Below are positions 1 to 64,000 of a DNA stretch of 64,000 nucleotides, in pieces. Below the pieces are notes generated by a model. That model saw only the letters and a program-made list of their open reading frames with translations, had not been told where the DNA came from and searched no databases. Source of the stretch: an uncultured Veillonellaceae bacterium (GTDB taxonomy: Bacteria > Bacillota > Negativicutes > JARBTT01); NCBI GenBank assembly GCA_963805085.1, contig CAWDTA010000002.1, forward strand, positions 576,001 to 640,000, in the 5' to 3' direction. The stretch's first letter is position 1; each line of letters begins with the position of its first letter. The position numbers were made by a program, and so were the translations under genes.

Positions 1-2255
1 GCAAAATCCTTCAAAATAAAGAATTCATCATTGTTGTATAACAATTCATCATATAGCGGTCTAAATTCCTCGCGATCTTCAGGAAAGAAACCATTCACAA
101 GTTGTTCTAAAATGACTTTTATGCGAATATCACTATTATAGACATCCCATGAAGAATAGGTACCATTTGCATAATGTGCCAAAACTTCTTCTGCTTTCAA
201 TCCAAAAATAACACAATGGTCATCACCAACGGCATTCCTGATTTCTACATTCGCGCCATCTAAGGTTCCAAGCGTAATCGCACCATTCATCATAAATTTC
301 ATATTGCCAGTACCAGATGCTTCTTTACTCGCCGTTGAAATTTGCTCACTGACGTTTGCTGCCGGGAATAAAATTTCCCCAAGCGATACGCTATAGTTTT
401 CTAAAAAGACAACCTTCAATTTATCATTGATTGTTTTATCATTATTTACCAATTCAGCAACCGTATTGATCAGTTTTATCGTCAATTTTGCGACACGGTA
501 TCCCGGCGCTGCTTTTCCGGCAAAAATAAAGGTACGCGGTACCATCTCTAATTTAGGATTGGCTTTCAAGCGATTATATAGATTCATCACATGCAAGATA
601 TTCATAATTTGTCGTTTGTAAGAATGAATACGTTTGATTTGAACATCAAAAATAGACTCTGGATTCACAATAATATTATTTTTTTCTTTAATATATTTCG
701 TCAGGAATTCTTTACGTCCCATTTTAATCTTATCAAGTTCTTCTTTAAAGCTCTTATCCTTTGCGAAATTCAATAAATCAATAAGGTTTGATGGACTTTT
801 ACGCCATTTGGGTGAAATAGATTGATCAATTAATTCTGCAAGCTCTGGATTTGCTTTGATCAACCACCGCCTGTGCGTAATTCCATTGGTCTTATTATTA
901 AATTTGCCTGGATAATATTTATGGAAAGGTTCCATCGTATGACTTTTTAAAATATTGGAATGAATTTCAGCCACCCCATTGACACTATGACTACCAACAA
1001 CGGCAAGCCTTGCCATATGTACTTGACCATCTTGCAAAATTGCTAATTCCCTCACTTTATGATCATCATGATAACGTTCCCATACCGCTGTAGTTAAACG
1101 GCGATTAATTTCTTCTATAATCATATAGATCCGTGGAAGATGTTCTTTAAACATATCAATTGGCCACTTTTCAAGCGCTTCTGGCATAATGGTATGATTT
1201 GTATAGGCGATCGTATTGACTGTTATTTGCCAAGCTTGATCCCATTCCATCCCTTCTTCATCCATCAATACCCGCATAAGTTCAGGCACCGCAACTGCTG
1301 GATGTGTATCATTGATATGAATTGCTGTTTTATGAGCAAAATCCTCTAACCTCGCCTTTGTTTTTTTATGATGACGAACGATACTCTGGACCCCAGCTGA
1401 TACGAAGAAATATTCTTGCGTCAAACGAAGCAATCTTCCTTCAAAAGTGCTATCCTCGGGATAAAGAATTTTAGTAATTCTTTGTACTGCATGTTTATAA
1501 CGCATTTTTTCTTTATAATCCTCATAACTTATTGCTGCCGCATCGACATCACGCATAAACTCTGCATTCCATAAACGAAGTGTATTCACAGTATTATTTT
1601 TATAGCCTACTATCGGCACATCATATGGTACTGCACTTACACTGGAATAGTCTTCGTGAACACATTGTAATTTTTCGCCTACTTTTTTCATGTAAGCATT
1701 GCCGCCAAATTTAACTTCCACCGCTTTATCGGCTTTTCTAAACTCCCACACAAAACCATCTTTCAGCCAATTGTCCGGCAATTCTACTTGGTGATTATCG
1801 ATGATCTTTTGTTGAAATAAGCCATATTTATAACGAATCCCACAACCATGCCCTGGCAATCCAAGTGCTGCAATCGAATCAATAAAGCAGGCTGCCAAGC
1901 GCCCGAGTCCGCCATTACCAAGACCTGCATCTGGCTCTTCTTTTAACACCGCGTCCATATCAATTCCTAATTCGGCCATGGCTTCAGTACAAAACTCCTT
2001 AATATCAGAATTAATTAAATTACAATCTAATAATTTTCCGAGTAAGAATTCAATAGAAAAATAATAGACTTGTTTTACTTGCCGATCCTCATAGACTTTA
2101 TTGGTTTTAATCCAATTTTCACTAATATACTCACGAACAATCCCTGCAAAGGATTGGTAAACTTCATTTTTAGACAAATCCGCTAAATCTTTCCCCCACA
2201 TTGCATGAACTTTATGAATAAACCTAGCTTTAAATTTTTCTTTATTCGTAAACAA
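1..2255 (-). CDS. glgP: Glycogen/maltodextrin phosphorylase (3' end runs off the window; absent from the ORF track)
   Basis: Manual translation: TTG start at 2255 after a GGGAGG RBS (MFTNKEKFKARF...). PLP-site motif EQISTASKEASGTGNMKFMMNGAITLGTLDGANVE near 245-350. Lies downstream of glgCD. Confidence 0.95.
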   Translation of the reverse strand, partial: MFTNKEKFKARFIHKVHAMWGKDLADLSKNEVYQSFAGIVREYISENWIKTNKVYEDRQVKQVYYFSIEFLLGKLLDCNLINSDIKEFCTEAMAELGIDMDAVLKEEPDAGLGNGGLGRLAACFIDSIAALGLPGHGCGIRYKYGLFQQKIIDNHQVELPDNWLKDGFVWEFRKADKAVEVKFGGNAYMKKVGEKLQCVHEDYSSVSAVPYDVPIVGYKNNTVNTLRLWNAEFMRDVDAAAISYEDYKEKMRYKHAVQRITKILYPEDSTFEGRLLRLTQEYFFVSAGVQSIVRHHKKTKARLEDFAHKTAIHINDTHPAVAVPELMRVLMDEEGMEWDQAWQITVNTIAYTNHTIMPEALEKWPIDMFKEHLPRIYMIIEEINRRLTTAVWERYHDDHKVRELAILQDGQVHMARLAVVGSHSVNGVAEIHSNILKSHTMEPFHKYYPGKFNNKTNGITHRRWLIKANPELAELIDQSISPKWRKSPSNLIDLLNFAKDKSFKEELDKIKMGRKEFLTKYIKEKNNIIVNPESIFDVQIKRIHSYKRQIMNILHVMNLYNRLKANPKLEMVPRTFIFAGKAAPGYRVAKLTIKLINTVAELVNNDKTINDKLKVVFLENYSVSLGEILFPAANVSEQISTASKEASGTGNMKFMMNGAITLGTLDGANVEIRNAVGDDHCVIFGLKAEEVLAHYANGTYSSWDVYNSDIRIKVILEQLVNGFFPEDREEFRPLYDELLYNNDEFFILKDF

Positions 2256-2376
2256 CTGAAAATCCCTCCCAAGATTATCCATTATTAACTTTATACTATA
2301 GCTTTATCAGCTAGTATTTTTATTCCAGAATATAATAATCCTCTGTTACATTCCCTGTAATATGAAGGATGTTTCT

Positions 2377-2419
2377 ATAATACCAGCCGTCTCAAAAAAC
2401 TTGAGACGGCTGGTATTAT
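2377..2419. terminator. Intrinsic terminator hairpin after glgD
   Basis: Perfect 19-bp inverted repeat ATAATACCAGCCGTCTCAA / TTGAGACGGCTGGTATTAT. Confidence 0.75.
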
Positions 2420-2424
2420 TTTGA

Positions 2425-3531
2425 TTAGATAACGACACCTTTTTCAACAATGAGTGGATAATTAGATGCCCCTTTTAGCCATTTTCCTTTCGTTATCACG
2501 ACATCTTTATCACAAATCACATTTTCGATTAAAACATCGTCTTCTAGCTTACATTTTTGCAAGATGATGCTGTTCTTTATATGAACACCTTTTCCCACTC
2601 TTACCCCTCTAAATAAAATACTATTTTCTACTGTACCCTCAACGATACAACCATTCGCTACCATTGAATTTGATACAGAAGCACTCTTTTTATATTTGGC
2701 GGGCGCCTCATCTTTGACTTTCGTATAGATGAGACCACCATCCAAAAACAGCTCTTGCCATTTTTTTGGATCCAATAATTCCATGCTCGCTTTATAATAA
2801 CTCATCGTTGAATTGATTCTTGCAACATAGCCTTCATGCTGATACCCATAAATATTATATTTACCGTTATTCTTCATAATACCATCAATTAAAAAATCGG
2901 TGCCGCCTCTGGCATGGGCTCCCTTGATAAGATCAATAAATAAATTTTTACTCATTAAAAAAATACCCATAGAAACTTTTGCCTTTGGCGTAATGGTTGA
3001 AGCAATGGCAATATCAGTCACCAAACCATTATCAGCTGTCTGTAGAATAGCTCCGCCAGTCAAATCTTCTTTATCTTTGATGTTATAAACCATCGTAATA
3101 TCCGCTCCAGTATTTTGGTGAAAACGGAGTACTTCCTCATAATGCATATTATAAATGACACTACTTCCGGCGATTAATACCATTTGTTGAGCGCTATGTT
3201 CAAGGTAGTCTAAATGATAATGAAAACTTTGTATGTCACCATCTCTCACATCATTTACACTTTCCGCTGGCGGCAAATAACACAGCCCATCCTGCTTACG
3301 CGCTAAATCCCAATCTTTTCCAGAACGTAGGTGATCCATAATCGAGCGAGATCTTTTTGGTAATAGCACCCCCACGTTTTGAATGTTAGAATTCACCATA
3401 CTAGATAACGCAAAATCAATTAATCTATATCTGCCTGCAAACGGGATCGATGAGAGCGTACGATTGCTAGCTATTTCTTTTATTGCATTCTCATTTTCTT
3501 GAAGATTTATAATTCCCATTACTGTTTTCAA
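2425..3531 (-). CDS. glgD: Glucose-1-phosphate adenylyltransferase subunit GlgD
   Basis: PFAGRYRLIDF and HLRSGKDWDL motifs; lacks the GGxGxRL motif; C-terminal hexapeptide repeats; follows glgC. Confidence 0.93.
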   Translation of the reverse strand: MKTVMGIINLQENENAIKEIASNRTLSSIPFAGRYRLIDFALSSMVNSNIQNVGVLLPKRSRSIMDHLRSGKDWDLARKQDGLCYLPPAESVNDVRDGDIQSFHYHLDYLEHSAQQMVLIAGSSVIYNMHYEEVLRFHQNTGADITMVYNIKDKEDLTGGAILQTADNGLVTDIAIASTITPKAKVSMGIFLMSKNLFIDLIKGAHARGGTDFLIDGIMKNNGKYNIYGYQHEGYVARINSTMSYYKASMELLDPKKWQELFLDGGLIYTKVKDEAPAKYKKSASVSNSMVANGCIVEGTVENSILFRGVRVGKGVHIKNSIILQKCKLEDDVLIENVICDKDVVITKGKWLKGASNYPLIVEKGVVI

Positions 3532-3569
3532 TATAAATAACCCTCCTGATAGAAGTATGACAATATTTT

Positions 3570-4730
3570 TTAACCAACTTGTTTTCCTGTTGCTGCCTCT
3601 GCTACAACCATTTCGCCCTCAGGGACCACAATAATAGAACCGTTGTCCAAACCAACTTTTGCCCCAGCACAAATTTCACAATTTTGACCAACTACCGCTT
3701 TTTCAATGTAAGCATTTTTACCAATTGTTGTAAATGGCATGACCACAGAATTGACTACTTTTGCCCCCTTTTCAATCCTTACTCCAGAAAAAATCACGGA
3801 ATTTTCCACTTCACCAAAAACAATAGCACCTTCACTAATCAGTGAACTACTCACTTTTGCATCTTTCGCAATGAAATGTGGTGGCATAGCTGGGTTAACA
3901 GCAAACACTCGCCAGTCTGGATCATGTAAATCAAGTTCTGGTTTATCTTTTAGCAAGTCCATATTTGCTTCCCATAAGCTATCAATAGTACCCACATCTT
4001 TCCAGTAACCATCAAAGGAGTAAGCAAACATTTTGGCATCGGCATTTAACATCTTCGGAATAATATTTTTGCCAAAATCACGGCTGGATAAGCTGTCTTT
4101 CGCATCCTCTTCTAGATAAGATTTCAAGAAGCTCCAGTTAAATACATAAATACCCATAGAAGCTAAATTGCTGATCGGCTTTGCTGGTTTTTCTTGGAAT
4201 TCGGTGATCCGCCCATTTTTTGCTGTATTCATAATTCCAAAGCGTGGCGCTTCTTCCCATGGAACCTCAATAACGCCAATAGTAGCTTCAGCCTTTTGCA
4301 TTTTATGGTACTCAATCATCCAAGAGTAATCCATCGTGTAAATATGGTCACCAGAAAGAATCAGCACATACTCTGGTTCAACCATTTCAATAAAGTTAAT
4401 GTTTTGATAAATTGCATCCGCAGTTCCTTTATACCACTCAGCACCTTTTTCACGCGCATACGGTGGTAAAATAAAAACCCCACCATCTTTCCGGTCTAAA
4501 TCCCACGCTCCACCGTTACCAATATAGTTATGCAAAGCTAATGGTTGATACTGCGTTAAGATTCCCACAGTATTAATCCCAGAATTACGACAATTACTCA
4601 AAGGAAAATCAATAATACGATACTTTCCCCCAAACGGGACTGCTGGTTTTGCATTTTTTTTTGTAAGTGCACCCAATCTACTACCTTGTCCGCCTGCTAG
4701 TATCATTGCTAAACATTCTGTTCTTCTCAT
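3570..4730 (-). CDS. glgC: Glucose-1-phosphate adenylyltransferase GlgC
   Basis: [32 protein letters not shown] and YWKDVGT motifs. Confidence 0.97.
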
Positions 4731-5080
4731 ACAAATTCCCCCCGGCTATTGTTTTTATACCAACTGCATTTTATAAAAAATACTGCCGCAATCGTTAATC
4801 TAAACAGGTATTGTCAATTACAAGCAATACTGCAGCGCGTAATGTTACGACAAATCCACATAATCAAATGTATATGTTTACCTTTCAAAAAATATAACTA
4901 AAACTAAGGAATTTTTTTTATGATTTTTATTATGTACTATTTTTTCATTATGAACTAATATTATGAGCTTTTTCGACTCGACTAAGTAGTCGGAAAATTC
5001 TAACACAGAATTTTCGAAATATTCTTAATTTTATCCGACTTTTTTCTACGAAAACCACTATAGAATAAAACAAGGCTAGC

Positions 5081-6130
5081 CTAAGCCGCCTTGTTTTTTA
5101 TTTGCCATCTTTTCAATGCATCCATATATTTATTTGTTAATTCTTCCATGCTTACACCATCTGCAGCGGCATCTTCCGGTGTAATGGTAATAATGGCCTG
5201 GTTATCATAATAAATTGTAATGTTCGTTCCATCGCTATCTAAAATATATTTACTACTAGAGTAATCTGACACTTTCGTAATATTGTATAAACTCCCAGCA
5301 GTTAGATAAGCACGATATAATGGACCTGTTTTTTCTTGTGCTACCTTTATTTCCGGAAGTGACCAGTCGCCATCGACAACTTTTGCAGCCTTATCAGTTT
5401 CAACCTCAACAACAGTAGGTCTGATATTATTATTAGCTAAATACTTCTTCGCCAGCTTTATTCTTTCCATAGCCTCGGGATGGTCAGAGAACAAATCATT
5501 TTTTTGCGAAGGATTTAGTTCGTATAGCTTTGTTAACCCCATCAACATACCATATTGGTTATACCCTGCTTTCACGGATAATTCATAACCCAATTGATCC
5601 GCTTCACGTTCATCACTTCTGCTATACCCGGCTGAAATAGCATTCAGTGCGACTGCCTGTAATTCAAACCCTTTGCCTCCAAGTGTCGCCCCCATTAGGA
5701 CTGCCATTCCTAAACTTTTTTCAAGTTGCCCCATCGAATGACGTTTTACGACATGCCCCACTTCATGACCGATAATTCCGGCTAATTCATCGTCCGTCGG
5801 CATTAAATCAATCAACCCTTTGTAAACATAAACAAAACCACCCGGTGCTGCCATTGCATTGACTTCATCAACATCAAGCACCTTAAAGCTATAGGGTAAG
5901 CCCTGTCTATCACAAACACCAACAATATTCATGCCAATTTTATTAATACGTTCTTGCAAAACAGGATCATCAACCAATTTGTATCGTTCTTCTATCTGTT
6001 TTGCGATTCCTTCACCCATTGAAATTTCCTGTTTTGTACTAATAATCCCAGCATGTGCAATTGGTAAGATGAAACAATTTATCAAAAATAGGTAAATTAT
6101 AATACCTGCTATTCGACTTATTTGTAACAA
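5081..6130 (-). CDS. Exported M48-family zinc metallopeptidase
   Basis: N-terminal signal-like segment; NAMAAPGG, HEVGH (HExxH), EREAD and SDHP motifs. Confidence 0.85.
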   Translation of the reverse strand: MLQISRIAGIIIYLFLINCFILPIAHAGIISTKQEISMGEGIAKQIEERYKLVDDPVLQERINKIGMNIVGVCDRQGLPYSFKVLDVDEVNAMAAPGGFVYVYKGLIDLMPTDDELAGIIGHEVGHVVKRHSMGQLEKSLGMAVLMGATLGGKGFELQAVALNAISAGYSRSDEREADQLGYELSVKAGYNQYGMLMGLTKLYELNPSQKNDLFSDHPEAMERIKLAKKYLANNNIRPTVVEVETDKAAKVVDGDWSLPEIKVAQEKTGPLYRAYLTAGSLYNITKVSDYSSSKYILDSDGTNITIYYDNQAIITITPEDAAADGVSMEELTNKYMDALKRWQIKNKAA

Positions 6131-6274
6131 TTGTGTTTCACCCTTCCTCTACTGATTATATTCCTCATAAAAACTTTTTTCCCTGCTAAAAAAACATAAG
6201 TTTTTACTTTCATTTATTTTTTTTTAAAAATAACTAAATTTTACGAAATATTACACTTTGTGCACCGTTTTCGT

Positions 6275-6892
6275 TTATCTTTGCACTAATGCTAAGCCAC
6301 GCGCAAATTTACTTTTATTGGACAATTTCAGTGGAAATTCTTTCATTAGTTTCTCACCAAATTCTATCAAGCTCTGTTCTTTTCCCTCTTTTAGCTCTAA
6401 CTCAACTTCCAAAATTGGAATATTATTGCTATTCCCCGTAATTACACCTTTATCCATCGCAACCTCAATTTTATTATCGCCAATTGTCATAATAACGACT
6501 TCACGCACAAAATCAGTTTGTACAATTGGGATAAGTTCCTTGGTGCTAAGTTCCCTTAGTATGTTTTGGTCGACTGTTGTTTTTGTGAAAACTTGAGGAT
6601 TTGCTTCGCCATTCTCTACCTTAATGTTCCATTCCGCACGCTTATGCATGCCATTGACAACGCAGCCGCCCCCTTTGATCGTTGCAACCCATTGGTCATT
6701 TTCCTTACGTACACGATAAGCTAAACGCGCTTTATGAAGAAGACCATCTATCGTATCAAAGTAATTGGCTGCGAGCAGTATTTTCTCATAGCCACTAGCC
6801 TCTGGCAGCATTTTTATCTTATTTACAAGTCCCGCCCAAGCTGTCTCATCTAAAACTTGTAACTTCAATTCTACTTCGCTATTTTCTTGCAT
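6275..6892 (-). CDS. CYTH-domain (triphosphate tunnel metalloenzyme) protein
   Basis: N-terminal ExExK (EVELK); YFDT, EVELELK and SKFARG motifs. Confidence 0.88.
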   Translation of the reverse strand: MQENSEVELKLQVLDETAWAGLVNKIKMLPEASGYEKILLAANYFDTIDGLLHKARLAYRVRKENDQWVATIKGGGCVVNGMHKRAEWNIKVENGEANPQVFTKTTVDQNILRELSTKELIPIVQTDFVREVVIMTIGDNKIEVAMDKGVITGNSNNIPILEVELELKEGKEQSLIEFGEKLMKEFPLKLSNKSKFARGLALVQR

Positions 6893-7133
6893 AATAATCC
6901 CCCATTAAATTCTATATGCTGTCGTTTTACAACACTTATTTCGAATGAAATCTGCGATTGATAGAATCATTATAAATCTCTAGCTCTAAATATTTTAGCT
7001 AAAAATTTTTAATATCCTGCAATCTATATTTACTAATTTTATTATTTCTTTAAGTTTAAGGGACAACTATTACCTTTTATCTCTTTTTTGGATTTTGTGT
7101 ACAATATATTTATCATACAATAAAAAATTTTTA

Positions 7134-7206
7134 TTGCATTATTTATTTTGTCGATTTATAATAATGCTCATTAAAGGAATATTTCTTTTAATACTCCTTT
7201 AATGAG
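7134..7206 (+). promoter_or_regulatory. Sigma70-type promoter followed by a 17-bp inverted-repeat operator
   Basis: TTGCAT(7134)-N17-TATAAT(7157). Arms CTCATTAAAGGAATATT (7167-7183) and AATACTCCTTTAATGAG (7190-7206) are 16/17 complementary. Confidence 0.6.
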
Positions 7207-7249
7207 TTTAATTCGTGTATATAGCAAAAAACGTAAAGGAGATTTTTTT

Positions 7250-7303
7250 ATGGTTTTAACTGGTGCTTTAATTGCACTGCTTATTATGTTTAGTGCACGT
7301 TAA
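7250..7303 (+). CDS. 17-aa hydrophobic small ORF (MVLTGALIALLIMFSAR), possibly a remnant of a deleted transporter
   Basis: AAAGGAG RBS upstream of the ATG; lies between the promoter and the amidohydrolase gene. Confidence 0.4.
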   Translation: MVLTGALIALLIMFSAR

Positions 7304-7341
7304 CATTTTAAATAAATCATTTACATAAAGGGGTCTTAATC

Positions 7342-8646
7342 ATGAATTTAGATATAAAAATTGCTGCACTTGCAAAAATACTTGAAGAAAAAACAACTAT
7401 CCGCCGTCGCGATTTTCATCGTCACCCTGAAACTGGCTGGACGGAGTTTAGAACTGCTTCTATTGTAATTGAAACTTTAATAGAACTTGGCTATGATGTG
7501 AAATTTGGCAATGACGTAATTGATGAAGCAAATATGATGGGAGTACCGAGTACAGAGATTCTTGAAGAAAACATGGCTCGCGCAATTACTCAAGGCGCAA
7601 GTCCTGATTTAGTTGCAAAAATGGCTGGTGGTAAGACTGGCGTTATCGGTACAATGGAATTCGCAAAACCAGGTCCAACCGTTGCACTTCGCTTTGATAT
7701 GGATTGTAATGATGTATTCGAAGCAACCGATGAAAAACATCGTCCAGCCAAAGAAGGGTTTGCTTCGATAAATCCCGGTTGTATGCACGCTTGTGGACAC
7801 GATGGCCATACTTCCGCCGGACTTGCAATTGCCGAAATTTTATCAATATTAAAAAACGAACTTGCAGGTACAATTAAATTTATTTTTCAACCTGCCGAAG
7901 AAGGTGTTCGCGGAGCAAAAGCCATGCTGGCAAAAGGTGCCGTTGATGATGTTGATTTTTTTCTTGCTGCACATCTCATGATGCCAAAAGTAGGTTACTT
8001 AGCTTATGATGTACAAGGCTTTCTTGCAACCAGTAAATTTGATGCAACATTTATTGGTGTACCCGCCCATGCTGGTGCAGCACCAGAGGTTGGTAGAAAT
8101 TCACTTCTAGCTGCTGCAACTGCCGCGATTAATTTGCAGGCAATCCCTCGTCATAGTGATGGTATTTCCCGCGTAAATGTCGGTGTACTAAACGCGGGCA
8201 CTGGTCGAAACGTCATTCCTGCCAATGCCGTCATCAAAGTAGAAACACGTGGAGCAACGAGCAAAATCAACGAATACATCTATGAATGTGCCGAAAAAAT
8301 CATTAAGGGCTCTGCGGCTATGTACGACAATAAGGTTACTATCAGGCAAATGGGTGGTGCCGCCAGCGGAAGCAACTCGCCAAAGCTTACCGAGACAATT
8401 GGCAATATTGCTGAGCGCATCGGGATTTTCAATCAATATGAAGCCTTGAATAATATCGGTGGTAGTGAAGATAGTTCTTACTTCATGGAAGAAGTCCAGA
8501 GAAATGACGGACAGGCCGCCTATATGGTTATTGGCGCTTCATTAACCGCAGTCAATCACAATCTCTACTTTGATTTTGATGAACATGCCTTAACTCTAGA
8601 ATCGCAGTTGATTGCAACGGTTACCAGCGATTTATTAACGAAATAA
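7342..8646 (+). CDS. M20D-family amidohydrolase (AbgA-like)
   Basis: RRDFHRHPE, RFDMD, MHACGHDGH, FQPAEEG and GGSED motifs. Confidence 0.9.
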   Translation: MNLDIKIAALAKILEEKTTIRRRDFHRHPETGWTEFRTASIVIETLIELGYDVKFGNDVIDEANMMGVPSTEILEENMARAITQGASPDLVAKMAGGKTGVIGTMEFAKPGPTVALRFDMDCNDVFEATDEKHRPAKEGFASINPGCMHACGHDGHTSAGLAIAEILSILKNELAGTIKFIFQPAEEGVRGAKAMLAKGAVDDVDFFLAAHLMMPKVGYLAYDVQGFLATSKFDATFIGVPAHAGAAPEVGRNSLLAAATAAINLQAIPRHSDGISRVNVGVLNAGTGRNVIPANAVIKVETRGATSKINEYIYECAEKIIKGSAAMYDNKVTIRQMGGAASGSNSPKLTETIGNIAERIGIFNQYEALNNIGGSEDSSYFMEEVQRNDGQAAYMVIGASLTAVNHNLYFDFDEHALTLESQLIATVTSDLLTK

Positions 8647-8734
8647 TTTTGATAATAAAGCTTATGTTAATACAAGTAATTTTTCTAACTACATTCAAAG
8701 TGATGCAATGTAAATAAAATGATTTTACTATAAA

Positions 8735-8780
8735 ATAAGCAAATAGTTGCTAAACCTAATTAGCAACTGTTTGTTTATTT
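8735..8780. terminator. Bidirectional terminator between convergent genes
   Basis: Inverted repeat AGCAAATAGTTGCTAA / TTAGCAACTGTTTGTT with A/T tails. Confidence 0.65.
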
Positions 8781-10085
8781 TAATTGATATTTTTTGGTTG
8801 GTCTGCCACGACTTGCAAATGCTTCTTCACCGATACAATCGACTAAACCTACCTCTAATAAACCTTTCATTATTCGCCTGACATTACGATCGGTGACTTC
8901 AAGCTGACCAGCAAGCGACGCGGACGTGAAATTTTCCCAATTCATTTTTCTAACAATCGCAACAATTTTTTGATATGTTTTAATTCCTACATTTGCGTCT
9001 GCTAATTGTTGTAGTAAATCTTTATCCTCGGTAGAGGCACTGTATCTCAATTCTTTTTCTTGCCCGACAGCTTCAATAATCCGCCCATCATCATCAATTA
9101 TCACGACACCTTTATTGCCGATGCTTTTTCCCTGATTGACGGCGCGGTACGCATTTAATTGCGCTGTGAACACGGTTGTCCCAAAGCCAATTCCCGCAAC
9201 AATATCTGTATCCAAGGCTACGCTAATCTCATCAATCGTATCTTGCAAAACAGAGACATGCTGCTCAAGTAAACCACGCGAACTAAAAATTTCATAGCGT
9301 CCATTGCCCTTTTCCGATAAATAGCCATTAATGCTTTGACTTAATTTAAGCAAGCGCTCTTTAATCCTGAGTTCTAACATTTGCAATTTATAAGAATCGC
9401 CAGCTTTTTCAATCGCTTTTTCAAAGTTACTTATTTCAATAATTTCTAAGCCAACTTGACTATTCTTAAAATACAAGCCATTTAGTTTTTCCATTAGTAC
9501 ATTTATCGCTTGACGGATCGAGGTGGTACTTGCCATCAAACGCCGCACCGGCAAATGGTACTTTTCCAAGGCCATATGCACGGCATGCAATGTAGTAACG
9601 ACCCCATCAATCTCACCTGACTGCCAACGGTGTACATGTTCTTGGACAATGGTTTCTAAATCAAATGGAATATCATATTCATAAAAATCGACCATTTTTT
9701 TTGCTACATTTAATTCTTCAACCGATTCCTTATTAGTAAAAATATCAGATTTTGGACAATCCATGGAAATTCGAATCGCTGTAGATTCTTTTTCACAGGC
9801 CATTTCCAAGATAACCTTAAATATTTCATTTCCAGTTATCCCACAAAAAACTGCATTCTCGCCTTTTCCCAAATACGTTTTTGCCACAGTATAGGGATTC
9901 GAGCCAGAAAAAATCCAGCCAGCTACTTTGTTTCTATTTTTTATTAAAATTTCGGGAATTTCGGCAATATCCTCATAAGGAAAAGCAATCCACTCGACTG
10001 TCTCCACCCCTGGCATCGCCTTAGCCACGTTGATAATCCGTTCAATCGGTCCTATGTATGAACTAATGACTCCAATTTTTTGCAC
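8775..10085 (-). CDS. Putative transcriptional regulator (N-terminal sensor, C-terminal winged HTH)
   Basis: C-terminal HTH-like LAGQLEVTDRNVRRIM...GRPTKKY; central GIGFG motif; adjacent to the amidohydrolase. Confidence 0.7.
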   Translation of the reverse strand: MQKIGVISSYIGPIERIINVAKAMPGVETVEWIAFPYEDIAEIPEILIKNRNKVAGWIFSGSNPYTVAKTYLGKGENAVFCGITGNEIFKVILEMACEKESTAIRISMDCPKSDIFTNKESVEELNVAKKMVDFYEYDIPFDLETIVQEHVHRWQSGEIDGVVTTLHAVHMALEKYHLPVRRLMASTTSIRQAINVLMEKLNGLYFKNSQVGLEIIEISNFEKAIEKAGDSYKLQMLELRIKERLLKLSQSINGYLSEKGNGRYEIFSSRGLLEQHVSVLQDTIDEISVALDTDIVAGIGFGTTVFTAQLNAYRAVNQGKSIGNKGVVIIDDDGRIIEAVGQEKELRYSASTEDKDLLQQLADANVGIKTYQKIVAIVRKMNWENFTSASLAGQLEVTDRNVRRIMKGLLEVGLVDCIGEEAFASRGRPTKKYQLK

Positions 10086-10137
10086 AACAATACTCCTTAA
10101 ACCCTAGGTGCTTTGACAAAAACAGAACTTCACCTAT

Positions 10138-10656
10138 CTATTTCTCCGCAAAGTACTCGCGATCTAATATTCCTAATATAACTAAAGATTCGTACTCGCC
10201 CGTTTTACTGAGAATGGTTTCTCTAATTAGGCCTTCTCTAACAAAGCCTTCCGATTCATAAAGATGAAGGGCCCTAGCATTGTGCTCTTTACAATCCAGC
10301 CAGCCTCGATGGAATTTCAAATCATCAAAGGCCCAAGATTTCAACATTTTCAAAGCTTCTCTACCATACCCTTGTCCCTTGACATCCATAATAATACGCG
10401 TAAATTCGATTTCTTTAAATGGATTATCTAAACCTGCAATCATCAAAAAGCCAATCTTTTCTTTTCCATCTATTGTTTCTACGATTAAATGAATGGCATT
10501 CTTGGTATTTAGTGTTTCTCTATGCTGCTCAATTGGATATGGAATGACAAACTGCGCATTTTCCTGTGTAAATTCCACCTTCATAATATAGTTTAAATCT
10601 GCTTCCGTCGCCTGCCGAAATCTAAGCCTACCAAACTTTTTAACGATATCACTCAT
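10138..10656 (-). CDS. GNAT (RimJ/RimL-like) N-acetyltransferase
   Basis: KGQGYGR acetyl-CoA motif; NARALHLYESEGF..EG motif. Confidence 0.88.
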   Translation of the reverse strand: MSDIVKKFGRLRFRQATEADLNYIMKVEFTQENAQFVIPYPIEQHRETLNTKNAIHLIVETIDGKEKIGFLMIAGLDNPFKEIEFTRIIMDVKGQGYGREALKMLKSWAFDDLKFHRGWLDCKEHNARALHLYESEGFVREGLIRETILSKTGEYESLVILGILDREYFAEK

Positions 10657-10869
10657 GTTACTACCTCTTCTCTAAAGGATTTAGGGACACTTCTTTTCAG
10701 CCTAACACTCCTTTATGTTCTCTATGTTTAGTCTATTTTGACTAAAAATATAAAAATCCTGCTATATTCCCCCCCATATTTTTCTTCTTTTTCTATAATT
10801 TTTTTCGCTCAGCAAATCTATTTTGTAGTATAATCATTAAGTGTAAAATATCGTTATGGAGGATATACT

Positions 10870-11934
10870 TTGCTTAATTATTTTAATATGCATTGGGTTG
10901 CAGCACTTGAGCTTTTATGGGTACCTTTTTGTATTCAACTCGTTGCTTTCGTTATTGGACTATTACTCAATCGACTCATCAACAAAAGTCTACACAGCAA
11001 GCTTGATAACAATCCTGAAACCTTCTCGTATTTATTTACCAACGCCGTTAGAGGGTTACCAATCGCTTGGTGCTCTGGTATTGGTTTGTACTTAACGATC
11101 ACTACGATTAATATGCCATCACGTTTACAGGATTTTCTATCGAACATCTTACTCAGTGTTATCTTGTTTACGATTACACGCGTAATTGCTCGTACCTTGG
11201 TGGGCATGATTGACATGCATACGCAAAAAAGCGATAGTAATCTACCAAAGACTTCGCTACTTACCAATATCGTCAACATTGCAATTTATGCGATTGGTAT
11301 TCTCATCATCTTGCAATCTTATGGCATCTCCATCACTCCGATTATTACAGCACTCGGGGTCGGTGGTATGGCTGTGGCTCTTGGTTTGCAAGAAACACTT
11401 ACCAATATATTTTCTGGCTTACATTTGATCTTATCTAAGCAAATTCGTTTGGGCGATTTTATCAAACTAAGTTCTGGCGAGGAAGGCTGTGTCACTGACA
11501 TTACTTGGCGGTTTACGACGATACAATCAACCTCTAAAAATGTGATCGTTGTCCCAAATCAAAAGATTGCTTCGTCTATTTTAACCAATTATAATATGCC
11601 GAAACAGGAAATCTCAATTTCTATTCCTGTTGGCGTGAGCTATGATAGCGATTTAGACCAAGTAGAACTTGTGACACTAGAGGTGGCCAATGAAGTCATG
11701 CAAAAATTCGATGGCGGATTAGAATCTAAGCCATCTGTTAGTTTTCATACCTTTGCCGAATCTAGTATCAAATTTAATGTAACACTCCATTCTAGTCAAT
11801 TCTTAAACCAATATCCACTAAAACATGAATTTATCAAAGCCTTAACCAGACGCTATCGTGAAGAAGGCATTGAAATTCCTTATCCAATTTATAACATAGT
11901 CACAAAATACCGAGAAAACAGTTCTAATTCATAG
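10870..11934 (+). CDS. mscS: Small-conductance mechanosensitive channel
   Basis: Several TM helices; ALGVGGMAVALGLQETLTNIFSG, GDFI and VPNQ motifs. Confidence 0.88.
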   Translation: MLNYFNMHWVAALELLWVPFCIQLVAFVIGLLLNRLINKSLHSKLDNNPETFSYLFTNAVRGLPIAWCSGIGLYLTITTINMPSRLQDFLSNILLSVILFTITRVIARTLVGMIDMHTQKSDSNLPKTSLLTNIVNIAIYAIGILIILQSYGISITPIITALGVGGMAVALGLQETLTNIFSGLHLILSKQIRLGDFIKLSSGEEGCVTDITWRFTTIQSTSKNVIVVPNQKIASSILTNYNMPKQEISISIPVGVSYDSDLDQVELVTLEVANEVMQKFDGGLESKPSVSFHTFAESSIKFNVTLHSSQFLNQYPLKHEFIKALTRRYREEGIEIPYPIYNIVTKYRENSSNS

Positions 11935-11937
11935 GAT

Positions 11938-11972
11938 AAAAGAACTACTGTAATTCTTTCAGTAGTTCTTTT
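11938..11972 (+). terminator. Intrinsic terminator after mscS
   Basis: AAAAGAACTACTG / CAGTAGTTCTTTT inverted repeat. Confidence 0.7.
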
Positions 11973-12090
11973 ACTGCCCATACAAGTAACTTATAAATAA
12001 AATTGAAAATACTATGAAAAATAAATATTTTATTTAATAAAAAGCAGTTACTTTCCCACTTTTTCACGGTTTGTGCAATTCCACAATAAA

Positions 12091-12140
12091 ATACTATATC
12101 TTGTGTCCTATTGACTATTGCGAAGCATATATAGTACAAT
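12091..12140 (+). promoter_or_regulatory. Tandem NrdR boxes overlapping the nrdD promoter
   Basis: ATACTATATCTTGTGT (12091) and GAAGCATATATAGTAC (12122) start 31 bp apart and resemble acaCwAtATaTwGtgt. Promoter TTGACT(12111)-N18-TACAAT(12135). Confidence 0.7.
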
Positions 12141-12207
12141 TTTTGAGAAGTTCTTTTTGGGAACGAGGAAAATGACAGAAAAAAAATATAGAAAAGAAGA
12201 TGTGAAT

Positions 12208-14547
12208 ATGATTGAAAATATAAAAAAACGTAATGGTGATATTGTTGCTTTCGATGTCGATAAAATCAAAGAGGCGATTCATAAAGCTAATCTAGAATCA
12301 ACGGATGATACGATGACCCCAAAAGAGTTAACAATCCTAGCTAATAAAGTCGTGAAAACTTTTGACCAATCAGCTACTCCTACTGTAGAACAAATTCAAG
12401 ATATTGTTGAAAAGACTTTGATTGTATCGAATTGTGCCAGCACAGCAAAAGCCTACATACTATATCGCGCTGAGCATGCAAAAATTCGTCAATCGGAAGT
12501 TGATTTAATGGATATTTACAATGAATTAACCTTCCAGAATGCCAAGGATGCTGATATCAAACGTGAAAATGCCAACATTGATGCCGATACCGCGATGGGC
12601 ACGATGCTAAAATACGGTTCTGAAGGTTCAAAATATTTTATTGACCATTATATTTTGCCAAAAGATATTGCCGCAGCCCATATCAATGGGGATATTCATA
12701 TCCATGATAAAGACTTCTATATGTTAACAGAGACTTGTTGCCAAATCGATTTATTGAAATTATTCAAAGGCGGTTTCTCCACTGGTCATGGTTACTTACG
12801 TGAACCAAACAGTATCCAAAGTTATTCCGCTTTAGCTTGTATCGCTATTCAAGCGAATCAAAATGAAATGCATGGTGGGCAGGCCGTTCCTAACTTTGAT
12901 TACTCACTAGCACCCGGTATTGCCAAAACATTCAAAAGAGAATATTTCAAAGCTCTAGTAAACTACTTTGTAATTCGTTTTGATATGCCAAAAGCTGATG
13001 CGATTGCTTTAGCAAAAACGATTGCTACTGATCTTCCTATGACAATTTCCATGAGCAATGTCCAGAAATATGGCAATGCGTTGACAGATTACTTACCTAA
13101 GCATCAACAAGAAAATGGCTTCCAAGCAATCAGCGCCGAGCAAACGAAAATGGCACATGCCTATACCGTTGAAACTGCGACTAGCGAAACAGATCGCTCT
13201 ACCTATCAAGCAATGGAAGCATTTATCCATAATTTAAATACCATGAATTCCCGTGCCGGAGCGCAAGTACCGTTTAGCTCGATCAACTACGGTACTGATA
13301 CTTCCCCAGAAGCGAGAATGTTAATCAAAAATCTTTTACTTGCAACCGAAGCCGGACTTGGCGGTGGCGAAACACCGATTTTCCCCGTACAAATTTTTAA
13401 AGTAAAAGAAGGTATAAACTATAATGAAGGTGAGCCAAACTATGATTTATTTAAATTGGCAATGCACACTTCAGCAAAACGTCTATTTCCTAACTTTAGT
13501 TTTATTGATGCGCCATTCAATATTCAATATTACAAGGAAGGTGACTACGACACTGAGGTCGCCTACATGGGTTGTCGTACCCGCGTAATGGGGAATGTTC
13601 ATGACTCTGAGCATGAAACAACTTGCGGTAGAGGTAATTTGAGTTTCACAACGATCAACTTACCTCGTTTAGCGATTGAAGCCAAAGGTGATATTAGCAA
13701 GTTCTACGAAGGTCTTGATCAGTTTATTGAACTCGTTATTCGCCAGCTCTTGCATCGTTTCAAAATCCAATGCACGAAAAAAGGACGCAATTATCCTTTC
13801 TTAATGGGGCAAAATATTTGGATTAACTCGGATCACATCGGTCCCGATGATAGCATCGCTGAAATTTTAAAACATGGTAGTTTAAGTATGGGCTTCATCG
13901 GTCTTGCCGAAACATTAAAAGCTTTGACTGGCAAACATCATGGCGAAAGTGAAGAAAGTCAAAAACTAGGTCTTGAAATTATCGGTTACATGCGTAAGCG
14001 CATGGATGACGAAGCGGAAAAAACCGGTTTAAATTTCTCCTTATTGGCAACACCTGCGGAAGGGTTAAGTGGTAGATTCGTAAAAATCGACCAAAAGCTC
14101 TACGGTACTATTCCTGGTGTAACAGACCGCGATTACTATACAAATTCCTTCCATGTCCCAGTATACTTTCCAATCAAAGCACATAAGAAGATAGCAATCG
14201 AAGCACCCTATCATAATTTTACAAATGCTGGTCATATCAGCTATGTTGAACTTGATGGTGATACTTGCAAAAACTTAGACGCCTTTGAATCCATCATTCG
14301 TTGTATGAAAGAACAAGGTATCGGGTATGGATCTGTTAACCACCCTGTTGATCGTGATCCAATTTGCGGCTTTAATGGTATAATCGATAACGAATGTCCA
14401 AAATGCCATCGCAGCGAAGAGATTGACGAGCCAAAATTTGAACGTATTCGTAGAATCACTGGTTATCTTGTTGGAACAACAGATCGTTGGAACAACGCCA
14501 AACGTGCAGAAGAAAAGGATAGAGTAAAACATGGCTTACAAGCTTAA
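12208..14547 (+). CDS. nrdD: Anaerobic (class III) ribonucleoside-triphosphate reductase
   Basis: ATP cone (IKKRNG...), YMGCRT, TPAEGLS, C-terminal Zn site and RRITGYL glycyl-radical motif. Start moved to ATG 12208 because the longer ORF overlaps the promoter. Confidence 0.95.
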   Translation: MIENIKKRNGDIVAFDVDKIKEAIHKANLESTDDTMTPKELTILANKVVKTFDQSATPTVEQIQDIVEKTLIVSNCASTAKAYILYRAEHAKIRQSEVDLMDIYNELTFQNAKDADIKRENANIDADTAMGTMLKYGSEGSKYFIDHYILPKDIAAAHINGDIHIHDKDFYMLTETCCQIDLLKLFKGGFSTGHGYLREPNSIQSYSALACIAIQANQNEMHGGQAVPNFDYSLAPGIAKTFKREYFKALVNYFVIRFDMPKADAIALAKTIATDLPMTISMSNVQKYGNALTDYLPKHQQENGFQAISAEQTKMAHAYTVETATSETDRSTYQAMEAFIHNLNTMNSRAGAQVPFSSINYGTDTSPEARMLIKNLLLATEAGLGGGETPIFPVQIFKVKEGINYNEGEPNYDLFKLAMHTSAKRLFPNFSFIDAPFNIQYYKEGDYDTEVAYMGCRTRVMGNVHDSEHETTCGRGNLSFTTINLPRLAIEAKGDISKFYEGLDQFIELVIRQLLHRFKIQCTKKGRNYPFLMGQNIWINSDHIGPDDSIAEILKHGSLSMGFIGLAETLKALTGKHHGESEESQKLGLEIIGYMRKRMDDEAEKTGLNFSLLATPAEGLSGRFVKIDQKLYGTIPGVTDRDYYTNSFHVPVYFPIKAHKKIAIEAPYHNFTNAGHISYVELDGDTCKNLDAFESIIRCMKEQGIGYGSVNHPVDRDPICGFNGIIDNECPKCHRSEEIDEPKFERIRRITGYLVGTTDRWNNAKRAEEKDRVKHGLQA

Positions 14548-15037
14548 AATATCTGGCACCGTCGATGAATCAATCGTCGACGGTCAAGGTATCCGTTATA
14601 CAATTTTCACCCAAGGGTGCCCACATAGGTGCGAAGGTTGTCACAATCCCCACACCCATGATTTTCAGGCGGGAAAAGAAGTCGATATTCATGACCTTTT
14701 TACAGAGATTTGTGAAAATCCACTGTTAAAAGGCGTTACCTTTAGTGGTGGTGAACCTTTTTGCCAGCCAGAACCATTAATTGCATTGGCAAAACTAATC
14801 CACGCCCATAAACTAGATATCACAACCTATACTGGCTATACGTTAGAAGAATTACAGGCTACCGCCAATCCTCTCATTGACGAATTACTAGAGCAAACCG
14901 ATGTTCTCATCGATGGAAAATTCGTCAATGCAGAGCGCGATCTTACGTTAACCTTTCGTGGCAGCAGCAACCAACGCGTGATTGATATGAATGCCACGCG
15001 TAAAACAGGTATAATCACTCCGCTTGAACTAGCATAA
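14531..15037 (+). CDS. nrdG: Anaerobic RNR activating radical SAM enzyme
   Basis: GCPHRCEGCHNP, SGGEP and FRGSSNQR motifs; overlaps the end of nrdD. Confidence 0.95.
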   Translation: MAYKLKISGTVDESIVDGQGIRYTIFTQGCPHRCEGCHNPHTHDFQAGKEVDIHDLFTEICENPLLKGVTFSGGEPFCQPEPLIALAKLIHAHKLDITTYTGYTLEELQATANPLIDELLEQTDVLIDGKFVNAERDLTLTFRGSSNQRVIDMNATRKTGIITPLELA

Positions 15038-15059
15038 TACATTTACATTTGCATACTTC

Positions 15060-15102
15060 ACAATAAAAACAGCGAACCTCAAAGGTTCGCTGTTTTTATT
15101 GT
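15060..15102. terminator. Intrinsic terminator after nrdG
   Basis: ACAATAAAAACAGCGAACCT / AGGTTCGCTGTTTTTATTGT perfect inverted repeat. Confidence 0.8.
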
Positions 15103-15151
15103 AGACAATTTATGTCGTTGAACAGAAAATAAAAAAATCCGTTCCACTTGT

Positions 15152-15272
15152 AAACTAGTACGAAGATAGGTTGCTGGTTGGTGAGAAGTGCTCAGCTGCA
15201 AGGCGCAGTACCTTACTGTAACGCCGCAGATGAGTGCTTATCGCCGCCCCGCGGCCTATCTGTCCATAGTTT
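15152..15272 (+). repeat. GC-rich long hairpin element (REP-like or structured RNA) related to the rRNA-spacer element at 36496-36618
   Basis: Pairs end to end with many G-U pairs on the + strand; core AGCTGCAAGGCG...AACGCCGCAGATGA. Confidence 0.55.
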
Positions 15273-15282
15273 GTATAAACGC

Positions 15283-15708
15283 TTATTTCACTACCATGAC
15301 TGGGCATTTTGCTTGCTCAACCAAGTGTTGGCTTACACTGCCAAGTAATACACCTTTTACAACGCCAAGGCCACGACTGCCCATAACAATCAAATCACTG
15401 TTCTCATTCGCCGCAACATCTAAGATAACAACAGCTGGTGATCCAGTTTCTGAAAAACCTTCGGCTTTAATATTTGCTGGAACTTTCTCCAGTGCTCGAT
15501 CTAATATTACATTACCAGCTTTCGTTACCGCTTCTAAAATGGCATCAGAGAGGCAAGCATTAATCGCTAATTGATTGATATTTGCTACGTAAATAAAACC
15601 AATTTTCGCATCACAAATTCCCGCTAAATAAATCGCTTGATCAATAGCTCTATCAGAACTATCCGAACCATCTACTGGTACCAAAATACGTTTAAATTCT
15701 GTCATCAT
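15283..15708 (-). CDS. Universal stress protein (UspA family)
   Basis: ILVPVDGS; DLIVMGSRGLG...LLGSVS...CPVMVV. Confidence 0.93.
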   Translation of the reverse strand: MMTEFKRILVPVDGSDSSDRAIDQAIYLAGICDAKIGFIYVANINQLAINACLSDAILEAVTKAGNVILDRALEKVPANIKAEGFSETGSPAVVILDVAANENSDLIVMGSRGLGVVKGVLLGSVSQHLVEQAKCPVMVVK

Positions 15709-15901
15709 AAAAGCCCCCTATTTGTCTATATATTGAAATTAACAAAATACCTTCATCTACCATACCAGGCATTTTGTATCTTCCTTGAAAATTGATCAAT
15801 ACGAGTTATCTCTATCATAGCACTTTTCTGTCATTCCTGCCAAACTACATTTTTCAGTTCATCTATAACTGCGCAACAAGCGATAAACATAACGGTTGGT
15901 A

Positions 15902-16339
15902 TCATTTTAACAATAATACTGGGCATTTCGCATTTTCCAGTAAATATCGGCTCACACTTCCTAATAAAAAACCTTCCAGCATACTGAGTCCTCTTGCAGC
16001 AATGACGATTACATCACTTTGCCGTTCCTCGGAAAACTTTAAGATCTCTTCTGCAGCAATACCAAACTTCGTGCATGTTTGATATCTGATCGTAGACGGT
16101 ATCTCCCGAGTAGAATTATCTAGAATCGCTTTACTAATCTTCTTGACTGAGCCTACTACAGACTCAGGTAGCCATAAAATTTCCGCTACCTTACTATCCG
16201 TTTCATCGGAGAGATGGGATACATAAATAAAATCAATTTCAGCATTGCAAACAGCAGCTAAATCAACGGCTTTCATTACTGCTTTTTCAGAGCTTTCTGA
16301 ACCATCCACTGGAACGAGAATTCGCTTTATCTCAATCAT
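15902..16339 (-). CDS. Universal stress protein (UspA family), tandem paralogue
   Basis: ILVPVDGS; ARGLS...LLGSVS...CPVLLL. Confidence 0.92.
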   Translation of the reverse strand: MIEIKRILVPVDGSESSEKAVMKAVDLAAVCNAEIDFIYVSHLSDETDSKVAEILWLPESVVGSVKKISKAILDNSTREIPSTIRYQTCTKFGIAAEEILKFSEERQSDVIVIAARGLSMLEGFLLGSVSRYLLENAKCPVLLLK

Positions 16340-16472
16340 TCAAATCCCCCATTTCTTTCTAACACAGTATTAAACAACTTTTTCTATTATTGTATTTACT
16401 TCGCTATTATCCTAAATATCCCTCTAGAATACTTGGAAATATATAGATTAGAGCCACCCTATTTATTTCATC

Positions 16473-16660
16473 TTGACAGTACTATTGATTTGGTGCTAAA
16501 ATTTATTAAACATTTCCACGTAATAATCGACTTTTTTTCTTATATAATTGTAAACAGCATCTTTTCTAAAATTACTTTGTGATTTTTAAGGTCTTATTTG
16601 ATCAACTGAGTGATAGTCAATCTTGCTCGTTCTTGATTATATTCAAGAACGAGTTTCTTT
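16473..16660 (+). promoter_or_regulatory. Promoter and long leader with an internal terminator upstream of threonine ammonia-lyase
   Basis: TTGACA(16473)-N18-TAAAAT(16497) with extended TG. Hairpin CTCGTTCTTGA / TCAAGAACGAG (16626-16653) followed by TTTCTTT. Confidence 0.55.
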
Positions 16661-16714
16661 GCATTTCTATGATGTTAGATTATTGCGGTTTAGTAAATTA
16701 GGAGGGTATTTTTC

Positions 16715-17959
16715 ATGTCAAATAAAGCGAAACCAGACTTGGCTGCTCTTGTTGAAAGCACATCGATTGCCGATGTTTATCGTGCAGCAAAACAATTAGC
16801 CGGGGTTGTAAAAAAAACCGAGCTGATTTACAGTCCACACTTTAGTGCCACTTCTGGCAATGAAGTCTATATCAAACCAGAAAATTTACAAAACACTGGA
16901 TCATTTAAGCTACGTGGTGCTTACAATAAAATCAGCCAACTATCAGATGAAGAAAAATCAAAAGGTGTAATCACCGCTTCCGCTGGTAATCACGCCCAAG
17001 GGGTTGCTTACGCTGCCCAAAAACTCAATGTGAAAGCAGTCATTGCTATGCCAGCTACCACACCAATTATTAAAGTAGAAGCGACAAAGAGCTATGGTGC
17101 TGAAGTTGTGTTATTCGGCGATAGTTATGATGATGCGTATGGTCGCGCAGTAGAACTACAAAAAGAACATGGGTACGTCTTCATTCATCCTTTTGATGAT
17201 CTCGAAGTATTACTTGGGCAAGGCACTACCGCCCTTGAAATTTACGACGAATTAAAAGATGTCGACGCAATATTAGTACCAATTGGCGGTGGCGGTTTTG
17301 CTAGTGGCGTTGCCCTTGCCAGTAAATTTGTCAATCCCAATGTAAAAGTCATCGGTATCGAACCAGAGGGTGCTGCCTGTATCAAACGCTCTTTAGAAAA
17401 AGGTAAAGTTAGCTCACTATCAAAAGTAGATACTGTTGCTGAAGGTACTGCCGTAAAAACACCAGGTAGTTTAACGTTTGAATTTATAAAAAAATATGTA
17501 GATGAAGTCATCACAGTTTCTGAATTCGAAATCATGTCCGCTTTATTATCTTTAATAGAAAAACATAAACTAATTGCTGAAGGTGCTGGTGTGCTTTCTC
17601 TAGCCGCCCTTAATAAACTAAACTTCAAAGGCAAAAAGGTCGTATCAATTGTCAGTGGTGGTAACATTGATATCTCGACGATTTCCGCACTTATCAATAA
17701 AGCCTTAATCGCTCGCGGTCGCGTATTCTGTTTCACCGTAAATCTACCAGATAGACCAGGGCAACTCTTAAAAGTGGCCGAGATCCTCGCTGAAGAAAAT
17801 GCCAACGTAATTAAACTTGACCACAACCAAGCAAAAGTTACCGATAGCTTTAAGCAAGTGCAACTCGAAGTGACTGTAGAAACCCATGGTCAAGAACATG
17901 TCGATCGTGTCGTTGCAGCATTAGAGAAAAATGGTTTTGGTATTCAAAAGATATATTAA
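16715..17959 (+). CDS. ilvA: Threonine ammonia-lyase with a single C-terminal ACT domain
   Basis: ENLQNTGSFKLRGA PLP-lysine motif; SAGNHAQG, GGGG and SGGNID motifs; ACT domain (LPDRPGQL). Confidence 0.9.
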   Translation: MSNKAKPDLAALVESTSIADVYRAAKQLAGVVKKTELIYSPHFSATSGNEVYIKPENLQNTGSFKLRGAYNKISQLSDEEKSKGVITASAGNHAQGVAYAAQKLNVKAVIAMPATTPIIKVEATKSYGAEVVLFGDSYDDAYGRAVELQKEHGYVFIHPFDDLEVLLGQGTTALEIYDELKDVDAILVPIGGGGFASGVALASKFVNPNVKVIGIEPEGAACIKRSLEKGKVSSLSKVDTVAEGTAVKTPGSLTFEFIKKYVDEVITVSEFEIMSALLSLIEKHKLIAEGAGVLSLAALNKLNFKGKKVVSIVSGGNIDISTISALINKALIARGRVFCFTVNLPDRPGQLLKVAEILAEENANVIKLDHNQAKVTDSFKQVQLEVTVETHGQEHVDRVVAALEKNGFGIQKIY

Positions 17960-17983
17960 GTACTAGGTCAACGTCTCTCAATA

Positions 17984-18040
17984 ATAAAAACACTCCAATC
18001 AATATGGCTAATAAACCATAACGATTGGAGTGTTTTTTAT
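17984..18040. terminator. Bidirectional terminator
   Basis: AAAAACACTCCAATC ... GATTGGAGTGTTTTT inverted repeat between convergent genes. Confidence 0.7.
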
Positions 18041-18531
18041 TATCCTTTTGCTTTATCAAGTGCCTTATTGGCCGCATCCATAAATTGATTATAAGATACG
18101 GTCGCTCCAGATATCGCATCTACTTTTTCAGCTTTCTGTACTTCAACTAATTGTTCGGCATAAACTGCATTTGCCTTAACAGCATTTTGGGCTTTTTTGT
18201 AAAACACTGGATTTTCTATCTTTCCATTCGTCTTTCCATACTCAACATCTTTTATTTTGCCCCCATGCTCATACCCGACGAAAGATGCATTCACAATTTT
18301 ATCTTGTTTCAAGGTAATAGAAATCTTACCAATGCCGCCAAAATCATCTGTCTTACTATCAGCCGTATAAGTTCCATCAACATAATGCTCTGATTTTTTT
18401 GTTTCAACTGCAGCCGTCTCATTTTTTTTATCAGCTACCGCCTCGGAAGCAGCCTGATTTGACGAAGCACAACCTGCTAAAAGCTGTGTGGATACAGCAC
18501 CGACCAATAGCAATGTACTATATTTTTTCAT
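18040..18531 (-). CDS. FMN-binding (flavinylated) lipoprotein
   Basis: Lipobox LLAGC; flavinylation motif DAISGAT; start at ATG 18531 after GAGGAGG. Confidence 0.85.
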   Translation of the reverse strand: MKKYSTLLLVGAVSTQLLAGCASSNQAASEAVADKKNETAAVETKKSEHYVDGTYTADSKTDDFGGIGKISITLKQDKIVNASFVGYEHGGKIKDVEYGKTNGKIENPVFYKKAQNAVKANAVYAEQLVEVQKAEKVDAISGATVSYNQFMDAANKALDKAKG

Positions 18532-18542
18532 TGCTTTCCTCC

Positions 18543-19205
18543 TCACCGATTATATTTAGATTCCGCAATTCTGCCATGATCAATAATAATGCATTTCTCC
18601 GCTTGTTTCCCCACTTCCATATCATGCGTAACGGTCAAAATCGTATGGCCTTCCGCATGAAGTTCATGGAAAATCTTCATGACAATTTCTTCATTTGCCT
18701 CATCTAAATTCCCCGTAGGTTCATCAGCCAAAATTAACATCGGATAGTTGATCAGTGCTCGCGCGATGCAAACACGCTGTTGCTCGCCTCCCGATAACTG
18801 ACTTGGCAAATGGGACGCACGATCTTTGAGTCCAACCCGATCGAGAGCCGCCAAAGCTTCGGTTTCATCAGGCATACTATGATAATATTGTGCAATCATA
18901 ACATTTTCCACGGCTGTCAAATAAGGAATCAAATGAAATTGTTGAAATACAAGCCCAATCTTATCGCGCCTAAACGAAGTAAGTTCATTCTTACTTACAT
19001 TAGAAAGATCCCGATCATCAAGAATAATCGATCCTGAAGTTGCTTTATCCATACAACCAATAATATTCATTAACGTTGTTTTTCCTGATCCAGAAGGTCC
19101 CATGAGCGCCAACCATTCGCCTTTTTCTACGACAAGATTGATATCTTGCAGCGCTTTTACTTTGCCATAGGTCATGCATACATCTTTTAATTCTAATAAA
19201 CTCAT
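18543..19205 (-). CDS. ABC transporter ATP-binding protein (LolD/MacB type)
   Basis: GPSGSGKT, LSGGEQQR and ILADEPTGNLD motifs. Confidence 0.95.
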   Translation of the reverse strand: MSLLELKDVCMTYGKVKALQDINLVVEKGEWLALMGPSGSGKTTLMNIIGCMDKATSGSIILDDRDLSNVSKNELTSFRRDKIGLVFQQFHLIPYLTAVENVMIAQYYHSMPDETEALAALDRVGLKDRASHLPSQLSGGEQQRVCIARALINYPMLILADEPTGNLDEANEEIVMKIFHELHAEGHTILTVTHDMEVGKQAEKCIIIDHGRIAESKYNR

Positions 19206-19220
19206 CGTTTATAACCTCCT

Positions 19221-20354
19221 TTATTCACCACGCAAAACGATAGCTGGCTCTACATTGATCGCAATCCGTACAGGAATCAAACTTGCCAGCCCTGTTACCA
19301 AAATAGATACGAACAGCGAAAACACTGCAATCATTGGCGAAAATGCGATCGCACGACCAAATACATTGATACTAACAGACTGTGCAAAGAAGAAGCCTAA
19401 AGCAATACCTAAAACTCCACCTAACGCACCTAAAACGCAACCTTCACCTAAAAAATCCAGTACAATGGCTTTGTTATCGGCGCCAAGCGCTTTCTTGAGC
19501 CCGATTTCCTTCCTACGTTCAGTTACAACGGCCATCATTGTCGTTGCTACACAAATTAAGGTAAGTAAAAGGACTACAATTGTAACCAAAAAAACTAAGG
19601 CTTGCAATTTTTTCAAAACAGTTTGTTCTGAATGTGCAACCTGTTGTAAAAGCCTTGGCGCTAGCATTGGATTCTTTTCAGAAATTTTATCCGCTAGCGT
19701 TTGAAGCTCCGTCTGATTGGCCACGATACTGACTTGCGCCAAACTAATTTGTTCGTTTTTTTGTAAAAGCTTTTGTAACAAGGATAAATCCATAAATGCA
19801 AATTGCTCTTCTTTACCACCTGTGCGAACAATTCCAGCGACAACCACTTTTGTTTCTGTTTGCTCCGCCCCAGTTGTTAAAATCAAGCTTTGCCCTGGCA
19901 CAATTTTCATACGTTCGGCAAGTTCCGCTCCCAGCAAGATCTCTTTTCTCCCTGTAGCTGGCCACTTACCCGTAATCTGCCAATATGGACTTACTTTCTG
20001 TACCTGATCGAAATCCGTTCCAGCTGTTAAAATAGGCTGTTCATTGATCTTAATTTTTTCATATAAAAATGGTGCAACCCCCACCAATTTATCTGTCGGC
20101 AGCAAGCCCATGACGTTTTGTAAATCCGACTGCGCTAGCCATCGCTGATCGCCACTCGGTACTAAAAGCATATTTGCTCCATAGGAACGAAATTCTCGTC
20201 CCATCTGCTGTGGAGCATCATAGTAGACCGTAACCATTCCCGAAATAATCGTCGCACCAATTGCCACCGCGAGCAAAGCAATAAGCATTCGTGAACGCCG
20301 CCTTAAAAGCGCGTGGAAAACCATTGTGAAATACATTTTATATTTTTTCATCAC
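19221..20354 (-). CDS. MacB/FtsX-type ABC permease
   Basis: ERRKEIGLKKALGA motif; 1+3 TM topology. Confidence 0.9.
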   Translation of the reverse strand: MMKKYKMYFTMVFHALLRRRSRMLIALLAVAIGATIISGMVTVYYDAPQQMGREFRSYGANMLLVPSGDQRWLAQSDLQNVMGLLPTDKLVGVAPFLYEKIKINEQPILTAGTDFDQVQKVSPYWQITGKWPATGRKEILLGAELAERMKIVPGQSLILTTGAEQTETKVVVAGIVRTGGKEEQFAFMDLSLLQKLLQKNEQISLAQVSIVANQTELQTLADKISEKNPMLAPRLLQQVAHSEQTVLKKLQALVFLVTIVVLLLTLICVATTMMAVVTERRKEIGLKKALGADNKAIVLDFLGEGCVLGALGGVLGIALGFFFAQSVSINVFGRAIAFSPMIAVFSLFVSILVTGLASLIPVRIAINVEPAIVLRGE

Positions 20355-20357
20355 ATA

Positions 20358-21644
20358 TCACCTACCATGGAGTACTGCCGCAGGACGCAAAGATAAAAGC
20401 ATGCGCATTGCCGGAAGACTTCCCATTAAAATAACCAAGGTCATCAGCACAATATCCAAAGGAATTACCATAAGATTGATTGCAATCGAAGAATCAAACA
20501 CGGTATGCCCGATGATTTGTGCAAAGCCGAGTCCGATAAAATAGCCAAAAACTCCACCAAAAAAACCGGTAATAAAAATCTCGGTGAGAATTAATACGCT
20601 GACAGCCAAGTTCGTCGCTCCTAAAGCTTTCAGCAAACCTAGTTCTTTGCTGCGTTCCATGATGTTCGCACTGACTAGATTCGATATTCCAAGCGCTGAA
20701 CTCAAAAGACTTAGCGCCGTAATCAAAAGCATCAACATCTGCGTTTTCTCTAAAATTCGCCCCTCGGATTCAGCAACTTGACGAACAGGTTTGGCTATAG
20801 AATTCTGGATTGCCTCTTCAATTTGAAATGCAATTGATCCCACATAAGCTGTACAATACCAGACCTCATATTCTTTCATTGACAAACTTTTTGGATCAGC
20901 CGCTGCCTTTTTCGCTAAATCATTTTCTGGTGTTGTGATTGCACTGACTTCAATCTTGTCAATTTTGCCCTGTAACTGATTCAGCTTTTGCACAAAAGCC
21001 AATGGAGCAAACATTCCATCCTCTTCTTGCCCGCCGCTGCTAAAAATCCCTTTGATGGTAAGAGTTTCTTTCTGCGGTGCACCTGGTGCTCTATACTCTA
21101 TTTTATCGCCTACTTTTAAACCTAGCGTATCTGCCAAACGTTTTCCTAGCATTACCGCCTGCAAATCATCATCACGTACCCATTCCCCGTCGACAGACCA
21201 CCAAGATTTCAGATATTTTTCCCCCGTCTGGATCGTTTCTCCTGTTGGCAATTGCAAAGCGTAATCAAACCATGTACCAACCAAAGAAACTGCCTCTCTT
21301 TGCCCCTCTATAGCAATTTTACTTTCCAGTGAAGGCGCAAACGCTACAATATTATTGGTCCAAAAGATGGTTTTGATTTTTCCTAAATCTGCTTCTTGTA
21401 AATATTCTTTATGCGCCGTATCACCCTCCAGCCCATATATATCCTTCAACACAGAACTGTTTTTTGGTGTCACGGTAATATTTGCACCGTACGCTTTAAG
21501 CTCTTGATTGACTTTATCGCCGACATTGAGCATAACATTGAGCATTGCCGTCGCCAAGGAAACGCCTAAAGCAAGCGTAAGTGCTACCATCAACATTCTT
21601 TGTTTCTGCCTTAACATAGCACCTTTTAACATCTGCCAAAACAT
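20358..21644 (-). CDS. MacB/FtsX-type ABC permease (P19-cluster type)
   Basis: ERSKELGLLKALGA motif; WYCTAY segment in the extracytoplasmic domain. Confidence 0.9.
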   Translation of the reverse strand: MFWQMLKGAMLRQKQRMLMVALTLALGVSLATAMLNVMLNVGDKVNQELKAYGANITVTPKNSSVLKDIYGLEGDTAHKEYLQEADLGKIKTIFWTNNIVAFAPSLESKIAIEGQREAVSLVGTWFDYALQLPTGETIQTGEKYLKSWWSVDGEWVRDDDLQAVMLGKRLADTLGLKVGDKIEYRAPGAPQKETLTIKGIFSSGGQEEDGMFAPLAFVQKLNQLQGKIDKIEVSAITTPENDLAKKAAADPKSLSMKEYEVWYCTAYVGSIAFQIEEAIQNSIAKPVRQVAESEGRILEKTQMLMLLITALSLLSSALGISNLVSANIMERSKELGLLKALGATNLAVSVLILTEIFITGFFGGVFGYFIGLGFAQIIGHTVFDSSIAINLMVIPLDIVLMTLVILMGSLPAMRMLLSLRPAAVLHGR

Positions 21645-21656
21645 CTTCTCACCTCC

Positions 21657-22916
21657 TTACTTAAACCGATCTTTTTCTTTTTCTAAGCCAGCTTGTTCCA
21701 CCATGATACTGCCCTCTGAAACCTTATATTCAATTGGAATTGGATTGCATCCACCCTTCATTCCAATTGTCGCTTTATTCATCATAACATCACAAAGCCG
21801 ACAGATGACCTGTCCGTCACGCTCTAAATATCCAGTTGGGCCACAGATTTCACAAGCATCCAATCCAACTCCATAGGAAGAGCCACCCTTTTGAATGATA
21901 ACGAAACGCACCAATTCACCAGAAGAAGCCTTATAAACATAACGATGCAGATGCCCATCCTTGACGGCTTCCAATGGAATTTGTATATGCCCTTCAGTTG
22001 CCGTAATAGGAATCGCCGGCACAAGTTCTTCTGTTTTATTGGCATAGATACTACCCCAAGTAGAAAAAAACACCATAATCGCTAAACTGATGATAGCCCC
22101 CATACCCCAACGCAGTTTTTTTTGCGCCTGTATCCGAATCTTCCGATACTGTGCGTCATTGATCTGGGCAGGCCTCTCTGGTTTCTTCTGCAAAAACAAA
22201 GCGATCGGCAAAATCAAGGTAACTGCAAATACAATATAAATAAACCAAGACTTATGATCAATCAAAGGCGCCATAATATGCATCAAATGGTCTCCCTGAA
22301 GCATCCGCCGTGCCATCATAACCTGCACGAGAAAAATAAATTGCTGAAAAAGAACCGCCACGATTTGAATCACAAAAACAAATAAAAGTCGGCGATCACG
22401 CAGAGCAATCGCTGCCTGGTAAATAAGATATCCACCAATACCAGCAAAGCCTAGCCCTAATGTGAATCCTAATAATTTCCACAAAACTAGTAAGGTAAAA
22501 TAATCTCCATCGGCCGTCACGACAATGCTGACGGGAATCAGAAAGATTTCCATACCGTGATATAAAAGCAAAGCAATGGTCGTCATATAAATAGATATCT
22601 TTAACGTTTTTTTACTTGCACTTTCTAATGAAGCCCGAGACGCTAAGAGACTCAAAAGACTTACTTCCCCAAACAAAGAAAAAATAATTGCAAGGCTTTC
22701 AAAAACTTCACGACTCACTGCATTTTTTGTTCCTAATTTGACAATAACAATAAAGATAGCGCCCCAAAAACCCCAAGCAATCGCGCGCGAAAAAACTTTT
22801 TTATACAGTTCAAAATCTGCTCGCACTAGGATCGCGCGTAAAAGAACCAGTGGAACAATAACCGTTACCATCAATTCCATTGCTGGAATAAGATTTTGCA
22901 ATATAATTTGTAACAT
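21657..22916 (-). CDS. DUF2318-type membrane protein with a Cys-rich C-terminal domain
   Basis: Multiple TMs; DACEIC, ICRLC and GGCNPIP motifs; position in a P19/Ftr1 cluster. Confidence 0.85.
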   Translation of the reverse strand: MLQIILQNLIPAMELMVTVIVPLVLLRAILVRADFELYKKVFSRAIAWGFWGAIFIVIVKLGTKNAVSREVFESLAIIFSLFGEVSLLSLLASRASLESASKKTLKISIYMTTIALLLYHGMEIFLIPVSIVVTADGDYFTLLVLWKLLGFTLGLGFAGIGGYLIYQAAIALRDRRLLFVFVIQIVAVLFQQFIFLVQVMMARRMLQGDHLMHIMAPLIDHKSWFIYIVFAVTLILPIALFLQKKPERPAQINDAQYRKIRIQAQKKLRWGMGAIISLAIMVFFSTWGSIYANKTEELVPAIPITATEGHIQIPLEAVKDGHLHRYVYKASSGELVRFVIIQKGGSSYGVGLDACEICGPTGYLERDGQVICRLCDVMMNKATIGMKGGCNPIPIEYKVSEGSIMVEQAGLEKEKDRFK

Positions 22917-22970
22917 AGGCTTTTCCTTTCATTATGATCTATATGCTCTATATCCTCACACTTCTATAAG

Positions 22971-23004
22971 AAAAAGCGGAAGGAGAAATTCCTGTCCGCT
23001 TTTT
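22971..23004 (-). terminator. Intra-operon hairpin after the P19 gene
   Basis: AAAAAGCGGA / TCCGCTTTTT inverted repeat. Confidence 0.6.
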
Positions 23005-23010
23005 GTTATC

Positions 23011-23565
23011 TTACCAATGTCTAGGAATGTAATTAAAAGTCCAATGTAATTTAGCTGGTTTATCCCAGAAACGTCCTTCAACACCAGTTTCTTTATCTGT
23101 ATGAATTCCATAATTTTGACGTAATGGACTTTCAATGCTGATATCTGCATCATAAGTACCTGCGCCAAGCATTTTAAGATTTGCACCATAATGCGGTCCA
23201 TCACTTGCATTCATCGGCATCATCGTACCTTCAATTTTTTCACCAGACCCTTGTTTTGTTAAGGTATAATGCACCGTTAAGTATGGCATCCATTCTCCTA
23301 CACCAAAACCTGTATTATTACCTTCTGTTGCATGGATATCTGCTTCTATATGAATATCAGCCTTATCTGCCGCTAGCGTCATGCTGGATGGTTCCATTGT
23401 AATCGGTTGGAAATATACCAACGCAACTTTAAAATGCTGCCCCTCTACCTCTTGGTCGTCCCCGATTGGATACTCTTGAAATCCTGCTGCAGATGTTTTA
23501 CCTGCAAACGTAACTAAGCTAAGAACCATGGCAAATGCCATACATAAGAATTTAAAATTTTTCAT
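23011..23565 (-). CDS. P19/Tpd/FetP-family periplasmic iron-binding protein
   Basis: Signal peptide; EYPIG, VYFQP, HIEADIHA, PMNASDGPHYGAN and HTDKETG motifs. Confidence 0.92.
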   Translation of the reverse strand: MKNFKFLCMAFAMVLSLVTFAGKTSAAGFQEYPIGDDQEVEGQHFKVALVYFQPITMEPSSMTLAADKADIHIEADIHATEGNNTGFGVGEWMPYLTVHYTLTKQGSGEKIEGTMMPMNASDGPHYGANLKMLGAGTYDADISIESPLRQNYGIHTDKETGVEGRFWDKPAKLHWTFNYIPRHW

Positions 23566-24764
23566 GATATAGCCTCCTTGTTTTTTATTTTTTTATGAAT
23601 TAAATGAATTGCAGCAGCCGCGAGTAAGATAATTTGAGGCATCAACGTCTCCATGGTAGGATAAAGCCCAAAGAAATCTATATTGGGAAATAAAGCCATA
23701 TCAAGCGGCGTTGTACTTATAAGCCCCCCTTCTTGTAATTCTTTTACTCCGCTACCAGCAAAGCTTACTGCCAAAAAGTACATGAAAATACTGGTTCCGA
23801 TAAAAAATGGTCGTATAGGAATTTTCACTGTGCCTAAACGCACCAACATGAAAATAATACCTAGCGCCAGACAACCTGCCGCAAATCCTAACCAAATCAT
23901 CTGGACATCATCGCCTGCTCCATTGAACAATGCTTGATAGAAAAGAACCACTTCAGCACCTTCACGATATACGGCCAAAAACGCCGCCATTCCCAAAGCC
24001 ATCGTATTACTTTGGGTCAAAGAAGTTTGTACATTACTCTCGATATATTGTGTCCAAGCTTTGGTATTTGCCTTGCCACCCATCCAATAGCTCACAGAAA
24101 GGAGTACCATTACGGCAACCAGCATGGTTGCACCTTCCATAATTTCTTGATTGGCACCTGCACCGCTACTACTTGTGAGCAAATGAAATATATATGCTGT
24201 AATAAAACTTGCAACAATCGCTGCAATGGAATAATTATATACAACAGTAACTTTTTCTTCATTTCCAGATTTAATTAAATAAGCTAAAATAGCTGCCAAA
24301 ACTAAAATAGCTTCTACACCTTCTCTAACCAAAATCAAAAAGGCTGGCCAAAATGCCGCCCATCCACCATGACTAGAATTGGCGCCTTGTAATTTTTGCA
24401 CATCGTCATTGATCATGGTCATCATCGTAACAATTTCTTGCTTTACTTGCGCCTCTGGCATCTGATTGGTCATTGACTTCTTAATTTTGCTAAATTGATA
24501 TTCCGTCAAATTTGCATTCTTACTCGCAACAGTGTTGCGCACAGCCATCTCTAACCCATCTTTTTCATATATGCCATAATATACATCATTTACAACTTTT
24601 TTAGCGCCGTCGGCATCGCCTGTAGTGTAAACCTCCAACGCATGTTGCATTTCTTGCTCAATATGATCAGCTACCCGATCCCATTTTGGAGCCGCAAAGG
24701 TAACGGATACGTTACTGTATAAAAAAAAGCATACAAGTGCAAATAACGACCATTTCTTCAGCAT
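23562..24764 (-). CDS. FTR1-family iron permease with N-terminal soluble domain (FetM-like)
   Basis: Two RExxE motifs (REGVE, REGAE). Start set at ATG 24764 after GAGGG. Confidence 0.92.
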   Translation of the reverse strand: MLKKWSLFALVCFFLYSNVSVTFAAPKWDRVADHIEQEMQHALEVYTTGDADGAKKVVNDVYYGIYEKDGLEMAVRNTVASKNANLTEYQFSKIKKSMTNQMPEAQVKQEIVTMMTMINDDVQKLQGANSSHGGWAAFWPAFLILVREGVEAILVLAAILAYLIKSGNEEKVTVVYNYSIAAIVASFITAYIFHLLTSSSGAGANQEIMEGATMLVAVMVLLSVSYWMGGKANTKAWTQYIESNVQTSLTQSNTMALGMAAFLAVYREGAEVVLFYQALFNGAGDDVQMIWLGFAAGCLALGIIFMLVRLGTVKIPIRPFFIGTSIFMYFLAVSFAGSGVKELQEGGLISTTPLDMALFPNIDFFGLYPTMETLMPQIILLAAAAIHLIHKKIKNKEAIS

Positions 24765-24780
24765 AAAATCCCTCGTTTCC

Positions 24781-24811
24781 ATTGAGAATGAAATCAATAT
24801 TCATTCTCAAT
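24781..24811. promoter_or_regulatory. Fur-like inverted repeat upstream of the FTR1 gene
   Basis: ATTGAGAATGAA-N7-TTCATTCTCAAT; TGAGAAT half-sites resemble the Fur heptamer TGATAAT. Confidence 0.55.
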
Positions 24812-24895
24812 GATTATTAAAAAAAAATATCCGTCAACTGTATTTCCCCGATAAAACAAATTAGTCCGCAAGCCTATGGAAATAGCTTTGCTTTA

Positions 24896-25585
24896 CTATT
24901 CATAAATCCTTATTGCATGAGATTTTTGTTCCCCGTTATCCTGTTGTTTTTTATTAAATGAAATGACAATCATCGCATCCGTTACAATTGGTTCTTTTTC
25001 TAGATCAAGACCAGGCTTAAATTTCCATTTTTTTACGGTCTCAATTGCAATTTTATCAATATTAGGTTTTCCAGACCCTACCACCACGACGACTTTTCCC
25101 ATTGAACCGTCTTTTTGCACTCTTCCTTTTACGGTAATCGTTCCCGTATAGCCAGCTTGACTTGCAACTGACGGATAACAATACTGCAAAATACTAGGTG
25201 GTGTTCCCATTTGATGATTTCCAGTAGCTTTTGACATTACCGCCTTTTCTTTCTGCAGACTAGAAGCACTGTTCTGATTCTCCAGTTCTTTGGCTATCGT
25301 CACATCATTTTCCGTAACAACTGGACTCTCTTCCGCTTGCTCTTCTACCTCAGAAGAAGTATCAGCAGCCACCGCTTCTGTCGGAGGCTCAACTATCGGA
25401 GGGCTTTGGTCTACCAACAACTCTTCCTCAGGTATATCTGTCCATTCCATCATGTTTTGCTCCCCTAACGGAACGATCGTCTGCGCATGCAAATTGGTTA
25501 AGATAAAATTGCCTGCTAACCAAGCAATTAAGTGGATAAAAAAAGCCATAAGAAATGCCATACGCCAATGTTTCGGATATTGCAT
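24896..25585 (-). CDS. tonB: Energy transducer TonB
   Basis: N-terminal TM with His; acidic/Pro linker; C-terminal YP...GSG...D..A...VKKWKFKPG domain; follows exbBD. Confidence 0.85.
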   Translation of the reverse strand: MQYPKHWRMAFLMAFFIHLIAWLAGNFILTNLHAQTIVPLGEQNMMEWTDIPEEELLVDQSPPIVEPPTEAVAADTSSEVEEQAEESPVVTENDVTIAKELENQNSASSLQKEKAVMSKATGNHQMGTPPSILQYCYPSVASQAGYTGTITVKGRVQKDGSMGKVVVVVGSGKPNIDKIAIETVKKWKFKPGLDLEKEPIVTDAMIVISFNKKQQDNGEQKSHAIRIYE

Positions 25586-25589
25586 TCTT

Positions 25590-26003
25590 TTACCTCACCT
25601 TCATCTCAGTAGCAATCGAAATCTTATGTGCTCCCGCATTCTTTAGTACATCTAAAGCGGCAACAACCGTATCATATGTTGCTTTTTTATCGCCCCGCAA
25701 AACAAAAATCACCTCTGGATCACCTTGTAAGGAATTCTGAATCCGTTCCTTCATCTCTAGAATCGGTATCGTGTCTTTCTCATACAAAACCGCCCCATCG
25801 TCCATAACCGTAATAGAAATTAAATTGGGCTTTTCTTGTCTCACGGCACTAGAAGCCTTAGGGAGATTCACTGGAATCGTATGAAGTTGTACCATATAAA
25901 CTGTACTAACCATAAAAAAAACCAGTAAGAAGAACATAATATCAATCATCGGTACAATCATCAATAAAGGTTCTTTTTCAATACGAAAATTACGCCGTTT
26001 CAT
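25590..26003 (-). CDS. exbD: ExbD/TolR family protein
   Basis: PMIDIMFFLLVFFMV, VNLP and LRGDK motifs. Confidence 0.9.
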   Translation of the reverse strand: MKRRNFRIEKEPLLMIVPMIDIMFFLLVFFMVSTVYMVQLHTIPVNLPKASSAVRQEKPNLISITVMDDGAVLYEKDTIPILEMKERIQNSLQGDPEVIFVLRGDKKATYDTVVAALDVLKNAGAHKISIATEMKVR

Positions 26004-26628
26004 GGGTGCTTCCTCCAGCCACCGCTTTTTTCAGGCTAACTAAAATAACTGTATGTACTTGCTCCAAATCTGTAAGAATCGTATCTAATCTCTGCGCATA
26101 ATAGGTATGTACGACCAAAGCCAAAACCGCAACACAAAGTCCCGTTGCGGTTGCAATTAAGGCTTCACCGATTCCTCCGGTGATGGCCAGAGGCTGATTA
26201 CCATCTAAACTAAATATGCTAAAGGACTCCATCATTCCAGAAATTGTTCCTAGCAAACCCAATAAAGGTGCCAACGTAACAATCGCAGACAAATAATTTA
26301 AATTGGAACGCAAACGTGTCGCCGCTAGCGAATATGCACTTTCCAAGGCAAGTTCTATATCTGTTCCACGTTCACGAGCCTTTAAAGCCTCTAAAGCAAG
26401 AAAACTCGCTGCACTTGAAAAATTTTTACAAAATCCAATAGCCTCTTGATTAGGTTTTTCAAGAAGCATCTCTGACAATTCTGTTTGGAATTTATCTTTT
26501 TTCGCCTCAGCCCGTCGATAATAGATAAAGCGGTCGATAGCTATCGCTACTACGCTCAAAGAGCAAAGTAGTAGTATATACATTATTGGCCCGCCCTTAT
26601 GAAAGAAATCTAATGTATTCATTTTCAC
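25990..26628 (-). CDS. exbB: MotA/TolQ/ExbB proton-channel protein
   Basis: APLLGLLGTISGM and GIGEALIATATGL motifs. Confidence 0.9.
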   Translation of the reverse strand: MKMNTLDFFHKGGPIMYILLLCSLSVVAIAIDRFIYYRRAEAKKDKFQTELSEMLLEKPNQEAIGFCKNFSSAASFLALEALKARERGTDIELALESAYSLAATRLRSNLNYLSAIVTLAPLLGLLGTISGMMESFSIFSLDGNQPLAITGGIGEALIATATGLCVAVLALVVHTYYAQRLDTILTDLEQVHTVILVSLKKAVAGGSTHETA

Positions 26629-26637
26629 ATGTACCTC

Positions 26638-27600
26638 TCATATAAATTCAATTGTTTTTTCCTCACTTGGGGAAATTAAAGAAAAATAGTCCTTCAATCC
26701 TTTTGTCGCAATTACACGTTGCTCCTTTGTAACAATAACCGCCTCAATCGCAGGAAAGTTTTGCAAGACCTCCATACTTTTTTGCAACCCAAGTACCATA
26801 AGCCCAGAACCATTTACAGAAATCCTTGCTCCATCTCTACGATATATTAATGAGACACTGATAAGTTCAGAGGTTGGATATCCATTGTAAGGGCTTAAAA
26901 TATGTGTATAAGGAGATCCATCCATCATAATATAACGTCGATAATCGCCTGATGTCTCCACCGTATCCCATTCATGCAAAGCTATTTTTCCTAAAAGCGT
27001 ATGAAAAAGTCGAGGATGTTGTATGCCAATGCACCACACCGACGCATCGGTTTTCTTGCCAATTGTACAGATATCTCCGCCTGCACTGATCCATCCACTA
27101 TTTAATCCACATTTCCATGCTGCCTCTGCTGCTAAGTGCAATGCATATTCTTTTGCTATTCCGCCTAAATCAATCTGCATATGAAGCAATGGCAAAAAAA
27201 CACGCTGCTGCTCTAATTCGATTATCTTATAATTAACCAATGGCAAAACACGATCTATTTCTTCCTGACTCGGTCGAAAAACACCTTTGTTTCCTATCCC
27301 CCACAAATCTGTAATAGCACCGATCGTAACATCAAAAGCACCCAATAAATTTTCCGATAAAGTTTTTGCTATATGAAGAATATCAAATACCGCTGGTGCT
27401 ACGCGGATAGTTTTTTTCCCAGCCATTTGATTAATCTTTGAAATTTCACTGTTTGGATCAAAACGATTGCAAAGAGACTCTATTTTTTTAAATACTGCAA
27501 AAGCTTCTTCAAATGCTTGCTTTTTTTCCCCTTCATAACTCTGGATCTCAACAACTGTATTCATAAAACATTGCTGCTCAGCATATTTCCTAATTTCCAA
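26638..27600 (-). CDS. apbE: FAD:protein FMN transferase (ApbE family), apparently without a signal peptide
   Basis: SEISKIN, GAFDVTIG, DLGGIAK, AGGDI, TSGDY and HILSPYNGYP motifs. TTG start at 27600 after GGGAGG. Confidence 0.88.
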   Translation of the reverse strand: MEIRKYAEQQCFMNTVVEIQSYEGEKKQAFEEAFAVFKKIESLCNRFDPNSEISKINQMAGKKTIRVAPAVFDILHIAKTLSENLLGAFDVTIGAITDLWGIGNKGVFRPSQEEIDRVLPLVNYKIIELEQQRVFLPLLHMQIDLGGIAKEYALHLAAEAAWKCGLNSGWISAGGDICTIGKKTDASVWCIGIQHPRLFHTLLGKIALHEWDTVETSGDYRRYIMMDGSPYTHILSPYNGYPTSELISVSLIYRRDGARISVNGSGLMVLGLQKSMEVLQNFPAIEAVIVTKEQRVIATKGLKDYFSLISPSEEKTIEFI

Positions 27601-27624
27601 GAAAAACCTCCCTTTATTGCAACT

Positions 27625-27671
27625 GATTATCAATATCATTATTAATATACCATCTTTTCACAAAATGTCAA
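27625..27671 (-). promoter_or_regulatory. Promoter with Fur box at the head of the iron cluster
   Basis: Minus strand: TTGACA(27671)-N16-TATATT with extended TG. AATAATGATATTGATAATC (27643-27625) matches GATAATGATAATCATTATC at 15/19. Confidence 0.7.
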
Positions 27672-27960
27672 TAAAAAATCCATCTTATACAATACCTCAA
27701 AATCTTTATATAAGATTCTTTATCCCCCAAAAAAACTATCCCTATTTTTTAATTTTAGTACCACTATTCATCCATGATTAAACAAAATAGGCTGAAACCC
27801 AACCTATTTTGTTTAAAATTAGTCCCATTGCACATCGTTCAGCAAGCTTGCTTTTTTCATTTTATAATAAAAAATCTCCAATATTAGTTTAAATTTTCTA
27901 ATGTCGGAGGTTTAAGCAATATTTTCTAACTTCTAAAAATCATTGATCATTTCGAAGTAT

Positions 27961-28063
27961 TGTGGATAACTCAGCATTTTTTCAGACAATCTACCGCTCT
28001 TTTGAGCAATTTTTGCCTATATATCCACAACTTCTTATATACTGTGGATTTCCCTGGGGATAA
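27961..28063. promoter_or_regulatory. Cluster of DnaA-box-like sites
   Basis: TGTGGATAA (27961, perfect), ATATCCACA (28021), TGTGGATTT (28043), TGGGGATAA (28055). Confidence 0.45.
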
Positions 28064-28293
28064 GTTTGAATACGATGTTTATTGATAACGGTTACTACTA
28101 AGAGCTCCATAAATCATAAAAGTTGCTCATTGCTTCTGTTATATTATTAGTATAATATAAGAAATAACAATGATTAGCATACATGTTCCGTATTTTTGTC
28201 AAATTTATCAGTATTTTTATTTTCAAATTACTAAATTTTGTTTATACTTAGATTAAATAACAAAAGGTTATCTACACGTAATTGGAGGTTATT

Positions 28294-28659
28294 ATGACAA
28301 TCTTGAAATATGATGACACCTGTGATGAATATATTACACACAATGATAAAATCAGTGCAGCCAAGTGGCATCTTTTACCGAACGATACTGCACAAAAGCT
28401 CTCTGAAACTTTTAAAATACTCGGTGATCAAACACGCATCAAAATCTTAAGTTTACTTACTGAAAATGAAATGTGCGTTTGTGACATTGCCGATACACTA
28501 CAAATGGGGCAATCTGCTATTTCACACCAACTGCGTGTACTACGCGGGGCCCGGTTAGTTAAATTTCGTAAAGAAGGCAAAGAAGCTTGGTATTCACTCG
28601 ACGATGAACACGTCGTTAGCTTAATGAATCAAGGCTTAGAACACATTAATCATGGCTAA
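28294..28659 (+). CDS. ArsR/SmtB-family metal-responsive repressor
   Basis: FKILGDQTRIKI, EMCVCDIA, QSAISHQLRVL and YSLDDEHV...EH motifs; ATG at 28294 after GGAGG. Confidence 0.92.
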   Translation: MTILKYDDTCDEYITHNDKISAAKWHLLPNDTAQKLSETFKILGDQTRIKILSLLTENEMCVCDIADTLQMGQSAISHQLRVLRGARLVKFRKEGKEAWYSLDDEHVVSLMNQGLEHINHG

Positions 28660-28662
28660 AGG

Positions 28663-29403
28663 ATGATGATGATGAAATCGACACTGCGCAAAACAATGTA
28701 TTTGTTACTGTTAACTACTTTTATTCTCTTTGTTACCCCAATAACAACTACCTACGCAGCTGTACTCCTTAAACTAAATTCCAGCGGTAGCACTGTTGTT
28801 ATCCTGCAACAACGTTTGGCGGCCTTAAACTATATCATTACCAACGTTGATGGTATCTTTGGGCAAGAGACACGTCGCGCTGTAATTGCTTTTCAACGCG
28901 AGAATCAACTGAATCAAACAGGTGTTGTCGATACTACGACCTGGAATACGATCAAAAATAATCAAATGCCCCAAAAAAAGCCATCTCCAACCCAATCCCC
29001 AGCACTACAAATAGGCGGTAACAAAAACGCGAATCCAACAACAGCAGCTATCATTACTACTTCAAGGAGATACCTCGGTGTTCCTTATAAGTTTGGTGGC
29101 ACTACCCCTAAAGGTTTTGATTGCTCAGGCTATCTCCAATACATATTTGCTGAAAATGGCATGCAAATCCCTCGCACCGCCGATGAACAATATAAAATTG
29201 GGACAAGCATTACGCAGCGCCAGCTGCAATCCGGTGATCTTGTCTTCTTTACAACCTACGAGAAAGGTGCCTCTCATTGTGGACTGTATATAGGCGACGG
29301 AAAATTCATTCATGCGTCTTCAAGCAAGGGCATACATATCGATGAACTGAGCAATGCTTATTGGAAAACACGGTACATAGGCGCAAAAAGAATTATAAAA
29401 TAA
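28663..29403 (+). CDS. NlpC/P60 cell-wall peptidase with peptidoglycan-binding domain
   Basis: Signal peptide; DGIFG..T..AVIAFQ; GVPYKFGG..GFDCSG; HCGLY and FIHASSS motifs. Confidence 0.93.
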   Translation: MMMMKSTLRKTMYLLLLTTFILFVTPITTTYAAVLLKLNSSGSTVVILQQRLAALNYIITNVDGIFGQETRRAVIAFQRENQLNQTGVVDTTTWNTIKNNQMPQKKPSPTQSPALQIGGNKNANPTTAAIITTSRRYLGVPYKFGGTTPKGFDCSGYLQYIFAENGMQIPRTADEQYKIGTSITQRQLQSGDLVFFTTYEKGASHCGLYIGDGKFIHASSSKGIHIDELSNAYWKTRYIGAKRIIK

Positions 29404-29497
29404 AAAAAGTAGTTAGATCACTACAAGCTAAGACTATTCTCAGCTTGCCGTGTTCTAGCTACTTTTTCTAGGATGAATATCTCGCAATCGCTCCTCA

Positions 29498-44801: not shown

Positions 44802-45722
44802 TTATCTATTTACACTCGCTAATTTATTTACAATATTAGATAAATTATCACTTAAGCCCTTAATATTGGCTAAGCTTTTTGAAACTTCATTGTTGTCTAC
44901 TATATCTAGTGTTTTTTTACTCTTTACTGGTACATTGTTATTCATTGTAATTTCCGTTGAAATTTGACTTGAAAAAGCTTTAAACACAACCTCCTGTAAT
45001 TTTAGCATCATCAACTCACTATCTGCCATAATTTCGTCAAAATCATTTACAATACTACTTAATTTACTATCCTGTGCAATAGTAGGAGAACTATTTAGTT
45101 TATTTGTAATCTCCGTGACTTGTTTCGCCACTAATTTATGTAGGGCTTCTGCTACCCATTCAATAATTTTACATGCTGATTCCATAGAAGAAACACGATC
45201 ACCGCCGATAATATTCACATCTTTACGTAAATACGATTGATATTGCTTTCCTTCACCTAACATACTATTTAGAAAAGCATTTACCCCAATAATATATTTT
45301 GCTTGTTGCAATCTCTCAATAATTTCTTTTTTCGTCATTGTTTCTGCTATTGGAATAAAGTTAACCTCTGTAATACCTAAGTTGTGAAATCCTTGCATCA
45401 TTAAATTAATCCGCATTAAGCTTGAATGAAAAATATATACCTCAGAATCGACTGGTATCCGAGCAACCTTAACAAAAAATTGTGAGGTAAATCGTGGCTC
45501 AGCAAGTAAAATTTTTTCTCTTGGGACCATCTGCAATAAATAATCAACCTGTGGCACACCACAAACAAATAAATCCGCCACTGACGGATCTTTAATTTCA
45601 CTTATTGCACACTTTTCCACACTGCAGACTTCACCAACTATATTTTGAATGGATTGGTAAACTTCTTCGATCGCAGTAGCGCTACTACCAGTTGCCATAA
45701 TTTTTAAACTCAATATTTTCAC
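44802..45722 (-). CDS. Hypothetical protein with a helical C-terminus
   Basis: 306-aa ORF; no family recognised. Confidence 0.65.
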   Translation of the reverse strand: MKILSLKIMATGSSATAIEEVYQSIQNIVGEVCSVEKCAISEIKDPSVADLFVCGVPQVDYLLQMVPREKILLAEPRFTSQFFVKVARIPVDSEVYIFHSSLMRINLMMQGFHNLGITEVNFIPIAETMTKKEIIERLQQAKYIIGVNAFLNSMLGEGKQYQSYLRKDVNIIGGDRVSSMESACKIIEWVAEALHKLVAKQVTEITNKLNSSPTIAQDSKLSSIVNDFDEIMADSELMMLKLQEVVFKAFSSQISTEITMNNNVPVKSKKTLDIVDNNEVSKSLANIKGLSDNLSNIVNKLASVNR

Positions 45723-45953
45723 GCCCTTCTAGAAAAATGATCTATTTCTGTTAACGTATAGACTTACTAAACTATAGCTTTGCATAATACACTTTCATTC
45801 TAATATTTTCTTGTACTACACTCTTCTCATTATAATGCATTCTTCTTATTACCGTCAAAATCTTTTCCTTTACTATAAATACCAGTTCAATAAAGGCAAC
45901 ATGAACTGGTATTTATAGCTGAGTATCTCTATATTATTTTAGGGGCATTTGTA

Positions 45954-47318
45954 TTATTTGTTATTGAAATAAGCATCTTTTTGTACCGTTAATCTTTCAG
46001 CAAAAAGCGGCGCAAGTCCAATATAATTTTCTGCTCTCATAATATCATCAATTTTTTCATCACTAAGTACAGAAGATACCAATTTATCGTCTTTCAATAA
46101 ATCTTTTAATGAAGTTCTTGTCTTAAATGCTTGCATGGAAAGTTCATGAAGAATTTCATGCGCTGTTTGACGACCTAGTTTTTTACCAAGTTCCATCATA
46201 ATAGCTTCTGAGAAGATAAGACCATGCAAAGCTTCAAGATTTCGCGCCATGTTCTCTGGATAAACCACTAATTTATTAACTAATTTGATTGCCCTTTCAA
46301 CCGATGCATGAACAGTTGAGCAAGTTCTTTCTAATAGTAACGGTTCTGCCGCTGCACTTCTTGGATCTCTTTCGTGCTCCAATTCTAATGCATTCATCAT
46401 GGTTTCAGCATAACCGCGAATTAATTTTGCATTTGTGGCAAGTTCCATCGAACGAAACGGATTACGCTTATGCGGCATTGTACTGCTGCCAACTGATTCT
46501 GCGCCTTGACTTTCTTCCAGTTCAGCTATTTCCGATTTTTGCAATGCATAAACTTCGTTGCCGATTTTCGCCATACTCGCCGCCATGATTGCTAAATTAT
46601 TAATAAATTCAGCATAATGATTTCGCGAAGTTGACCAAGCGACTGGTGGCACATGTAAGCCTAATTTATTTAGTAAGCCTTCTTGAATAGCAAGGCCATT
46701 TTCTTGCAAAGCAGCAAGTGTTCCAACAGCCCCAGCAAAAAGACCTCTAAATACACGCTTTTCACATTCCTTTAAGCGATCAATCCCCTCACGAATTTCA
46801 AAGCCCCATACAGCCATCTTATATCCTAACGTAATTGGCATCGCATGCTGACCATTTGTCCGCCCAACCATCACAAGATTTTTATGTTCTTCCGCCTTCT
46901 CTGCTACAATTTTATATAGTTCTTCAAATCTTGGCATTAAAATTTCATAAGCTTCTTTAATTTGAAGTGTTGTTGCTGTGTCAAGAATATCTTGTGTTGT
47001 TGCACCCCAATGCACATATTCTCCAGCATTATTATCACAAATCTTTTTATATGCATGTACCAACGGTATAAACGGATGACCTGTTCGCGCAAAATCAGCT
47101 AACAATGCATCAAAATCGATCAACTCTACTTTTGATTTTTTAACAATTTCCTCTGCCATTTCTTTCGGAATAATACCAAGTTCTGCTTCAACTTCTGCAA
47201 GCGCTGCCTCACAGTCCATTTGTTTCTGTACTTTATTTGCATCACTAAATACGCGCTTCATTTCAGTCGTTGTGAAATAAATATCAGTTATTGTCGACTG
47301 TTCATATATATTAGACAT
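45954..47318 (-). CDS. Fumarase/aspartase-superfamily lyase (adenylosuccinate lyase/PcaB-like)
   Basis: VHWGATTQDI, GRTNGQHAMP and GSSTMPHKRNP motifs; start set at ATG 47318. Confidence 0.85.
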   Translation of the reverse strand: MSNIYEQSTITDIYFTTTEMKRVFSDANKVQKQMDCEAALAEVEAELGIIPKEMAEEIVKKSKVELIDFDALLADFARTGHPFIPLVHAYKKICDNNAGEYVHWGATTQDILDTATTLQIKEAYEILMPRFEELYKIVAEKAEEHKNLVMVGRTNGQHAMPITLGYKMAVWGFEIREGIDRLKECEKRVFRGLFAGAVGTLAALQENGLAIQEGLLNKLGLHVPPVAWSTSRNHYAEFINNLAIMAASMAKIGNEVYALQKSEIAELEESQGAESVGSSTMPHKRNPFRSMELATNAKLIRGYAETMMNALELEHERDPRSAAAEPLLLERTCSTVHASVERAIKLVNKLVVYPENMARNLEALHGLIFSEAIMMELGKKLGRQTAHEILHELSMQAFKTRTSLKDLLKDDKLVSSVLSDEKIDDIMRAENYIGLAPLFAERLTVQKDAYFNNK

Positions 47319-47592
47319 ACTCTCGTACCACCTATCATTACTTAATTTATGACTTATTATAACATTGTAATCTATCATTAATTTCATTTCGTTGTTATGA
47401 TATCATAGTTCAAGTTTATTTTTATGTAAATTAGTTTATAATTTTATATTTCACACAAAAATTAATAATAGCATAGAAAATCAAAACTACTACCACTTTG
47501 AGCCTATCTAAATTTCTTTACAAAATAAAACAAGCTAATTATAAATCATATTTCTAATTAACTTGTTTATTTTCATGTTAAATATTTTTTAT

Positions 47593-49617
47593 TTAAGCTT
47601 TAAACTTTCTTACCCCAGCCTGTAAATCACCAGCTAAATTAGCTAAATTTTGACTCGCGGAAGCAATTTCCTGCATGGATGCAGATTGCTCTTCAGTAGC
47701 TGCCGATACGGACTGTGCTTCATCGGAATTTGATTTACTTACCTTATCAATTTCTTCAATTGCCGATAACATTGTGGTACTGCCATCTGCCATCTTATGA
47801 ATTGAATCAGAAACGACGACAAATTCACGCGAAAGATTTTCAATAGATCCGACGATTGATTTAAAAATTTCATCTGCTGAATTGACAGCCACTATTCCGA
47901 CTTGTACACTTTCTGCACCAGATTTACTTGCCTCAACTGCATTTTCCATATCCAGCTGGTTTTTCTTCACCAATTCAGTAATTTTTTGCGAAGACCTATT
48001 TGACTCTTCCGCAAGTTTTCTAACTTCCTCTGCAACAACAGCAAAGCCACGCCCAGCTTCGCCGGCACGTGCCGCTTCAATCGCTGCATTAAGCGCCAAT
48101 AAATTCGTTTGTCCCGCAATGCTCGAAATCAGTTCAACAATATTACCAATTTCTGCGGAACCTTTTGCCAGTTCAGAAATGGAATACTGAATGGTTTCTG
48201 TACCATTATGAATATGATTCATTTGGTCAACGACTTTTGCAATTGATGTTCGCCCTGATTCAGCTTGGTTTGTTGTTTCTTTTGCAACACCAACAATCAT
48301 TTTTGTCTTTTCTGACATATCCACTGCATGATTTGCTATATCTCTGGTAATTGCATTTACTTTCTCAGCCGAATCTGATTGCTTTTCAACACCATCTGCA
48401 ATCTCAGTAATCGAAATAGCTACTTGATTTGATGCTTCCGCCGACTGCTGAGCTGCTGCCGTCAGCTCTTCACTAGCAGCAGCTACCTGCTCGGATTGTG
48501 ACTGTACTTTACGAACTAAATTTCGCAATGTATTTCGCATCATATTAAAGCCTTGTGATAATTGACCAATTTCATCCTCTGTATTAATTTTAATATCAGA
48601 TTGTGTTAAATCTCCTTGATTCAAAGTCATACACTCATTACGAATGATTTCAATTGGATTCGATATTCGTTTTGAAAAATAATATATTACAAAAATAGCA
48701 ATTAGTACTGCTACAGTTGAAACAAAAAGCATCATCTTCAATAATGCATTGGCTTCTGCGTTGACTTCTACTTTTGGTGCAGCAACAATAACCGCCCATT
48801 GACGCCCCTCAAGAGAAATCGGACTAATTACACCTACCATATCCACATTGTCTGGCGTTTTATAGCTTAAAGCTGCTTGCTGCTTGGACTCAATCGCTTT
48901 TTTAAAACTCTCTATGATCTGGTCATCTACTTCACCCGGAACTCCATCGGTAGTTTTCTTGGTCAAATTCATCTTGCCGACAACTTCGGTGTGCTGCCCA
49001 AAGCCAAGAACCAATCCTGTTTCATCCGCCAAATAAGCATAACCAGTTTCTTTAAACTTGATTTTCCCCATCATTTCCGATAAATTATCTAAATTGACTG
49101 TAGCAAAAACAGCACCAATAATTTTGCCATGATCAAACACTGGTCTTGTTAAAGATGTTATTAACTTACCTGTCGTTCCTGACACTGACGGATCTGAAAT
49201 ATATGGTTTTTGTGTCGTTTTTACCTTTGTCAGATAAGCCGGTTCCTTACGATCACCTGGCTTGAAAACTTTCCCTGAACTGTTAACAACAGCTTCATTC
49301 ATATCACAAAAACCAACTATATCAAAGCCCGGGCTACGCTTTTTTAAATCAGCTAGCAATTGTATGCGTTTTGCATTATCACCATGGATCAATTCTTCAT
49401 TTGAGACTACTTCGTCTAAGCGAATCATTTTTTCATCCATTGATTTATCAATTTCAGCTGCAATCTGCCTACCAACGCCACGGGCAATCGTGTCCGCATC
49501 TTTTAACAATGTTTGATTTGCCGCATAATGCGTAATTGCTAGCAAAATTCCAAAACTTATAATAAACAAAGGTAATAAAACAACTATGATTTTAGTTCGA
49601 ATACTTTTAAACTTCAC
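47593..49617 (-). CDS. Methyl-accepting chemotaxis protein (dCache-like, HAMP and MCP domains)
   Basis: Two TMs; DEIGQL HAMP motif; [38 protein letters not shown]. Confidence 0.96.
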
Positions 49618-50177
49618 TTTATCTCCTCCTCGTATAATAAGTTTTGTAAGTAATACTCCGCTATTGTTTACAAATTAAATCTAAATTTTGCAATTTTTTT
49701 CGCACAACTAAGTAATCTCTTGTGTTACCTGTATTCTACTATATATAATTTTTTTTAATATTGTTTTGTTGTTATCTTATCATAATGTTTATTTATGTTT
49801 ATACTTTCTTGCAGTATTTTCTTATGTCGGCACTAGAAGTTATGGTATCATAGCTTATCCTTTTTCTATCTAACTATTTATAAATCAAATAAAGCACTCA
49901 CAAAATTATGAGTGCTTCTGAACTTGATCAGTACTTACTAATTTAAAAGACTATTTCTATTTTGAAATAGTCTTTTACTAGAATTTGCTACCTTATTTAA
50001 CTTTCGTTAATCAGTTTGTTCTCTTTGTATAATTTACATCTAATTCACTTGGAGCGCAGTTAATTACATCATTATTATTTGCACCACACTCTTCTAAATA
50101 AGTAATTGTTGCAAACTCGTCAACAACCATTTATTGAATGGATTAAAGACTGTGTGAAATATATCAATACGAAATAA

Positions 50178-50216
50178 AGCAAGTAGCTGTTACAAAAAAA
50201 GTAACAGCTACTTGCT
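50178..50216. terminator. Terminator after murQ
   Basis: AGCAAGTAGCTGTTAC / GTAACAGCTACTTGCT perfect inverted repeat. Confidence 0.75.
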
Positions 50217-50223
50217 GAGAACC

Positions 50224-51147
50224 TCATTTTAAGGCTGGTTTCACGCTTAATGCCTTACGAATAACCCCATGGGCTTTTTTTAACCGCATCTTAGCTTCTT
50301 CCAGCGTACATGCTTTTTTTATCATAACAATTGCCAGCTTAGGGCTATAGTTAGCCTGTTCCAGAAATTCCTTTGCCATCTCTATGGAAAGTCCGGTAGC
50401 CTGGGCAACAATTCCTTTGGCCCGTTCCAAAAGTTTCACATTGCTGGCCTTCACGTCCACCATCAAATTTCCATACACTTTTCCAATCTGGATCATCGCA
50501 GCCGTCGTAATCATATTCAGTACTAGTTTTTGGGCCGTACCGGCTTTCATGCGGGTAGAACCGGATATAGCCTCCGGACCGACGACTGGTGTGATCGCAA
50601 TTTGGGCTAAATCGCCAATGACCGAATTGGGTGAACAACTAATCGCCATGGTAGTCGCACCAAGATCGTTTGCATACTTAAGTCCGCCCACAACATAGGG
50701 AGTACGTCCACTGGCAGCAATACCGATCAAAACATCGGACACTGACAAACCGATATTTTGCAATTGTCTAATCGCTTCTTCTTCGTCATCTTCAGCACCT
50801 TCGATAGCACTGCGCAAAGCAAGATCACCACCGGCGATCAGACCGACAACGACACTGTCATCAACGCCAAAGGTTGGCGGACATTCAGAAGCATCCAACA
50901 CTCCCAGCCGGCCGCTTGTCCCTGCACCTATGTACACCAGCCGCCCTCCCTGCCGCAGTGCTTCAACTACTTTATCGACAGCTAATGCAACATTGGGTAA
51001 CTCCTTCTCCACAGCATATGCCACTGTCTTATCCTCATCGTTAAGCAACTGTAGCATTTCCACAGTACTTAACTGATCGATATTTCCCGTTTTAGGATTT
51101 CTTTGTTCTGTCATCAAACTCTCTATATCTACTATCAAACTATCCAC
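50224..51147 (-). CDS. murQ: N-acetylmuramic acid 6-phosphate etherase
   Basis: TEQRNP, GAGTSGRLGVLDASECPPTF, GAED and GSTRMKAGTAQK motifs. Confidence 0.96.
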   Translation of the reverse strand: MDSLIVDIESLMTEQRNPKTGNIDQLSTVEMLQLLNDEDKTVAYAVEKELPNVALAVDKVVEALRQGGRLVYIGAGTSGRLGVLDASECPPTFGVDDSVVVGLIAGGDLALRSAIEGAEDDEEEAIRQLQNIGLSVSDVLIGIAASGRTPYVVGGLKYANDLGATTMAISCSPNSVIGDLAQIAITPVVGPEAISGSTRMKAGTAQKLVLNMITTAAMIQIGKVYGNLMVDVKASNVKLLERAKGIVAQATGLSIEMAKEFLEQANYSPKLAIVMIKKACTLEEAKMRLKKAHGVIRKALSVKPALK

Positions 51148-51299
51148 CTCATTAATATTTTGTATCCCTTACCGCTATAACTGAATTACCTTTTCATTAA
51201 ATTACAGTATTCACATATTCTCCAATTTAAAATGTTCTTAACTAACGATTTACGTAAAAAGACTTGGCATAGTACACGTCAATTTTTTTTCGTATTTGT

Positions 51300-52208
51300 T
51301 CACTTCAATGCTTGCAATGCCAGTATTACCGCGCCCGATACAGGTTCAGCCTCAGAACACCTGATATCCACTTTATCTTGCAGCTTAGCAATAACTCGCT
51401 CTCCTACCTGTGGAATCTTTTGCAAAATACTTCCAAACAATACAACTTTTATCTTCGGAGCAGCAACAAATCCTCTGGCTATAACGGATTCAATCAAAGC
51501 AATTATTTTGTCCGCTGCATCCTTTAAAATGGCAATAGCTACCACGTCACCATTCGTTGCAGCGTTAACCACTACTTTGCTGAGTACGGCTACCTGCTTT
51601 TTAGTTGTTTTGGGATGATATATGAAAGTAATTAAATCATCAAAGGATGCGATTTGCAAGAACGTGAAGATGCCAGCTAACAATACAGTAGATTGCTCCA
51701 TACCTTCTGCTGCTTTAATACCTCGCACTAGAGCTTGCCGAGCAATGTAGTAGCCACTTCCTTCATCGCTGACTACATGTCCCCAGCCACCAGCCCGAAA
51801 ATATTCGCCCTGTGCATTTACCCCATAAACAATAGAACCTGTACCAGAAATAGCCACAATACCTTCCCTTTTGCCAATTCCAGCAACCAAAGCAATCTCC
51901 GCATCATTATAGAGGCTATAACGTCCTTTTAATCCCAAATCATCCAGAGCCATGCCAATACTCACCTTATCTTGCTGTCGGTCGACACCTGCCAGCCCTA
52001 AAGAAATGAACCGTAAATCACTACGTTCCAGACCAGTGGTCGCAAATTCATCCAACATGTCGCTGATAAGTTGACCAAATTTAACTATACCAATAACATG
52101 ATGGTTCGAGGCTCCTCTTTCCACCTTCACTAGGATTTTACCATTCCGATCCGCAGCCCAACCGTTGGTCTTGCTGCCACCTCCATCAATCCCTAATACC
52201 CATTCCAT
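51300..52208 (-). CDS. BadF/BadG-type amino-sugar kinase (GlcNAc/MurNAc kinase, MurK-like)
   Basis: GIDGGGSKT, GLAGVD, ISGTGS and RAGGWG..SDEGSG motifs. Confidence 0.85.
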   Translation of the reverse strand: MEWVLGIDGGGSKTNGWAADRNGKILVKVERGASNHHVIGIVKFGQLISDMLDEFATTGLERSDLRFISLGLAGVDRQQDKVSIGMALDDLGLKGRYSLYNDAEIALVAGIGKREGIVAISGTGSIVYGVNAQGEYFRAGGWGHVVSDEGSGYYIARQALVRGIKAAEGMEQSTVLLAGIFTFLQIASFDDLITFIYHPKTTKKQVAVLSKVVVNAATNGDVVAIAILKDAADKIIALIESVIARGFVAAPKIKVVLFGSILQKIPQVGERVIAKLQDKVDIRCSEAEPVSGAVILALQALK

Positions 52209-52345
52209 TGTTTATAAAATCCCTCCTATCATGTCGCTGCTCATTTTAATGACGTCTAGATGATTTGTATAATTAGTTCACTTTAATATTTACCCTAGAT
52301 TATATTCTTATAAATCTCTTAGAAACCGTCTGCCAATACTAAATA

Positions 52346-53443
52346 TTACTTTGCTGAAACCAATATATCTTTGAAGCAAAATGAGCAGCCGGGCTGAATG
52401 TACTCCAACAGAAATAATTCCTCCTTGATTACTTGAGCCACTACATTGGTTCTCGCGTCAATCGGCAATTCGTGACATACCACTTGTAATTCACCCATGT
52501 AACGGAGATACTCGACATTATCAATGGTCACCGCACCACAGGGCCGGGGTAAAGGTAACTGTTTCATAATAGTCTCACGACATAAACTTCGAGCTTCTTG
52601 GGAACGAATAACATGTTCACCCGGATCATTACGATTGGTATGTCTGCCTAAAAGTATAGCTCTTTCCATGCTGCTGATGCCAGGTTTGGTTTCAACCGCA
52701 AGTTCAATACAGCTTTCATCCAAGGCAGCCACTCCGGACAGCTCTTCAAGGGATGCAAACGGATCACCGAAAATTACTGCATCAACCAGTTTGCTGGCAA
52801 ATAAATGTTTTGTCGCAGTAACCGGATTCATATGTCGATGTTGCTCTAGAGACGGCACCCCCTCATATATCGGTCCCCGGGGATTGTTATGTGAAGCAAT
52901 AAAAGCCGCTACCGGTATACCATAACTGCGAAAAAGCTGTGACCGCTCGGCAAAAAGGCGGTACGACAATCCGGTTTCCGGACGAGGATAATAGTTGTGA
53001 CAAGCGCGCAAACGAGCGGGATCAATTCCCTCACCCAAAATAGTATTAAGTATTTTCTGGTCAATTGTGCTGGCGTTCAGTTCAATGTCAAATTCGCTTT
53101 CTTTAACCAATCGAGCGGTTTCGTGAAGGTTAAACCCAAAATCCAGACGCAGCGTGTCAATACCGAGTTTGCATAAATCATCGATATTCCCCTGCGTTAT
53201 TCCTAATAATTCAAATGAAGCTGGAGAAATGTCGGCAGTTATGTAAAAGCCTAACTGCCTTGCATATTTGACCATATTCGTGAATTCATTCAAAATCTTT
53301 TGACTATCAGCCTCGGGAATATGTAAGGAAGTAAAGATCCGTGAATAACCATATTGGTGTGCAGTAAACAAGTATTCTCGAATAGCATCTTCCTTGTACC
53401 CCATGCCGACATAGACCGATATACCTCTTTCCATCGACATCAA
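52346..53443 (-). CDS. mupG: 6-phospho-N-acetylmuramidase (DUF871/MupG family)
   Basis: GISVY, IFTSLHIPE, LRLDFG, LNAST, CHNYYPRPETGL and RYMGELQ motifs; next to murP and murQ. Confidence 0.88.
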   Translation of the reverse strand: MMSMERGISVYVGMGYKEDAIREYLFTAHQYGYSRIFTSLHIPEADSQKILNEFTNMVKYARQLGFYITADISPASFELLGITQGNIDDLCKLGIDTLRLDFGFNLHETARLVKESEFDIELNASTIDQKILNTILGEGIDPARLRACHNYYPRPETGLSYRLFAERSQLFRSYGIPVAAFIASHNNPRGPIYEGVPSLEQHRHMNPVTATKHLFASKLVDAVIFGDPFASLEELSGVAALDESCIELAVETKPGISSMERAILLGRHTNRNDPGEHVIRSQEARSLCRETIMKQLPLPRPCGAVTIDNVEYLRYMGELQVVCHELPIDARTNVVAQVIKEELFLLEYIQPGCSFCFKDILVSAK

Positions 53444-53460
53444 TTCATACCTCCTATTTA

Positions 53461-54798
53461 TTATTCTTCATTTTTAGGATCATCAAAGCCTACAAACCAA
53501 GTAATCGCGAACCCTGCGACATAAGCAATAAACAGACCGATTAGATAATACATAACGCCACCGGGCTTAATTAAAAATGCTAATGACAGCCCGGAGACAC
53601 CTAATGCGATAGACTTAACCTGCATTAACGCCTGAAACGCACCGCCAAATCCGGCGCCTATGCAGGCTGTTATGAAAGGGCGTCCCAGCGGCAAAGTTAC
53701 ACCAAAAATGAGCGGTTCACCTATACCTAGAAAGCCTACCGGCAATGCTCCTTTTATTAATTCCTTAAGTTTTTTATTTTTGGTTTTAAAATAAACAGCA
53801 ATTGTGGCTCCTACTTGACCGCCACCTGCCATGGCCAATATAGGTAAAAGCGGATTTTCCTTCAATGTATTTAACAGTTCCATGTGGACAGGCGTTAATC
53901 CTTGATGCAGGCCGGTCATAACTACAGGCAAAAAGGTACCGGCTAAAACAAAACCAGCAAGAAGGCCACCCGAACTTATCATAAATTTAAAAAACCCTAT
54001 AATGCCATCCGATAGATATCCGCCTATCGGTTGTAAGATATAGTATGTAGCAAATCCTGTAACAAGTAAAGTTAAGGTCGGAGTTACGATGATGTCAATC
54101 GCAGTCGGAACAAATTTACGCAACCGTTTTTCCACAACGCTCATAAACCAAGCCACCAGCAGTACGCCAACTAGACCACCACGTCCTGGAACCAACGCCA
54201 TTCCACTAATTTTTATGGTAGCAATCGCCGGATTGATAATCAAAACACCAGCTAAGCCCCCCATAGCAGGCGACCCGCCAAATTCCTTTGCTGCATTTAT
54301 ACCGACAAAAACGCCTAGATAGGAAAAAATACCCCAGCCAATTACATTTAGTATGGAGATCAATGCCCCCTGAGGATCAGCGCCGCAGCGAATTGCCACA
54401 TTCGTTATGCCGGCGACCATGCCGGAACCAACAATAGCTGGCATCAGCGGTACAAAAATACTAGATAATTTCTGTAAAAATAATTTGAAGGGAGTACGGT
54501 TTTTATCCTTATATGCGGCTTTAAGATCATTAACTTCTCCCATCGCTAGATTAGTCAAATCGCTAAACTCTGCAGCTACCTTATTTACTACACCTGGTCC
54601 GAGAATGATTTGAAGTTGCCCTGCTTGTTCCAAAGTGCCCAAAACTCCAGAGATTTGTTTGAGCTTAGTAATATCAACCTTTTCCAAAGAACTGATTGTC
54701 AGCCTTAGTCTGGTCATACAATGCGTTGCAGCGGCAATATTCTCTGTTCCTCCAACGGTATTAATTATTTGTTGAGCCAAATCTCGTTCCTTTGCCAT
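53461..54798 (-). CDS. murP: PTS EIIBC component, MurNAc type
   Basis: HCMTRLR phospho-Cys motif; GLHQGLTP, LAMAGGGQVG and GIGEPLIFGV motifs. Confidence 0.88.
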   Translation of the reverse strand: MAKERDLAQQIINTVGGTENIAAATHCMTRLRLTISSLEKVDITKLKQISGVLGTLEQAGQLQIILGPGVVNKVAAEFSDLTNLAMGEVNDLKAAYKDKNRTPFKLFLQKLSSIFVPLMPAIVGSGMVAGITNVAIRCGADPQGALISILNVIGWGIFSYLGVFVGINAAKEFGGSPAMGGLAGVLIINPAIATIKISGMALVPGRGGLVGVLLVAWFMSVVEKRLRKFVPTAIDIIVTPTLTLLVTGFATYYILQPIGGYLSDGIIGFFKFMISSGGLLAGFVLAGTFLPVVMTGLHQGLTPVHMELLNTLKENPLLPILAMAGGGQVGATIAVYFKTKNKKLKELIKGALPVGFLGIGEPLIFGVTLPLGRPFITACIGAGFGGAFQALMQVKSIALGVSGLSLAFLIKPGGVMYYLIGLFIAYVAGFAITWFVGFDDPKNEE

Positions 54799-54876
54799 TA
54801 TTCTACCCCCATAAAATTCTAATTAAGATCATACATTTACTAATTTTTTAGAATGGATGAGTTTTGCAACAAACTC

Positions 54877-56109
54877 CTAGAAGGAAATCGTTACATCCCA
54901 TCCATATTTTTTAGCTCTTTCATCCGTAACTAGGTTTTTGTAATCACCATACCAAGTTTCTGTATAAAGCGTAGGATTAATATGATGAACAACGATAGCA
55001 CGATACCCTTTATAACCTTGCTTACCACCAAGTGTACCATATTCATTACCCCACCAACTCAAATGGTCACCATTTTCCGCTGGAAGATTTAGATTACCTT
55101 CTTGTTTCCAATACTGAAGAATGATCTCATCTTTTTTAATCGTTTTCCATAATTGAAGTTTGTACATTTTATTATTGTCATCCGCTTCAGTATTTTCAGC
55201 ATAACCACCTGAAATATTCAAGCCATCAGGGAGCGTATAGCCAACAGTTACCAGAGGAATTTTAGTTGATTTATTCTTGTCTATAATAGCATTTTTACCT
55301 GTCATATAATGAACCCCCAAATCAATGCTACCAAATTTTCCTCCAATCGTACCATAGGCAATCGTACTATCAATATTACCTTCGTAACGACCAAGCAAGC
55401 CAAAGAAAGTAAGTTTATCGGACAACTTCGTTGTAATATCGCCGCCCCTTACAGTATCATCCATCAACATACCATTCGCTAACCAATACACTTTTTTACC
55501 AATATTAATTGTAGTCTTTGGTGAGACTTTGTAAGTAAAGAAATTCTGCCGGGTTCTCCACGTAGTATCTTTTGTACCACTAGCAGTATCTAAATAATCT
55601 TTATTTTTTAGCTCGTAAAGAACACTCAGCTTATCATTGATTGGTTTTTGTGCACGTATACGAACTTGCACATTATATTCATGCAGCTCCTTATTTCCAT
55701 AGGAATGACCATATGTATTTTCAGTTTGAGCCCACCCATTTATTTTCCAGTCGCTAACACCGGCCGTTTTCTTTTCCAGATTATCCATGCGAACCCCAAG
55801 GCTTTGCAGTTCGTCTTTGTATTCAATTGCTAATTTATCAATAACAGCTTTTTGCTCCGCATTTGCTTTATTCGATCTATAGATCGCTTTTCCTACTAGT
55901 TGGGCCATTTCATAACGAGTAATGCTCTTATCGCCTTTAAAAGTACCATCACTATAACCGTCAATGAGACTTGCCTCTGCTAAATTTTTCACTGCAGCAT
56001 ATGACCAATCATTTGGAGAAACATCCGCAAAAGGATTAGGCGATGCAAATGCAGTCCCTACACTCAATACACAAGCTGCTACCACGCTGGCAATAATTTT
56101 TTTATTCAT
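54877..56109 (-). CDS. SLH-domain outer-membrane porin (OmpM-like paralogue)
   Basis: Signal peptide; FADV...W.Y...GY.DGTFKG...TRYEMAQ SLH motif; C-terminal Phe. Confidence 0.85.
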   Translation of the reverse strand: MNKKIIASVVAACVLSVGTAFASPNPFADVSPNDWSYAAVKNLAEASLIDGYSDGTFKGDKSITRYEMAQLVGKAIYRSNKANAEQKAVIDKLAIEYKDELQSLGVRMDNLEKKTAGVSDWKINGWAQTENTYGHSYGNKELHEYNVQVRIRAQKPINDKLSVLYELKNKDYLDTASGTKDTTWRTRQNFFTYKVSPKTTINIGKKVYWLANGMLMDDTVRGGDITTKLSDKLTFFGLLGRYEGNIDSTIAYGTIGGKFGSIDLGVHYMTGKNAIIDKNKSTKIPLVTVGYTLPDGLNISGGYAENTEADDNNKMYKLQLWKTIKKDEIILQYWKQEGNLNLPAENGDHLSWWGNEYGTLGGKQGYKGYRAIVVHHINPTLYTETWYGDYKNLVTDERAKKYGWDVTISF

Positions 56110-56504
56110 TCTCTTACTCTCCTCATTTGGATTTTCTGATCCTAAGCAGGTACATGGTTACTGGTCTTTTAGCTTAACCTCACTCATACTCTCACCACCT
56201 TTTTTGTCGGAATAAAGAGGCAGAATTTTACGAAAACTATTGGTATAATCTAGTAAAAGGATATGGCTTATTGTGATTGCCTCCACTTGCCTATTAGATG
56301 GGCTTCTTATGGACACTTCGTCCTTTGGTACGATTGCTAAGTACGAAACAATTTATCACCTTCTTAGCAAACTTTAGGTTTTATAGAAAATCAATCTACC
56401 GTTTATTCCTTAAGTAACTTTAAGTTTAGCCATGCAAATAAAAAATTTAGTGAAGTTTGCCATTGGCAAGACTCAAGACTGTGCCTATTACTTTAAGCTC
56501 ATTA

Positions 56505-56561
56505 GCCGTCACTTTAGAGTCACCATGTTTTTATTATATACTGCCGTCACCTAGCCGTCAA
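56505..56561 (-). promoter_or_regulatory. Promoter facing the porin-mur operon, overlapped by GCCGTCA repeats
   Basis: Minus strand TTGACG(56561)-N17-TATAAT(56538). GTCA cores at 56508/56519 and 56546/56557, each pair 11 bp apart. Confidence 0.7.
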
Positions 56562-56626
56562 TATGTCATGATGAATTATTTTGCGATATATTAAAATTGT
56601 CATAATGACTACATGGAGGGATTGAA

Positions 56627-56803
56627 ATGCCGTCAAAATTGCCCAAATTTACACTTCGTATTAATCAGGAAAGTCTTGAAAAACTTCGATATATTGCTGA
56701 TAACAATTTTCGAACCGTTAATAAAGAATTAGAAATGCTCATCAAGACACATATTTCCGCATATGAAAAAGAACACGGCGTAATAAATGTCGAAAATACA
56801 TAA
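56627..56803 (+). CDS. Arc-family ribbon-helix-helix DNA-binding protein (58 aa, below the ORF-track cutoff)
   Basis: GGAGG RBS; MPSKLPKFTLRINQESLEKLRYIADNNFRTVNKELEMLI... fits the Arc pattern (FTLR strand, then helices with RTVNxE); followed by a terminator. Confidence 0.85.
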   Translation: MPSKLPKFTLRINQESLEKLRYIADNNFRTVNKELEMLIKTHISAYEKEHGVINVENT

Positions 56804-56820
56804 TTCCAAAATTAATAGCA

Positions 56821-56860
56821 GAAAAGCCAATTCCCATCACGCAAAGGGAATTGGCTTTTT
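56821..56860 (+). terminator. Terminator after the arc-like gene
   Basis: AAAAGCCAATTCCC / GGGAATTGGCTTTT inverted repeat. Confidence 0.75.
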
Positions 56861-56929
56861 CACTATTATTAAATTTTCGTAGACAAAATAACTCCATAAA
56901 ATACTAAGATTCACGGCTTTGCAAGTCGT

Positions 56930-56962
56930 GGGTCGAGTGTTCGAATCGCCCCAGGCGCACCA
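56930..56962 (+). pseudogene. 3' fragment of a tRNA (tRNA-Arg-like), probable att-site remnant
   Basis: GGGTCGAGTGTTCGAATCGCCCCAGGCGCACCA has a T-loop, a 3' acceptor strand and CCA, but no matching 5' half upstream. Confidence 0.65.
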
Positions 56963-57348
56963 TATAAATCAATAGCGCATGGCAATGGTCACGAAATGGT
57001 CACAATAAATTATTATTGTGACCATTATTTTATGCAAAAAATTTTCCGAGGATTTCCTCAGAAACTCTTTATTATGAATTTTAGAAAAATCAATAATGCT
57101 CAAAAGTATACGTTTTGGTGCTACTGGCTATTTTTTATTATAAAGGCAGGAATTTATGTAAATCTATTGAATAAGTAGCTGTTAAGTTTAAAGAATCTAT
57201 TTTATATAAGTTCTTTTTCCTGTAATCTAACTTAGAAAGTGTTACAGACAAAATAGTGAAAAAACATCAAAAAAAAATATTGATAATTGTGATTTAATGT
57301 GAAAATAATGTTAATTGATTTTGATGCTTTTCGTATAGGGAGGAAAAT

Positions 57349-58173
57349 ATGATAGTAGAGCATCCTAATATAAAAAGTCCTTCGAGTAATATTCCATTAT
57401 GGCGTTACATGGATTTTTCTAAATTCGTCGCATTGTTAGAAAAAAAATCTTTATACTTTTGCAGAGGAGACATTTTAAAAAATATAGACCCTTACGAAGG
57501 CTCATATACGAAAAGCGAACTTGAATTTTTGGATACGCAGGCAATGCTGATTACCAAAGGTGATCCAAAAGAGCGATATGAAATGATGAGATATATCAAT
57601 CATGCTAGTCAAGAATATAGTTCAGGGACAACATTTATAAATTGCTGGCATGCGAATAGTCGTGAAAGTGTAGCTATGTGGCGAGTTTTTATATCTTCTA
57701 ATACTGGGATAGCTATAAAAACTGATTTTGATTCTCTAAAACAAAGCCTTATTTCAGCTAAACCAGAAATATTTGCATCGGTTATTCAATACATTGACCA
57801 TTATCACGACAATATTTCATATGAGGCTAATGTCTTACTTCCCATGACGCGTAAAAACTTAGCTTATGAATATGAACAAGAAGTTAGGTTGATGTTCATG
57901 TATTCTGACTCACCGCCAGAATATGAAGATACCATAATTAATGGTCAACACTCAGTGCATGCCTTACCATCTAAACTTCCTGGAATTGATATACCGATAA
58001 ACCTTGACGAACTCATTAAAGAAATTTATATTGACCCTAAAGCTGATCAATGGTTTGTTGAACTGGTGAAAGAGGTTTTTGAAACCTATAAGAAAAAGCA
58101 TGCCCTTAAAATAAAACCTTTTATTAGAAAATCAGAGTTATCCTATAATGGATTGCAATATGTTAAGCCTTAA
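57349..58173 (+). CDS. DUF2971-like protein
   Basis: LWRYM...LYF, FINCW...ES.AMW..., GIAI and K...YEYEQEVR pattern; GGAGG RBS. Confidence 0.65.
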   Translation: MIVEHPNIKSPSSNIPLWRYMDFSKFVALLEKKSLYFCRGDILKNIDPYEGSYTKSELEFLDTQAMLITKGDPKERYEMMRYINHASQEYSSGTTFINCWHANSRESVAMWRVFISSNTGIAIKTDFDSLKQSLISAKPEIFASVIQYIDHYHDNISYEANVLLPMTRKNLAYEYEQEVRLMFMYSDSPPEYEDTIINGQHSVHALPSKLPGIDIPINLDELIKEIYIDPKADQWFVELVKEVFETYKKKHALKIKPFIRKSELSYNGLQYVKP

Positions 58174-58330
58174 GCATTATAAATATAGATAGATTAGTCG
58201 GTTTTATAAATATTATAATACTTCCCGATTATAATATTTTCAGACAATTTCAGCATAGGTTACTTGAAAAAGAAAATAAGACGAGTTGCTATGAAAAGTA
58301 TAATTACTTATCGTAGCATTCGTAAGTACT

Positions 58331-59676
58331 GGTAGTGCTGAAATAATTGTGTAAACCTCCAATGTTAGGTAAAATAAAACTAATATTGGAGGTATTTTAT
58401 TATGGCAAATAAAGAAAACAACAAGCTCAAAGAGCTTATCAAAGAGTATGGTATTAAAGACATGAATGATGTCCATGATTTTGTCAAAATGCTTACAGCT
58501 GAAACCATCCAGACAGCTCTTGATGCTGAACTGGATGAAGAACTTGGATACTCCAAATATGACTACAAAAATAAGAAGACAAAGAATAGTCGCAATGGCT
58601 ATTCTTCTAAAACCGTTCAAAGTTCCAACGGAGAGCTGGAACTTAAAATTCCCCGTGATCGCGACGGCGATTTTGAACCACAATTAGTAAAAAAACATCA
58701 AACAGATATTTCGACCATAGAAGATAAAGTGATTTTTCTTTACTCACAAGGTGTATCCACTCGCGATATCCAAAAAACAATGCAAGAAATGTATGGCATT
58801 GATGTAGACGACAGCCGTGTTTCAAGAATTACAGATAAACTGCTGCCGCTCATTAATGAATGGCAAGAACGCCCGTTACAAACGATCTATGCGATGGTTA
58901 TTTTAGATGCCATTCATTACAATGTCCGTGAAAATGGCATTGTTACAAAAAAAGCTGCATATGTTGCCATTGGTACGGATTTAGAGGGGCAGAAAGATGT
59001 TTTAGGCATTTGGTTAGGTGCGAGTGAATCCTCTAAATATTGGCTTTCTATACTGAATGGATTGAAAAATCGTGGCGTTCAAGATATTCTTATTGTATCG
59101 GTAGACGGTTTATCTGGATTTGTAGAAGCCATCAATGTTGCTTTTCCTCAAACAGAAGTGCAACGCTGTGTAATTCATCAAATTCGTGCTTCGACACGTT
59201 ACGTATCTTATAAAGACGTTAAGCAATTTACTGCTGATCTAAAACCGATTTATAAAGCCCCAACAGAAGAGGCCGCCTTATTTGCTTTAGATGAATTTGA
59301 GGCTAAATGGAATTCGAAATATCCGTTAGGCGTAAAATCTTGGAGGGCTAATTGGAATGAACTCTCTACCATGTTCAAATATTCGCCAGAAATACGCAAA
59401 TTAATTTATACAACCAATGCGATTGAAAATTTCAACCGTCAATTACGAAAAGTAACCAAGACAAAAAGTGCTTTTGTTTCGGATAATGCTTTAATGAAAT
59501 TGCTATATTTAACAACGATGAACATCGTCGATAAATGGACAATGCCAATTCGAAATTGGGGCATGATACTCGATAACCTCATGATTTATTTTGGCGATCG
59601 AATTAAAATTTCTTTATAAAACTCAACTTAATTTTATCCTGATATTTGGACTTTACACAAAAATTTACGCACTCTC
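58331..59676 (+). mobile_element. IS256-family insertion sequence
   Basis: Imperfect terminal IRs GGTAGTGCTGAAATAATTGTGTAAA vs GAGAGTGCGTAAATTTTTGTGTAAA (19/25); no matching target duplication. Confidence 0.88.
58402..59619 (+). CDS. IS256-family (mutator-type) transposase
   Basis: RNGY, PRDRDGDF, LDAIH, VDGL, QRCVIH and IYTTNAIE motifs. Confidence 0.96.
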   Translation: MANKENNKLKELIKEYGIKDMNDVHDFVKMLTAETIQTALDAELDEELGYSKYDYKNKKTKNSRNGYSSKTVQSSNGELELKIPRDRDGDFEPQLVKKHQTDISTIEDKVIFLYSQGVSTRDIQKTMQEMYGIDVDDSRVSRITDKLLPLINEWQERPLQTIYAMVILDAIHYNVRENGIVTKKAAYVAIGTDLEGQKDVLGIWLGASESSKYWLSILNGLKNRGVQDILIVSVDGLSGFVEAINVAFPQTEVQRCVIHQIRASTRYVSYKDVKQFTADLKPIYKAPTEEAALFALDEFEAKWNSKYPLGVKSWRANWNELSTMFKYSPEIRKLIYTTNAIENFNRQLRKVTKTKSAFVSDNALMKLLYLTTMNIVDKWTMPIRNWGMILDNLMIYFGDRIKISL

Positions 59677-59698
59677 TATTTTTGGAATGCAAAGCAAC

Positions 59699-59743
59699 AA
59701 AATAAGCGGAAAAAATCTAACACGATTTTTTCCGCTTATTTTT
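59699..59743. terminator. Hairpin terminator
   Basis: AAAATAAGCGGAAAAAATC / GATTTTTTCCGCTTATTTT inverted repeat. Confidence 0.7.
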
Positions 59744-59952
59744 CTACGCTACTAACCTACGAGCAACTCATCGCAAAAACGAATAAACACATTAGTTAAC
59801 GCATATCATTCCAAACAACAAACTCTTTAAATGTGCTGGACAGGGGTTTACAATATTCGCTTTTATTTTACGCCATTTCACATAATTTTTTCACGATAAG
59901 GTTTTTTTAGTAATAATAAACTTCTTTAAAATCAAAAATACCTTTTACATTT

Positions 59953-61029
59953 CTATTCATCATGTATAGGCGCAGGTTTATATGTAAGCTCTGATATCCT
60001 ATAAGATTCTATATTCATGCATTTTAAACTTTCTTCATCAAAAAACGCAATGTTTCTTCCATCTCTATGCATTGCACTCTTATATTCAATTCCATCAAAA
60101 CCAATACTTTTTATATAATCACTTATATATTGAGTAGGTAAATAATCTAATGAACTATCCTGCCGCCTTAATGGTTTTGATATTTCATCTCCGATTTTTT
60201 TAAGATTTGGCAAATTTATTGCTAGTAAACTGCTATCAATGTCACTAAAAGGGCTAATTTTATCTATTGTAGCTAAGTTCACAACTTTAACATCTTTTTT
60301 TAATTTATATTTTGCTATGGTAATATCATCATATACTCCAGCTCGAATTTCATGGTATGTGGTTTGTTTTGAATCCGCTAAATATAGACAACTGATTCCT
60401 TCGGAGTTAACCCTGCCAGCAGTTGCCTTATCAACAGGTGGAGCACCCATTTCTTTTTTTTCAAATCCATGTATATGCCTATCATCCCAAATTCTCGCTC
60501 GATAAAACTCATGCCCTTTTTTATATGTTTTTTTCATTCCTTCTATGATAGTTTTTAATATATTTTTATTGATAATATTCGTGTGAAACCTGTTTTTATT
60601 CTTTATTTCTCCTACAAAATCTTCCCACTGATAATTTCCTAGTATAGAATATACTTTCATGTATTCTTTATTAACACTATCAGCAATCCAAACAGGAGCA
60701 TCAAACAACTCAGGTTGTTCTTTATATTTCTCGGGAAAAAGCTTTATTAAAAAATCATATATTTGCATCGCATCCAAATTAAATATATTCCAATGCAAAC
60801 TTAATACATTTTTCATCAATTCTGCTTCTCTTGGATACGGTTTTTCGATTCCTGCAACAGGAGTATATACATCTAATAATGATTCAAAACTATCTTTTAA
60901 ATTTTTATTTTCTTCTATCTTGCAAATATAAACATTATCATTATTGCAAAAATCACATTTTCCTTTTTCTTTCCCTTTAATAATATCTATAATTTCTTTA
61001 TCCTTAAAACATTTTACACAACAATTCAT
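59953..61029 (-). CDS. RES-domain protein (NAD+-active family) with N-terminal Cys-rich domain
   Basis: N-terminal CCVKC...CDFC; FYRAR, MGAPP...GRVN.EGISCLY.A...HEIR, DYLPTQYISDYIK..GFDGIEYKS. Confidence 0.85.
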   Translation of the reverse strand: MNCCVKCFKDKEIIDIIKGKEKGKCDFCNNDNVYICKIEENKNLKDSFESLLDVYTPVAGIEKPYPREAELMKNVLSLHWNIFNLDAMQIYDFLIKLFPEKYKEQPELFDAPVWIADSVNKEYMKVYSILGNYQWEDFVGEIKNKNRFHTNIINKNILKTIIEGMKKTYKKGHEFYRARIWDDRHIHGFEKKEMGAPPVDKATAGRVNSEGISCLYLADSKQTTYHEIRAGVYDDITIAKYKLKKDVKVVNLATIDKISPFSDIDSSLLAINLPNLKKIGDEISKPLRRQDSSLDYLPTQYISDYIKSIGFDGIEYKSAMHRDGRNIAFFDEESLKCMNIESYRISELTYKPAPIHDE

Positions 61030-61030
61030 C

Positions 61031-61969
61031 TTACTTCACCTTATCAAGATAATTACCAACAAGTTCTAAATGATGCATTAGTGAAAATTTCTTTACACTA
61101 CCAAGTCCAGGATAAGTTTGATCTTTATAATGATTCAAAAAATACTTTAACCCTAACGTATGAGGAATATTTTTTTTCTCAACCCAAGCAACCAACTGCT
61201 CAACAGCTTCATAAAATTTTTTCGCTGGATTTTGAATATCACTATTAGATTTGGAGACAAAATGATGAATCCGTAGTGTTTTATCTTTATCGAAATAAAT
61301 TATATGTATTGCAACCGCATATGGAGCAAACCCTGCTTCCAAATAAGCTTTTCCAACTATTGAGTAATCTGCAAAGCCTAAAAAACCTTCACTATCATAA
61401 AACAAATGATCTTCTGAAAAAAACTCATCTTCATTGTTTCTGTAATCTGAATTTCTATCACATTTTTCAAATCTATCTTCGAAAAGAATTTTATTTCCAC
61501 TACGAACTTTGCGTCTAAATTCATCAGGAATGAGTACATACTGAGGACTGTCTATAGAAAAAACAGTTTGGTATTTACCTAAGCAATCTCGATTATTATT
61601 AATCACAAGCCACTCTTCTTTTTCAATTCCAATCTCTTTTTCCCATGACAAAAGCTCTTTATCTGAATTTAGGTTCATTATGTGCGATTTTATTACACAT
61701 GGGCTACTTAACAAATCAATAAATTTCTTTCTATTCTCGTCCTCTTCCTCAAGTTTCATATCACTAGAAAATGATCCTACCGCAGGATTACAAACAATAC
61801 AAAAACGCTTATTTTTTCGAATGAACTCAGAAATTGTCTTAAATAACGTAGATGATAATTTTACCGGCTCAATAATTGGCAAAACATATCGGCTTAGTAA
61901 CTCTTTTTCAACTAATTCTCGCAATGCTAGTAATTCATACTGACGCCCTCTTACATAAGGAAAATACAT
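61031..61969 (-). CDS. sce7725-family-like protein
   Basis: MYFPYVRGRQYELLAL start after GGAGG; PIIEPV, NSDY..DEFFS.DH, GFADYSIVG...G..PYAVAIH, HFVS and PGLG..KK.S..HH motifs. Confidence 0.75.
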   Translation of the reverse strand: MYFPYVRGRQYELLALRELVEKELLSRYVLPIIEPVKLSSTLFKTISEFIRKNKRFCIVCNPAVGSFSSDMKLEEEDENRKKFIDLLSSPCVIKSHIMNLNSDKELLSWEKEIGIEKEEWLVINNNRDCLGKYQTVFSIDSPQYVLIPDEFRRKVRSGNKILFEDRFEKCDRNSDYRNNEDEFFSEDHLFYDSEGFLGFADYSIVGKAYLEAGFAPYAVAIHIIYFDKDKTLRIHHFVSKSNSDIQNPAKKFYEAVEQLVAWVEKKNIPHTLGLKYFLNHYKDQTYPGLGSVKKFSLMHHLELVGNYLDKVK

Positions 61970-61973
61970 TATT

Positions 61974-62822
61974 TTACCTCCCATAACGCTCATTTAGAAA
62001 ATCTGACAATTTATTGTAATCTTTTTCAGTAGGATTATAAAAATACATCAATGATTTTAATTCATAAGGCACTTTCAAAAACCAATCTTTAACAATATTA
62101 TTTCGCTTTTTTAACATTTTTAAAAACATTGAATAAACTTGCTCTAAGGGAATTTGTGAAAACCATTTAAAACATTCATCATAAAAAAATACAGGTGTAG
62201 ATTCTGGCAATTTATTATAATAACTCAAGATAATATTTTCAAATTCTTTTTTACGCAAAACCTTGAAAATCGCTTCATGTGTCAAATGTGTATTATCCTC
62301 TTGTGCTTCTTTTTTAATCTGTAAAGTATTCTTTTTTGTTAAAATGTAGATTCCCACATTTTTTCCTTCCAATAGAAAGCTAATTTTAGAATAATTATCT
62401 TCACTTGTAACAACGCAAACATAATTAAAAGACTTATAATAATCTGCGATCTGTGTTTCTAACCGTTCAAAACTATCTAATTCTGTTTTTATTTCATACA
62501 CTACTGCTTTTCCATTTATCATCACAAAATCTGCTTTTGATTTTCCAATAGGCACCTGTGTCAGCGCTGTAGTGGTATTGACGCTATGACGTCCCAACAG
62601 CAATTTATTCAACAATGTATTTTGATAAAAATATTCATTTCTATAATTTTTCGACATATATTTGTATATTTTGCTAATTATCTCACCATTTTTGCTACTA
62701 GATTCATCTTGTAAATATCTCTGAACTATTGTCCCATATATATGGTTATTATGCTTCATTATCAAATCCCGAAAAATATATTGCGTAAATAACCTATTCA
62801 AAACTAAATTATTATTTTCCAT
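61974..62822 (-). CDS. sce7726-family-like protein with a PD-(D/E)xK nuclease-like motif
   Basis: YRNEYFYQN; SKADFVMING...YEIKTELDS..RL..QI.DY...F; GGAGG RBS. Confidence 0.75.
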   Translation of the reverse strand: MENNNLVLNRLFTQYIFRDLIMKHNNHIYGTIVQRYLQDESSSKNGEIISKIYKYMSKNYRNEYFYQNTLLNKLLLGRHSVNTTTALTQVPIGKSKADFVMINGKAVVYEIKTELDSFERLETQIADYYKSFNYVCVVTSEDNYSKISFLLEGKNVGIYILTKKNTLQIKKEAQEDNTHLTHEAIFKVLRKKEFENIILSYYNKLPESTPVFFYDECFKWFSQIPLEQVYSMFLKMLKKRNNIVKDWFLKVPYELKSLMYFYNPTEKDYNKLSDFLNERYGR

Positions 62823-63018
62823 AACCCTCCCCCCAATTTCTTAAAACTAAAACCTTACTATTATCATACAACAACAATACAAAGAAATATACCTTACTCC
62901 ATAATTAATAATCACCAAATTTATAAACAAATCTACAAGTCAGCAGTATATTAGGATCTTTAGCCCCTTGGGGTCAGGCTTAAGTTATATGTAAAATCGA
63001 CTTATTCTTCTTTAATCT

Positions 63019-63579
63019 TTAATTTTTAGTTAACTCTTGACAAATTCTTGTAATATTGGCTGGATCAATCTGTAGTACTTTGGCTAACTGCGTCCTTGTC
63101 ATTAAATCTCTCTCAAGCACTTCATAAATCAATCGCTTTCTAGCTGCTACTACCTTCCGTATCCGGCACTTCCCTACCAATTTCTCTTGACTTATTTCTT
63201 CCTCTACAGTAATCTTCTCTACGAGCTGTTCCCATGTTAACTTCGTTCGGCTTTGTTCCATTTTTGCTTGTAATAGAGTTTTTTGAGTCTCTTTCCCTTG
63301 TTCGTTTTCAACGCTATATTCCAGCTTATCAACGGCAGCCCCTACTAAAATCAGATACTGTGCCCTTGCCTGCTCAGTATTCGTACTCAATGTATTTAAT
63401 ATAAATTCTACATTTACTAATCCCGGTGCTCTTCTAACATATGACAGATGGCTGCTCCACCTATAGTCCACCCCTTCCAGCATGCTTGCCCGTACTGGAT
63501 TTTGATGAATATAACATATAAGAGCCATTAGATAACTCTCTTTCTCACAGATAAAGGCCTTGTAGCGTTGTTCAAATAC
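63019..63579 (-). pseudogene. 5'-truncated REP-associated tyrosine transposase (RAYT / Y1 family)
   Basis: Frame extends upstream as VFEQRYKAFICEKESYLMALICYIHQNPVRA...YRWSS, with a C-terminal HTH. The N-terminal HUH half is missing and replaced by a palindrome. Confidence 0.8.
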
Positions 63580-63582
63580 AAA

Positions 63583-63641
63583 AAACGCGGGGACAGGGGC
63601 TATGTTTCCTTATTTAAAACAACATCCCTGTCCCCGCGTTT
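63583..63641. repeat. REP-like palindrome
   Basis: AAACGCGGGGACAGGG (63583-63598) / CCCTGTCCCCGCGTTT (63626-63641), perfect 16-bp arms. Confidence 0.7.
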
Positions 63642-63893
63642 CTAAACCCAAATAATTATTCTTATTCATTCATCACCTACTATAATACAATATTATCCAT
63701 TATACTACACAACATGAAATAACTACAAAATTAACAAAACGTTAATTGAAAAAACAGGACTAAATTAATAGCCCTGTTTTATATGCTTACTATATATCTA
63801 ATTATCGTATTGACAAATCATGATATACTAAAGGTAAGATGTACTGAAACGGAAGCGGTTTGCTTAATCTGCCCCAAAAGGCAGGTGTTGCCA

Positions 63894-63962
63894 ATGGAGA
63901 ATATAATCATAATACTCATTATGATTTTTTTAATTCTCGTTGAAATGCAAAACAACCGCTAA
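63894..63962 (+). CDS. Putative type I toxin-antitoxin toxin peptide (22 aa, MENIIIILIMIFLILVEMQNNR)
   Basis: Extended -10 TGATATACT (63821). SD GGCAGGTG sits in the hairpin CTGCC/GGCAG. Single hydrophobic helix; strong hairpin 63949-63991. Confidence 0.6.
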   Translation: MENIIIILIMIFLILVEMQNNR

Positions 63963-64000
63963 TCCCCTCGAAAAGTTTTAGCGGTTGTTTTTCTTAAAAA

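Follow-up and report, generated by a model that had tools for sequence, protein, structure and literature searches.

Three adjacent genes of an uncultured Veillonellaceae bacterium encode a nuclease, a TIM-barrel protein and a RES-domain protein, and they form a conserved unit whose linkage is far beyond chance. The trio occupies positions 59953-62822 of the window, by which we mean the whole 64,000-nucleotide stretch of contig CAWDTA010000002.1 that was analysed. Sequence comparison places it as a distant relative of the gop-beta-cII system of satellite phage P4, not as a wholly new kind of system. By analogy with the known systems, we consider it probable that the trio is an intact, horizontally acquired conflict cassette of the gop-beta-cII or "TIM-B" kind, in which the TIM barrel restrains the RES protein and the outcome would be abortive infection or growth arrest.

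The coordinates of the genes are given in Table 1. As the original prediction stated, the three genes are co-oriented, are separated by gaps of only 4 nt and 1 nt and are AT-rich: the GC content is 0.25-0.33 over positions 59500-63000 as compared with 0.36-0.51 over positions 50000-57000. The start of gene 2 was taken as the ATG backed by homologues; the open reading frame (ORF) listing stretches this ORF to 61993. A terminator-like hairpin lies about 210 nt 3' of the RES stop codon and adjoins the end of an IS256 element. This hairpin, the sole terminator-like site in positions 59600-63200, may be the terminator of the operon, and one such site is not above chance (shuffled sequences, mean 0.8, sd 0.9).

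Table 1 Features of the nuclease, TIM-barrel and RES locus in the window
Feature	Position	Strand	Description
Gene 1	61974..62822	-	282 aa; sce7726-family / P4 cII-like PD-(D/E)xK nuclease
Gene 2	61031..61969	-	312 aa; sce7725-family TIM-barrel protein; proposed regulator or sensor
Gene 3	59953..61029	-	358 aa; CxxC...CxxC module and RES domain; proposed NAD+-consuming or ADP-ribosylating effector
Terminator-like hairpin	59699..59742	-	19-pair stem, T-rich tail

Gene 1 matches the NCBIfam profile NF033832 (sce7726_fam) over profile positions 1-183 of 184 with 187.8 bits (E = 1.7e-55), above the curated cut-off of 70 bits. The protein has the REase fold: N-terminal helices are followed by an REase core (residues ~60-172) and by a C-terminal SAP/HeH-like helical domain (~181-240). 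The D...ExK restriction-like nuclease motif that had been noticed earlier (KADF...YEIK; D98...E110-x-K112) proved to be unchanged in all 23 aligned homologues. Furthermore, gene 1 is homologous to P4 cII. It matches the PADLOC model "cll" of gop_beta_cll (E = 5.9e-16) and shares 34% identity with P4 cII over 53 residues. P4 cII itself is a sce7726-family protein, scoring 151.4 bits on NF033832 against the same cut-off.

Gene 3 carries a RES domain at residues 198-334 (Pfam PF08808; 58.9 bits, E = 8.2e-16; gathering score 23.2 bits), and this domain was found in all 26 aligned homologues. RES proteins are classic toxins of type II toxin-antitoxin systems, and the characterised relatives MbcT and ParT act by NAD+ destruction or by ADP-ribosylation of a target. 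The original prediction described an N-terminal CxxC...CxxC module and intact R, E and S residues in gene 3, and the alignment agrees on both points. C7 and C25 never vary in the aligned set, and at least 90% of the homologues have C4 and C28. All 26 homologues keep R206, E227 and S318, and R177, R179, G205, N208, R229, Y296, Q300 and N326 are likewise invariant. Motif alignment to ParT would tentatively indicate which of these residues corresponds to which catalytic residue of MbcT and ParT. When the RES profile was searched against the PDB, only ParT (6d0i), in a weak match (E = 0.88) that spans the GRxN...E motif, and an unrelated synthase were obtained. In the N-terminal region, PF18870 (HEPN_RES_NTD1) matches 10 of the 26 homologues (best E = 2.3e-05); the window's own copy gave no match at E <= 0.01. 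There are 1127 full-length relatives of gene 3 at E <= 1e-3, and the named ones are "RES family NAD+ phosphorylase" or "RES domain-containing protein".

Thus gene 3 shares the RES catalytic domain and the conserved R, E and S residues with the Xre-RES, MbcA-MbcT and ParS-ParT systems. However, it is about twice as long as the RES proteins of these systems, with its N-terminal Zn-ribbon / HEPN-RES-NTD1 module, and it is encoded with a TIM barrel and a nuclease instead of an Xre/MbcA (DUF2384) antitoxin. The earlier remark that such an antitoxin is absent from the trio was correct: neither gene 1 nor gene 2 matches any Pfam family, even at E <= 10.

Gene 2 matches NCBIfam NF033831 (sce7725_fam) over the whole profile (positions 1-312 of 312; 347.5 bits, E = 9.1e-104; curated cut-off 60 bits), and in this way all three families named in the original prediction were recovered by profile searches. 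By BLASTP, sce7725 and P4 beta show no similarity (best E = 0.40), and their relation emerged only with profiles. When sce7725 was compared with Beta_protein (PF14350, "TIM-B") by hhalign, the two aligned over 285 columns (94.4%, E = 9.1e-08), and D201 of sce7725 falls in the same motif (FADYS versus YGDHGS) as D241, a residue that is invariant in Beta. The AF2 model of sce7725 is a TIM barrel (pLDDT 92.3). A local Beta HMM matches the sce7725 ORFs in 13 of the 38 IMG/VR loci where an sce7725 ORF was found (best E = 2e-09). In contrast, the Pfam Beta_protein model (gathering score 27 bits) and the PADLOC "beta" models miss sce7725 even at E <= 10. No PF14350 match is present in the window's own genome, and the sce7725 profile gave 0 matches to PDB sequences at E <= 1. 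Because the full-length profile match is accompanied by the TIM-barrel fold and by a cII-like nuclease partner, yet PF14350 does not match, we regard sce7725, on sequence grounds, as a sister family in the Beta_protein superfamily, outside PF14350 as that model is drawn. Furthermore, sce7725 carries conserved, partly invariant polar residues. These residues suggest that sce7725 is an enzyme with an active site rather than a passive scaffold. The earlier idea that the middle protein "senses or scaffolds" is conjecture.

The three genes are maintained together in other species. Of the sce7725 loci in the genomes of other species, the 80 closest were compared: a RES homologue is directly downstream of sce7725 in 77, and all three genes are intact and in the same order in 69. 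In most of the related loci, RES overlaps sce7725 or starts within a few bases of it. The loci L002-L008 were kept out of these counts; at least two of them duplicate members of the 80 (identical E-values for L004/L035 and L002/L032). The 80 loci show identities of 45-65% and varied flanks, which argues that they are not one recently spread element. There is no conserved fourth gene, the immediate neighbours differing in size, strand and distance across the loci. With the linkage in 77 of 80 loci, the conserved catalytic motifs and the homology to gop-beta-cII, the proposal of a tripartite module, in which a middle protein is combined with two effector-like enzymes, is supported.

The cassette is a widespread and very common branch of the beta/TIM-B superfamily. 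It occurs in Bacillota, Spirochaetales, Melainabacteria, an Anaerolinea-labelled MAG and Gammaproteobacteria, and sce7725 forms 1246 clusters at 50% identity and 4446 at 90% identity. For example, Salmonella houtenae possesses the same trio, at 32% and 26% identity, as the cargo of an ICE, adjoining an integrase. Among prophage or viral contigs in IMG/VR, the trio was found in 10 of 31 distinct loci and the sce7726-sce7725 pair without any RES in 9 of 31. Here ten loci (L116-L124 and L134) were counted once because their ORF coordinates and E-values are identical. A match to "Listeria phage LM 4-14-1" was set aside, the contig being UNVERIFIED_ORG and without annotation. NCBIfam names only a two-gene sce7725/sce7726 pair. 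This naming and the pairs without RES would suit the view that RES is an unrelated neighbour and that the adjacency is accidental. However, the conservation count already refutes that view, the trio is kept at 26-32% identity in a gammaproteobacterium, and the predicted sce7725-RES complex described below scores, weakly, above all controls. Thus we give accidental adjacency next to no credence.

The known systems were then compared with the trio. The gop-beta-cII system of P4 confers protection against lambda and P1. In the absence of beta, Gop is toxic, and the two are described as resembling a toxin-antitoxin pair (Rousset et al. 2022, PMC9122126). The phage gene orf184 sets off cell death through gop-beta-cII (bioRxiv 10.1101/2023.04.06.535777). 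The present trio resembles gop-beta-cII in possessing a cII-like sce7726-family nuclease and a beta-like TIM barrel of similar length, in the third, effector gene adjacent to the TIM-barrel gene (toxic Gop in P4, RES as proposed here) and in consisting of three genes on mobile DNA. However, the effector here is a 358-aa Zn-ribbon and RES protein, whereas that of P4 is the 133-aa Gop, which is a predicted two-transmembrane effector (bioRxiv 10.64898/2026.10.19.760177). Moreover, the nuclease, TIM-barrel and effector genes are co-directional here, whereas in P4 cII converges on gop-beta, and the terminator annotated for cII overlaps with the end of beta. Among 11 Bacillota Beta_protein loci that were returned, 8 show the convergent arrangement, with overlapping ORFs; the remaining three contain gene fragments or lack the pair.

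The cassette would work in a similar way to gop-beta-cII but would not be called as the PADLOC/DefenseFinder system Rst_gop_beta_cll, the effector being RES and not Gop. Applied to the trio, PADLOC 2.0.0 matched "cll" alone and neither "beta" nor "gop", even at E <= 10; in other words, the defence models used here recognise gene 1, miss genes 2 and 3 and hence miss the cassette. The original prediction regarded sce7725/sce7726 as uncharacterised and possibly unnamed. This holds for the version with RES, as full-text literature searches aimed at the cassette and its relatives turned up no experimental work on an sce7725-RES cassette. It does not hold for the nuclease, which is already the "cll" of PADLOC and belongs to the same family as P4 cII.

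In a computational preprint of October 2026 (bioRxiv 10.64898/2026.10.19.760177), TIM-B (PF14350) is a TIM barrel coupled to alternative effectors, which include a RES-family toxin and an REase with a C-terminal HeH domain. TIM-B systems are also reported there with HTH and ImmA/IrrE peptidase genes, and TIM-B is argued to be related to TGT/DpdA. The TIM barrel, the alternative effectors, the HeH-like domain of the nuclease and the HTH and peptidase partners were seen independently here. In the text of the preprint that was consulted, "sce77" has 0 occurrences and the co-directional three-gene order is unmentioned; the specific relationship to TGT that it claims did not come out clearly for sce7725. 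PD-lambda-2 is a three-gene abortive-infection system, in which the third component, "related to a P4 phage antitoxin", is required for defence, and the beta-like protein is not the antitoxin (Vassallo et al. 2022, PMC9519451). Distant relatives of sce7725 (L138-L140) are paired with HTH and ImmA/IrrE peptidase (Peptidase_M78) genes, the latter occurring in these relatives only, and share these partners with PD-lambda-2. The window trio differs in that it possesses a RES effector and a nuclease gene instead of HigB, HTH or Peptidase_M78.

Because the distant relatives are anti-phage systems, we infer a defence role for the trio. In the mechanism that we propose, sce7725, probably an enzyme, would hold the RES effector inactive in uninfected cells, and possibly also the upstream cII-like nuclease. 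The restraint may be exerted by binding of the effector, by an inhibitory product or by a covalent mark. Infection or another insult would lift the restraint and free the RES domain, which would then destroy NAD+ or ADP-ribosylate an essential target, like MbcT and ParT. The SAP/HeH-bearing PD-(D/E)xK nuclease would attack DNA, and abortive infection or growth arrest would be the result. The predicted structure of the sce7725-RES complex is consistent with contact between the two proteins: its score was 0.58 as compared with 0.00 for the best control, the partner pLDDT was at least 82, and at least 68% of contacts are shared between runs. The calibration of the tool, however, makes this a weak prediction: of 80 solved complexes 58 reached the mark, as did 2 of 110 mismatched pairs, and those that passed with a score of 0.60 or below were only 7 of the 80 solved complexes and both mismatches. 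Two observations bear on the direction of the control. Because the beta-like protein of PD-lambda-2 is not the antitoxin, "restrains" may be the wrong word for sce7725 and "senses" the right one. In one related locus (L048, from a MAG), sce7725 is split and RES is intact, which is awkward for an essential antitoxin.

A bolder version of the proposal, which we hold only tentatively and think rather unlikely, is that sce7725 acts as an "antitoxin" by enzymatic means. As a TIM-barrel transferase, it would hold two different effectors off, either by constant production of a small molecule or by covalent marking of the N-terminal Zn-ribbon/NTD1 module of RES and perhaps of the nuclease; phage interference with its activity or its substrate pool would be the infection signal. 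If this version were true, it would be of a kind not yet demonstrated, and the co-directional sce7726-sce7725-RES cassette would offer the easiest model for its study because the read-out, loss of NAD+, is simple.

When the BFVD was searched with the sce7725 model, queuine tRNA-ribosyltransferases appeared at ranks 5, 15, 21 and 25 (E = 2e-3 to 5e-2). The link of TIM-B to deazaguanine transglycosylases made in the preprint is only faintly echoed for sce7725. These matches, the relation to TGT/DpdA argued in the preprint (10.64898/2026.10.19.760177), the DNA-binding SAP/HeH-like domain of the nuclease and the 9 of 31 distinct IMG/VR loci with the pair and no RES would fit a pair that resembles modification and restriction. 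In such a pair, the TIM barrel, as a relative of transglycosylases, would exchange bases in the cell's own DNA or RNA and so mark it, unmarked molecules would be cut by the SAP/HeH nuclease, and RES would be a back-up suicide effector added in one clade. However, the 50 matches listed for each of three PDB searches include neither a TGT nor a DpdA chain. Furthermore, no conserved gene for substrate synthesis adjoins the trio, because the immediate neighbours vary and no fourth gene is conserved, and P4 beta counteracts Gop, a toxin of the membrane and so one unrelated to DNA. Therefore, we judge this explanation to be quite improbable.

The genes adjacent to the cassette were examined for known defence functions. 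The original prediction had named a lack of defence-island enrichment as a refuting outcome, and in this crude test enrichment was not significant: PADLOC (E <= 1e-5) matched 29 of 140 immediate neighbours and 16 of 114 control ORFs (Fisher p = 0.19). Defence matches judged here to be clear and full-length numbered 12 of 140 and 5 of 114, respectively (p = 0.21). The control was small and came from one genome, being seven stretches of 20 kb taken arbitrarily from the window's own genome, and by chance it contained a CRISPR adaptation module. The test is blunt because generic ATPase, radical-SAM and helicase matches dominate the PADLOC results in both sets. Clear defence genes are immediate neighbours in at least 11 of the 80 loci, namely DRT-SLATT, JetC, Type I/IIG/III R-M, AbiQ, HEC-05/06 and PDC-S01/S27/S28.

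The absence of significant enrichment is compatible with another explanation, that the cassette is an addiction module. The toxin would then be RES, with sce7725 as its antitoxin and the nuclease in an accessory or regulatory role, and the module would stabilise a mobile element or compete between elements rather than defend against phage. The RES family is a classic type II toxin family, and the cassette is found on mobile DNA (IS256 here, the Salmonella ICE cargo, and prophage or viral contigs in IMG/VR). The description of P4 gop/beta as toxin-antitoxin-like (PMC9122126) points in the same direction. However, both tested relatives protect against phage (PMC9122126 and PMC9519451), and toxin-antitoxin-like and abortive-infection roles are compatible. 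Moreover, a simple toxin-antitoxin pair leaves the conserved third gene with its invariant nuclease motif unexplained, and many sce7726-sce7725 pairs, such as those counted in IMG/VR, have no RES. We therefore regard a pure addiction module as unlikely, and an abortive-infection type of conflict cassette as the better reading.

The chemistry of a RES effector is easily measured. Proof of defence and of the control of RES by the TIM barrel would annotate thousands of "sce7725/sce7726 family" genes. The same proof would test the 2026 prediction that a transglycosylase-like enzyme is an immune regulator.

The window copy is one intact cassette in an AT-rich, IS-flanked island, and is ordinary for the window itself. 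The original prediction placed the trio between IS256 and a RAYT pseudogene. The IS256 element is intact (positions 58402-59619; NCBIfam NF033543, E = 2.1e-128); the ORF at 63019-63528, the candidate RAYT pseudogene, matches no transposase family in Pfam or NCBIfam at E <= 0.01. The claim that the island begins at a tRNA remnant was not upheld: no tRNA was found in positions 50000-64000 by ARAGORN or in 54000-64000 by Rfam (E <= 1), searches that a short remnant could escape. The window's only tRNAs are at positions 36881-37123 (ARAGORN). A promoter scan yielded 28 sites as compared with 20.5 +/- 4.3 in shuffled sequences, a result that is uninformative in AT-rich DNA. Besides IS256, a PDC-S31/DUF2971 defence candidate also lies beside the trio. 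The DNA-binding gene nearest to the trio is an Arc-like ORF, which is 3 kb away across IS256.

As summarized in the table, our ORF listing agrees with the original prediction of three co-oriented ORFs between 59953 and 62822, with gaps of 4 nt and 1 nt, and places them on the minus strand: the genes for an sce7726-family nuclease (gene 1), an sce7725 TIM-barrel protein (gene 2) and a CxxC and RES-domain protein (gene 3). Because 39 of 39 aligned homologues of gene 2 open with MYFPY, its true start is the ATG at 61969. The near-touching, co-directional arrangement suggests a single transcript with coupled translation. The trio is indeed AT-rich (GC 0.25-0.33, as against 0.36-0.51 in 50000-57000). 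The observation behind the prediction is real and its interpretation is broadly right. Two details of the surroundings were not confirmed: ARAGORN and Rfam recovered no tRNA remnant at the island edge, and the ORF at 63019-63528, read as a RAYT pseudogene, matched no transposase family in Pfam or NCBIfam at E <= 0.01. The two hairpins could be IS or REP-type palindromes. The DUF2971 protein matches PDC-S31, a PADLOC single-gene defence candidate; it shares the AT-rich island of the trio, with IS256 between them.

Features of the cassette and its flanks
Feature	Position	Strand	Details
Gene 1 (sce7726-family nuclease)	61974-62822	-	ORF, 282 aa
Gene 2 (sce7725)	61031-61969	-	ORF, 312 aa; 61031-61993 under the first-start rule
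Gene 3 (CxxC + RES)	59953-61029	-	ORF, 358 aa
IS256 transposase, intact	58402-59619		Flank of trio; family search
DUF2971/PDC-S31 protein	57349-58173	+	274 aa; Pfam 8.7e-05, PADLOC 1.2e-15, phrog_34615 1.7e-52
Arc-like ORF	56627-56803		Flank of trio; family search
ORF, 169 aa	63019-63528	-	Only weak HTH matches (MarR/AdcR-like; DnaA C-terminal)
Terminator-like hairpin	59699-59742	-	19-pair stem, between IS256 end and RES stop
Long hairpin	63570-63654		Noted solely through Rfam miRNA-precursor matches at chance level

The family assignments were borne out: gene 1 is sce7726_fam (NCBIfam, 187.8 bits, cut-off 70), gene 2 is sce7725_fam (NCBIfam, 347.5 bits, cut-off 60) and gene 3 carries a RES domain at residues 198-334 (Pfam, 58.9 bits, cut-off 23.2). 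Genes 1 and 2 match no Pfam family even at E <= 10. The nuclease motif claimed for gene 1 (D98...E110-x-K112) is, together with E63 before it, invariant in 23/23 homologues, and the AF2 model has a restriction-endonuclease-like core (pLDDT 82.1). In gene 3, the expected R, E and S (R206, E227 and S318) are kept in 26/26 homologues, as are R177, R179, G205, N208, R229, Y296, Q300 and N326 (motif G205-R206-x-N208). Its two CxxC pairs were also found in the homologue alignment, with C7 and C25 invariant and C4 and C28 at least 90% conserved. Pfam HEPN/RES-NTD1 matches the N-terminal half of 10 of the 26 homologues; the window's own gene 3 has no such match at E <= 0.01. The only solved sequence relative is ParT (E 0.88 over the GRxN...E motif). 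Judged by its sequence, gene 3 is a divergent RES protein. The model of gene 2 has a TIM-barrel-like alpha/beta fold (pLDDT 92.3, pTM 0.92). Among 40 diverse homologues, Y2, E34, P35, N173, D201, H222, S239 and H300 are invariant; these mostly polar residues fall on predicted strands or immediately behind them, an arrangement that, we infer, resembles an active site on the barrel's C-terminal face.

A scan with an sce7725 alignment, one genome per species, gave 295 relatives, and the best 80 of the 295 loci were scored with HMMs of all three proteins. In 69/80, the trio was intact, with the nuclease first, the TIM barrel second and RES last. At the other loci, RES alone was broken or truncated (three), sce7725 and RES were both broken (one), the nuclease was partial (three, one by 80% coverage only), sce7725 was split beside an intact RES (one, the MAG locus L048), RES was lacking (two, L011 and L047) or a contig edge ended the locus (one). 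Since RES sequence lies directly downstream in 77 of these best 80, the three genes form one unit. No conserved fourth gene was found, and the immediate neighbours vary in size, strand and spacing. Host titles are mostly Bacillota, with Spirochaetales, Melainabacteria, 'Ca. Muiribacterium' and Anaerolinea-labelled MAGs. In a sample of 401 genomes from the window's phylum, eight, its own included, passed the sce7725 cut-off; the trio was present at all eight loci, with RES in two ORFs at one. These were kept out of the 80-locus counts because at least two duplicate loci among the 80. In L047 (2767-4413), the pair is followed by genes for a DUF6119 protein (5.3e-27) and an AAA_21/AbiEii-like ATPase, which may replace the effector or merely belong to an adjoining system.

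More distant sce7725 relatives were classified by arrangement at 31 distinct IMG/VR loci. The complete trio was present at 10; two began at sce7725-RES on a contig edge, one had a fragmented sce7725 with RES, nine had the nuclease-TIM barrel pair without RES, two had the reversed order with HTH/peptidase genes upstream, four paired sce7725 with two unknown genes, each some 230 aa long, and three were uninformative. Therefore, the core is the nuclease-TIM barrel pair, to which a large clade has added RES as an effector. That this core pair works in a modification-restriction-like manner seems improbable to us. The relatives in L138 (3435-6770), L139 (4092-6788) and L140 (4153-6514) are accompanied by HTH_3 and ImmA/IrrE (Peptidase_M78) genes; L138 and L139 have their sce7726 gene downstream, not upstream, and L138 additionally carries an HSDR_N-like nuclease. 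In L132, L133, L136 and L145, a shorter sce7725 relative (282 aa) follows two genes in the same direction, about 229 and 231 aa long, which match neither a Pfam family nor the sce7726 HMM and may be a further, unnamed partner set.

A PADLOC search, proposed originally as a check for an existing name, matched gene 1 alone of the trio, to 'cll' (5.9e-16), the cII of the anti-phage system gop-beta-cII of satellite phage P4. P4 cII is labelled 'sce7726 family protein' in RefSeq and scores 151.4 bits on the NCBIfam sce7726 model NF033832; BLASTP aligns gene 1 with it across the catalytic motif (2e-08). P4 beta, the founder of Pfam Beta_protein (PF14350), matches that family at 4.3e-56 and has no BLASTP similarity to sce7725. 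A first hhalign comparison of 46 sce7725 with 8 Beta sequences reached 85.4% (E 5.9e-06), confined to the first 58 columns, with the pattern Y-x-P-x-L-R...E..AL..L...I-P-I-x-E. When the distant IMG/VR sce7725 proteins and 17 more Beta proteins were added, the match rose to 94.4% (E 9.1e-08) over 285 columns, which is nearly the whole of each. In 13 of the 38 IMG/VR loci with an sce7725 ORF, that ORF was matched by a local HMM built from 8 Beta proteins (best 2e-09, in a small search space). Among viral structures, sce7725 is best matched by an uncharacterised Gordonia phage protein (E 9.5e-10, TMq 0.60), and the top 25 matches include four queuine tRNA-ribosyltransferases. We place sce7725 beside Beta_protein as a sister family within one superfamily, outside PF14350 as the model is drawn.

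Novelty is lower than originally supposed: the variant is new, but its kind is known. Rousset et al. (PMC9122126) showed that gop-beta-cII guards E. coli against lambda and P1, and they cite the toxicity of Gop without beta; in a preprint (10.1101/2023.04.06.535777), the phage gene orf184 was found to set off cell death by this system. An October 2026 preprint (10.64898/2026.10.19.760177) names Beta_protein 'TIM-B', relates it to deazaguanine transglycosylases and proposes it as a constitutive negative regulator acting via an enzymatic product or covalent mark. The kind to which the RES cassette belongs is already sketched there computationally; the text searched does not mention sce7725/sce7726. 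The systems it describes share with our cassette, by our independent results, the TIM barrel, an REase with SAP/HeH domain and the RES partner, and with L138-L140 the HTH and ImmA/IrrE peptidase partners. In P4, in contrast, the effector is the 133-aa Gop instead of RES, and the cII-like gene is convergent, whereas all three genes are co-directional here. A spacer of 27 nt separates the P4 cII and beta ORFs, with the annotated terminator of cII overlapping the beta end. Among 11 Bacillota Beta_protein loci returned (L091-L099, L101; 10 genomes, 9 distinct places), eight have a convergent cII-like gene of 200-250 aa that overlaps the beta 3' end; the other three show gene fragments or lack the pair. 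Common and tractable, the cassette could serve as a model in which to solve what the beta/TIM-B protein does.

We consider it most likely, with moderate confidence, that the trio serves in defence as a module of the abortive-infection or toxin-antitoxin-like type; sce7725 would restrain RES, and perhaps also the nuclease, until infection occurs. The predicted sce7725-RES complex scored 0.58 (median of three runs; best control, 0.00), with a partner pLDDT of 82 or more and at least 68% contact agreement, and was graded 'weak support': the mark is reached by 58/80 solved complexes and 2/110 mismatches, and with a score of 0.60 or less it is reached by only 7/80 solved complexes and by both mismatches. 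The model slightly favors direct contact and does not separate binding from enzymatic control. Two observations speak against a simple antitoxin role of sce7725. PD-lambda-2 combines a relative of the 'P4 phage antitoxin' with HigB-like and Xre-peptidase proteins, and Vassallo et al. (PMC9519451) report that this beta-like component is required for defence, not for toxin neutralisation; and L048 keeps an intact RES beside a split sce7725. A pure addiction module, without defence, we regard as unlikely.

The original prediction named a lack of defence-island enrichment as a refutation. At the 80 loci, the closest neighbour to either side was taken (140 proteins) and searched with PADLOC at E <= 1e-5; the control consisted of all 114 ORFs of 90 aa or longer in seven 20-kb stretches, arbitrarily placed, of the window's own genome. 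Matches were obtained for 29/140 and 16/114 (Fisher p 0.19); clear near full-length defence proteins, by our judgement, numbered 12/140 and 5/114 (p = 0.21). One CRISPR adaptation module accounts for three of the control matches. This blunt test does not demonstrate defence enrichment around the cassette. Genuine defence genes flank it in at least 11/80 loci: DRT-SLATT, JetC with PDC-M26A, Type I, IIG and III restriction enzymes, AbiQ, HEC-05, HEC-06/Orf5, PDC-S01, S27 and S28. In Salmonella enterica subsp. houtenae (AGRM01000005; L102, 6092-8960), the same trio (32% sce7725 and 26% RES identity) is cargo of an integrative conjugative element, beside an integrase. A caspase-like (ICE p20) protease gene lies near this trio.
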